From positions 20,000-83,999 of the IMG/VR virus record IMGVR_UViG_3300013902_000001: 64,000 bases of DNA; one strand, written 5' to 3'. Positions 1 to 64,000 of this stretch are shown here, piece by piece (position 1 is the first letter of the stretch; every line of letters starts with the position of its first letter). The DNA is from a virus. Lineage: Duplodnaviria; Heunggongvirae; Uroviricota; Caudoviricetes. Position numbers and translations under genes: made by a program. The notes under the pieces were generated by a model. That model was not told the origin of the DNA and made no database searches. It was given only the letters and a program-made list of their open reading frames with translations.

Positions 1-3000
1 CTTTCATTGCTTTAAAACTATCCATCGGAACTGCTCCATCACCTCTATTGTCATCAATAATTACATAGTCAGCTTCTAGGCCTTGAACTGATCTATCGTT
101 ATTAGGATCTAATGAATAAGCCTCGTAATTAGTAATGTCAGCATCTTTCAGTTTTACCAATAGATCTTGATTTTGAATCTTTCCATCTGCATCCAAATCA
201 GTTAAAATCGCTATAGTTTTACCTTCTGCTGCCTTTTTTAATCTTTTAAGATCTTCGACTGTAATTTTATCAACTATCTTGTCACCAGAAAATTCAGATT
301 CGGTTTGGTAATATTTCAAAGTCTTTCTATCTTGAAGTAATTTTACAGCTTCAGGATATTTTGGATCATAACCTACAATCTAAAACAATCTCTAACAATT
401 CTCCAAAACATCTTTTAAAAGTGTTAGATTGTCTTTCTTGGTATCACGGCTTGTTCTGGCACTAATTGTCAATCTTGGATTTTTAAAAGTGAAAGCAGAT
501 TCTATATTAAATCCAACTTTTGTAGAACCTTTTTGTAAAGTATCTCCAGAAGTCATCAATTTAACATTATATTTACTAGCAAAAGCTTCGAGAGCCATGA
601 TTTCAGCTAATTCAAAGTGTGTAATCTCATCAATAAAAATTACCTTAGGAGCGTCTTTAACAGTTCTAATATATTTAGGATCAATGTTTACTGTGTAATA
701 AGAGGCTCCAGGCTCAAACTCATTCTTAGTGAAAAGTTCGCTATTTGGATCTTCTAACGCTTTTTGAATTACTGTATATCCATCTTCTGTTAAAATGTAT
801 TTAAGTAACTCAGTTTTAGTATATTTAGGTTCCTCGGTAATATTTAAAGCCGTTGCTAAATTTTCTACTTGTTTAGGTTTAGGAGCACAAACTGCAATGT
901 TTTTAATTCCAGAAAGTTCTCTAGCTAAAGACATTACTACACTACTTTTTCCTGCTCCAGCAATTCCCTCAACAAAGAAAAGGTGGGAAGTTCTCTATCT
1001 ACCTCGACCATTGCCATGTTCGTAAAGATAATTTACAGCAGCTCCATGAATTCCTAAATCATCGTTTAAGAAACTATAAGCAGTTTCTACCGCATATTCT
1101 TGAGTAAAGAATGGGACCTTATTATATTTTTCATCGGAAATAGCTTCTCGATATTTATATAAAAACTCATAAGGATCGGAAGCCATTGCCGTAGTAAGAA
1201 ATACCATCAAATCATACTCCGAAATAGATTTAGCATCAGAACTTAATCCATTAGTAGAAAGATCTCGATCAAAAATATTATTTGCATTTAAACCGATTTG
1301 ATCGAAAATAGAGTTAATAATATCCTGGGCTTTTTCTCCATTAGAAATCAACTCTTTAACCCCCTAATAGAGAGTATGTTTAATAAGTGCTAATTTTTCT
1401 GAATCAGTTTTCTTAGCATTTAATTCTGATTTATCAGGGAAAAGCTTTTTGTCTTTATAAACTAAACTATCTGAATGTTTATTTGACCAATCTAGTAATA
1501 ATCCTTCTATATTCTTTTGAGCTTTTATATTTTCCTAACGCTTAGATTCGGTATTAGACTCGATTAAATTCTTCAAGAATTGTAATTTATTCTTTACTAA
1601 ACTAAGATCCGCGTGTAATGAAGCAACGTCTTCAGTTTTTACAGTATTATAAGCTTGAGAATTTTCTCCACCCCATTTTTCTTTATATCTGCGCATTTGA
1701 TTGTTATAACTAATCAAATTTTCAGAGTCGATAGGAGAATCTTCAGTGCCAACAATGATTGCATCCAAAAGGTCTAATTTTCCAATAAAATTATCAATAG
1801 CTTCTTTGGTAACTCCTTGCCGAATATATTCTAGAGCATTTGGTAATGATGATAGTAACTAAGATTCTTGATTTAATATACCCATTAACTTAGCATCATC
1901 TCCATCAAAAACTCGCATTCCGTATTCTCTCAGAAATTTATAGAATGGATTTTGCAACTGATTTTTTGCTAAGGCTTCTGTGTATAGCTAGATATGCGGA
2001 TCTGCTTGTAATAGTGTTGTAACTTCTTGTCCAAACTAATCCAAAAGTTTTGCATTTTGAATAGCTTGCACGATCTCATTCGGCAATCCTTCATAAAAAG
2101 CTTCTTGATTTTTAGTAATCCAATTACTAACAATCTATTCTATCGGAAGATTTTGTTCTAATCCTTCAAATACTTCTTTCTTTAGAAGATCAAAAATTTC
2201 ATCATTATAAGCAAATTTTTCTACATCGTCTCCAACTTCGACATCTGGAAGATTATCATAAATTTCCTAAATACGATCTTTATAAACCTTATCTAACCGT
2301 GTATAAATATCGTTTTTAAGTAATCTGATTACTTCTCCGTCTAATTCTTGATTAGATCTAATATAAGCCTATAATATAGGGAATTTAAAATCCAGATTAG
2401 AAGTGTCGGTAATTTTCGGAGCTGTGATCTGATTTACATATTCTTCGGCATCTCCTTCTTTTGTAAATTCAATATTGTCATTGGTAGTATATCCCAAACC
2501 CTATAAAGTAGAATCTATTTGTGCTTTTAATGAAGCATTATCCAGGTCAGGATTTGCATTTCTAACAGTTTCAACTAATCCTGCAGACATTTGTTTAGAA
2601 GCAACCTATAACATAGTGTTTACAATATCCGCGTTCAAAGTTTCTATAGGATATTTATTTAATTCCTAAATTAGTGTATGAGTGAAAGTATTTCTTAAAT
2701 CCTCTTCAGTCAGATTTACTTGATCAGGATTAACCAATTCTGGAGGAAGTTTACTTAAAATATCCTTTTGCTATTTAATAATCGTCGGGAGAATTTTATT
2801 TAAATAATCCGCACTTAAACTACTAATCTATTCTGCAAGATTGGTTTTAATGCTATCACCATAATCCAGAAGTTCCTCTAGGGTAGCTCCTTGAAGTCCT
2901 GCTTTATGCAAAACTTCTGTTAATCTTCCTAACTATTCTCTCCAAGTACCGCTTTTAGAATCTTCTCCTAATGTAAATGTTTCCTTTCTAATAAGATCTT

Positions 3001-5743
3001 CCAGGACTTTTTTACGAACATCTCCGTAATGTGTATTTACGTAATCAAAAATAACTTTAGAAAAGTCCTGTTGCATTAAATCGTAAGCCTGAACTCCGAT
3101 AGTTCTAAATTTATCAAAATTATCTTCTGATTTTTTCCAATCGTCGTATTCAGAATCGATGTCGGACTTAGATAACCCAGCAGCATCATCTGCTAAACTA
3201 GAATAATCTATACCATATTTTGCCTAAGTGTAAGCATATTTATCTAGTCCGAAAACAGCTTCTCTGATTACAGGGTGAAGATATTGTAAAGATAATTGCA
3301 AATACTATTCGGTATTTTCTCCATTAAGAAAAGCTTCTATTTCTTTTTTCTTTTCTTTTAAATCGGATTGTAATTGCTTAGTATTATCAGTTTTCTTTTC
3401 ACCCTCTTCAGCTGTAGCAGCTTCTGCTAAATTTAATTTAGACTAAATTTCCGCTAAATCAGCAGCAGCTTTATTAAAATCTTGTATTAGGACATCGGTT
3501 ACACCGCTTTCTTGAAGTAATGGCTCTAACATTCTGTCTCGAACTGCTTTTCGCAAAACCTAATCATCTGATAAATTTAGACCATTATCAACGACAATTC
3601 CCTCAACAAATTTTATATAATTTTTTAATTCTTTAGAAATTTCAGATCCACGAGTAACGGTTTCCCCACCAGGCATTTGAATTGCAGATTTATCGGATTT
3701 CCCCATAATATCAGCAATTCTAAGCAATTCATTAGTATTTCCATTTCTAATTTCTTTTATAAGCGAAGTGGTAACTTCAGGCCGTGCTTGTCCTGTAATA
3801 GCGGCGTCTATAGCAGGTTGAATAACTTTCCCTTGTAATTCAAATAAAGCACCACCCATTAGACCGCCTATAAGATTCATTAAATATCTTTCTAGTCCAG
3901 CTTCGCTGAAAGTATTTTCCATTGTGTGGAAAGAAGCCCCTTTATTTTTTCCAACACCTAACCAGGACATGAAATCAAACATAGCCTTGGTAGAATCCAC
4001 CACAGCTTCTTCGGTTACTTCTTCAACACCTTCTATTATAGATCTTTTCCAAAATTCCTCACCACCATCACGCAAAATATCTCGTAAGGTAGTTAATCCC
4101 TTTTTACTTCCAGACCAAACGGAATTTATAGCCTTGGCAAACCCTGTTAATTTAGCTTCTTTGGTAGTAGCTTGAGCGATTTTATCAACTCCTTCCTAAA
4201 TCTAATTATAATAAGGACGAAGAGTCTTCTTCATTAAATTTCTGCTAACATCTTCACTATATCCTGTGGTAGCGTCAAGAAACCATTTTCCCATGGGATT
4301 ATTCATCATAATTCCATATTGTCCAGCAGCAGCTATAATTCCAGCAAACCCTGCCATTCTTCTATCATAGCCTCCTTCTAAGGCATCCGCATAAACATCT
4401 GCAGAAGAAGTAAGAGCCATATATCCGAGAGAAAGGGATTGAGAAAGCTTAGATTGCTTTTTAAGAATAGCTTTCATTTCTGGTGTCTAATCGACTAGTT
4501 CTTCCCACATTTTTACAAATTCCTTCTCAGGTTCTTTGAATAATTTAGGATTCTTTTTAGCCATTGACATCCATTCAGCTCCGAATTTATCAGCAAAATT
4601 AGCAAAGCTTTCTTTTTGAGCGTTTTTAGCAGTATTACCAAATAATTTTGAAAGACTTGCAGCAGCTCGCATTTGATATAATTGTGCAAATATATCACTT
4701 ACTGTATCCGCCATTTTTTCAAAATTAAAATTACCAGTCATTGCTTCATCGCTATAACTAGGATTGAATTTATTGAAGTAATTCTCCAGAGTATTCATCC
4801 CACGTGTAAACGCAGTATTAGAATCTCCTAACGCTATCCCTTCGACCATTTTGCCAAAAGTCGGAAGAACGGAAGCTAGTGCTATAGCGGCTGTTGTTCC
4901 ACCCCAGATTTCTCGTAATCCTGGAACCATAAAAGGTGCAATAGCAGCTAAGTTTTTAAACATAGTTCCCTACCAGCTCTTTTCTTTATCGTCAGAATCG
5001 AAGAAGTCTATTTTATTTATCCAGGAATCTTCTTTAGAAAGAATATCGGAATAAGCTACAAATTCTTTTCCGTATAATTCTTTATTTCCAGCAGTTTCGG
5101 TATAAAACTCTCCATTTTCGTCAGTTTTCCACTCACCTTTTCTATGTTGAACATCTCTACCCAGTAATGGATCATAATGAACTCCATCTTCATCCCAGGT
5201 TGCGTAAATCAAACTCGGACGTCCTAGATATTTTAATCCTAAAAATCCCTGATCTTCAGCAGTATAATCTAACCATTTCTCGTTTTCACTATCCCAAACT
5301 TTGTGCATTTGAGCTAATTCTCGATTAGATTTAGTAGATTCTCCTTCTCCGAAAAGACTGGTAACACCTTTAGAAGTTCTAAACGGATTTCTTACTTTTT
5401 CTATATTATAAGTTGGAGTATACTTTTTAGAATTTACAGGAGCATATAAATCATTTGGATTATATTCATTAAAAGCACTTAAATCATTATAAGTCTATAC
5501 CGCCGCTAATTGATTATATTGCTCCATAGCCAGATCATAGACTTTATTAAAAGTATCATCATCAAATACTCCGTCTTTTGTAGTAAAAGCGTTTTTAACA
5601 AAATCCGAATTTTTATATACGTCTTTGTCGTAAATTCCAGTATTTGTTTCATTTATTCCATTTGCTATTAAATCTCTAACTGAAGCATTAGGATTTAAAA
5701 TAGTGGAAATTAAAATATCATTAGGTTTACTAATTTCATTCAT
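1..5743 (-). CDS. Giant putative virion cargo/ejection protein (>1914 aa, runs off the window) with an SF1 helicase-like domain
   Basis: Track fragments 5495-5743, 4970-5308, 4487-4963, 4202-4477, 3560-4075, 1535-1768, 995-1351 and 392-934 are all in one frame and each ends at TAG; the stretches read by hand contain no TAA/TGA. It carries an EGVEEVTEE motif and helicase motifs GIAGAGKS, IFIDEI, SGDTLQ and SVQGLEADYVII. Confidence 0.8.
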
Positions 5744-7610
5744 TTTTCTAGAAAATTAAACTAGCAGAAGGAGTCATAACTGTCCCTTGCTGGCGTATTT
5801 GTCTCATCTAATCATAGGCAATTTGGTCCTAATATGTAGGAGTAGTAACCATCGGACCTTTATTAGCTAAGGTTCCGACTTGAGTTTGTGCAGTAGATTT
5901 TAATTTCATAAAAATAGGCACTTTCATAATATCAGTGCTGAAATCAAACCATCCCTTTTTAAACTCATATTGTGCATCTTTGTCTTTTATTTTACTATTT
6001 AAGCGACTATAAGCTCGTTCTATTTGTTGTAACTCTATATTCTTTGATTTTTTATCCAAAACTTCTACATACGGATTATCCTCCGAAAGAACTTCATCGC
6101 TTGTAACACCTGTTAATACTAAGAATTGAGCCATATTTCCAGATCCAGTAAAATTACCTTGATCGTCGATTTGACCTTGAATTCCGTATTGTCGAAGAAT
6201 TGCATTTTTATCAGCAGTTGTTAAAGAAGGATCTCTATTAATAGAATCCATAATTTCGTTAAACTGTTGCAATTGATCAAAATCAATATCTCCGTTTGAG
6301 TTTACAGGAGCCCATATATTTATAACGTCATTACCATCATACAGTATAGTGTCTAAAAGTCCTTCTGGAATCTTCTAGGTTCCTGCCATAATATGATTTT
6401 TATCAATCAAAGGTCCGATAGAACTTTCTATAGCCGAAGACATAGGAGCTTTCGGGATAATGTTATTGTCAACCGTGGTAAGAACTCCCACATCACTACC
6501 ACGAAGATTCATAGAAAGAGCAGGAGTTTTAGAACTTCTTAACTAATATTCTACTTGATTGAGAGTGCCTTGAACTAAAACTTCCAAATTAGTAAGATTT
6601 CTATTCTGCTGACCCGTCGCCTTTCCAGAAGATGTTCCAGCAGCAGTATTCATAGCACCTTCATAATCTATTTTAGAAGTGTATTTTGTATCATTAGCAG
6701 CTCCGAGAGCTGTCATTACTAACTATTGTGCGTAATCACCACTATCTTCGTATTTACCTCCTAATTCTGCAACATATTTACCTTGTAATTGCATACGCAT
6801 ATTCTTAGGAAGCATACCTATAATATATTTAAAAGCGTCTTGTATATTTTTAGAAGATTGTCCTTCAGATACTTTAAAAATAGCATCCATTCCCAATTTA
6901 TCTATTTGAGAACTTAATCCCTATAATGTTTGTAATTCAGACATTGTAGGTCGTTTAGCCATTCCTCCAATTATCCCAGCCAAATCTTTATAAGCTTCCG
7001 AAGTCGTTTCATTTTGACCAACGGTTTTTATAATATTTTGAATATAATCATTGATTTTTTCAGTCCCTATAGAATTACCTATAGTAGTGATAATATCCTA
7101 TCTATCAACTAATTGATTATCTTCTTTACGCATTTGAATCAACTCTCCAATAGAAAGAGCTTGATATTTTTCTGGATTATATTTAGAAACGGCAACAGTT
7201 TGTAATTTACCCTTCTCGTCTAATACATAAATATTTCCTCTATTATTGATAGCAACTTCGTCCCAGGCTCCATTTTCAGATGCTTGTTTTTCAGCTTTAT
7301 CCATATATTCAGATTGCTTAATAATTTGATTGGCATAAGCCTGAAGATCATATAGAGCTCTTTTATTTACAGGCAAACCCATACTGACTTGCTATTCAAA
7401 ATTTGCCAGCATAGCAGTAAATTTTCGAACATCGTTAGGCATGGCTTTCTTGAACAGCTCATTTAAAACAGACTCCGATATAAGTTTATTATCATCGGAA
7501 GATCCTGAAGTTGTTTGTTGCTATTGTGCAGTTTGAGCGGCAGGGTCAGCTACCGCTGAAAAGAAAACCCCACCGCCCTATTGCATGACTTGTATTTCAC
7601 GATATTTCAT
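5736..7610 (-). CDS. Putative cargo protein, 624 aa (code 15)
   Basis: ATG at 7610 (MKYREIQVMQ[TAG]GGG); joins fragments 7098-7382 and 5829-6272 through TAG; ends at TGA 5736-5738, overlapping the next start. Confidence 0.75.
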
Positions 7611-9415
7611 TTAAATACAGATCTTAATAAAATTAACTACTCTCGACTTAGTCTTTCTAATTGCTAGTTGAGACTGCGTTGAAGAGTTTGATTTCTCGTA
7701 TCTTGAGATTTACGTACATGCTGTTGTTCTTGCATGTATTGCCTTGTAAAATTGGATAATTTATCGATGGTTCCACCCTGTTTCTACACTGAAATGTCAC
7801 GCCTTCTATCGGAGAAAGGCCACCAGTCTATTTGGTTGGTAACATATTGTGGAATTTTAGAAATCGTTGCATTATAAGCTAATTGATCCGCATTTACCTC
7901 ATCATAGAACTGGCGTTCACGCTGTTTAAGATAATCGCTCCATTGAGTTCTATACGCAGCACCGGCATCAGTTTGAAGCCATTCCATCACTTTAGCCAAT
8001 TGATTAGAGTCTAAAGATTTCTATTCTGCCCATGTGCCTTTCCATTTGCTCATCTCGGCATCATCACCCCATCCACCAGCACTCATCATCGCACCATACA
8101 AATTACCAAATCCACTCCATTTAGTAATATCTTGATCGTCTTGATAAGCTTTTAATCTATTATTATAACTATTAGAATATTGTTCTTTCGCTTGAGCTCG
8201 TAATAGATTATTTTCATTTAAACGCTAAGTTTTAAGATATTCGCCATAACTTGCTGTTTTATTTCCAATAGCACTGTTGAGTGAAGTATTATCTCTTTCT
8301 AAACGTTTCTATGTAGCATTAAGTGAATTATTCCAGGCAGCAGCACTTTGGCTTGCATTGAAATTAGCAGCTTCTGTTTGTCCAGCTTTTCTTCGCTCTA
8401 AGACATTATGAAAATTCATTTTCTCTTGAGCAGTTCTATCAGCTTTTATTCTAGCTCCTTCTATATCTAATTTACTAGCAGCATCTTCAGCTTGACCAGC
8501 TAAAGCAAAATTATATTCTAAATTAGAAGAAAGGCCCCTGGTTGCATTTGCTCTAATCTAATTAGCTTGATTTTTAAGTAAACTCCTAGTAAAATATCCA
8601 TTATCCATTAAATAGTCTGGACTAGAATAAGATTGCTTAGGAAATTTCATTTCCGATTGCAGAAGTTCTTGCTGACGATGATTATATAAATCATTACCTA
8701 ACATAGAATCAATCGCCATCCAGTCTGACCAAGGGGTTTTTCTCTATTTAGCTGGTTGAGGAGTAACGGTTAACTAATTAGGTTTTACTGTTGGTTTGCT
8801 AGAATCAGGCGTTTCAGCAGCAGGGGTGCTGGCTCCAGGAGTTCCGGAATTTTGAGGCAAGGCTTGTAAAATATAACTCTTTCTTCCACCTTCGCTAATC
8901 CCATTCGGATCTTCCACAAATTGCCAGCCACGTAATTTAACTATTTCGTTAGCTTGAGCTAATTCATCAGTATTAAAAAAATTAGCACGGCGATGGTCTG
9001 TTTGAGTTCCGTAATAATTATCCCCTGTAAAAGTCTATCCATTAGCTGCTCTTGTGTCGTGTGTTGCCGTTACTGGATTGCTAGAACCTTGCATTCCATT
9101 CCAGAAACTATCATCATTACCAAACTTATAAACATTATGGAAATCCTTTTGATAAGCGTTAACATCATAATCAGAAGTTCCTTGAATAGCCTTTCCTGTA
9201 GGATTGTATTTTAAACCAGATCTTAACTAACCTAATCTTTGTAAAAACGGATTAAGCCTTTCTGGAGTCATTGTAGCGTCCATCGAAAGATCTTTCCAGC
9301 GTTTCAGGACACTTTTATTATAAGTGTCCCACCACGCTGATTCGTCCGTTGTAAGTCTAGTATTAGTAATTCCACCTCCAGTAGTTCCACCCTAATATTT
9401 AGGTATATATCGCAT
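7607..9415 (-). CDS. Putative cargo protein, 602 aa (code 15)
   Basis: ATG at 9415 (MRYIPKY[TAG]GG); same frame as fragment 7784-7999; ends at TGA in an ATGA overlap with the next gene. Confidence 0.75.
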
Positions 9416-9416
9416 A

Positions 9417-12400
9417 TTATTCGTTCTTTATAAATTCTTGTAATCTAGAAAGAGAACCTCCGTTTTTAAATCTATACTGAGCTCGGAGTTCTTCAAAAGA
9501 ATCTTTATTTTTGAGCATTTCCTGAAGTTTTGGATTATTCTTTTCTGCTTTTAGCATATATCTAAAAGCTGCTTTATGAATCTTCTTATCCCCAACTGTA
9601 TGAAGTGCTTCTAATGATTGGATCTGGCTATCTAACGATTGTCCTTTTGTAGATCCAGTCTCGTTATTTGCAGATTTCGATTTAGATTCGGATTTAGACT
9701 TCTACTTAGAAGTTGAGGTCTCTTCTTTTACTATTGGAGTTTGAAAATTAGGTTTCTAAAATCTAGCAATATTTTCATTAAAAATATCGATTCCTGTATT
9801 TTTTCCTTGTTCCACTCCTTTAAAAGGCATAAATATATTTTTCTTACCTCCGGCTAATCCTAATTCCTATAATAAGAAATATTCTCTATCAGAAAGGACT
9901 TTTCTAGGTTTTCCACTCTTAGTTGTTCTTTCCGCTTGTAAGAAAGCTTGAATTCCAGGAACATTATAAGAAGTCTGCTCTATATCTTTAATAGGAGCAA
10001 TATATTTTTTAGCAGGAGCAGTTTCTTCGGAAGAAGCTTTTCCTAATTTCTTTTTAGCAGCATTTTTAATATTACTCAACTTCTAAAAAGCTCCTTGTTT
10101 TTCAGGAGCGAAATCAAAAGTCTCTTTGGTGTTATTAACTGCTTTTTGTAAAGAAGCATTAGCTTCTTTTACTTTTCCTTCACTTGCTAACCTTCTGGCT
10201 TCAGTGGCCGCTTCCGAAGAGATTGTATATTTCTTTCCAGAAGTTCCGGTTACTTCACTTGCTTTTACTCCTGTTTCTTGGGGTTTAACTAATTCAGCAA
10301 TACTGTGTCCAGATTCATTCTTTTGACGAGTTCTGACTGTTCTACGACCAGCTTTTAAACCGCCAGCAACTGTGGAAACTGTCCAGGAAATATTCTTTAA
10401 ATCATCACGAGTAAGATTACTAATATCACCTGTCATTACCTTTTCCCAGGATTTTCTATTATCCTCATCTAGAGCTACTCCCATTGCATTAAGTCCTGCA
10501 AATATTTTAGGCGCAGATTTTATTAAAAATCCGAAGATTTTTCTAGTTTTAGCAGCAGCTCCTAAGCCGGGAATTAAATTTAGTGCAGCTAATCCGAGAT
10601 TTATTCCAGCATTTTTAGCAACTTGCCAACCTCCTACCGATTCATCGGCAATATCAGCAGCTAAATTTGTCGCCATCGAAGTGATACCTGAACCAGCGGA
10701 AATAGCCTAGCCTACTCCAGTAGGAACAAAATTTGTAACAATTCCGACTAAATCTTGAGCTACTGCTGCTAATCTAAGAGCGTCTTCTGCCTTAAATTCA
10801 TCAGAAACTTTCTAATTACCAACAGCCCAGCGAGTGGCTTCACTATACCCGTGCTAAGCACCCTCATTTTGAGCTTGACTAATTACATCGAAAGCTGAGG
10901 TAGGGGATTCTGACGGGTTTTCTGGTGACTCCAGCTAATTCATTCTAGTTCCCTTTTTAGCATATATAACTCCACCGAGTTTCTTTATTTGTGCGTCAGT
11001 GTGTTTTATATTATGGTAAGCAATCTTAAACTATCTAATAGCGTTAGCGTGTTTTTTGAGGAGCGGTTTCATTTCAGGATTTCCTTTTAACTGTTCGATT
11101 ATTTGTAAAACAGCTGCTATAGACCCTGCTTGATCTGGACTTAAGTTAAAATTATCGATGATTGCACGTTGTTTTTCATTTAATTTAGTTAAGTCTTTTG
11201 TTCTAGTAAGAATATCCCACGCACTCAACACGTTATCTAACCATTCAACTGGATTTTCTTCTATTCTGGTAGTATTCCAGCCAGCAGTATTATAACTATC
11301 CCATAAACCAGTCCACCAGTTTTTATTAGACATGTGGTCGTGAGCGGTAAAAGAAGGAGTTTCTTGTTTCCAGGATGGATCTAAATCCCAGATTTGATAA
11401 TCATCTTTTACTTTTTCTCCATATCCATTATATTGATAAGAAGGTCTGTCCGAAAATTCAACCAATTCGCCATTTTCATTAAGCGTGAACAATTGAGTCT
11501 TTTCATCAATTATAGGTGTTCCATAAGGAGTTTTCTATAACGGTTTACCATCTTCAGAAACAGCTATTACAGGAGCGTCTCCTGCAAAATAATTAGAAAC
11601 ATCATAAAAAGTAAAATCCCCTCCCAGTGCATTCTAAAGAGCTAGAATCATCGAATCCTTAGAATAGATATCATCATTTATATTATCCTCATAATAGAGA
11701 TTTTCATTTCTATGATAGATTCCATTATCGTTATTAGGATCTATATAATTCTTATAAATCGAATAGAAAGGACTATTTACGTCAGTCAGAGTTCTAACAT
11801 CGCCAGACCAAACTTCACCAGTTTCAGGATTTACAAAAGTTCCTTGATTGTAACCACCTTGATCTCCCAGAGTGTAATTATCATTGATATAATTATATTC
11901 TTTCCCTGTAACGATATTTCCTTCCGAATCGAGTAAATAATTACGTCCATCCTTTGTTTGGATAGTGTAATTATTAGATTTTAGAATATCTTGAAGTTCT
12001 TTATTATAAGTATTAGTGGAAGGCGTATAACCATTAAATTTCTTAGCTTCAGCTACTGCTTCAGGATCGTAAAATTCATTAAAAATTTCTTTAAAATCAG
12101 AAGCATCTACTCCTAATTTACCGCTTTTAATGATATTAGTCAAATCTTCAAAAGCTTGATTATCCGTATAATCAGAAGAATTGAGTTTATCCAAAATCCC
12201 CTACAATTGCGGAATAGCAGAATAAGCATAATCCAAATTTGCTTTATCGAAATTATGAATAAATCCACTTTGATCAGAAGTTGATTTCAAACGATTAATT
12301 TGACTAATCAATCCTTCAGCTACTAATTTTACTCGATCTTTAATAGAGGCATCACCTTTTGCAAAATCAAAAGCTGGATTTTTCCAATTATAGGTAAAAT

Positions 12401-12824
12401 GAATACTTCCAGGAGCATCACTTGCAGGCTGAGCAGCCACTGTTGGATTCGCAGGTTCTTCTACTAATGTTCTACGAGTAAGATCATTAGCGAGAGTATT
12501 TACTTCATCTCGGCTGAGATTTCCAAATATATTTGTTCTAGCGGTGCCAGTTTGAACAGGATTATATGATTGAGTTCCTTTAATAAGATTAAGTTTTCGA
12601 TTAGACATATCTAACCGAAATCTACGCTCATCGCGATCTGATAAACCTTGAGCTTTTAAGAAAGCATCTTCATTAGCAGTGAGCATATCAACTTGAGCCT
12701 TTGTATTAGCGTCTAAGTTTGCATATAATTCATTTATTTCCGCTAAATTTCTTTCCAGAGCATCATTCTCTTCTCGACGAGTCCTTACTTTATCTCCTTC
12801 TTTTAATTTGAGTATTTGTCCCAT
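9417..12824 (-). CDS. Putative cargo protein, 1135 aa (code 15)
   Basis: Fragments 12201-12824, 11634-12194, 11031-11492, 10083-10676 and 9867-10079 are in frame and separated by TAG; ends ...FKNGGSLSRLQEFIKNE-TAA. Confidence 0.75.
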
Positions 12825-12850
12825 GTAATATATTTAAAAGGTTCATAAAC

Positions 12851-12880
12851 AATAAAAGGGGAACTTGCGCTCCCCTTTAA
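12851..12880 (-). terminator. Rho-independent terminator
   Basis: Minus strand AAAGGGGA-GCGCAAGT-TCCCCTTT followed by TATT, just after the stop of the 83-aa gene. Confidence 0.7.
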
Positions 12881-12895
12881 TTATGCGATCGCGCA

Positions 12896-13147
12896 TTAAC
12901 GGATTCGTGTCAATTTTCCACCGTTGCGTTGGAACGCAGGTTGTTGCTCTGGAGCGGGCATCTCTTGACCGCCTTGCAGCATTTCCATAATAATTTGTGC
13001 CAGCATAGCAGCAGCATCAGGCCCGAGTGAGCTCAGAATTTCCTGAGCCATTTGAACCAACTACTGCATCATCTGATCCTGTGCGCCAGCTTCAGGTGCT
13101 GGAGCAGCTTCTTGTGGCATTGCGCCACCCTCTTGAAAGTACTTCAT
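12896..13147 (-). CDS. Small Gln/Ala/Met-rich protein, 83 aa (MKYFQEGG...QRNGGKLTRIR); missed by the ORF track
   Basis: ATG 13147 to TAA 12896 with one internal TAG (CAG TAG TTG); locally GC-rich; has its own upstream promoter motif and downstream terminator. Confidence 0.8.
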
Positions 13148-13189
13148 GTTAATTAATATTTTATAACGTTATTAATCATTTTATTCGTG

Positions 13190-13197
13190 CAAAATTA
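13190..13197 (-). promoter_or_regulatory. Bacteroidota-type -7 promoter element (TAnnTTTG)
   Basis: TAATTTTG in the intergenic gap about 45 nt upstream of ATG 13147. Confidence 0.6.
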
Positions 13198-13250
13198 ATA
13201 AAATCAGCATAAATAAAAAACCAATTATTGCTTTTTTCTATTACACCTAA

Positions 13251-13856
13251 TTAATCTGGTAATGAGGTGTATTCCGCATCTCTTGAGTCTTGTCCGTCAA
13301 GAATTTTAAAAATTAGCTTACCTACCTTCTTATAATCAGAATCTTCATCTGAGTGATAAGCTTTTAAAGCAGATTTAACTAATTTACGGGTTTCTATCAT
13401 AGAAACTATCCTTTCACCACCTTGTAACTTCATTTGAACATTTCCATTAGAATCGAGCATAAGCATCCTACCGAGCTCTTCTTTCTCTTCCTCAGTATAA
13501 TCCTCATCTTCTTCATCTACTTCTTGAAGTTCGTCGCCTTCTTTTATTCCAGAATTGATATTAACTTCCAAAACAAACTAAGCATTTTCTTCCATTACTG
13601 GTTCTGGATCGTGAGCTTTTGTCGGAAAAACAGAAATCACCTCACCCTCCTAATCGAGAAAAATTATATCTAAATCTATAGAAGTATCCTCCATAGTAAA
13701 ATATAATTCTTTCTAAGGTTCATCATATTCAAATAGCATTCCACAATCTTCTGGAAGATTAGAAGTTTTGCTTAATCCAATTTCCTTTTCTTCAGGAGTT
13801 TCTGCTACTAATACTTTATAGGTTTTGTGTCCTAATTTAATTTTTGTCTTTTTCAT
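13251..13856 (-). CDS. DUF192-like domain protein with acidic/C-terminal extension, 201 aa (code 15)
   Basis: The N-terminus read through 3 TAGs is KVLVAETPEEKEIGLS..LPEDCGMLF..FTMEDTSIDLDIIFLD..GEVISV..AQFVLEVN, which matches the DUF192 pattern (A.T..E..GL..GMLF..M..T..LDI.F.D..VLE). Confidence 0.7.
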
Positions 13857-15309
13857 TATCCAGTTTCTCCTACATTTTAGAAATTAAATCGATATTATCG
13901 TTTGTATTAGTCATAATTTCTTTTACTAATCTCTTCCCGACTTCTAATAGAATAGAATCATCTCCAGTTTCTTTCCACTTGGTTCGATTTTCCTCGATAA
14001 AATCTGTTGTTTCTTTCGAGAAAGTAATCTCCGCCCTTTCGATTTCTGCTGATTGAACTATATCACCTTCCTACTATTTTATTTCCGTAAAAGTTTCCAC
14101 AGAATCATCTGGAACTTGTATTACGGGAATTCCTTTCTTAGTAATATTATCTAAGTCCAGATCGTGTTTATTCTTATGGTAATCGCCTTCTGGAATAACA
14201 TTAGGCTCGGAAGAAACTTCCACATTTTTAAGTTTAGCTCCATCTTGAGCTTTAACTACTTTCTTAGCCCAACGTTCAGCTCGGATCTTCTTATAATCTT
14301 TTAATTGCTATAACTTAGCGCCACGTTTAGCTGCTAATAGATCCGTGCTTAATCCTCCTGAAAGTGCTATCTGATTATTAATTAAAGTATTCTGAACCGA
14401 ATTCATTCGGGCTTCTTGTTCAAATTTAATATCGTCGGAAAGACCCGAAGCTGCTAATGCTTGTTCTGCCTAAAGATTCCTCATGGATAATTTTTTATCC
14501 ATTTTACCAGTTTGAGTCAGTCTGAATGATTGATCAGATTTGCTTTCTTTTACTCCTCCGAATCCAGAATTAGGAATATTAACCTCAAAGCCAGGAACTG
14601 TTTTACCTGTAGATTTATCGATGAAATTTAATCCTTTAATTGCCATAGCAACACCTATAGCAGCAGGATTACCAGTAGACATTAGTGCGTTAGTAGTTCC
14701 ATTTACCAATTCATCAGTAGCCTGAGATTCTGTATCAAAATTCTTATCTCCCATTAATGCTTTATCTGCATAATCCACACCGGCATTAAAAACAGCTCCG
14801 ATACCAGCCATGGGATTTTTAGCCTTAATAGCACTTTTTATCCCAGATAAAGCTGTATTAGCATCTGAACCTGAAGTATTATTGAGTTGACTAACGAAAT
14901 TAGAAAAATTAGCTAATTTACCAACTTTACTATCCATTCCAGCTGCGGTTTTTATTTGATCATAAGTCCTTCCTGTAGAATCAGTTGTAACATTATTAGC
15001 TTTATTATAAGTGGCGGACATTTCCTAATTATCAGCTATAGATCCAGCCGTTTCTACACTGAATCCTGATTGAACGGCATCATTAAACGCAGCATTTGAT
15101 TCAAAATTAACTACATCAAGTCCTGCATCACGATTTATTTGGGCTAAAGCAGCTTCCGAAGTCATACCTTCTCCCTACATTATATAATCGTACTCAGATC
15201 GCTACTAAGCTGTCATATTATCTAGAGTGATAGTTTGTTGGGGACGTTTATATTTTCCTCCAGTATCAAATTTCCTAACTCTTTTATTAAAAAAATCTAA
15301 ATAATCCAT
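13837..15309 (-). CDS. Conserved crAss-type virion-module protein, 490 aa (code 15)
   Basis: ATG 15309 (..RKFDTGGKY), in frame with fragment 14470-15021; contains TAG-TAG and NVIPEGDYHKNKH..KKGIPV..AEIERAEITF; first TAA at 13837. Confidence 0.7.
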
Positions 15310-15324
15310 ATAATTAAAATTTAA

Positions 15325-15348
15325 CTAAGAGGGATTGCTCCCTCTTAG
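15325..15348 (-). terminator. Hairpin/terminator with GCAA tetraloop
   Basis: Perfect 10-bp stem CTAAGAGGGA-GCAA-TCCCTCTTAG immediately after the stop at 15351. Confidence 0.55.
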
Positions 15349-15350
15349 TA

Positions 15351-18300
15351 TTAAGCATAACTAATATCATACATTGTTGCTATAGCCTGGATTATTGCTA
15401 GATCCTTGCCAGAGTAACGAATCTTTACTTTTAAATATTTATCTCGGTGTCTGGTTTCGACTTTTTTGAAATGCAATTTAGGAGGAATTTTACAGTTTAA
15501 CTGAACCGAAAATGTAAATGTTCCATTATCAGTATATTCCGCATACTCATAGGGTGGCGTGGAGTCTGTATAATATTTCAACCAATCATCCAGATAATTA
15601 GCATCTATATTAAGGAATACAACATCTATACTCTCTGAAAAACTTAGAGTATACTCCTAGTCATTTAACGCTACAATGTTTAGTATTTTTCCGTCGTTAT
15701 AAACCATTCTCAGCACGTCCTGCAGATCGGGACTCATATTTGAAAATGTTCCACTTTTGCATATTACTAAGCATCCCTCCATTAATGGTTCACGTAATCC
15801 GCTAAAATCTCCGGTTGTGGTAAACTTACCTTTGATTGTATAACTTCCAGCAGGAGCAGATGATTTAATCAAATGTCCTGTAGGAAATGTCGAAGATTGA
15901 AATGCACATTTTTCTGTAATATCCAAATCAACGCTTTCATCTGGATCAGTCGGATCTAAATAACACCACTTAAACTAAATAGGTCTAATTTCAACATTCC
16001 ACAAATCTTCCAGATATTCCATATTACCTCTAAGTCGACCATATCTCTTAACATTATTTCCTAGTGATTCGGATCGAACTCTTTGTTCATTCATTTGATT
16101 ATCTTTTACCAAGCAAACTTCATTTGAATTAAAACCATATTTGTGAGATCCATCTTTATTAGGATTTAATTTATTCCAATAGGTTTCAAAATTCCCTTCC
16201 CACTCGTATGCAGGTCTTTCTGGGGATCCTTTTTTATCGGTATGTTTCATTTTAAGATATGGAAGTTTGGTGATAGTTCTTGTGTGATTAACATCCCAAT
16301 AGCCTTGCTTTTTGAAATCTGGGAAATCTGGATAAGTTTGCTAAATAGTTTCAGAAGTTTTGCCTAAAACGTATTTCCACCAGTAATCAGGATCAGATTT
16401 AGGATCTTCTTTAGACATTTTATTAATCCACTAAACGATAGGCTTATAATCAAACCATTCATACCCTTCACCAACTACCTCGTATTCAAACTTATCAGGT
16501 TCTGCTTTATTAGATAAGATTTTTAAATTATTAAAAATCTTTTGTCTCATAGGTTCATCATTGACAACAAACTCGAAATTAAACTCGTGCTATTTACCAT
16601 ACCAATTAGTTGGTAAGATTTCACCTTGATTATCATATAATCCGGCTTGCCCATGCTTCCAGAGATACATTGTGTTTTCAGCAGAATTTCGTAAATTAAA
16701 ACATTTAAATACTTTTGGTTTAGATATATCTTCATTGTATTCATTATTAGTTAAAACTACAATCTTTGGGTCTGCTAGATACAAATAATCCGAAGATTGA
16801 GTTGAATACGAAATTGTAACTGTAAAAGTTTTATTTAGTTTAACAGCATAAAATTTATAAGATTCTATTTGTTCGAAATCTTTAAAATCATAAGTCACTT
16901 CCTAAACATTAATATCAACCATCTTGTCTCCAACCATTTCTTGATATTTTATGATTGGCTTAACATTTTGAGATACATAAAAACAAAAATATCCACAAGA
17001 ATCTTCGTTAACTGATTTTGTTAGGTTTATTTCAAACTTATTTTCTAGATTAGATCCGGACTAACTTAAATAATAAACTTTGCTCTAATCATTAAAAGTA
17101 GAATCATATAAACTTTTTGATAGATAAAACCAATCTTCGAATCCTGACGGTTCTATTAATTTTATTAATTTCTGATTATTATAAACCGAATCGAATTTAG
17201 TCTAGTCGAAACTAAAAAATATATTATTTATATTTTCCGATAATAATGGATACCAATCATAGAAAGTAATAAATTGCTACATTCTTTCATTATAGCAAAT
17301 AGACCAAGTGGTTCCTTCTTCCCAAGTTACATCAGCTTTATATCCGGTATCCAAGTTGTTATAATAAATACGTCCACTTCTAACAATATAAGGATACTCT
17401 CCTACAATCGTTCCACTCTAATCCTTAATAGTTAATGTGAAGTTTGCTTCTTTACTTTTCCATGCGGAAGTATATTTATAATTATCTCGGTTAAATAAAA
17501 TATTTAATTCTTCAGTCTAAATTTTCGTTAAAGCATTTTTTACAGTATCAGAAAAACTATAAACTGGAATATCTTTCTTAAATGTAAATATTATATCGTG
17601 TTTGAATTCATTATAGTGTGTAACTACATTTAAGTGTCCAATATACTCATTAATATCGAACTCAGATAGTGTAATAAATTCATTTAAGAATTTCCCAATC
17701 TTCTAATCAGAAATAAAATCTAACTATTTCCCAGCTAATCTCCAAATCTTTTTAGCAACTGTATCAACTCCGTAAATGATACCACTAGGAGTTTGTAAAA
17801 TAGAATCTTTCCACATAGACCCGTAATCAGCAGTAATTTCCTAAATATCTGTAGGAAGAACTGATTTTGAAGCCAGATATGGAGATTTCTCTTGATCGCT
17901 TTGAGGATTTTTATTTATTTCTAATAATCCGATACCGTGGGTAAAAATCACTGCCAATGCATTACCGAGTGAAAGAAGTTTGGTAATAGAACCATACTCT
18001 TTATTATATTCGTGGAACTATTCCTTAAATATCATTCGATAAGAGTTAATAAAATTCTAAGCAACATTTGGCTTCGACCAATAGATCCTGTTAAAATACT
18101 CTTGTTTGATAAAAGGAACCATCGTAAATCCAACTTGCTGATTAGTGCATATACTCTTTTTAGCAGCGGCATTTATACAATTAGATTCTGGAATATGTAT
18201 TTTTGGATTCATTTCCTCTAATGGATAAAAACTTCTTTTTCTATTAAAAGAAGCTTCCTCAGTAGCATGTTCAAAATCAATATCTCGAAGTGCTAAGTTC

Positions 18301-21191
18301 ATAGAAGACTGAATAGGAAACGTAATCCACTATCCAAACGAAACAGCATTTACATCGGATCGGTTTATATTAGAAACTCCTCTCTATACGTAATTAGATC
18401 TTTGTGAATTTTTTAATCTAATATAAGCGTCAATAATCTTCATTCCACTTTTAGCTGGCTCTGGATGCTTTTTGTAGATTAATCCAAAAGCTTTGTCTTC
18501 TGAAATACCACTGCTATATTTATTCCATTTTGCTAAATTGATCCAGAAAGAAATTCCAAATGGGAATAAAGATCCGAAAGCAGATTTATTAAAGAAATCC
18601 AATCTGGATTTAGTTGAGGCTGGTTTATCAGCAGTTTGACCAACTATTACATCTTCACTTAGAAATTGAATATCAGCAAATTCTGATGACTCTTTTCTGC
18701 TTATTCCTTCATCCTCGGTAAATGTAAAATCATTTTCGGTATCATTTTCTTCGGCCGTAACTCCAATCATATCATAAGGCATAACATCAATTTCAAACAT
18801 CTCGGCAATTTCATTAGAAAAAGTAGGTGTGTCTGGATCTTTTGACATTTCATACGTATCCGAAGTTAGATACCATCCATCATTATTTTTCTAACAATTG
18901 AAATTTAATCCAGATTTCTTAGCAATATAAGCGGTGCTTCTAACCGCATAATTCTTAGCCCAACATTTTGGATCAATTATCTTAATGTTAGTAGGTAATT
19001 CTGGATCAGCGAAGTTATTCATCATTCGGTGAGTAAATACCGAATTAAAACAGTCTCCTCCATAACATTGCATAGAATCTTTAAGGTCGTCTATATTATA
19101 TCGAGTGGATATAGGAGAATATAAACTATAATCAGCAAATCTCTTCTAAAATTCTAACTAATTCTATAATACAGGATTAGTCGCAAATCCTTTCGGCTTA
19201 ATATTTATAATATCTCCATATTCATACCCGGAATAAGACATCCCAACGTAATATCCCCACTAACCTCGAACTAATGTAGAACTTTTTGTTAAGTTTTGTG
19301 GAACGGTATTATCCCAGTCATTTACTATATCTGATGTTTTATAAGCTTCTTGCGGATTTCCTGCTAGTGATGAAAAATAATTACTTCCATCTGTTAATAG
19401 TTGAGTTTCTTTTGGAACTGCTGTAAGTTTGGATATTTGAAGTAAAGAGGATTCCGAATAAAATGTACTATAACTAGAATATAGTAAATCTTTATCTTCT
19501 TTAAATGATATTGACCCGATTTTATCTAGAGCAAATTCCTAGCTTGTAAAAATATGATTAAAAGTAAGTTCTTGTAATTCAGCGTCCGGAATTAAAAGTC
19601 CTTTTACAGAAACGTTTTTATCGTAAGTATATACATCGTTTCCATTTTGTGCTAATAATCTATTTTTTAAGAATGATTTAGAAACCCATCCAGAATCTTT
19701 TTTTAATATTGGTAATGCTCCGTTTTCTTTATTTGTAACTCCAATCGCAATTCCTTGAGCAATAATGGTAGGAATACGTTTCTGCCTAACAAAAAAGAAT
19801 CCTTTGATTCCATGATTTATTAAAATGCTCTTAACATAAGATCGAATCTGCTCTTCACTTAATTTAGTATCAGATGTTACCAATTTACTTAATTCTGGAA
19901 TTTTATCGAAGTTGAACTGAATTGTTAAAACTCCAGATTGTTTTGGAAAACGGACAACACCTTTGCTATTTATCCAGTTCTCTTCTTTAAATATATAATT
20001 AGATGGCTCATAATCCCATTTTTCATAAGTCTCATCCTATTTTTCATAGGAGTGAATGTCGTTGTAAAGCTTTCCTGGGTCCAAACTTCCTGATTCACTT
20101 AAATCGCAACCTAAAATGTTAAATACCGGACTTAATTGATTATTTTCATATATAAATACTACTCCAAATCGATAGTATTCATCAGGCCAATAACCTGTAT
20201 AATTATAAACATTATCCAGGTTATAATAAGTCTAATCAATATTCTAATAAGTGGAATCTGGAGAAATTTTATTTTCTGAAACTATAGAAGGATAAATTTG
20301 CCACGCTAACTGCTATAAGGCTTGATAATCATGAACAAACGCAGATGTATTTCCTAAAAATAAGATATTCTATGCAATTACTTGAGTTTTAGCGGTCGAA
20401 ATATCAGCATATTCAGTTTGAATATCGCCTAAAACTATAGGAACTACTTTTTCTGCACCAGTAATAGTAAATTCAGAGACTCCGTTTAATATAGGAAAAT
20501 TCTGATCAATCATTACATATTCCGAAACAGCTGCTTGATCTGATCCTGAAGTAGTTCGTTCGTAAAAAACTCGGACGTAATCAAATCCTGCATCCAGACC
20601 ACTTAATTTAAACTTAACACTCTTCCCAGCATTTTCATCTTCTAAACCCATTCTAATTTTACAAGTATTAAGTTCTCCTATAGGAACTTGAACTATTCCA
20701 GAATGCTAAATAATATTGGTTAAATTTCCATCAGCATCCGATAGTTTGAAATAGAACGTATAAGATCCGCATTTCAGCATACCTTCTCCTAATCCTCCAA
20801 ATTCTAGAATAGGAATATGTTGATATAATTTAAATAATCCTATCTGATTATTTAAAGCAGAATCATCATAAACGTTAGTTACAGCATTCCCGTAATGCTC
20901 AGTAATTAGAAACGTGTTATTTTCCTATACAGAAAATCTAGTATTGATTAACTTAGGCTAATTCTGATCGTCGGTCAGCAGAATATTTGTAGATCCATCA
21001 TATTCATCGGTAATTAATAAATCTTGTGGAATTTCCTTGTTGAACTTCAACTTTTCAGTTGTGAAATCAGACACTCCTAAATCTGTTATTAGATTATGTA
21101 ATGGAGAATAAGCATTTTGCATCTATCCAGATTTATTTTGGGTGATAGTTGCATAAGTTGCTCGTTTTAATTTAATAATTGGATAATTCAT
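15351..21191 (-). CDS. Very large tail (muzzle/tail-stabilisation-associated) protein, 1946 aa (code 15)
   Basis: Nine track fragments from 20651 to 15351 share one frame; ATG at 21191 lies 1 nt after the upstream TAA. The function is inferred from synteny with crAss-like tail genes. Confidence 0.65.
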
Positions 21192-21192
21192 A

Positions 21193-24100
21193 TTAAATTC
21201 CTATACTTGAATCTGAACTGGAACTATATCTAATTACTGTTTTCCAAAAAGACCCAAACTTGTTGTTTTCTATAGCAGAATTATTATAATCTCCTGCCTT
21301 TGCCGCCACAGGCTTAGCTACTACTTTAAGATTAGATAATACTCCTATTCCTCCAGATGTGCTTGCCTGGTAATACCAGTCTGTCATCGTATCTGTCCAT
21401 TTATATTTTTTCTTATCTACGTAAAACTCCATAGCATTCTCCTCTTTATCCTTTGTTTCGTTAGCATCCTTTGTTTCATCTGCATCTAATGTAAACCACA
21501 TTCCGGGTGCCGGATATAATTCATTTTCAAATGCGACCTCATCCATCATGTATTGTGTAGGAGCTCCGTCTTGCAGATAAGATTCTCTATAACAAGACAT
21601 AAGAGGAAGAATTATGGCGTTATCTGTACTAGAAGATTCCAATTTTAAAGCAGTATGATTAAACTTAATTAATGATTGGTTCGTTATGGAGTTCTCTGCA
21701 GTTTTATCCCATTGAAATACATCTATTCCACCAAAAGAACTCCCCTTAGTGTCTATTTCGTATTTAGTCTTTCCATGAACCACGGCAACAGGCATATATT
21801 TTGGCAATGTTAAAATTTCGTCCTTCGTAGATCCCCATTTAATGTCAACCTCATCGTTAGCATGAATTAATATACACCATACGGTCTTTTCCTCAGCTTC
21901 CGATAAATCGACGGTTGCTCTACTAACTCTTAAGTTTCCCCAAGAATTACGTTTTGAAGTATTCATAGGAACTATATCTTTGACAAATCCATCCCTTTTC
22001 TTAACATTAACAGCTCGAAATTTATCTTTAGTAAACAATTTACCAGCCGAGACTTTTTCGTCTGAACCTTCTGGAATAATTTGATGTTCTACATAAGGAC
22101 GAATTGAGGCGGAAGGAGAAAGCGTAGAAGTTGGAATATCTACACTTATTGTATCTTCATAAACTATTGTTACTTTAGGAAAATACCCATTGATTTCTGT
22201 TACCGTTTGATTATTGTCCCCACCAGCATTAATAAGGGAAGTTTGAGTTTTGTTGTTAATTTTGATAACATGTTCAGAAGATTTTAAAGGAATTTTATTC
22301 GATATATTTAAAGTTTTTGTGCCTGACTATGCGTATCCAATATAATTATTATATTTATTACGCCCGGTGCCAGCACCCTAAGTTTTAAACACAACAGTAT
22401 TGAGGTAATCAAGTGAGTGTAAGATAGTAGTTCCGTTAGTGATTGATAATGTAGTTTTTATTCCAAATGTATTAGTATCATAAGGACTTGGCACAGCCCA
22501 GTCCTTGGTTGTAATGTTTTGCCCTATTACAACCCATTTATTCGGGTCGTATCCGTTTGTGATTTTACTGGATAATACATATTGCTCGTTCTTATCATAT
22601 TGCTGAGATGAGTATTTATTATTAGAATCGTGAATTGCGTAATCTATTGTAGATTTGATAACTTTTAATTGCCTATTCGCGTTATAAACCGGTCTATAAT
22701 TAGTATATTCGAAATTGGTTCCTAGCTAGACATCCACTTGAGGTGAAGTGTATATTAAATTCTTTGAGAAACTGTCAGGATTTTTAGGATCTTTATCATA
22801 ACGATTATAATAATATCGAGTTAAACCTTCCCGTGCTATATGAGACTGTAATGCAACAAAAGTTTCAGATTTGGAATTAATTGTTCCTGTAAATTTATTA
22901 TTAGTTATTGAGTAGGAATTGCCATTATACTTGACTGTTCCATTTAAATTTTTATTTTCTATCGAAAAACTCATTGGCAACCAATTAGCGAACTTCATAT
23001 CGGGCATATCGTTAGTACCGAAAGTATCATTAAGATATGGGTTGAATTTTAATCTATAATTTCCTATTTGTTCTCCGAATTGGTTTTCAAAAGATATATT
23101 TAATATACAATATTTATTATAATTACCTTCGAATTTTACCCAGAAAATCCCGCCATGTTTTATTCTACTTGAATTCTTGTAGTAATCATTTTTCTTAGTT
23201 TCCTCTATATCATATAAATTTTCTGACTATCCGGATTCAGTATCTTCGATCGGGCTATCTATATTATCAGTATTGTGATCGGAAACTACATAAGTTACTA
23301 AAGTGTCAGATGAAGATATGAATTGATTCCTAACAGGATCAAATTTATTTTCCATATATTCATCTTCGTTTTGCGATGGCTTTTGTAACTTTAATTCATC
23401 ACCTTCAGGAACATCTTCCAATGTAAAAGTTTTCTTAGTATCAGAACCTGTAACTGACTTAGATGCAGTGTGATAAATGATCAGATCATAATTATCAGTT
23501 TCATTATAAATAGAAACTGTAAATTTCCCGATGTATGCAGCATTTTCTGAAGTATACCAGAATCCAGGAAAATATGTGTAATACCATATATCATCCTTGC
23601 TATCAATATATTTTTTCACAGAAAACGGAACTTTCATCCCATCAGATCGTCTCAAAATTCCAAAATCTTTTATAAATCGAGAATTTAAAACTGCTTTTGT
23701 GCATAAATATCCAGCTTGCTAATTACTAGGATAGGATTTAAGCATACCTTTATTCATAGCCCGAAGATCCGGATTATACCAATTTTCACCTGTAAAAGAA
23801 TCATTTAAAAACCAAAAATCCGAAGTAATTGTATTAGAAGATCTCTTTTCTTTTAATTTCTAAGCACTCAATAAAGATTTTTCAGATTCTCGAGTTCCAG
23901 ATATATTTTGTGTAAATATTTTTAAATCATACACTCCATTCCACAATGTTAATGTTCTTCTGTCCAAGTCGTTTCGTTTGGAATCAGTTTGTTTAGTAAT
24001 ATAAGGATATTCGATTGTAAATCTATTCTAACCCCAGTTACCATTTGCGTCTTTTGAATTTTGAAAAGTGAGAAGCTTTTTTGTGTCAGAATAGGCATCA

Positions 24101-24558
24101 GTGTTCTTATCAGTCTCAATTTTTAAGGACATTAAAAATTTTTCCCCGGGATATAATTTTTCAGAAATTCGATAGTATTTATTGCCAGTTCCAGACTTAG
24201 AAGATAATTCAGCACCATCAAAAGTTATCTATTGTTTATTTTTCAAAAAATCTCTAATAATAGGACTCGGAATTGTTCCAATTTCCCCTTCACCTTCCTT
24301 ATTTACAGAAGCAATATACAAAACACCGCCGTGTTCTTTCATTCCTATAGGAACAAAACCTTCTCGTAATCCCATTATATTGCCAGTATTAGTATCCTGA
24401 ATTTTGGTATTACCCATATCATTCTGCAAAATACCTTCATTACCATTATAGGTTAGGAAAGTGGCGTTTAACGCATCAGTCAGTTGATTTTGTTGGGTAG
24501 ATAACGGTGCCAGATCCAGCATCATACCGCCCTAAAAAACATTGGTGGTATTTTTCAT
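21193..24558 (-). CDS. Tail stabilisation/muzzle-like protein, 1121 aa (code 15)
   Basis: N-terminus MKNTTNVF[TAG]GGMMLDLAPLST..LTDALNATFLTYNGNEGILQNDMGN resembles the crAss-like tail-stabilisation N-terminus; fragments ending 24525, 23655, 23007 and 22038 are in frame. Confidence 0.7.
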
Positions 24559-25081
24559 AATTATTTTCTTCTACAAATTCTATTTCATCGGAAGTATATT
24601 TTTCCACGAAGAATTTCCACCCACAATCCGCAGGCCATTTAACCCTCCAGATATATTTCACATACTTCTCGTGATGAAGTTCTTTTTTAATTTTTGTTAA
24701 ATAAACGTTATGTAACGTTTTCATTTTACCTTGTCTCATCAAGGCTTCATGTTTTCCATCATCGTCATATAATCCTATATAGTAATATCCATCCCATTCT
24801 TCGTGTCTAAGTCTATATAAGACTCGCTCTTTCATACGCCATTTCATTTTCCAGTATTTATAGTGCTTAAGGACATCATCTGGTGTATAACAAGTGTTAC
24901 TATATAATGACAAAATTTCATCGGGATTCCCACGCTGATAAATAGCCACATCACAGTGCATTTTATTAGCCCAAGTATACATTCTTAATCCGTGAACTAG
25001 TATATTATAAACCTCCGTCCAAGAAAACATTGGAAACCGTTCCTAAACCTTAGCAACGTAATCACTAACTCGTTTTTCCAT
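24476..25081 (-). CDS. crAss conserved protein (IHF/HU-like by synteny), 201 aa
   Basis: ATG 25081 (MEKRVSDYVAKV[TAG]ERFP) extends track ORF 24476-25030; overlaps the next gene by 83 nt. Confidence 0.55.
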
Positions 25082-25518
25082 TAACCGTATCGTTTACCTT
25101 TATTGGTATATTCTGTAATTCTATCTCTTAAATAATCAGAAACTGCTATACATTTTCTCCATTTACCGTAACGAGTTTTATAGGTTAAACGTAACTTATA
25201 ACCTGTAAAATTAGAAACTAAGAAATCAACATCCTGAAAAGCTCCTAATTGTCGCATTCTTATAAACTCATCTCCAGTATATGGGACCATTTCCAGATAA
25301 GTCTAATCTGGAAACTTAAAAGTTACATTATCCTCGATAATATCTAAGATTATTAAATAGAATAAGTATCGCAGCATCTGAGCAAAAGTTTGTTTGTATT
25401 TCTACCAATCCCAATTCTTTATAGGACCATCCAGATTCTTTTTTACATTAAAGTTTGTATATAAATCAGGAGCACAGACATAATAAGAATTAGGAACACG
25501 TATTCTTTCTTCGCTCAT
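25081..25518 (-). CDS. crAss conserved protein (IHF/HU-like by synteny), 145 aa
   Basis: ATG 25518, two TAGs, joins track ORF 25081-25290; contains IILDIIEDNVTFKFP. Confidence 0.55.
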
Positions 25519-26207
25519 TTTATTGGTTTGTAAGATTGATTATAGATCTTTCTATCCCAACAGCTCATAATATCCAAAACTTCATTCATCTGATTTTGAC
25601 TCAAATTATAAGGAATTCTAGCCTAATCACAGGCTTTTAACCAGTCTTTTTTAAGAATCTGAGCTAACTGAATAGTAGCCTAATCTTTTGTAATTAAACC
25701 TCTTTTAAACATCTCAGAATACGCACAATAATTAGCTATTGCAAATTTCTCCTTTTCATTTAAAAGCGGAAGTCCGTCTTCATCGGTATAAATTCCTTTA
25801 TACAAGATATTAACTTCGGGATAAAGATCCTTAAAATATATTTTATCTCCAACTTCTCTATAAGAAACCAGTTTACCTGGTAAATATAAGGAATTGGTAA
25901 ATCTCTTTCTATCTTCTATAAATTGTTCAATTGGCTGATTATGAGTTTGAGGATGTATAGAATCCATTGTTTGGGCATCCTCGAAATTCAAAGTAATTGC
26001 TTCTATTTCATCCAAATTACACGGTTTTGGAATATAAGATCCACAACCTTCATCTGGTATTGGACAAAATTTACTTTTATATAATCTAGTCTATTTATTG
26101 CCAATTTTATTCCACGCTGTTAAAGCGTAAGTTTCAAAAATATCTTCATCTAGTTCTATTCCAAATAGTTCTCTAGTTAAAGATATGGCTGAATAAAAAT
26201 TTTCCAT
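25515..26207 (-). CDS. Tail ring/tubular protein, 230 aa (code 15)
   Basis: MENFYSAISLTRELFGIELDEDIFETYALTAWNKIGNK[TAG]TRLY...NQMNEVLDIMSCWDRKIYNQSYKPIK-TGA; resembles crAss ring proteins. Confidence 0.65.
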
Positions 26208-26875
26208 TATCTAGGAATTTGATCGTTAGGTTGAGGTTGAGGATATAATTGCCTGTAATAGTTAATATATTTCTTAATTACAGTATCTTTTACCTCTGCA
26301 TCTAATATAGTTAAATTATCTTCTGAAGGAATCGAACAACAATCATATTCTTCTAATTTTCTATCGTCCTTAAAAATAGCAGTAATGGAGATCCTTTCCA
26401 GCAAAGGAGCATTAAAGATATAACCGTCCATCAATCCATCAGAATTAATAACTGGATCAATGTAAACAAACGGCTTATTCTTCTATCTAGAATTAAATTT
26501 ATTAAATCTAAAGGCTTCCGATAAAAAGACCTTAAATTTAACTTGTCTATCTGAAGATCCTATCCATTTAATGGCTTTTTCTTTTAATCCTAGGGCGATA
26601 GGTGGAATTTGAAAATGTGCATATTTTTTACCATAATTTTCAACAGCGCAACATTTCCCAATATAATCACAATTCACCTGAATACAATTTAAGCTAGCGT
26701 ATAAATCTTCTGCTGGTAATAGATTTTTTAAATAATACTTATAAATGGTAGCTATTCTCTGTTCTGCAATTTCATCCTCTAACTGCTAAATAGATATATT
26801 AGCAGTAGCTTCATATCCTGCTAAACCAGATATAATACTATTATACGCTGCGGAAGCAATTTTAGATATATTCAT
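26207..26875 (-). CDS. Tail ring/tubular protein, 222 aa (code 15)
   Basis: ATG 26875, SI[TAG]QL[E]DEIAEQR-type motif; joins fragments 26483-26677 and 26207-26434. Confidence 0.65.
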
Positions 26876-26914
26876 AAAAAGAAAAGGCGAGCGGATTTCT
26901 CCACCCGCCTTATT
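26876..26914 (-). terminator. Rho-independent terminator
   Basis: AGGCGGGTGGA-GAAA-TCCGCTCGCCT followed by TTTCTTTTT. Confidence 0.75.
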
Positions 26915-26937
26915 AAAAGGTTATTAATGATACTTGA

Positions 26938-28074
26938 TTACTTTTGCTTTTTAAGATTTTTAATCTTTTCATCATTAGGTGTCTCATCATGAGCAGCTTG
27001 AACAGCCTCAATTACAGCATTATCAGAAGCTTTATTAGCATTAAACTCTGCCATAGTGGGAATTACATTACCAACAGGAGAAGCAAAATCAGATACTTTA
27101 TTAGCACTATCTTGGTTTTTAGGCAATGTCTTATAAGCAGCTTCAACAGTACCAATTTTTTCCAGCTCCTTCTTAAACAGTATAGAGGGATTTTTATTAG
27201 AATCTTCATCTAAACCATTATTCAAAACGAAGAAGATAATCGTAACCAATGAATGGTCAATAGCACCCATAACCTGATGACCGATGTGGCGGCGCTCGGT
27301 TACCATCTCAACCGTATACTGATCGTAAACCGACTTCGGCAACGGACGCTCGTCCATATTAACGCCATAAGGATTGATGTTAGCATCAGTCAACAGACGC
27401 ATATTCTGAACGATGTAGTTCGTAGTATTAACACCAGCATTACCTTCAGTCAAATCAAGAGTGGACTTAGCTGCAAGAATCTCCTGACGATTCTTATAAT
27501 TAAATGTTCCAATAACTTCGTAATCCTGATATCCAGTCAACTGTGCTGCAAGATTTGCGTTGTTATCGTGATTAGCAGGAACCTTAACCAAACGAAGACC
27601 AACTAAACGAGTGTAGCAGTCCATCAAGGTTACTTTATTTGTATCATCTATCGTGAAATACAGATTCTCAAAACGATTTCGCTCTGCTTTCATAGCTGCA
27701 ACAAGACCTGCAGTAGGATCCTCGCTATCAATCTTAATCTCAGTCTCATAAATGAAAGTCTGAGTATGATCAGGATAATTATCGTTGAACAACGGATGAA
27801 CACGATTCTCCTGACCGAGAGTCATTACCAGACGAATTACTTCACCTTTCTTCAAATCATTCTTAACGGATGAGAAATCCAGAGTAAACTTCTCTATAGA
27901 TTCGGCTACACCTTTATTCTCATAAATATGAGCAACATCTTTCTTACGAATATTGCACATATGATCGATCATAAGCGTTTCAACATCAGCATTCCAAACA
28001 ACTTTCTGATCTTTATTTGCACCCAACTTGCCAGCCAGGTCATTAATAATAAATTCTCTTGTAAATTGATACAT
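26938..28074 (-). CDS. Probable auxiliary capsid/decoration protein, 378 aa
   Basis: Intact ORF with no TAG; position between ring genes downstream of the MCP matches crAss-like synteny; followed by a terminator. Confidence 0.55.
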   Translation of the reverse strand: MYQFTREFIINDLAGKLGANKDQKVVWNADVETLMIDHMCNIRKKDVAHIYENKGVAESIEKFTLDFSSVKNDLKKGEVIRLVMTLGQENRVHPLFNDNYPDHTQTFIYETEIKIDSEDPTAGLVAAMKAERNRFENLYFTIDDTNKVTLMDCYTRLVGLRLVKVPANHDNNANLAAQLTGYQDYEVIGTFNYKNRQEILAAKSTLDLTEGNAGVNTTNYIVQNMRLLTDANINPYGVNMDERPLPKSVYDQYTVEMVTERRHIGHQVMGAIDHSLVTIIFFVLNNGLDEDSNKNPSILFKKELEKIGTVEAAYKTLPKNQDSANKVSDFASPVGNVIPTMAEFNANKASDNAVIEAVQAAHDETPNDEKIKNLKKQK

Positions 28075-28122
28075 AATTTCAATTTTTTAGTATAATCTAG
28101 TTATCTATAATAGATTAATCTT

Positions 28123-28941
28123 TTACTTTTGTGGAATAGATTGATTTACTGGTATATAGGTTTGTAATCTAGCATCAGATCCATTTTCCATTACCATTTT
28201 TACAATTTCCTTAATAATCTCATTAACTACATAATCTTGAAACTCCAAAACAGAAGTTGTGTCTTTTACATCATCTAATTGATCTTGATCTATAGTTAAG
28301 AACTACGGAGCTCGTAAATAAGAAATCTAAACAGATTCCAAATCAATCTTCTGAGGATCATTTCCACATAATATCTACATTACCGGCTAAGTTGAATTGC
28401 CGTATCTAGTTCCAGGCGTCCGATTCATAAAAGGGCTATTGTAATCAGTGATTACGTTGTCGTTAGCGTCTTTATCAGGATCAGTTTTAGCTGGATCAGT
28501 TTTGTATATAATATAATAATACGGCCTATAAATAGAAGGTCGCATATAATAATTAGATAAAACTTGAGATGCTTGATTTGTATCTAATTTATTTGCTCCT
28601 TGAACAACTCTTTTAACAACACTATCACATTTGGGTGTTTGCTTTTTAAAAATACAGGTGCAATTCAAAATGTGAACATAATCTTTTGGAAGATTTATAG
28701 TATAAATACATCCAAAAGCAGAGTCATTTTGATAAGCAGGAGCATTTATTTCATACATCAGATTTAATCTACTGAGATCGTCTGTAGCTTGCTAATCCTT
28801 TTCAAAAGCAGTGTATCTTTTATTGAAATATTCTTGAACCGCTTTATTTAAATAATATACAAAATCTGAGATTAGTAATGATGGAGCTTGAACTTTATTC
28901 AACTCCACCAATACTGCCTCATAAACATCCCTTACAGTCAT
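28123..28941 (-). CDS. Tail ring protein, 272 aa (code 15)
   Basis: MTVRDVYEAVLVELNKVQAPSLLISDFVYYLNKAVQEYFNKRY..D[TAG]QATDDL, matching the crAss ring-protein pattern (..QQTTDDL); TAA at 28123. Confidence 0.75.
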
Positions 28942-28948
28942 GTCTTAA

Positions 28949-29803
28949 TTATTTTGTTTTCTTCTGAAGCTCGGGAAAAGTTTCCTTAGAAATCTGTTCA
29001 TACAATACTTTATTATCAGGGTTCTGCAAGAATTCTACAGCACGATCCTGACCGCGTCCGATTACCATATCGTCACCGAAGTAATACAAACCATCTTTCT
29101 TTACAATAACACCACGTGCAATTGCCTCTACCAACAAAAGCCGAACTTTAGTCGAATTACCAGTATACAAATCTATAATTTTTTGAGGATATTTCTCTGC
29201 CTGAGTAAACAGCCAGTCTTCAATATCGCTAGAATTAGCTCTAGACATATCTTTCTCCAGCAATTTACATTTCAGAATCCACTGATCCAACGTATCGTTA
29301 GCAATGAAATTCTGAGCCTGAAGAATGAGTTTACGGAAGTCATTACGATTTTTAGCAGCAAGACCCGGATGTTCTACATACAAATCTGCCATACCGTAAT
29401 CACCCTGAACTCGACCAACTTCATCCACACTAACAGATCCGCCATCTACTTTATAATTACCAGCGGAATCTTTTGCAAATCTATCCTCTGCGATTAAACT
29501 AGAATTCTTAATCGCCTCCCAACGCGCTCTATCCAAGGGATTATCCAAGTCAAAAGTCGTTCCATGTTGAACAACAATAGGCACGTCACTCGCTACAAAA
29601 ACCTGTCGTTTAGCAAGATTTGGTTCATTGGCTTTTACTTTATCAGCCTCTGAAAGAATAAGCTGTCCTGTAACTGCGTCGCGTTCACGAACACAAGGCG
29701 GATACATTCCAGTCATTGGATCGACGCAAGGGGTAATATGATAAGTTTGTCCCTGAGTCTTTCCGTAAGCACTTTTAAGCACAATAATGTTACTTTGATC
29801 CAT
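28949..29803 (-). CDS. Conserved capsid-module protein downstream of the MCP, 284 aa
   Basis: Intact TAG-free ORF directly after the MCP, as in crAss-like genomes. Confidence 0.7.
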   Translation of the reverse strand: MDQSNIIVLKSAYGKTQGQTYHITPCVDPMTGMYPPCVRERDAVTGQLILSEADKVKANEPNLAKRQVFVASDVPIVVQHGTTFDLDNPLDRARWEAIKNSSLIAEDRFAKDSAGNYKVDGGSVSVDEVGRVQGDYGMADLYVEHPGLAAKNRNDFRKLILQAQNFIANDTLDQWILKCKLLEKDMSRANSSDIEDWLFTQAEKYPQKIIDLYTGNSTKVRLLLVEAIARGVIVKKDGLYYFGDDMVIGRGQDRAVEFLQNPDNKVLYEQISKETFPELQKKTK

Positions 29804-29836
29804 ATTATTACATTAATTCATTTTCAAATATCTAAA

Positions 29837-29870
29837 ATAATCCCCAGGGTCTGGGACCCCAGGGATTTAT
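29837..29870 (-). terminator. Hairpin after the MCP stop
   Basis: Imperfect inverted repeat ATAAATCCCTGGGGTC-CCA-GACCCTGGGGATTAT. Confidence 0.45.
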
Positions 29871-29881
29871 CTAGAATGGAA

Positions 29882-32800
29882 TCAGTTTTCAAAAAGAATA
29901 ACTGATTTATAAGGGTTGTAAACGGCTACTCCGAAATAACCACCCATAACATATTTGATGCCAGCAACAGGCGAAGCAACTTCACCATTACGGACACCTA
30001 CACCAGGGAGCGTATTCTCATAGATCTGTTTATCCGACAAGGTAAACATTTCACATGCGGGGCGACCGCTTGCCTTGTCTGCAGTAAGATCAATCAGAAC
30101 GCCGAAACCTTTATCACCATACTCGATAGACAAAGTTCTATCTACCTTAAATACAACGGTATTTCCGGCAAAAGTATACGCGTCATAAGTAGCACCAGCT
30201 TTTACATTACCGTTAGCAGCCTTAGAATAAATATAAGCTGCATCAGTGTGATGGTTAGCCAGGAACTCACTCATGGTGTTTTGAATATCATACCATAATT
30301 TTTCCGAGCAAATGAAAACAAAGGTATTACCCGTTACTTTGTCGCATTTTTTCGTCAAAGTAAGGATCATCTCATTCAGCAAGCTCGGAGTAAGCTTGGT
30401 ATAATTATATTTGGAAGCATAACGTTGAATCTGTTGAACGATACCATCGCCCGCTATGACGGGGCGCCCCTCCCTGTCATACAACATACTCTTACCGTTC
30501 TCGTCCATGGTGGTGTGTTGCCACAACATCATGTTATTACGAGCTTCCATAAAGTTGTCCAGAAGAATCTTCTTCTTGTCAGGCCAAGCAAATACCTTGC
30601 TCTCCCAACCATTAGCATCAGAACCGCGGCTCAGCTGAATAAACATCTGCTCGGTTGCCTCATAACGAGACGAAGCGTCGATGTCTACACGGATTTCTTG
30701 AATATAACCTCTGGCTTTTGCACAATTCGACTGATACTTAACAAACTGATTATCAATGAGTTACCTCACTGCATGGACTATATCTTGAATTTACATTCTA
30801 TTACCGTCTGTAAATCCCCTCCCTTTTCGCTTGCGCTACTCTACTAAGTTCCCTATAATAGATTTACTATTATAGACCTTTTCGATAGTCTCTGAACTTT
30901 TCCTTTCGGACTTAGCTGCTGATTGCCCTATAAGGGTTTCCAGCAATTAAAGAGGTGTTTTTAATTTTACACATATTCCTATGCGGACACAGGCCTTGTT
31001 AGTTGACCAGTGTCATGCCACTCTTGTTTCAAATTCAATACGTTAGCAATATGTTTCCATATTGATCGGACTATATCTTCATTATAGGTTCTATTACCGT
31101 TCCTATAATGCTCCCCATTTCGACCGAAGTCTACTCTACTCGTTTATTCTTTTAAGTATTTCTCTTAAAATATACTTTCGATAGTCTCTGAAGGTTACTC
31201 TTTTTGAGTCTTCCCTGCTGATTTCCATTTTACAGGATTCCAGCAATTAAAGGAGTTTTTAGTCAGCAATTTAATTCACCGACCCAACGAGTCTTAGCAC
31301 CAGTATAAGTAGAACCAGTTGCCAAAACTGCAGAAGCATCACCTGAAACAATGCGAACTTGGTATTCCCAGCAATTCAAATAATGAACATTTTGACTATA
31401 TCATTTACTGTTGTATTTAAATATATAATCTCCAAAATATCGATCTCCCTGCTGTATGTGCTGAATTTTACTAGCAGGAACTTTATATTTTTCTCTAACT
31501 GATTTTACAGAATCCATAGATTCTATAAAATTTCCAAATTTGTCATAAACGTCTATTGATAACTTCCGAACGTATTTTTTTGAAGGAACTTCATTTATAG
31601 GTTCAAACGTAACATAATAGTCTTTATACCAATTATTTCCGACTTGAAAAATATTACTAATTTTTGACCAGGAATTTAAATGAATAATAGGCATAATTTC
31701 TTTACCTTTATAAGAACCTAAAAAACTTCCATCTTTATAATATGCATAGAAAGTTTCTTGCGAATATTGAATCCGTGGTTTTGGTATAAAATAATCCACC
31801 AATTTGAAGGATAAATAATATTTACCTCGAATTAAGGATGCTCGCTTGATAGCTTGATAGATTGTTCCGATATTCTTTTTAAAATATTCTGAGCAAGCTC
31901 TCATAGATTCGAATTGTAAAATTAATTTTCCTTCTTTTGAATACACGTAAGTAGTTTTTTGGGCCTCAGTTCTTACTTTATATTCATTTATGTTAATTTC
32001 TTTTGAAGTGGACCAGAAATATCCTAAAAAATCGGTTTTATATGATTTTAGTGATTGGAACTGTCGACCATCTATTCCATAAAACTCATAAGCATCCGCT
32101 GATCTTTCCCAGATTTTTACTAGATTTCCTTCAAAATCAAATTGATACAACGGTTTAAATCTATCCTCAACTTTGCCACCTATAATAGCATTATAAGTAT
32201 GAGCTAGTTTAATGAAATTTTCATCTACTATCTCCCTTTCTTTATCATAGGCATCCTTCTCAGTGTTAAAAATATATAAAATCGTTCTTCTAAAAGCATC
32301 GGTTCCATATTTTTTAACTGCATATTGGAACGGAGTTTTTGGATACATATAAGAACTTGGTTGCTGAATTTTTACCCCACATCCTATATATCCATCAAAT
32401 ATAAATGGATTGCTAGTTCTATGAACTCCAACATAGATGCAATTTTGTCCATTTATTTGACATTTAACATTTTCAGTTAGATATACTATATATTTCACAG
32501 TAATTCAGTTTTTCGATATTTCTATCTACGGCTTTCGCCTAGTCGATGGACACTGCTCCCATCGGAGCCATGCTGCTGATTGTCTGTTTCTAGATTTTCC
32601 AGCAATTTAAAGAATTTTACTCGGACAATGCTAGGTTATTTATCCGATTTGCGAATAGGCGCATCCATTACAAAGAACTGTTGCTTGGTCGAGTCGATCA
32701 TAAACGTGTCTTCCAGCTCGTAATAACGCTCTGTAAACCACATCGTAATCTCACTCTGGTTAGCACCATCACCAACAGCAGGAGCTGCCATATACACATA

Positions 32801-33574
32801 CTTAATGAAATTCTGCTGAATTTCCCCAAAACCCAATAGTTTATCACTATTGTTTAGACCATATCATTACCTTATAATCTATTACCAATTATAAGGCACC
32901 TCCCTTTTCGATTAAAATCTACTCTACTCGATTATTCACTTAGATATTTCTTCTAAGTTATTCTTTCGATGGTCGTTGAGCCTTCCTATATTATAGGCTT
33001 GGTTGCTGATTACCACATCTTGCGATATTAGGCTTCCAGCAGTTAAAGAGGTTTTCCATAATAGCTCACGCTACTAGGGAGCAGGACGTCTACTCAAAAC
33101 TAAGGCTGTTAAGCTTCTGATACTTAGAACCTGCCTTCTCGCTATTGCGAACGATATTACCCATAGCTTCCGTCAGGAAGGTAGAGGTCATCTCGTCATA
33201 AGGCTGCATTCTGGACACGATACCCAAACGGGCGGGTTTTTCCAATCGTGTTATCGTTAAGCTTTTTATCCTAACTTCTATATATTACTATATAGTTCGG
33301 CATATATTTTCATCCCCGTGTAAAAGGATGTCGGACACTCTTGGGAATATTATATTTATTCAATTCCTATGCTCTACAATGATTAGAAGCCTTACGCAAT
33401 CTCCTAATTTATCTCGGTGTTGTCCTCACGGATGTTCACCGATTTTGCCCGATAATAATATCATCAATCTCTTAATGACACGGCAAATTACTCACCCAAA
33501 AATTTCGAAAAATCTTCGTATGTACGACTATGAGCCATTTCTGGCTTATGAGTCATAATATTTGCTATAATCAT
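29882..33574 (-). CDS. Major capsid protein, spliced from six exons (469 aa)
   Basis: Exons 33494-33574, 33092-33242, 32642-32826, 31278-31376, 31006-31035 and 29882-30745 total 1410 nt in an open frame: MIIANIMTHKPEMAHSRTYEDFSKFLG|EKPARLG..SFE[T|GG=W]EIQQNF..RKSD|NCWEYQV..RWVG|NLKQEWHDTG|FVKYQSN.. This resembles crAss MCPs. Every upstream exon ends in U and every intron ends in G. Confidence 0.9.
30746..31005 (-). mobile_element. Group I intron 5 of the MCP (260 nt, no ORF)
   Basis: P AATTGCTGGAA, Q AATCAGCAGC, R TTCAGAGACTA, S AAGATATAGTCC; terminal G at 30746. Confidence 0.9.
31036..31277 (-). mobile_element. Group I intron 4 of the MCP (242 nt, no ORF)
   Basis: P AATTGCTGGAA, Q AATCAGCAGG, R TTCAGAGACTA, S AAGATATAGTCC; P9 CAATATG-GAAA-CATATTG. 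Confidence 0.9.
31377..32641 (-). mobile_element. Group I intron 3 of the MCP (1265 nt) carrying a homing endonuclease gene
   Basis: P AAATTGCTGGAA, Q AATCAGCAGC, R CATCGACTAG, S ATGATATAGTC; the ORF lies between the P8 strands TTACTGT and ACAGTAA. Confidence 0.9.
31401..32498 (-). CDS. Intron-encoded GIY-YIG-family homing endonuclease with repeated NUMOD-like DNA-binding segments, 365 aa
   Basis: YIVYLT..IYVGVH..DGYIGCG N-terminus, then repeats such as LYQFDFEGNLVKIW, YVYSKEGKLILQFESM and VYDKFGNFIESMDS; GTG start, TGA stop, no TAG. Confidence 0.8.
   Translation of the reverse strand: MKYIVYLTENVKCQINGQNCIYVGVHRTSNPFIFDGYIGCGVKIQQPSSYMYPKTPFQYAVKKYGTDAFRRTILYIFNTEKDAYDKEREIVDENFIKLAHTYNAIIGGKVEDRFKPLYQFDFEGNLVKIWERSADAYEFYGIDGRQFQSLKSYKTDFLGYFWSTSKEININEYKVRTEAQKTTYVYSKEGKLILQFESMRACSEYFKKNIGTIYQAIKRASLIRGKYYLSFKLVDYFIPKPRIQYSQETFYAYYKDGSFLGSYKGKEIMPIIHLNSWSKISNIFQVGNNWYKDYYVTFEPINEVPSKKYVRKLSIDVYDKFGNFIESMDSVKSVREKYKVPASKIQHIQQGDRYFGDYIFKYNSK
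32827..33091 (-). mobile_element. Group I intron 2 of the MCP (265 nt, no ORF)
   Basis: P AACTGCTGGAA, Q AATCAGCAACC, R TCAACGACCA, S ATGATATGGTC; splits the Trp codon T|GG. Confidence 0.9.
33243..33493 (-). mobile_element. Group I intron 1 of the MCP (251 nt, divergent subtype)
   Basis: Removing it restores FLG|EKP. Core elements are AAAATCGGTGAA, GTAGAGCATAG and AAAATATATGCC, giving P7 GCAUA/UAUGC; the exon ends in U and the intron ends in G. Confidence 0.8.
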
Positions 33575-33618
33575 ATTATCTTATTTTATATATTAAAAGA
33601 TTGAAGGCTTATTACACG

Positions 33619-34596
33619 TTAAGCCTTCTTGTTTACTACGGTTGCTTTTTTGACGTCTCGCCTAGCCTCTGCGAGTTTAGCTTTGTAATAATCCTCAACC
33701 GCACGAAATGCTTCATCGCCTTTAAGGGCATACCATGCCATCTTAAACATCATTTCCGGATTATTATAAAATTTATAAAAATCTGTTTGGCCAGTTACTT
33801 CATCTTGATTCAAAATGCAGGAAAGCACTTCATTCTTGTCTTGATTATCTAACTCCAACCCGTTAATTACATTAGTATTACGAGCTACTTGAATCAAATT
33901 ATCTTTTAGCTGTTCCCACTGTTGCTGTTGTTCAGCTTCAGCGGCTTTTGCTTCTGCTTCTTGCTGGTCTGTTTCCATCTGCTTATACTCTTCTCGGAGA
34001 GCTTTTACTTTCCTATTATAAAGAGTTTCATTTTCCTTCTCTTTCTCGAGTATATTCTCAATCTCATCTGCGTCTTTCTCTCGGTCGAAACCGTATCTAT
34101 CTATCAAGTCAAAACGAAATAGATCATCGTCACTAACTTCATCTACTGTCGAAGTCTTCTTACCAGACATCTCAGCGATCGTTTGTTCACGAATCGATTT
34201 CGCAAAACCATTCAAATCTGTATTATGATCTCTTAAGAAATTAATCACCTCTAATTCATTATCAGACAACATAGGTTGATTAACACTTTCTAAAAGTGCA
34301 ATCTTCTCGTCATCAGACAAATCATCAAAAGTAACTTCTTCCTCTTCGTTATCTTCATTCAAAATTCGGATTTTAGACTTATCTACGGATTTACTTCTAA
34401 GATATTTTGTCATAAAATCCCCTTCCTCCTCCGTCTTAGCGGGCTCAGAATCAGAACCAGGTTCTTGATTAGTTTCTCCATCAAAGATGCTTTCATCAGA
34501 ATCAGGATCATAACTAATATCCTCATCATTTACTGGTTCTACAATAGGTTCATTAGAGGGTTCTGGGGAACCCCACAATTCGTCGTCTAAATTCAT
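33619..34596 (-). CDS. Acidic, coiled-coil protein upstream of the MCP (scaffold-like), 325 aa
   Basis: Intact TAG-free ORF, very D/E-rich, in the conserved position upstream of crAss MCP genes. Confidence 0.65.
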   Translation of the reverse strand: MNLDDELWGSPEPSNEPIVEPVNDEDISYDPDSDESIFDGETNQEPGSDSEPAKTEEEGDFMTKYLRSKSVDKSKIRILNEDNEEEEVTFDDLSDDEKIALLESVNQPMLSDNELEVINFLRDHNTDLNGFAKSIREQTIAEMSGKKTSTVDEVSDDDLFRFDLIDRYGFDREKDADEIENILEKEKENETLYNRKVKALREEYKQMETDQQEAEAKAAEAEQQQQWEQLKDNLIQVARNTNVINGLELDNQDKNEVLSCILNQDEVTGQTDFYKFYNNPEMMFKMAWYALKGDEAFRAVEDYYKAKLAEARRDVKKATVVNKKA

Positions 34597-34639
34597 ATTA
34601 CTTATTAATTCATTAATACATTATCTATCTAATTACCTG

Positions 34640-34647
34640 CAAAATTA
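34640..34647 (-). promoter_or_regulatory. Bacteroidota-type -7 promoter element for the capsid operon
   Basis: TAATTTTG(CAG), intergenic, about 45 nt upstream of ATG 34596 and just downstream of a terminator. Confidence 0.6.
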
Positions 34648-34662
34648 GTAATTCTATAGAAT

Positions 34663-34712
34663 AAAAAAAAGAGTCAATTGCCAATATGGTAATTAAGCAA
34701 TTAACTCTATTT
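34663..34712 (-). terminator. Rho-independent terminator
   Basis: Stem AGAGTTAATTGC...GCAATTGACTCT followed by a T run. Confidence 0.65.
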
Positions 34713-34716
34713 TATT

Positions 34717-35028
34717 TTAATTATATCCATATTTCTACATTTCTGCAAGGGATTTATCTAACTCAGATTTAGTCCAAGAAAGTTCCTTAAATCCCATTTT
34801 CTTCTTTCCGTGAGGAATAAGTCCATTTCTAATATGCGTATCGAAGATAGATCTAGACATATTCATATAAATACAAGCCTCCTCCTTACTTAATGGTCTT
34901 TCCGAGTTAAACTTAGACAACTCATCTAAAGTCTGAGAAATTTCCTCATCACTACAAGAAATGTTACCACTCCTAACTTCATCAGCTACATTCTCAATCG
35001 CATCCGCAATAATATCGTTTAAACGCAT
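34717..35028 (-). CDS. Helix-turn-helix (AlpA/excisionase-like) protein, 103 aa
   Basis: LSKEEACIYMNMSRSIFDTHIRNGLIPHG..GFKELSW; TAG at 34735 read through to TAA 34717. Confidence 0.65.
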
Positions 35029-35182
35029 AGAACATTATTATTAAAAATAAAACAATTAAAATCAACACAAATATATCATTAAAGAATAGGAAAAATCCTA
35101 CACACGCTAATAATGAATATACTAATGCTAACCTATGATAAAGACAATACTTAAGAGCCTTACTTAGACTTAGTAAAATCAT
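34994..35182 (-). CDS. Small membrane protein (start uncertain)
   Basis: Hydrophobic ORF KYCLYHRLALVYSLLACVGFFLFF..LILIVLFLIIMF; overlaps both neighbours. Confidence 0.4.
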   Translation of the reverse strand: MILLSLSKALKYCLYHRLALVYSLLACVGFFLFFNDIFVLILIVLFLIIMFYAFKRYYCGCD

Positions 35183-35495
35183 ACACATCGGGATGACGAG
35201 CAGCAAAATGACCTACGGCCAAACCACCTAGCAAACCTGTGCGTCCAACATTATCCAGTAAGTCAGCAAACCTGCCGCGATTATTGCGGGTAAACGTTTG
35301 AAAATTTGTAGCACCTTCTTCTGGAGACTTTTTGTAACCATATTTATTAGGAGTAAGAGTATTAACTTTCATAGTAATAGGATTATATCTAGAAGTATCC
35401 TCTGGAGTAATATAATGTTTAAACTCCTCTATCTTTACAGGAATAATCCCATTACGCATCAAATCTAAATAATTTATAGTAGTACTATCGGGCAT
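35160..35495 (-). CDS. Hypothetical protein, 111 aa
   Basis: Intact ATG-TAA ORF with no recognisable motif. Confidence 0.55.
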   Translation of the reverse strand: MPDSTTINYLDLMRNGIIPVKIEEFKHYITPEDTSRYNPITMKVNTLTPNKYGYKKSPEEGATNFQTFTRNNRGRFADLLDNVGRTGLLGGLAVGHFAARHPDVYDFTKSK

Positions 35496-35516
35496 AAGTT
35501 AAAAAATTTAAAAATG

Positions 35517-38252
35517 TTAAACACTATCGTATTTATTATAAATAATTGAACAATTACTAGGGATTCCAGCAGAGCTTTTTGATACAATATTCCACGCAGT
35601 CTAGTTAGCTTCGTAATAAATCTGTGTTAAATTTGTGCCCGTAAAAGCGTCTGCCTCGATAGAAGTAACAGTAAGTGGAATAACAATGGATCGTAATTTG
35701 GATCCATAAAAAGCTTTACGTCCGATAGTTGTAACTCCTGTCGGAACTTTACAATAAAGAATGTTACTGCCATTAAACATACCATTACAAATCTTTTTAT
35801 ATTCAAACCCGACGTTGATACGACCGGAATAATAAGTGGAATCTGAGCCTGTACATAAGTTATCATAATAAATTTGTTCAGTAGATGTTGATATTTCGTC
35901 GGTATAAGCAATTGGCACCTGATTATATACTTGACCGTATACAGTAGTGCTTCTCCAAGATTCTGATTTTGAAATTTTCCACAATATTTCTTTTCCGGAT
36001 CCATTTGGAGCATAATACGCCATATACTGCGGATATCCTCTTAAAGGCAAACTCCATGTGTTAAATGTATATTCATATCTGCGATTTGTATTATATATCG
36101 TACCTTTAGCCACAGTTGTCTGATTGGACCCGTCATATTCCGAAGAACTGCCCCAATAACAGCTTTTTAATTTCCAAAAAGAACCATCTCCAGTTTCCTG
36201 ATATCCACCAGGTATTACAAAATGGGCTCCCATGGTTGTATATAAAGGTATAAATGTAGCTTCAAAGTGAGTATCGTCTTCTTTTAATGACGCTTGTAAG
36301 GTCTAGATATACAGATCCTTATCAGGAATATCTGATTCAGAAGCTTTTTGTAGTTCAGAAATATAATTGTTTGCAATATTTTCCCAATTATCAGGAAGTA
36401 GCATGATTCCGCACGTATAATCATATCTTCCTTTCTATGCCGCAATGGTTACTCCGATAATTATTGCACAAATTATAACAATTCCTAATACAAGAAATGC
36501 ATTTGAAGCCGCTCCCGCACCTACTCCTTCCCAGCTGGTAAATATTTCCTCAGCAGCAACTGCTGCTGGTTTTTGTGTATACGAAAAATATTTTAATATC
36601 CAGAGATAGTTACTCAGCCATGAAATAAAATACCAAGCAGCTATACCACCTACTGTTGTACTAACAGTAGATGTTATTAATAGTTTCTATGAAAACTCAT
36701 AACAATTCGCGTAAAGATTTTCATTATACAACCCATAATCAACACATTTTATTAACTTAGCGTGATTTGGACGTTTATTAAACAAATAATCTAATTCTAC
36801 ATCATTTAATGTGTGCCACATATTAGACATCTGAATCTCGTTTCCATCTAAATCAAATCCTGATTTTGTAAATTTTTGTGCAAAATCTATAAATCTTCCA
36901 TTTTGATCTTTATAATGTTTTAACATCGCGTTGGCATTATCGACTAATGATTCTGTTACAGTCACTTTATTATTAGAAACCTATATTGGGTTTTGTTCAA
37001 AATAAACTTTTCTCCCTGATCCTACAGAAAACCCTTCTGTAGTATTATCCACAGTAAAAGTGAGTGTTTTTACTTTAATTTCTTCAACTTCATCAATATA
37101 TTCAATTAAGATCGAATGTTCCGGAATAGCTGTTGAAAAAGTAGATATTCGAGAACATTGTTGGGTTTCTATATTTTCAGGCTTATTAAAAGCATGAATT
37201 CCTTCTAAGATTCGACTCTCAATATTTAATTTTTTTATAGGTTGTCCTTTCACAGGAATTTCTATAAAAGTTATTTTTAATTTAGGTTTCTTAACAAATA
37301 TTTTTCCAGAAGCGTCGTACTAGGCATAAAATTTACTATAATATCGTATAGATATTGAAACAGAATCATCTTTATCGAAGTACGTCGGATTATACGTAAG
37401 CCATGAAATTTCCGGAGATTCTTCTACATCGTTAATATAAAACTTATTTTTACTTATTGGGTCTGTAGAACTTTCTGAACCAAAAGTTTCATTTGCCACT
37501 TGAAGAAATGTCGGTAAAATACTTAAAACGACTGTTTTTTGTGCCGTGGCAATAGACGAATTATTAATTGGAACCAGATCAGAGTATTTTACCTATTGAC
37601 TTGATTCGTAATCTGATTTATTATAAAGTTTTAGTTTTAAATCCTGACTAAGATCTCCTGCTGCGATTGTTTGAGTAGATTTTTTATTAATTTTATTACA
37701 TCCAGTAGTTACATCAATTCCTGATAAATTCAATGCTTCTTCTGTAGTAGAAATCCAATTTGATGTTGTAAACTAAAAAGAAAGAGTCTTCACAGGCTGC
37801 ACAACAGTATCTATTTGGCTCATAATTTGAATTACAGCATTAGTTACGTCCCCAGTATACCCAAAATAATATTCGGCGTTATCGAATAAATCTTTGAAAT
37901 TAACAACGTTTATTTCATTCGCTTTAAAATAATAAGTTCGATAATAACTATCTGACTTTATTACGTAATAACTCCCTATAACATCATCTGCGTTACCATC
38001 TTCTATTTCTGCCTTATTAAATGATTCCCCCTCATCTGGAATAATTAATACAAAATATAAATTCTAATCGGATGAAGAAGTAATTCTTATATTATAAGAA
38101 TTAGCATCGGTAACCCTAACTGCAGTCCCTCCCTTATACAATGTTGTAATGTCGGAAGTATAATTAGGTATTATATAACCATAAACAATATCGCTGGAAC
38201 TTGATAATCTATATGCAATTGGATTAAATGTAGAAAATGTAGGTGCGGCCAT
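35517..38252 (-). CDS. Fibre/receptor-binding-like protein with lectin-like domain and C-terminal BspA-type LRR, 911 aa (code 15)
   Basis: The frame was read by hand for most of its length and only TAG interruptions were seen. Motifs: WHTLNDVELDYLFNKR, GIMLLPDNW, FVIPGGY..YWGSS, and VPTGVTTIGRKAFYGSKLRSIVIPLTVTSIEADAF. Confidence 0.7.
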
Positions 38253-39073
38253 TAGTTTACTTTCTTAATTAAATCCTTTAACACTCTTAAAATTACTACA
38301 GTCAACTTAGCATAATCTAAGGACTTGAACCCATCAGCATCAGTGGATACTATTTCAGGAAAAAATTCCTCTACTTCCTGAGCAATCATTCCCATTTGAT
38401 CTTTAGCTCCTTCTTTATAATCGAACAAAACTGTTTGACATTTATCGATTAAGTCATAGCATTTGTTAAGATTGAGGTCTCGAAGGTTAGTTTTCTTTTT
38501 AATGTCTGAAGTTTGGAAAAAACCAGTTTTTGCGTTTACACTACCAGCTTTACTGACATAAACCTTGGTTCCTAGATAAATGTTAGCTAAATTAGCATCT
38601 CCAAGACGAAGCATAGGCTATCCACCTCCATTAATAAACATGAGAATGGAGAGATTTGACGTATTAGTTCCTGAATCCGAGCAGGTCATAAGATTAACCG
38701 TATTTGAACCGCTTGCACTGCTCGTAGATAAACTATAATTAATAAGAGCCTTAGACATAGTCAAATCCCCAGTCATAGTATCCCCAGATTTTTTTACATA
38801 ATCCTGATCAGAAAATGCGGATAATAAAACCTAAGTTGAAATGGTAGATCCATTAGCCAGTAATAAATTATCGTCCGCATCCCCACCTAAACCCGTCACC
38901 TTAAACCCCTTAGCAACAGCATACCCGTTAACTTGTAACGGGTTGCTGTCACTAGAAGTTACAGTTGGTATACTACTTAACTCGGAAGAAGTTCCTATTA
39001 ACAACTTCCCATCGTTTATAAAATTACCGTAGCATCTGCCACTTATTAAAGTCGTATTTCCTAAAATTGCCAT
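38252..39073 (-). CDS. Tail fibre/spike protein with Peptidase_S74 intramolecular chaperone domain, 273 aa (code 15)
   Basis: TSDIKKKTNL..GMIAQEVEEFFPEIV..DGFKSLDYAKLTVV..LIKKVN. Confidence 0.8.
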
Positions 39074-39074
39074 A

Positions 39075-42000
39075 TTAATCGTTATTTATCAGTAATGCAC
39101 CAGCTGTCAAATAATCATTAGTTTCCTCATCATATATTTCTATAGAAGTGTCATCCCATCTATTACTTTTAGCAGACTGTTGTATCCAGTTTCTTTCATT
39201 ATAATTCTGTGTTCCTTCACTTGTAATAAACGTATATAAAGTTCCAGAACGTCCTACGGATATAAATAATCCTTTATCCATTGTACCCGTTAGAATATCC
39301 TCAACGTCTTCTGAATTTTGTATTAAACCTGATCCTACAGCCTTTTCTAAATCAATCTGTAATTTGTTATTGTCTACAATAGCTAAACAGTCATAAGTTT
39401 GACTGTGTGAACTGAATGTGTCAAACGGCGTACTATATAATATGGTTGGATTGTTATTAGCACGCATATCAGGATCTAGAAAATCATACCCGACTCCAAT
39501 ACTAATTAGAGAATCGGAACTAAAATTATTCCAGAGTGGTACAATAATTACATTTGTTGAAGTATCTGGATATATCAAATTAATAGCCCCATCCCAACTA
39601 GTTGCCTAAACCGCATCATATAAAGGAGCCTATAAAATAGGAACTGCATAATAATTATCCTAGATTGCACGAGGTGTATATCCTGGATAGAATATTGGAG
39701 CATTTAGCTCGGGTGCTTCATAAGAAAAATCTATAGAATATGGAGCACCATTTATATCAATATGTAAGCGTTGACATAATCCGTTCGTAGCTGCCCATTC
39801 CTCAGACAATAATAGCTCAATCCAACCTAAATAAACGTCTATATTTTCAGCCATCTGTATTTGTGTGAAGTTGACTTTAATAGTTGAATTACTAGTAAGA
39901 CTTGTAGTGGTTGAATCGTAGTCTAATGTTACTGTCATACCACGTTGGACATAAACATATTTTCCATCAAAATTCGAACACGAATTAATCACAACTTTTC
40001 CTGAAGATGTTCTATCGACTGCAAAAGCACAATATATTTGAATATTAGTGCTGCCCATTTTTATAGCCTCTGGCATCTGTTGATAATTACCATACTGAGA
40101 TAAATAATCCGTTGTAGGTAAATCCATACTGTCAGATATAGTGTCTTCTAACTCTTTTTGATATCCCTTAAACTATACTGGAGATTTTGATGCATTATTA
40201 CCTGCATACATTGCCCTGGATCCAGAAGAATTTAAAATACTATAAACCATCAACCCTTCAAATGGGCAAATTACCAAATTTGAATAAGCATTTCCTGATA
40301 TTGTCACCGCATAACTAGGCATTGTAAAAGAACCATTATCTGATCCATATGAATCATACGATTTATATTCAACAGTTGTGTCTGATGTTTGAACAATTTT
40401 TAAATTGCACTCATTGTATCCCGAATTAAAATCAAATTTCCAATATATAAGTTCCCCACTAAATGCCCAGTATGCAGCAGATTTAAGTGAACTAATTGTC
40501 CCTACCTTCATAGTTCCACCAGAAATAGTACCTATTGAAACTTCGTATTTATCTGTTTTGCTAGTACTTACAGAAATTGTAACATCTGTATTAGGCATAT
40601 AGAACACATTATTATCAATGGTTACTTGCGAACTGCTATATTTAGATAATGAGAAATAAAATCTATGACCAGTATCTACCTCAATGTAACCTCTTGTAAA
40701 TACCAACGTAACCATAGTTCCAGCAGCAACTTTAAATCCTGTAGTGTCCAGCTTTTTATTGTTTGCTTTAATTGTATAAGACCCGCTTGGAATAGGATTG
40801 GCTAGCTTAATAGTATAATATTCAATTTTTTTAGCCTCTGCTGTAATAGTTACATTTGAAGCAGGCATTGTAAAGTGTCCTCCCCCTGTGTGTAAAATTG
40901 TGGTAGATTCTCCTTCAATGGTAACATAAAAATCGGTATAAGAATCATCTGCGTTTATATTCCACCAAACTGTTGTACCTGAAGCGACCCATAACTCTTG
41001 CTCGTTACAATTTCCTTCTGTCAAACCTACTTTTGGACTACAATTAGTAGAAGTTTCTATACTCACTTTATATAATTGCGTGTAAGTATATTCCCAAGTT
41101 AAACTACAGTCTTTCGCAGGCATGGTAAACTAATTATTACTAATTGTAAATCCAGTGGGTGTCCAAGATTGAAATGTATTAATAAATTGTTCTGAATTAT
41201 AAGCATATGCAGAAGATTTGTAACCTAATGTTACAATATTACCCGCATAAATTTGAAATGTTCTAGTCGTAGAACACCGATATTCTGATCCATTAATTAC
41301 TATCGTGTTGAACTATACCGTAACCTTATTGTTATTCTATTTTGCAGGGGGAATAACTGTAAACGTATACTTAGGCACCTAAGTTTTTTTATAGGCAACG
41401 TCTAACACCACATCGTGTTCAGGCATTGTAAATTGATTATTTGTAATAGTTACTCCTGCTGTTTGTGTAATTTTCAGATCCAGTGAATAATCTACATTAT
41501 CCGTTATATATTTACTATTCGGGTCAGTTTCAGTTGTTTTATACCAGCTTACTAGATAATCATAAACACAATTATATACTACAATACGTACAGATTTATT
41601 AAAAGTATGGGTAGTTGCTTTTGGCCCCGTATAGTAAAGATCAAACACGTCTACAATATTCCCTGAAGTATAAGCGTGATGTATGTCGGCATCGGGGCTG
41701 AATGAATTCTAACTTATATCATAAGCAATAGCACAAAATCCATTGAATTGCTTAGCACCCCCCTAACTCTCTGAAAAATTACTTGGAGTAAAAGTGTAGG
41801 TTCCAGCAGATAACTCAATCAGTGATTCATAGTAAAAAAACTCGTATTTTACAGATGTAAAAGTTAACTATCCATTATATTTTTCAATGTCAGAGCTGTT
41901 AAACTTATCAAAAGTATAAGTATAAGGGGTTCCATTTTCTGTTACTTTATAACTACCGGTGCATGATAAATTTATAATTGATTCGGCTCTAAATTTAGCA

Positions 42001-44189
42001 ACATCTGTTGTTTTAGTTAAAGTATTATTATTTACTTTAACTGTAAATCCAGATTTTAAATTAGAAGCTAGCTTAACACTATAAAGAGTAGTATTAGCAC
42101 TATAAAAATTTCCTTTTCTGACTCCAAATTTCTTAATCTGGACCTTCTAATCTTTTTTCTCAGCTGGAGTATAAACCTCCTCTATTCTTATATTATCAAA
42201 AATTATAGGACTTCCACTATTATTGGAGTATAAGTTAGGTATAAATCCCATATATTTAGCATCCCATGGTATATCAACCCAAGAAACTCCTCTACCATCC
42301 CACATTTCATCAGGTTTACCAAAATATATTTCGAAAGTTTTCCACTATTTAATAGGGAGCATATTTTTAGAAATAGGGTAATAAAATTCACTTCCGGCTT
42401 CTGCTTCGCATATGCGAGTATTTTTAGCATACGCTTTTGGTAATCCCGTATGTAAGGTAATCACATTTCCAGTAACATTGGTAACTAGACCTGTTTTAGG
42501 TGTTGAAGTCCAAACATCATGATAACTTTTATATACAGAACTTCTAATTCCAATACCTCTATAACTGCCTCCAGAAGTCCATTTAGATGCGTCTGTTAAT
42601 GTTAATTTTGTCGCACCTGCTGCAGCATCTTCCGCTAAGGTTGTGTTTGTCCCAGGTGTATACCAAACCTTATAAGCAGACAATTTGGAATCATCAGACT
42701 CATTTATATAGTAAGGCAATGCCATTAAGAACTTATCAATCTTGCTACCATCTGCCCAAATTCTGCAAGATAATTTATATCTGGATAACGGATTAATAGG
42801 CATTTTAGGCCCAACAATCTATTGACTCGAAGCAGTGCTAGTAGTACTAGGCTATATTATAGCATTCCACCCCTCTATATCATACCCCTGATCTCCACTA
42901 ATCCATTGATATTTATCAGGTAATGGCATATTAGTATCACTGCCATCACCATTTAAGAAAAGATTTTGAGAGTCTATTTCTGAAGTATAAACGCGCTCGT
43001 CTTTCACTTTCACAGATCCAGGCATAGCACACCAGTCAGTAATACCAGTGTCAGTTAGTTTGCAGTAATTAATATAGGCTATATACCAGGTGACGTTTTT
43101 TGTGTCTGGACAGCCTGTGGAATTGGCATGAACAGCTAAATGTCCGATTGACTCAGGTGTGCCAGAGGATCCTATTTTATAAGTAAAAGTGTATTCTTCA
43201 TAATTACCAGTTCCTTGATAGGATGTTGGGGCAATTTCCCCGCCAGCAACTGAATTATTATGACACTCAATATGGTATCCTATCGGGATTTTAGCAACTA
43301 TTTTTTCAACAATTAAATCACCATTATTCGGGGCAAAATAATTCACAATTCCACCCAATCCTGGACTAGGGGTAGTGCTCGTAACAGCAGTCTTGACCTA
43401 TAATACATACTAATGTTTCGGATAAAACGGGCTAGATGTATCTATTACGCGCTTTTTAGTAACTGTTCCACTGCTCGCATTATCGTAAATAGACAACTTG
43501 TCAGACTAATCAAAATAGCAGTCTTTTCCTTGATATCCTACAGAATAAGCAGTCATTCCGTCGCACTCGATAAACTCATGGGCATGTGCATAAGATTTCT
43601 TAAAACAGACTTTCTAAATCCACTCTCCTAGTGGAAATAAAACTACTTCTTTTACTCCGTATAAGTAAAACCAATCCGGAGTTGAAAACTCGTTTAGTTT
43701 AGTAATACATCGTGCATCAGTCAATCCTTGGCCTTTTAATAACTTATACAGAAAAGTAACATCAGTTACTACTACATCCTTAACAGTCATCTTAGCTACT
43801 TTCTTAGTTACTACGGTTGTTCCCTACTCGTATTTATGATAAACGCTACCATAACCCCAGGAACCCTGATTAGGGTAAGACCACATAGTAGTAGGTGTAA
43901 AAAGACCTTTATGCTCAGTTTCTGCGGTTCCGTTTACAGTTTCCCAACTTCCAGCAATTCCCATTCCATCGGCATAGTAAAAAGCAACCTTATTAGGAGC
44001 CTAAGAAGCATTAGCAGGATCGGAATAGCTGTATTTAAAAGAATAATAATAAGTATGCTCTGGGATTAACCATTGTGAGTAGTTAAACTGAGTTCCATAA
44101 ACCCTCTCAGAGCTAGATACAGATTTTCCATTTTTTACCAAATTAGTAAGGTAAAAACTCCCATATTCAATTACATTAGCACTTAACAT
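39075..44189 (-). CDS. Large fibre/adhesin-like protein with five F-x-MP beta-repeat (InlB B-repeat-like) domains, 1704 aa (code 15)
   Basis: Seven fragments from 44189 to 39075 are in frame; repeats FTMPEHDVVL, FTMPAKDCSL, FTMPASNVTI, FYMPNTDVTI and FTMPSYAVTI. Confidence 0.7.
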
Positions 44190-44190
44190 A

Positions 44191-46086
44191 TTAAGCCATT
44201 ATTTCTAAACAACCTGTAGTTTTATTATAAGTTATGGTGGAAGAACCTAAAGTGAGCGTCGGACTCGTTGGTGTCTAAATAGATAGATTTCCACTCATCG
44301 TATCACCGGACTTTTTGACGTAATCTTGACAGTAAGCAATTTCTTTCCACGATGACCACTTTAATTCTTTTGTTTGATCTTCTATATAGCCCCCGCGGAA
44401 GTACATGCGAGCATTGGCATAATATACAGTAACAATCTGATTAACGGAGTTAGCATCTTTATAAGCCCTTAAAGAAAATGCTAATTTCGTTGGACAATTT
44501 TTCAGGGTTTCTGCAAGAGCGTTTAATGGACAGTAATAAAATCCAGGAGTTGTTATATTATTTAAATCACTATTTTCCTCAATTTTTATTGCTTTATTTG
44601 GTATTTGTCCAGAAAGATCAGATAAGGCAACCACCTTTTTCCACGTGCTTGTAAGACGCTTCGTGTCTGTATTTAGAGTTCCAGCCCGAAAATATAAATC
44701 ACTGTTAGAATAATTAGCGTAAATTTGGAGTTTAGTGTCTTGATGCCCGTGTACTATCAAGGGTCCATACCCAACGTTACATGGAAGATCAGTTGTAGTG
44801 CCTGTATCGGAAACCTTATAAAAGCCAGAAGAAACAATATTATTAACACTGCCTAATTTGCCAGTCTGTGTCTGATCGTACAGCCTCAAATATCCAGCAC
44901 TATCATCATCCGCCCAAGCTATTCTTTTCCAGGAAGAGAGGTTCCAAGCTTGTTCTTGAGTGGTTACTGTAGAACTAGTATATGTTGGATTTCCTGCTCT
45001 GAAATATAAATTATTAGTTTTGCCCTAACTGGCACCGAGAACATCATATGCTAGTTGTCCAACGAGCGTGGAACCATTTTGTCCAAAGGCACATCCAAAT
45101 TGAATTACACTGCCATATAAAAAATCAGATGGCATGTTTTTCCATAATGAGTAATTATTATAGTTGTGGTATTGTATTAGAGCTGATCTGTTTAGGAGAT
45201 TTGGGTTATAAACATCATTTGTAGTAGCAGAAGCTGAGGATTTATCGTTAAAGCCAATAAATTCCTATAAATATGTAGCATACCCACTAATATTAGCACT
45301 AATAGTATTATTACTAGTATTTAACTTAACTGCACTATCATAATACCCTTCACCTACATTATCTCCCTTCATTAAAAGAGGATATTCTCCAGTTGTTACT
45401 GCAGTGTGTAAGTCTTCGGGTGCGGGAGTCCAGTCGGTGGCTTTGTTGCCTTTCTCTAACTTCTGCTTCTTAACCTGCAATGTCAAGCCTACTGCGTCTT
45501 TATCCTTGCCACTATCCTTATCATACTGGCGCAAATCACAACGTATGTAGGTGGCATCCGCGGGGGCTTTCGCTGTTATGGTGGTATAGCCCTCTGCGCC
45601 AGGCATTATCTTGACATCTTGATTACCAAATTGTTTGAAACTTGTCTTTGTAAAGAACGTTAGATATGCTCCATAACTTACCGTGCTATCCGTAGGAACT
45701 TTAACATAAGCACGATATGTATAAGTTGCATTGGGCTCTGCAACTACCTGACCAACATTATAACCATAATTGTTCGTTGTTACTTGTTTCAGTTCTTTGC
45801 TTGTGCCTGTCAGCAAGTTTCTCCCACCTATCTCCAAGTTGTCTAAATCGTTACCTAACTTCAGTTCTTCCCAAGAAGCATCTGCAGTCTCAGTACCTAC
45901 AGCAGTGCATTTATAGATAGTACCATTATCATAAACCAGCATACCTATTTTACGGCGAGCAAACGGAATATCACCTCTTTTTGCTACCATGTAACCACCC
46001 AATCCATTCGAGTCTTCGTGAGTTGGGTAATTAGAATTTTGAGGAGAAAACATCCCCGGAGTTACTATTTTTGAATAATCTGCCAT
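44191..46086 (-). CDS. Tail fibre protein, 631 aa (code 15)
   Basis: GGRNLL..KLEKGNKATDWTPAPED module plus three knob-like repeats (NNLYFRAG, SDLYFRAG, ARMYFRG); TAA at 44191. Confidence 0.7.
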
Positions 46087-46087
46087 A

Positions 46088-49000
46088 TTATACTTTTACT
46101 GTATAAGTTGAAGTTCCTGATAAATTGCCTAAATATACTACTGTATAATTTGTTCCGTTTTTGCTAACGGAAGTTCTAATATTACTAGAATCTACTTCTA
46201 CAGGGCCCACAGTTGTATTTAGAGTTTTCTTATTAGTCCACCACCCTGTTTTAATTACAAAATACAAATTAGTAGCGGAACTAGTACTTGTTTTAATAAA
46301 TGTCTTATTATTAGTATCGGACTGCCAAGCATACAAATCTCCAGTAATATCGGAATCAGCAATATTGGCTAGCGTTTTTGATGAATAAAATAAATTCATA
46401 TAATACCCCGGATTAGCAGTAGCACTAACTGTTTTAGATTTAGGATATTTATCGGTAACCGTAACTGATTTCTAAATTGAGCTGGTTTGTTTAGTAGTGA
46501 ACGTAGGTGTATATGACCGTGTGATGGATTTTCCACCATCCCATGAGATAGTATTTATCTCTTTACTACCATTAGTTATATACGCTGTGTAAGTAAGTGT
46601 GGGGATAGTGTTATATTCATATACGCGTGGACTAACTGAAGCCGAAAGCCCAAATTCAACATATGGATACAACAACAGATCAAACATCTCTTTCATAGTT
46701 TTATTCTATAAATTAGTGTCAGGCCCTATTCCACCAACAGTAATAGTAGGATGAGCACTGTTATTATACAAATCCCCTTCCTCAGGAGCAACACTCCAGT
46801 CTGTGGGGACGGAACCTTTTTCTAATTTAACGTTTGAAAAATATATTGTCGTACCTTTTGTAACTTCTTTTAACCTGATCAATATTAATGATATGGTGAT
46901 ATTATCCTTTTCTGCATTTTGATCATCTAATTTCCATGTTATACTGTATTTCTTCCATGTGGTTGTTAATGGTATATTATATGTAGCCCCATCTACTATA
47001 TTACTATTTGAATATCCCCATGAACTTGTAGTTCTACTTGTTAATCCGCCAGTTGTTGCTTGTTTAATATTATAAAAATGATGTGCTATTTTTCCCCCTT
47101 TACTATCCGTAATGTTGGTACTTGATTTGGCATAAAATGAAACAGTTACATATTCGCCGTTTGCAAATTTGCCATTTAAATCATCACTATATGTTATATC
47201 AAACAACCCATTACTTGGTGCATTACTTGTGGGATATGTACAACTATACACTGGGTTGCCAAGATAACTATCAGATGTTTTTGTCGCATTACTCCATTTA
47301 TTTTCTTTTAATAAATTCCTCCCTCCGACACTACCTTTATTCATTGTAATGGTTCCATTGCTAAGAGTTAATCCAGTAACCACTTCCCCAGAAGTTCCGT
47401 CTTCTATATTAGCAACACTACCTGTGTCTCCTTTAATATTCCCGATATATTTCCAAGTTGCTGTAGATGCATTACCTCCAGTAACACACTCGTAAATATT
47501 ACAAGTATCTGTATTATAGTATTTATCTTTGGCTAAAGCAGCAGTAATTCCAGAGGAAGTAAATTTAGTGCCAGTAGTATTAGTTCCTGTAATAGCCGTT
47601 CCACTATACCACTTACTTCCATCCTATCCGCTAGGAATACCGAAATTAAAAGTGCTATTATTAAAATTAACTGTAGGATCGGCAGATGCATCTAACTTAG
47701 TAGCAGTTGCGTCTATTCCTTTAAGTGTTGAGCCGTTAGCCATGAGGAACTCGGAAGAGGTGCCTCCAGGAATTATGTATCCGTTAGCGAATATTTTATT
47801 ATTAAACGTTATAATAGTTCCGGTATCTATTTGTTGAATATTATACTTAGTGTTTAATACAAGATTATGAACGTCAGGAGCAAACACATTATAGTAACCT
47901 TCATATAATATCCTATTGTTAGTACATTTACCATTGCGTGATCCATCATTTTCATTAGAGTCACTAAAAGTCCAGAAGTTTGTATTACCAACTTTCACTT
48001 TATACCCCTTAAAATCATAAGTAGCTTCATTATTATAAGGATCTCGCATCCAGTAAACTTCGCCTTTGTAAGTATTTGTATAAAATGGAATTAAATATTG
48101 AGGATCTATATCAATTAGAAATTGTATGGCCAAACCCAAAGTAGTCGGCTCATAGCAATACGCCATGATCGAGTCATTTGGATATAAATCGGATTGTTGA
48201 ATAGCTGCATATAAATCAATACCTGCTATTACTGAGTCAGAATTATCTACATGCGTGTGTATCCAAAGTAATGGCTCTTCTAATCCGAAATCTATGACGG
48301 CAGATTTGTTATCATCTGGAACACTATTTTTAGAAATTACCTTCCAGGTTAACTCCATTCTTTGACCAGTTGCTTCAATATTAAAATTCCCACCATCCTT
48401 CACTTCTGCATTTTCAGAAAATGTCCACTCAGTTGACCATCTATTCTTTTTCAACCCATACTTCACCTCACACAGCTGATCACCGTAAACCAAAATACCA
48501 TTTTCGCTCAGAGTATTGTTAGTAAGAGCTGTAAGATACAACTTATGCTCTTCTGTAGTTGCCACAATTAAATCAGAGTTAACTGAAGAGGGCTCGTAAT
48601 CCGTCATGCAATACTACCTGCCTGGAACTAGTCTGTTCTAAGCAATAAGTACTAACAGCTTATTGTAGGTTACATTCTAAATTCCAGGAAGATATAATCC
48701 TTTTTTAAGTTTTAAACGTGGCTCTTTTTCTGGCAGATTATCAACATTATATACCGGATTACCAGAATCATCCTTTTGTATACTTCCAGAGTAATCGTAA
48801 TCATACTCAAAAGGCATCCATTCCGAGATCCTAACGTTATCTCTCCAAACACTTAAACCTAAAGTATATTTACGAGGATCTATATTTTTAATTTTGAGCG
48901 ACTCCTACTCCTCCTGCAAGTTACTTAATGCAGTTTGCAAAGTCTCCATCAAGTTCTGCACTTTAAAAAACTGAGTATTGCCAATCATTCGATTAGCACT

Positions 49001-49456
49001 ACCGGCATCAAATTGGATGTTGAAAGTGTAAAGCGGTAAATGCTAAGGGTTCGATTCAAATTGTTTAGCTGGTACAGTCCAACCATTTAATTGATTATGG
49101 CCAAATCTCCCTAAAACAACATAATCTCCTTCCTTTAGCACCCCTTTTGGAGCAGTAATATAAACAGTATTTGCTCTACACTACATTGAAATGCCAAAAA
49201 GAATATTTTTTGAATCAAAAAAAGGTTGATCCTAAATCCATAATACGTTTGTTCCAGTTATAAATCTCCCCCCATATTCAGTGGCATCTCCATCCTGAGC
49301 AGTAATGTGGACAATTGATTTCTATGTAACACCTAAAGATTTAGAATCATCTGTCAAATTATCAGCAGAAACACTTGATGTTTGATGATAGTTTTTTGAA
49401 GTGTTCTTTTTAAATAGTTTAGATAAACCTAAAGTTTTAAAGAATTTAATTGCCAT
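46088..49456 (-). CDS. Tail fibre-like protein, 1122 aa (code 15)
   Basis: ATG 49456; joins fragments 47624-48607, 46706-47383, 46472-46696 and 46088-46399; contains ITYNKLL..LVPGR[TAG]YCMTDY and a GGRNLL..KLEKG..TDW..APE module. Confidence 0.7.
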
Positions 49457-49461
49457 AATAT

Positions 49462-49501
49462 AAAAAAATTAATGAACACCAGAGCCCAGAGGACTCTGAT
49501 G
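49462..49501 (-). terminator. Probable terminator hairpin
   Basis: CATCAGAGTCC-TCT-GGGCTCTGGTG followed by TTCATTAATTTTTTT. Confidence 0.5.
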
Positions 49502-49567
49502 CTCACACAAACACCGGTCTCAATGAGACTCGCGCATTTAAAAGTCCGCCATATAATGACGCGACTA

Positions 49568-50557
49568 TCACTTAATCACAATCCAATCTTCCTTCGGACT
49601 ACCGAGCTGAACCCAAATAGTTCCATTAGAAGCGTATTCTTCTTCACCGAGTTGGTAAACGTGGCCTTTGTTGGAAGGTAAGGCCTACACGGCATTACCA
49701 GTTCCAGAAGCTTGAGTAACACCTGTAAGTTTTGTTGCTTCTGTAAAGAAATAAACATCATGCGTTTCTGCCTTTCCTGACTATGTTGTCAATGGAGTAG
49801 TAGAATCTGACGTTTCATATACATCACTGCCATTTACCCAAATATCCTTCCCATCGAGACTTAGATACTAAGTTCGATCGTTTACAACTGTGCCAGTTTC
49901 GTAATAGTTCTCGGAGTTATATATTAAAATATTAGCTTTACTCGAGCTGAGAGTATACGTCATACTACCGTTTTGGAAAGGATCTCTAAGCCAGTATCCA
50001 GTGGTAGGTTGTGTTTTAGCAGAAGCATCTGCCCAAAACATATATGTATCACCTTCCACGTCAACACGATAGGTCCAAACTTTATAGGTAACATTGCTTA
50101 AAGTTGGATTTCCAATCGTCAACGTACAATGATCAGCATCAATTGCTGAAGCTACGCCTTGAAAAGAGAACAAATCCTTTTTATTAGTCTCTAAGTCGGT
50201 CTGAGAGGGGATTTTGGTCCAATAAGTGTTGACCTTGGATACAACAGTATCAGAATTATCTGCGTATGTTGATTTTAAATCCTGAGTCTCCTTGTCTAGT
50301 ATGTCGGTTTTCGAATAGAAATCTCTTTTCCTTGTGGAATCATTATACCCTTTAAAAACATATATTTCCTGAGTTGATAATACACAACAAATTAATCCTG
50401 GATAAATGAAATCGTATTTTGTCCAAGTATCTATTGTTACAAGACTAACTCTATTATAAACAACAACCCGATTATCCAAAGGTACGTTTGTTGTAAATAT
50501 AAAAGGAACACCCTATGTTTTTCCACTAGTTGCTGTTAAACCTATACTTGCTGCCAT
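49568..50557 (-). CDS. Virion/fibre-associated protein, 329 aa (code 15)
   Basis: ATG 50557, VPLDNRVVV N-terminal motif, C-terminal GHVYQLGEEEYASNGTIWVQLG, TGA at 49568. Confidence 0.65.
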
Positions 50558-50558
50558 A

Positions 50559-52424
50559 TTATCTAAAGTTAAAAGTTACCGTTGCTGCAGAAGAAAATCC
50601 TAGCCCCTGTTTACAATAAACATAAATCTTATAATCTAACTTACTACCATCCGCTAAAGTAACAAATTTGGATAACTATTTGGAAATAACCTCATTAGCA
50701 CTTATATCAAAGTTACCATTCTCATCGCTAGTAAGACTGTTTGAAATGCTGGTTAACGTCCACGTAGCCGGAACAATCCAGTATACAGAACCCTGACTAC
50801 TTCCTTCTGCATATGGTTTGGTGACATCAGACGGGTATGTAAAACTCTTGTTATCATCTACGTAATTTACAACAGTTTCGTTAGTCTTCGTAGTAAAACC
50901 ATTAATAAACTAGGCCCACGTAGCCTACTAATCTACCGCATAACCAGTTCCTTTGTAACCATAATAAGTAGGAATATAAAATTTAACGTTGGTTGATTTA
51001 TCCGTAGCGGTTACTGTGGCAGTTCTCGTATATACAGATGTTGCAAGACTCTTATCGAAATATGCTTTTTGTTTATCTTCCTCCTTCAACTCAGACCAAG
51101 TACTCTTTTTATTATTCGAGTATTCGACTTCGTATGAAAATTTTGGAGCAGTAACAGATGCTGAGGAAGCTATCTCATGATTATTCTTATCGTAAAGAGT
51201 ACGACCCCACGTATTTCCGTTGCTATTATCAAGAGTAAATGTATAGGTTCCAGGAGTAGCATTAGAATATTTAGCATAGACACTTAGAGTTGTATCAGCA
51301 TCGTCTTTCGCTTTTGTAGCAGTACTTGGTTGTGCATTAGAAATACCCTCCATCTAAGTATTATCTATTTTTAATGTGCTGGTGCATTGACCCTTTGTAA
51401 CCTCAGTGTCATTAGTAAAATGTAAAGATACTGTCCCAGCAATTATTGTAGTTTCTAAAGCAGATTTGTCAGATTTCTTACGAAGATTGTAGGTTGTTGT
51501 AATCTTTTTAGGCACAATATCAAATGTCTCTTCATCTCCATTACACGTAGTCGCGGTTCCATATTGACCTTTAACGTACACAGTTGTTCCTGCTAACAAC
51601 GGTTGATTATACAATGTTGTTAAGCCGATGTCAGTATAAACATCAATAATTGCACAATTTGACCCACCATCCGATGCAGTAAACGATTTGATAGGTAGAT
51701 AAGCCTCGGATGCAGAGGCACTACCGGCTTGTTCTTTAATCAAAACTCCATCCAACAACGCCTTTAAACTATATCCTCCTGCTTTGTTTAGTTCCTCTTG
51801 TGTCATTGCATTTATTGCAACCAAAGTATCTACAGGTACTGATTTTTTTGTGTTCATCAATCCCCATACTTCAGTAATTTGTTGTCCGTCTTTCAACCAC
51901 ACATTCTCTGCATTAACACTTCCGGCTAAGGCTTCCCAGCGACCTTTGCTATAAACATAACCAGAAGATTCTAAAGCCTTAGCCTCTGTATTACGTTTCT
52001 CAACGTAAATATCTCCTTCTTTAAACTTAGCTCCGATAGCTACACATTTAGTAGTATCAATAATAGTTTTTCCGGAAGTATCCGTTGTAGTCGACCATTC
52101 ATCCTTAAAGAAGTAAAGGTTATTTGCGGAGTCATATCCTGTAGTCGTCGTTGGTAACGTACCATTTGAGCTTACCTGATAAGTCCCCACATAAACTGTT
52201 CCTCCACCACCTCCTCCGACGGAGTAGGAGGTGCCATTTGCCCAGATTTCCTATTTCTTTTCACCACCTTCGGTATAAGTTCCAAAGATAATAGCCCCAG
52301 GGTAATCATTTAAGGTTCTATCTAACTTCGACTTATATCCTTCAATCTTATCTCCATCCTCTGGAGTAATATCGTTATATTGGAGCGTTTCACTACCAAT
52401 CTATATAAATTTAACTTTTGACAT
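50559..52424 (-). CDS. Virion/fibre-associated protein, 621 aa (code 15)
   Basis: ATG 52424; joins fragments 51354-52190 and 50928-51353; contains GDIYV..GYVYSKGRWEAL..VNAENV. Confidence 0.65.
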
Positions 52425-52425
52425 A

Positions 52426-53037
52426 TTATTTTAAGTCTTTTTCAGTTATCCAAGTTAATCGATTTTCTATATATTCTCTTATATTTCCTACTCTAGCAAC
52501 GGCTCGTTCATTAGGGCTATTTTCATCAGGCAGATTTTCCTACTTTCGCATATCTACTTCAGTAAGTGTTCCTACCTAAGGCTACCATTCGATATGGTCG
52601 TCAAAACTAGCGTCTATCTTTAAAACGTCTGGATCAGTTGATCTAAGGTCTCCCCACTTCTCCAGAAGTGCATAAATATGGATTAGAGCCTTACAGATCA
52701 CTTTCATTAAATGATCGAAGTCTTGCTTAGTATAGTTCTACGGGTTAGTATCAAATCTGATAACTAACTCAGTTAATTCTTTTTTTAATTCGTTTAGTTT
52801 CTATATTCCGGGATAATTATCTGGAAATAGATTATTAACACAACTTTGAAATTTATCATCTCCAATAATCTCCCACATCCCTTTAAGGGCTTCCATCTTT
52901 TTTAAGATATCCCTATTCTAAGGATTATCCGCACAAAGGGATCTCTAAGTCGGATGACCTCTAGTTACAGGAACTTCCGTCTAAGAAGGGATTTTTTTAA
53001 TTTGACTAATGTCAACTATTTTATAATTTGAAGCCAT
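52426..53037 (-). CDS. Hypothetical protein, 203 aa, TAG-rich; missed by the ORF track
   Basis: Read by hand from ATG 53037 to TAA 52426 with only TAG interruptions. Confidence 0.65.
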
Positions 53038-53701
53038 TATTACGATTTTTTAAATCAAGTAATGTCGAAATCTTCTACACTTTCTTAAATAATTCTTTCT
53101 AGACTTTTCTCTATCTGACTCCAATAGGATTTTTAAAAGCTAACATTAAAAATCCCACCTCATCGTCAACTCCCTCGATACTACAGAACACAGCTTCAGT
53201 CAGTTCGTCTTCACTTAGTTCTCGATATAACCTAGGAAAAGAAGCTTCTAATTCTTTAATATCCTTTACGTGGTAAATATCGTTAATATCGATTTCTCTA
53301 ATAAACTCAGGGACAGAAGAAACTAAAATATCGTCAAAGTCTTTACTAAGATCGTCTACTCCGAGATTATTACGAGCAGCCGCTAATGAGAAGTGAAGGA
53401 AAGGCATTCCAGTAAGATTATATCCTCCATTATGGTATTCAAATAACGCTACTCTATCCGCCCAAGTCTTGTGCATTAATTCCGTTAGGATTCTCCCAAC
53501 TTTAAAAACGCTGTCTTTTCTAATCTTACGAGCGTTACTCGGTAAATGAAACTTTCCATTAGCAGCGTTTTTGGCCACGTAATCTAAAAACTTACTGGCA
53601 AATTTAATCACCAGGATCGATAAAACGATTATAATGGCACCTGGGATACCATAAACATCTAAAAATTGTAGTAATAACTAACCTATCTCGGCTATATCCA
53701 T
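53021..53701 (-). CDS. Membrane-anchored protein (holin-like N-terminal helix plus soluble domain), 226 aa (code 15)
   Basis: MDIAEIG[TAG]LLLQFLDVYGIPGAIIIVLSILVIKFA..ADRVALFEYHNGG; TAA at 53021. Confidence 0.6.
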
Positions 53702-53750
53702 CTATTTAAGGTTTAATGATTTTTTATTCGGTTCCTATTAATCCATATTA

Positions 53751-53758
53751 CAAAATTA
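53751..53758 (-). promoter_or_regulatory. Bacteroidota-type -7 promoter element
   Basis: TAATTTTG, intergenic, 50 nt upstream of ATG 53701. Confidence 0.55.
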
Positions 53759-53883
53759 CTATTTATCGGCAATCTAATAAACAGCAAATCGGTTTTTCTA
53801 AGATATCGAACTGAAGTTTATCTGACTTAAATTTAAAAGCCTATAATAGAAGAAATATCCGAGAAAATCCTGTAAAACTAAGA

Positions 53884-54663
53884 TTAGTCGAGGATTATAG
53901 GTTTAAATTCCCTGAGCTGCTCTTCAACTTTTTCCCGCTTAAAAGTTCCAATTTCTATCTGTAGCAAAACGTCCAATCCAAACTGGTTAAGTTTATAAGA
54001 TGGGGTGAGTGGCAAGAAAGTTTCCTCAAACCAATCCAATAGTTTGTGTAGCCTAATCCCCTCAAACATTCGCAATTCTGCAATTCGATGTTTTAATGGG
54101 TTATTTGTAATGATTATAGGGAAAAATTTGTCAGATAAGATTTTATGGGAAATAATCATTTCTTCTTCCAGCTCCGCAAGGTATTTTTTATAAGTATTAT
54201 TAGAAATATGTAACCGTGAGCAGATTTCTTTATCTGTGTAATTTATCGAGTTGTCTCCTTTATAAGCTAAGGTCGATAATGCTAACGCCAACCCCTTAGC
54301 TTCCGGAGATACGCTTCTAAGAAGAAAAAAGTCTGTGTCGATCAATTCATAATCACGGTCTGGAACAATAACCTCATAATTATAAGGTTCCCAAGCTTCA
54401 TCACTGGTGGATGGATTTCGAGTTATTTTTATCAAGCCTAAACTCTGTAATCGATCTAGCCGTTGTTTTACAACTCGACGTCCTTTTTCGGTAGTTTTAC
54501 CTTCTAAGCATTTGCAAAACCAATTTAGGCCGACAGATGTAATGATGTGATTTTTATACGAGTTTGCTTTATTACAAAGCAGCCCGTATAAAAAGATGTC
54601 TTCGAGTTTAAGAAATTTGCCTGATGGAAGTTGGGTTAGCATAGTTTTTGAAATTCTAATCAT
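53884..54663 (-). CDS. Winged-helix/RepL-like DNA-binding protein, 259 aa
   Basis: Two HTH-like segments (VVKQRLDRLQSLGLIKI; YTDKEICSRLHISNNTYKKYLAELEEE); no TAG. Confidence 0.5.
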   Translation of the reverse strand: MIRISKTMLTQLPSGKFLKLEDIFLYGLLCNKANSYKNHIITSVGLNWFCKCLEGKTTEKGRRVVKQRLDRLQSLGLIKITRNPSTSDEAWEPYNYEVIVPDRDYELIDTDFFLLRSVSPEAKGLALALSTLAYKGDNSINYTDKEICSRLHISNNTYKKYLAELEEEMIISHKILSDKFFPIIITNNPLKHRIAELRMFEGIRLHKLLDWFEETFLPLTPSYKLNQFGLDVLLQIEIGTFKREKVEEQLREFKPIILD

Positions 54664-54740
54664 TCTATTTTAGGTTCGTATCGGAGTGAGTCCGAAGGAA
54701 TTGCTCCTTCATTAGTTTGTTATCTTATAGTTTGTATATT

Positions 54741-54784
54741 AGTGGCCCTTTTTTGAAACTTTGTAGTTGCCCTTTTTTGAAACT
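54741..54784. repeat. 20-bp direct repeat pair (AGTkGCCCTTTTTTGAAACT), 24-bp period
   Basis: 54741-54760 and 54765-54784 differ at one position; intergenic. Confidence 0.8.
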
Positions 54785-54915
54785 ACGCTGTTTATAAAAA
54801 AATCTGGAAGTAGCTAGTTTCCAGATTTAGTTATACGATACCCAAAATATACATTATCTCACCAAAATTTTCATTAATAGGCCTCTCTATAGTACCTATT
54901 TTTTCATTTCGTCGA

Positions 54916-54923
54916 CAAAATTA
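54916..54923 (-). promoter_or_regulatory. Bacteroidota-type -7 promoter element
   Basis: TAATTTTG in the divergent intergenic region upstream of the wHTH gene. Confidence 0.45.
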
Positions 54924-55106
54924 CTCAAAACCCTATAAATAAAAAACTTACCCTTGATAAACTTATAAAATTAGAAATAAACCTGACTCCAGTTCATCTA
55001 CCATTACTTACTAACAGCTTTCTTTTAAATAACAAACCAAAATCCCATCTCCGTGCTTTTACCGATAGATACCTTAGAAATTATTTTTTAAGTGAGGTGA
55101 TTTTGG

Positions 55107-55114
55107 TAATTTTG
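55107..55114 (+). promoter_or_regulatory. Bacteroidota-type -7 promoter element for phoH
   Basis: TAATTTTG 20 nt upstream of ATG 55135. Confidence 0.5.
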
Positions 55115-55134
55115 TTTTATTAAATATTTTTTCT

Positions 55135-55842
55135 ATGGGAAAGTCGAAAAAGAAATCAGGAACCAAACAAACGTTAGAATACGTCGAAACTGAATTTAAA
55201 TGGCATGTTAAGCCTATAAAGTGTAGAACTGTTAAACAAAAAGAATTTATCAGAACTATAGACTCAAATATAGTCACTCTATGCTCAGGACCTGCAGGGA
55301 CTGCTAAAACTTACAGTGCAGTTTACGCTGCCTTAAAAGCCTTAGAAAAGAAGGAAGTAGAACAAATTATTTTAATCAAGCCTAATATAGATGTCGGTGG
55401 TTACGAATTAGGTCTGCTCCCAGGCACGTATGAGCAAAAACAGGATCCTTATCTCTATTCTTACTACGATCAGATAGACTAGATGATAGGAGAATCTGCA
55501 CGGGAACGGCTCATACAAGAAAATCTAATCAAGATTGTTCCGATTGCTCTATTACGAGGTAGAACTTTTCGAAACTCTTTTATCCTAGTAGATGAGGTGC
55601 AAAACTGTAATTATGAAGCATTTAAAACCGTAATTACACGCATTGGAGAAGGATCTAAATACGTCTTAATGGGAGATGTGGGTCAGATAGATTTTCGTAA
55701 AAAAGAATCTTCTCCGTTTCAACGAATATTAGATTTGTTTAAGGATGATACAGAAATCGGAACTTTTGAATTTGACGAAACCGACGTTATAAGACATCCT
55801 ATTATAACGCATATACTTAAAAAACTTAAAGAAATAGAATAA
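55135..55842 (+). CDS. phoH: PhoH-family ATPase, 235 aa (one TAG read through at 55480-55482)
   Basis: KCRTVKQKEF..SGPAGTAKT..LGLLPG..DPY..LLRGRTF..LVDEVQN..KTVITRIGEGSK..MGDVGQID..VIRHPII. Confidence 0.9.
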
Positions 55843-55924
55843 TCTCGAGATAGTTTACATTAAAAGCAAATTAAGTGATAGTAATCAAACGCTAGCGAGC
55901 TTTTCGCAGAAGTCTTTTAATATA

Positions 55925-55966
55925 AACAAAAAGAAGGAGGGCCCTAAAAGGACTCTCCTTTTTTGT
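55925..55966. terminator. Bidirectional terminator between convergent genes
   Basis: A run, then AAGGAGGGCC-CTAAAA-GGACTCTCCTT, then a T run. Confidence 0.7.
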
Positions 55967-56379
55967 TATATCTTAGCTCTACAATGGTCACATAGAAAAT
56001 TTTTAGCAGCGTCAAACATCTCAGTAACAATATCGCCTTCTAAATAAGGTAACTCCTCCGAGTATAGATCGATATTATAATACTCTCCTATATGGACTGC
56101 AGCGTGTCCCACTTCATGGACTAACGTGTTCATAAACTGTTTCGGACAATCTGTTAAGCCTATAATAATAAAAGTAACGTGTTTCTTCTAATCGCTATAA
56201 GTAAAACCAGTGTTATACTCAAAATTTTCCAACATTTCCTACGCTCGATAAAATGGTTCTGGAGGACAATTAATCGACTCTAATTCCCCTAAAATTTCAT
56301 CCGTGTAATAAGTATCCACAGCGTAGTAAACTTTTATAAGCCAATCGTAGTTATCTAAATATATAGCCTGGGTAATCAT
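55966..56379 (-). CDS. HExxH (zincin-like) protein, 137 aa (code 15); missed by the ORF track
   Basis: ..QFMNTLVHEVGHAAVHI..EELPYLEG; two TAGs; ATGA overlap with the upstream gene. Confidence 0.7.
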
Positions 56380-56780
56380 ACCATATCAGACCATTCAATA
56401 CCGACTCCAGAACCAATACAGTCAGCATAAAATCTCGTAAAAGGCATACCGTCATAGGCATCTGGATCGTCTATAACGTCTTTTACATACGATATCAAGT
56501 GAGCCTCGTCTGGTATAGAACTTCCTAAGAAATCAGCTTTACACATATTAGCAATATAAACTGCATCATAGTTAATATCAAACTTCAGATTATAGTTTTT
56601 TGCTAACGTCTCTACATCATCTTTTGTATAGGGTGCTATATACTATTTCTTACCGTTCTACATCTTATACATTCGAGAACATGCCCACTGACACATTTTC
56701 TTATTAAAGTGCCATCCATTAAATTCTAGATAATTCTCCATATCTTCAGGATAGGCACTTCTCGAATCGAGCCTGTTCAT
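56376..56780 (-). CDS. Conserved hypothetical protein, 134 aa (code 15); missed by the ORF track
   Basis: MNRLDSR..YLEFNGWHFNKKMC[TAG]WACSRM..YIANMCKADFLGSSIPDE..DDPDAYDGMPFTRFYADC. Confidence 0.75.
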
Positions 56781-56781
56781 A

Positions 56782-56958
56782 TTAATAGCGTCCTCTACGT
56801 TCACCATACGAACTGCGCATCTCTTTCATGGCTTTCTCATAGCCATCTTCAAAGCCGCATTCGTAAGCTTTTTCTGTTTCATCTTCATTATGACGCATTC
56901 CCATACGTCCGTAGCCGCCGCGCTCATCTCTTTCTCGAATTTCCCACATTCTATTCAT
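56782..56958 (-). CDS. Small charged protein, 58 aa
   Basis: MNRMWEIRE..KAYECGFEDGYEKAMKEM..GERRGRY-TAA. Confidence 0.7.
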   Translation of the reverse strand: MNRMWEIRERDERGGYGRMGMRHNEDETEKAYECGFEDGYEKAMKEMRSSYGERRGRY

Positions 56959-57472
56959 CGTTATTTTCCTTTCCTGTTAAAGTTTTTATCATTTCCGTCA
57001 AAGCAGCTAGGCTGGTTGATACTTCACTCATTTGGGTTTTTAAAGTGCTAATCTCATCTTGTTGCTGTTTTTTCTCAGCATATTCTGGATTAAGGCTATT
57101 TAAAATATCATCACACCCCGCAATGACTTTTTTGTGAAAATCTACACTATTAATAGTATCAACACTTTTCTGTTTATAAGAAAGTATTTCAGCATTCATA
57201 GCTTCCCTACTATCAGTAATAACGATAGATTCTCCATTAGAAAAAGAGTCTGCTATATCTAAATTAGCTGGCAAACCATTGTAATTGACTATCTGGTTAT
57301 TGACCTTAACCGTTAAATCTACTACCATTTCTTGAGCCTATCCAAAAGTTGGAGGGACTGCATACTTTGGTTTAGCGACTGGAATATTTGTCACGGTTCC
57401 TATTTCTAAGCTAGGTGTGTTGTTTTTATGAAATATATAAACCTAGCTGTTTTGACGTAATGATTGAAACAT
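56924..57472 (-). CDS. Conserved hypothetical coiled-coil protein, about 182 aa (code 15)
   Basis: MFQSLRQNS[TAG]VYIFHK..VVDLTVKVNNQ..LNPEYAEKKQQQDEI; TAG at 56951, then TGA at 56924. Confidence 0.7.
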
Positions 57473-57477
57473 AGTTA

Positions 57478-57804
57478 TTAAATTAAAGTTACACGGTTAT
57501 TATCCAAATCGTAGAAGCAAAGAAATACAGAACCACCTGTAGTTACTATATTAGCAGCAGTTGCTTGAGCTCCAGACGATAAATAAACTGGAACGGTTGA
57601 TCCCGAAACACCAGTAGTTGTAAAATACAAAGGTTCAGTGCTAGTCGTTACCGTCTGAGGAATCTTGACCCAGAAACCTCCGAAAAAGTTACGACTTCCA
57701 TTATGAGCATTGAAACTAACAGTAGTATTAGTTCCGTCTGATGTTACTGAGGTAGCTTCTATATTAGGAAAACCGTTCCTATTAGAAAATTTTAAAAGTG
57801 CCAT
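57478..57804 (-). CDS. Small beta-rich protein, 108 aa
   Basis: ATG 57804 preceded by AAAGGAGG; in frame with track ORF 57478-57828. Confidence 0.7.
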   Translation of the reverse strand: MALLKFSNRNGFPNIEATSVTSDGTNTTVSFNAHNGSRNFFGGFWVKIPQTVTTSTEPLYFTTTGVSGSTVPVYLSSGAQATAANIVTTGGSVFLCFYDLDNNRVTLI

Positions 57805-57818
57805 AGAAGCCTCCTTTC

Positions 57819-58682
57819 TTAAGACCAAATGGAATTATTACCAGTCCCGTAGAAGTTATATCCGTAAAGATAACTGGAAGGAACTGCAGTTAACTGAGGA
57901 TAAGGAATGCTGACGGTATTAGGCTGAGCAGCTTTTATAGCAGCAACATCTTGAGCTATTGGATTAACCACATTAGCAACGTAACTCTGGATAGCCAAAG
58001 TTTGATTAGTATTAGAAATCTGATTCATAAGACTAGAACGCTCCTCGCGAAGTGCATCAATGCGGTTTTGTAATTCACGTTTCTCCAAATCACAGAACTT
58101 ATCACTTAAGAAAGTCGTTTGCTGATCAATCTTACCACCTAAGGTGTTAGTTTGATTCATCATAGCAATACGATTCTCATAACCTTGCTGAGTAGTCAAA
58201 AGACGATTTTCGCAGCAGCACTAAGCCAACTGACTAGCTAAGTTAGCATCACCAGCCTGGATAGCGTTTATAATTTGCTGACCACTCATACCAACCTGAT
58301 TACTAATACCACAGATACCTTGATTAATAGTATTCAAAGTGCCTTGTAAAGCATTTACATCACAGTTCAAAGTAGAAGCTAATTGACTAATAGCAGTAGT
58401 ATTCCCATTAACAGCCTGCATAATCATATCACGACCAGTGTCGCCATTAAGAGCTGCTAAGATAGCGTTCGTGTCTTGTCCACCACGATTACCGAAACCG
58501 TTCTGTCCCCACAGAACTGCGAGAATGATTATAATCCACCAGGCTCCCATACCACCATTCATACCACCGTTCATAGCGGCCATCATAGGACCCATATTGT
58601 TGTTAGCTAAAGCGGAAGCAATAGCTGCCATGGAGTTACCTCCATCATTCCCAAAAACGTAAGTTTTAGATTCTTCACTCAT
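57819..58682 (-). CDS. Gly/Asn-rich protein with hydrophobic segment and CCC motif, 287 aa (code 15)
   Basis: Fragments 58221-58682 and 57819-58199 join as SQLA[TAG]CCCENRLLTTQQGYE. Confidence 0.8.
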
Positions 58683-58737
58683 TTTAGTAAAAATTTAAAA
58701 AGTTTATAAATCGAGATCCCGTTTTGTAATTACAACG

Positions 58738-58745
58738 CAAATTTA
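58738..58745 (-). promoter_or_regulatory. Bacteroidota-type -7 promoter element
   Basis: TAAATTTG(CG), intergenic, about 55 nt upstream of ATG 58682. Confidence 0.5.
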
Positions 58746-58828
58746 ATACTTATATAATAAATTACTAAACATTACCTGCAAAAACTTTTAAAAATCTTAC
58801 TAAAAGAAAAACTCCCACACCGTCACTA

Positions 58829-58870
58829 TAAAAAGAAAATCCCCAGACACAAGATAGTGCCTAGGGATTT
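58829..58870 (-). terminator. Rho-independent terminator
   Basis: AAATCCCTAGGCAC-TATCTT-GTGTCTGGGGATTT followed by TCTTTT. Confidence 0.65.
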
Positions 58871-58912
58871 AAACTCGGATTTAATTCAGTATTTAGAAAT
58901 TACAGTCACACA

Positions 58913-59989
58913 TCAATTAGTGCTGTCATTTTTAGTAAATAATATTTTTATATAACTATTCTATCCAGGCATTTCGAACTCACCAGTATATATGTTATTA
59001 TCACCTTTTGTTAAATCATAGGGGACACCTTGTAACTCAGCATCAGCAATTGTTATCTGAAACTAATATGGGGTATATTCTTGGATTGAAAACTCAAAGG
59101 AAACTGTGATTTTAGATTTATAAGTGAAATTATATGCAGATTTATACGTTGGATTGCCTTTAACGGTGTGAATATATATCGATTCATCCTCATCATTAGA
59201 CACATTTAAATTAAATTCCCCCAACTTTACCATATTGTTTACCGAAATCACATCTTGATTAGTGGTGTCTAAAAATACCTGAGTGCTGTCTAGTGCTAAA
59301 TTATATTTCTTCGGCACTAACTCAGCCTAATAATACTCATTAAACTCGGTAACTTCTTTTGGAAATGTAACAACTTCTTTTAAGTCCTCATCTACTACAT
59401 ATGTATCTCCAACAAGCTCGTAATGAGCTTTAACTTTGTTCCAGTCTCCAAATGTATAGTGCGTTATTTCAACATCACTTGTTTTAATAGCCTCGATTTG
59501 AGTTCCTATTTCTTGAACTGTTACTTCCTTATATTTATTAGCGCCATCTTCATTTTTATAAATAAAAACGACTTTCGGAGGGCCAGAACTACCATTTCTT
59601 CGAATATAGTAACTTTTGGTTTTATCAAACTAGTAATTAATATCTGTGCCTGTCTCTGAGTCATGTTTAGTATATCCGTTAGAAAGTTTAAACTCGTTTC
59701 CTTCTACAAAAGAATTGCCAATAGAGCAAATACTTTTACCTTCTGGATCAGACTTGGTTTTATCCAAATAGTGGACTTCGATTTCACTAGTTCCGCCTTT
59801 ATTATCCCTGTGAATACCATCGAAAACTAACGGTTTATCCCATACTTCTGATAAAGGATACTCTTTTCCTTCTTCTGGAGAAGTGTCATCAGAAAACTTA
59901 GTATAACTCCATTCAAAACCATCATCTCCCTATTGAGTAGAATGCCCAAAAACTACCACCGGATTACCGTAATAATACTTCTTTTTCAT
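58913..59989 (-). CDS. Hypothetical virion-module protein, 358 aa (code 15)
   Basis: ATG 59989 (ATGA overlap) to TGA 58913; includes track ORF 59063-59317. Confidence 0.6.
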
Positions 59990-61194
59990 ACCTAAACTCC
60001 GCCGTTAATAGTAAGGATTTTTGAATCATGATAGTAAGTTCCAACTACCTCGCCATGCTTACTTGCAGGAATAGTTAGATCGCTAATCATTTTGATAACA
60101 GATACACTATTAGTTGACTAAGGGAAAGTTATAGACATATCTGACTCGCCATTGTTAGTAATAAGGATAGTCTTTTCATAATTATAAGTTGGAGCAGTCG
60201 ATGGTACAAAATCAGTTACAGTCAAAGTTCCAGTATTATTTGTGCCAAACTACTGAGTCTAAGGAAGAGTAACTTTACCAGCGCCGTCCGGTGATTGCTA
60301 TGTCTCTCCAATATAAATAGACTTAATCGGAACATCTGGATATTTAGGAAGGGTGACGATCCGGTCTGTGTTTACAACATACTCGCCATTGGATACTTCT
60401 AGATTATCGCTAAATTTAATTGCTTTGAGCGTATTTATTGTAGCTGATCCAGTTACCGATACCCCATTTAGTGTAATTTTTGATATATAATCTGTTGGAA
60501 TGAGAGCATCTACATAAGCTTTAGAAACTAGGATATCATCTCCATCGGAAACAGTATCAGCAGATTTAATATTTATAGTAGTATTATCTACTTTTATAGA
60601 CCCGTCTATATTATTGTTAGTCGGCTTATTAATAGTGATAGAGGGGATTTCTGGTCTATCTGACAAATCATTGTAACTTCCTGAAGTAGCTACTGCTGCT
60701 AGTTGAGGTCGATTCTGTAATAGTTTTCCTTTCCAACCTTCTCCTTCACCTTCAGGTTTTTCCCAATAAACATCCTACTGAACAAATTTTTCGCCGAGGT
60801 ATTCCCAAGTCTTTTTATCTGATACATAAACATACTCTGCACCGTCAGAATTTTCATCTGGTTTTAGAGTAATCACCCAACCATTATTAGGAGTTTTTAA
60901 TCCTTCAATATTTCCCGATGTCAAATTATCATAGCTGCCTACATACACTCCTTTATAAGATAAAATTTCAGAAGGGAGTGTTACATATCCGTTTCCAGAC
61001 TCATCTGTTTTTAGAGCTATATTAACTCCATTACTTGTATAGTTCGTTCCAATTGCTCCTGGAAAATCTACCCAAACTGGATTAAAATTTTCATCGAGGG
61101 AAAGGGCTTTGTTGGGAGTGCTATATGTAGGGTAGCTAATAAACTTCCTTTTAATTAAAAACCATAAGGATCGTAAATCTGATATTACATTCAT
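59986..61194 (-). CDS. Fibre-like virion protein, 402 aa (code 15)
   Basis: Fragments 60775-61194 and 60298-60666 join; contains LAAVATSGSYNDLSDRP and EYVYVSDKKTWEYLG. Confidence 0.65.
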
Positions 61195-61835
61195 TTTGAT
61201 AGAGTTTGTGTTTTATGCATAAACGGAATAATATTGAGTTTTGTCCAACCAGACTCGATTTCTATTCCGTCGTCAGTATTAGTTATTTCTTTATCACATT
61301 CAATTCTGCACTCATTAGCTATATCTTGAGGTATTGTAAGTATATCATTAGTCACAGATGCTTTTTCGGAGAAATCGTCCATTTTATCTTCATCGTAATT
61401 GAAAACCTCAGATATAGGTACTTCATAATTATCTTCTTTTGAAGACCCGTCACTATTAGTTATTTTTGTAGTGTAATAATATGTCTAAGTGCACTCGTCA
61501 AAATTTTTTGCGGGAGTAGTTTTTTCAGGATAGTAAATAGAATAAACAGCATCATCATCACTGTCTATTTTAAGTTTTGCTCCTTTATATTCAATTTGGA
61601 AGTCAGAATTTACTCCTAATACAACTTTTATATATAAATCTTCACCGGTTGCATACACGTAAATTGTCCCGGTTTTAGCATCTGTAGAACTTCCTCCAAA
61701 AATCGTGATCATACAAGGCACATACTTTATCGGAACTTCTACATTATTATTGGAAACAGTTGCTACACCACACTCTATCTTAGATAATCCTTTAGCAAAA
61801 TCCTTAAAAGCGTCGTATGTAATTAATTTGCTCAT
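61191..61835 (-). CDS. Hypothetical protein, 214 aa (code 15)
   Basis: Fragments 61485-61835 and 61191-61382 join through one TAG. Confidence 0.65.
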
Positions 61836-62629
61836 AATAAATCAGTTAAGTCTTTAGTAGTTGCTAAATCAATCTTTCCAATATTTTCTCCTCCATCAGT
61901 AAGAATTCCAGATTCTAAGCTATTTCCATTTTCAGAAAAATCCTTAATTCTGAGTTTTTCAATTTTATTGTTAATCAACATATTTACCTATTTTTCCCCA
62001 ATTCCTGATTCTTCACCATTTCCTTTATGCCAATTTCCGTTATCGTCAATATACCAGATTTCTTTTACTATAACAGTATTTCCATCAGAATCTTTGGTTT
62101 CTATATTTTTTATATATGTATTCATTCTATCACAATCATCAAAATTAGAAATATCAATATCTGGAACTGTTACGGTTTTAATTTCTCCGTCATTCTTAAC
62201 ATCGAGTGTCTTATAATTTTTAAATTCAATTTCCTTAGGAATACAAGTTTTATTCTGAATATCTTTGAATTTAAACGAAGATGTTTTTGACACTTCTGTA
62301 TTTAGAATCTTAACAAAAGGAGCATCTGTAACTAGCTTCCATTCATCATTACTACTAGGAATATTAACACTGGCGTATTCCTTCTTCCCGATATGTTTTA
62401 TATCGAATCCACAATTTCTTAAGAAAATAGAATTCTAAATTTCTTTAAGTCTACTTTGAACCCTCTAATCATCGTATTCTGAATGATCTCCACACCACTC
62501 GACTAAATCCATTAGTATAATAGCCTAAAGAATTCTTTTAAAAGTCTTAGTATCATTATTTCCAAGAAATCGAAGTTCGTCTAGTTTGTTTTTAATCGTG
62601 GAAGTTATCGTATGTATAGCGTCTATCAT
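61832..62629 (-). CDS. Hypothetical protein, 265 aa (code 15)
   Basis: ATG 62629 to TGA 61832; includes track ORF 61988-62293. Confidence 0.65.
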
Positions 62630-63237
62630 TATCGTCCACAATTACAAGGTGAAACTTTTGAAGTGTGTTCATTACCGCACTTATGAAAACAATTCTTTAA
62701 CAGTTTGAAATATTCCCATGCTTCATCTAAGTTGCTTTCTCTCAAGGCTGCTTGATGTCCGAATAAAATCAAGTAATTTCTAATGACTTCGTCCGAAACT
62801 GCTTCACAAGGATCAGAATTAAGAATGTGTGCTATCATACACTCAAAAGTTCCATCAACGTCGGAAGTCCAGGCTGTATCGGTAATAGTATCTCCGTATA
62901 TAATTTTACCGGTTTCTTCATCAATACTCTACTCAGAGGCCTCTAAATAAATTTTATAAATAGCATTACTAGTTATCCCTAGCATTTCTAACGGGATTAC
63001 TATATTCCAGTGGTCGGTTTTATCATCTGAACTTTGAGCGTCTCCGAAAAGAGCAGCCGATAAATCATAATAATCGGTTTGATTATCTCCGATTTTTACG
63101 TCTAGTAAACATTTTTTAAATACGTATCCATGAGGACAGTCGATAATAAGTTTTAAGGCTTTTTTGTTATTATCTCCAAAACCAGAAGATACCGAGAATA
63201 GAGATATACTAATTGCTTTATTTTGTTCCGTTGCCAT
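62629..63237 (-). CDS. Conserved Cys-terminal crAss-type protein, 202 aa (code 15)
   Basis: Fragments 62929-63237 and 62629-62838 join; ends ..NCFHKC..PCNCGR. Confidence 0.7.
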
Positions 63238-63493
63238 TATTATTTTCGTTTATAGAGGTTTTATTTCCTTTAAATATAGAAGCTACACTACTGATACCAA
63301 GAAGAGCACAGGCGCTAATTATTAAGGTCTAAAGAAGGTCTTTAACACAAGGACTACACCCCTCGGTAATAACTAACACCACTGTGCAAACAAGGACAAT
63401 TATCATGGTAAGGAACCCGACTAATCGTTTACCGGATCCCCTACCATTACTTTCCTGAAACATTTCTGAGATTAATTCTTTAAAAGGTTTCAT
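63218..63493 (-). CDS. Two-helix small membrane protein (holin candidate), 91 aa (code 15); missed by the ORF track
   Basis: SGKRLVGFLTMIIVLVCTVVLVIT..LL[TAG]TLIISACALLGISSVASIF followed by a polar tail. Confidence 0.6.
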
Positions 63494-64000
63494 TATGTTT
63501 TACTACTAAAATTAATTGCGTTATTATTAGGATTGTTGTCATACATCTATAGAACTTCCAGTTTATTCCTTTGTTCTATAAGATCTAACTCGCGATCCTT
63601 ACTTTCAGCATCAGTTTTAACTTTATACCAGTCGATATTCTGCCTAGCTACATTGTCTTGCTGCTCCATAGCCAGTTTCTTCTCGTTAAACTGAGCAACT
63701 TTCTTAGTGCTCTGTTCGAGTTGTTTTTGAACTTGCTGTAATTGTTGCTGAGCTTGCTGTAATTGTTGAGACAATTGCTGAATTTGGTTATTTTCTAACT
63801 ATTTATCAGCGATAGCTTTCATAATAGATTCCTTCATCTCAGTTAAACTCTTAGAAGAAGAAACTATAACCATAACTACGGGATCTACCTAACCACCTTT
63901 TGTAAGTTCTATTGAAAGCTATTTAAGAAGTTCCTATTCTTTCATAATTTCAGTGCTATCCGCTAAGTGAACATCGAAATCAGTAAAAGAATAGTATTCT
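63493..64000 (-). CDS. Portal protein, C-terminal part (continues beyond the window)
   Basis: YSFTDFDVHLADS..ENNQIQQLSQQLQQ coiled coil..LEVL[TAG]MYDNNPNN-type ending, as recalled for crAss portals; TAA at 63493. Confidence 0.7.

Follow-up and report, generated by a model that had tools for sequence, protein, structure and literature searches.

A crAss-like phage with five group I introns in its major capsid gene

The window analysed here, a stretch of 64,000 nt, is part of a complete virus record of 172,250 bp with terminal repeats. At positions 29882-33574 it holds a major capsid gene of which 62% of the span is intron. The locus raises the question of how one intact capsid protein could be obtained from such a gene, and why introns have piled up in it. 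The observations described below suggest that the capsid gene is functional and very probably carries selfish, efficiently spliced and independently acquired group I introns, at a hotspot common to the phage family.

Exon-intron map and splice junctions

The major capsid gene of this 172-kb crAss-like phage comprises six exons and five group I introns, all on the minus strand. Exon 1 (33494..33574, 81 nt, codons 1-27) begins with ATG and is followed by intron 1 (33243..33493, 251 nt, phase 0, after codon 27; RF00028 44.7 bits). Exon 2 (33092..33242, 151 nt) precedes intron 2 (32827..33091, 265 nt, phase 1, within codon 78; 67.7 bits), and exon 3 (32642..32826, 185 nt) precedes intron 3 (31377..32641, 1265 nt, phase 0, after codon 139; 32.4 bits for its 5' half), whose core is split by an endonuclease ORF. 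Exon 4 (31278..31376), with 99 nt a multiple of three in length, is separated by intron 4 (31036..31277, 242 nt, phase 0, after codon 172; 77.4 bits) from the micro-exon 5 (31006..31035, 30 nt), after which intron 5 (30746..31005, 260 nt, phase 0, after codon 182; 82.9 bits) leads to exon 6 (29882..30745, 864 nt), comprising 287 codons and TGA. Introns 1, 2, 4 and 5 are devoid of an ORF. Joining of the exons (81 + 151 + 185 + 99 + 30 + 864 nt) gives the 1410-nt open frame claimed in the preliminary description, encoding 469 aa followed by TGA, with neither an internal stop nor a TAG. Terminator-like hairpins, each a pattern match only, lie on the minus strand in the interval that separates the 325-aa gene upstream from the start of the capsid gene (33603..33628) and directly 3' of the capsid stop (29839..29867); the promoter scan remained at chance level (21 vs 21.8).

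The identity of the gene as major capsid is borne out by a match to the crAss capsid family PF23898 at 46.4 bits (cut-off 27) and by a weak match to crAss001 gp32 (7QOF, E 2e-4). Exon 6 alone matches PF23898 at E 2.5e-12 and has 82 homologs. Standard annotation calls just a 254-aa fragment of the gene, as would be expected of a decayed or mis-assembled relic whose capsid function is supplied by another gene. This is extremely improbable, as the frame is restored exactly, the best identity of each exon to intact homologs is 58-89%, the ribozyme cores carry compensatory changes, and the complete genome with its terminal repeats contains one PF23898 match, this very gene.

Over its full length (469/469), the spliced product can be aligned gaplessly, at 65-71% identity, with 11 intron-free homologs that are likewise of 469 aa; in the whole set of 37 aligned rows, any gap is more than 4 residues away from every junction. 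Spliced alignment with a profile of intron-free homologs alone, free of any splice rule, independently returns intron lengths of 251, 265, 1265, 242 and 260, and with a mild U/G preference added, four junctions are the same as in the preliminary description. For intron 3 the profile favours a 5-nt slip, which violates the U rule; the boundary as first read is retained because P1 (z -2.9) and P10 (-10.7 kcal/mol) support it over the slip. A shift by one base at junction 1, 4 or 5 leaves the protein unchanged, and here the U/G rule decides. Other same-length U|G shifts were rejected, as they introduce a stop or alter conserved residues. In L077, the closest intron-free allele, the codons run on without a break at each of the five positions, as expected. 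Gapless homolog alignment, spliced alignment and the P1/P10 pairings thus show the five intron coordinate pairs first proposed to be right to the base, and the accompanying rules also hold throughout: U ends every exon preceding an intron and G ends every intron (five of five).

When the gene is read without splicing, all five readings stop within 13 codons of the 5' site under either code. Such stops had been noticed after exons 1, 3, 4 and 5; under TAG=Gln, read-through of exon 2 likewise ends, in a TGA at the 9th codon. As the genome has a single capsid gene, production of the capsid protein should need five splicing events. The preliminary description made it dependent on multi-step self-splicing; the requirement for five events at a sole gene stands, and the structure of the introns points to splicing without protein help, while splicing in vivo is what we infer from the locus as a whole.

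Ribozyme cores, guide pairings and the endonuclease of intron 3

All five introns match Rfam RF00028, as anticipated from their group I cores, three of them (introns 5, 4 and 2) above the cut-off; the score of intron 1 is below it. The RF00028 alignments together with P7 give a core of P3, P4, P6, P7 and P8 with a G-C guanosine-binding pair in every intron, the 3' core of intron 3 having been read by hand as the ORF splits it. Intron 1 has a divergent core (P4 CGGUG/CACCG, P7 GCAUA/UAUGC) and represents a different lineage from introns 2-5, and P7 of intron 2 (GACCA/UGGUC) is a compensatory change. Introns 2-5 look IA2-like, with P/Q/R/S motifs that resemble those of this subgroup. An insert of ~60 nt separates P7 from the P3 3' strand in introns 2, 4 and 5, and a shorter one occupies this place (that of P7.1/P7.2) in intron 3. 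In all 39 family introns compared, P7 is completely paired; its G-C binding pair never varies, and its other pairs covary, window introns 1 and 2 included; as the script sought the best-pairing strands, the covariation weighs more than the 39/39.

The guide pairings mostly favour their own sites. Each 5' site of the window has a P1 with a U.G pair, with z of about -3 in introns 2-5 and 7 bp in intron 4; that of intron 1 is the weakest (5 bp, -3.6 kcal/mol, z 0.1). P10 is just 3 bp long in intron 1, reaches 4 bp in intron 2 and 7 bp in both intron 4 and intron 5, and is bulged and strong in intron 3. Across the family, the own exon is better than exons of other sites for the P1 guide in 38 of 39 introns and for P10 in 36. 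The first 7 nt of the 30-nt exon 5 take part in P10 of intron 4 and the last 10 nt in P1 of intron 5; since the two guides use separate ends of the exon, neither intron has to compete with the other. The guide region of intron 1 pairs more strongly with the final part of exon 5 (-10.9) than with exon 1 (-2.8), a pairing dismissed as probable chance because the stretch lies in P2 and is absent from the homolog in L005. The opening of exon 4 (31365-31376, minus strand) copies the intron P motif, so that P4 of intron 3 is a second possible partner for the guide of that intron; the Cys-Trp encoded there is also present in intron-free L077, and the copy may be fortuitous.

The proposed mechanism is ordinary group I splicing. 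Each intron would fold its own ribozyme and be removed by the two-step guanosine-initiated reaction, the 5' site being set by the U.G pair of P1 and the 3' site by P10 and the terminal G. The in-frame stop at most 13 codons past each 5' site would free ribosomes from unspliced RNA.

Intron 3 contains an ORF for a putative homing endonuclease with a GIY-YIG-type N-terminus (31401..32498, minus strand, 365 aa, GTG start, NUMOD1-like repeats, no TAG), which had been absent from the earlier reading of the gene. It matches phrog_314 at E 1e-15 and TIGR01453 at 39.8 bits (E 5e-10), below the cut-off of 56; a comparison with solved structures (PDB) gave no match. The Tyr/Gly, Glu87 and Asn103 motifs are kept in 8 homologs, and the NUMOD1 match is weak; the protein is presumed to be an active endonuclease. 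On our reading the ORF appears to begin in the 5' strand of P8 and to end in J8/7. Its first codons (K-Y-I-V, family-wide) mimic the intron S element (32480-32500, minus strand) and mislead Rfam; this microhomology might aid entry of the ORF into P8.

Capsid introns across the phage family

Spliced alignment of ~80 fetched loci yielded 43 distinct complete alleles, a non-random sample in that fragments were sought deliberately and the alleles are related. Loci were found with alignment queries; a search with the lone exon-6 protein gave none. Introns are absent from 26 of these alleles, whereas 3 have one, 5 have two, 5 have three, 1 has four and 3 have five. The five introns of the window had been described as an extreme case, which is overstated: two other lineages (L022 and L070/75/76) also have five, at site sets differing from that of the window, L003, a close relative on a truncated contig, has at least four, and a Zeta capsid gene in five fragments has been published. 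Five introns is a high number, yet not a unique one. The confinement of all introns to the first 182 codons, likewise part of the preliminary description, holds for this allele and is peculiar to it; the family uses at least 19 sites, from codon 27 to codon 451. Conservation at the insertion sites slightly exceeds the average (0.71 vs 0.66, P 0.017), and micro-exons of 18 and 21 nt occur in L003, L061 and L055.

Other genomes also carry introns at sites 27, 77, 172 and 182; at the site of intron 3 (codon 139) no other sampled allele has one. Well-supported clades of the intron tree mostly unite same-site introns of different genomes; the bootstrap is not fully settled and intron 3 lies on a long branch. 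Introns 1 and 5 cluster with same-site introns elsewhere (support 99-100), the nearest to intron 1 being that of L005 (68% identity), and intron 5 has a counterpart at its site in L003 with 77% identity. A same-site sister of introns 2, 3 and 4 is missing from the tree, and sites 172, 277 and 451 hold more than one intron lineage each. Grouping by site rather than by genome fits independent homing. A relative with 89% exon-6 DNA identity has introns at 188 and 277 that are absent from the window, which indicates fast intron turnover.

Local copying of one founder intron by reverse splicing inside this genome would account for the IA2-like core common to four of the five introns and for their location within 155 codons, tighter than the site use of the family (P ~0.016, post hoc). 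It is very unlikely and largely refuted, as the window introns are mutually just 36-66% identical, introns 1 and 5 are closer to their same-site counterparts in other genomes, and four of the five sites are used elsewhere.

Independent acquisition, in contrast, is consistent with the distribution of endonucleases. Relatives of the intron 3 enzyme (26-50% identity) are encoded in capsid introns at ten further sites, 11 in all; LAGLIDADG ORFs occur at sites 27 and 283, and several of the capsid-intron copies have decayed. A single-copy, conserved capsid gene would thus offer homing endonucleases, chiefly those of one GIY-YIG family, a family-wide target, and the introns would pile up because of it. 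ORF-less introns would have lost their endonuclease and may survive by hitchhiking in gene conversion begun by a neighbour such as intron 3. Among the 17 complete intron-bearing alleles, short introns without an ORF-sized partner number 0 (expected 2.8, P 0.015). This 'never alone' pattern and the clustering of the window introns fit hitchhiking with intron 3 without proving it; the sample is small and related, and the pattern is also predicted by endonuclease decay in heavily invaded lineages.

At site 27 of L068, L069, L071 and L074 both splice rules are unsatisfiable, and P7 is standard. To stay in frame, splicing of these introns has to use either a terminal A or a G as the last base of the 5' exon, and they are possibly terminal-A group I introns.

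Known systems and genome context

The nearest counterpart is the Zeta crAss-like cMAG OLRF01000054, the capsid gene of which lies in five fragments with four intervening segments, three of them with protein domains (Yutin 2021, PMC7886860). Intron-rich capsid genes of some crAss-like groups were also mentioned in the preliminary description. The same source gives Zeta genomes as 145-192 kb in size with up to 14 introns, partial stop-codon recoding and inteins. In both genes the interruptions are group I introns, some of which encode protein domains, and the capsid exons are free of recoded stops. The present gene has six exons with exact junctions, and differs also in that four of its introns are ORF-less and that a family site map accompanies it; the published gene is not base-resolved in the text consulted. 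A search of the literature, within the searchable library only, turned up no capsid gene with five resolved introns, so that the published example is exceeded by one. By size, recoding and intron load the phage would belong to the Zeta group; the nearest GenBank phages are unannotated and 42-46% identical.

Staphylococcus phage Twort orf142 has three introns, two of them nearly identical, with exon skipping detected by RT-PCR (Landthaler and Shub 1999; PMC10136302). Two IA2 introns there, and two IA2-like ones here, surround a short exon (23 nt vs 30 nt); unlike in Twort, the introns flanking the short exon are 63% identical in the present gene. For introns 3, 4 and 5 the best partner of each guide is the 5' exon of the same intron, so that less skipping is predicted than in orf142. 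A capsid intron has been reported from lactococcal phage Tuc2009, and that of mycobacteriophage LittleE was found to be spliced by RT-PCR and N-terminal sequencing (PMC3706429); LittleE has a single capsid intron with an HNH enzyme, whereas five are present here with a GIY-YIG-type endonuclease. Polymerase and terminase genes of Bastillevirinae carry up to three IA-type introns per gene (PMC11878797), and Jug phages 18.5 introns per genome, many backed by metatranscriptome reads (PMC12880540); these lie in other genes of other phage groups, with fewer per gene than here. Early stops past the 5' site are familiar from group I introns of bacteria and phages, and co-conversion is likewise established (PMC3984707). 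The present results provide exact junctions for a heavily split essential gene, and reveal an intron hotspot with one endonuclease family at 11 of its sites. The gene is thus a convenient system for the tolerance of serial splicing by a high-copy protein, for hitchhiking of ORF-less introns and for target change of GIY-YIG enzymes.

Reading TAG as Gln raises the coding density of the genome from 49% to 88%, and this reading was accepted while TGA=Trp was rejected. TAG codons are almost confined to minus-strand late genes. None occur in the capsid gene or in the neighbouring genes for 325, 284 and 378 aa (window 26938-34596), vs 28% of Gln codons in other late genes; capsid genes of some relatives contain 1-3 TAG. 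An amber tRNA(CUA) is itself interrupted by a 225-nt group I intron, which splits the anticodon as CU|A (L063:15672-15896; 99672-99896 of the genome; minus strand). ARAGORN detects this tRNA after removal of the intron or with its intron option, not otherwise; a relaxed run gave noise and was disregarded. Such a split tRNA could explain recoded crAss genomes in which a suppressor is not detectable (PMC7886860, PMC12386605).

These features invite the suggestion that the introns were co-opted as a timing or dosage gate, with capsid splicing and the split amber tRNA, on which late genes with TAG codons would depend, gating the late programme. Of the eight introns detected in protein genes of the genome, five are packed into 1.4 kb of coding sequence (binomial ~4e-9), the tRNA(CUA) anticodon holds an intron, and TAG makes up 0 of the 19 capsid Gln codons (P 0.002 against the other late genes). 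A gate is nevertheless quite unlikely: with 26 of 43 alleles intron-free and sets differing among close relatives, none of the positions is indispensable, the clustering is accounted for by homing into a conserved target, and no riboswitch-like or other regulatory elements were seen. A joint reading, in which all four ORF-less introns move together with intron 3 as one unit and splicing of capsid mRNA and amber tRNA serves as a common late gate, is unlikely as well. Selfish introns at a homing target remain the preferred explanation.

The genome has about ten group I introns, of which the capsid gene holds about half. Rfam scans of genome pieces omitted three that are visible in the sequence, and direct reading was preferred. 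A 304-nt intron (L064:8324-8627, minus strand) lies directly 5' of the DxDxD motif of a putative RNA polymerase gene, as read from the sequence, and its splicing fuses two ORFs into a frame of ~1980 aa. An SF2 helicase gene has a 233-nt intron in motif VI (L066:2968-3200; spliced protein 408 aa), and a tRNA-Leu(UAA) has one of 256 nt (L067:6651-6994). An ORF-bearing intron at L066 ~9870-11250, near 153,900-155,200 of the genome, has a core like that of window intron 1. A tmRNA is present at L067:15492-15848, and a late protein of 1172 aa with an internal LAGLIDADG domain (L063:1957-5475, minus strand) is probably a terminase with an intein.
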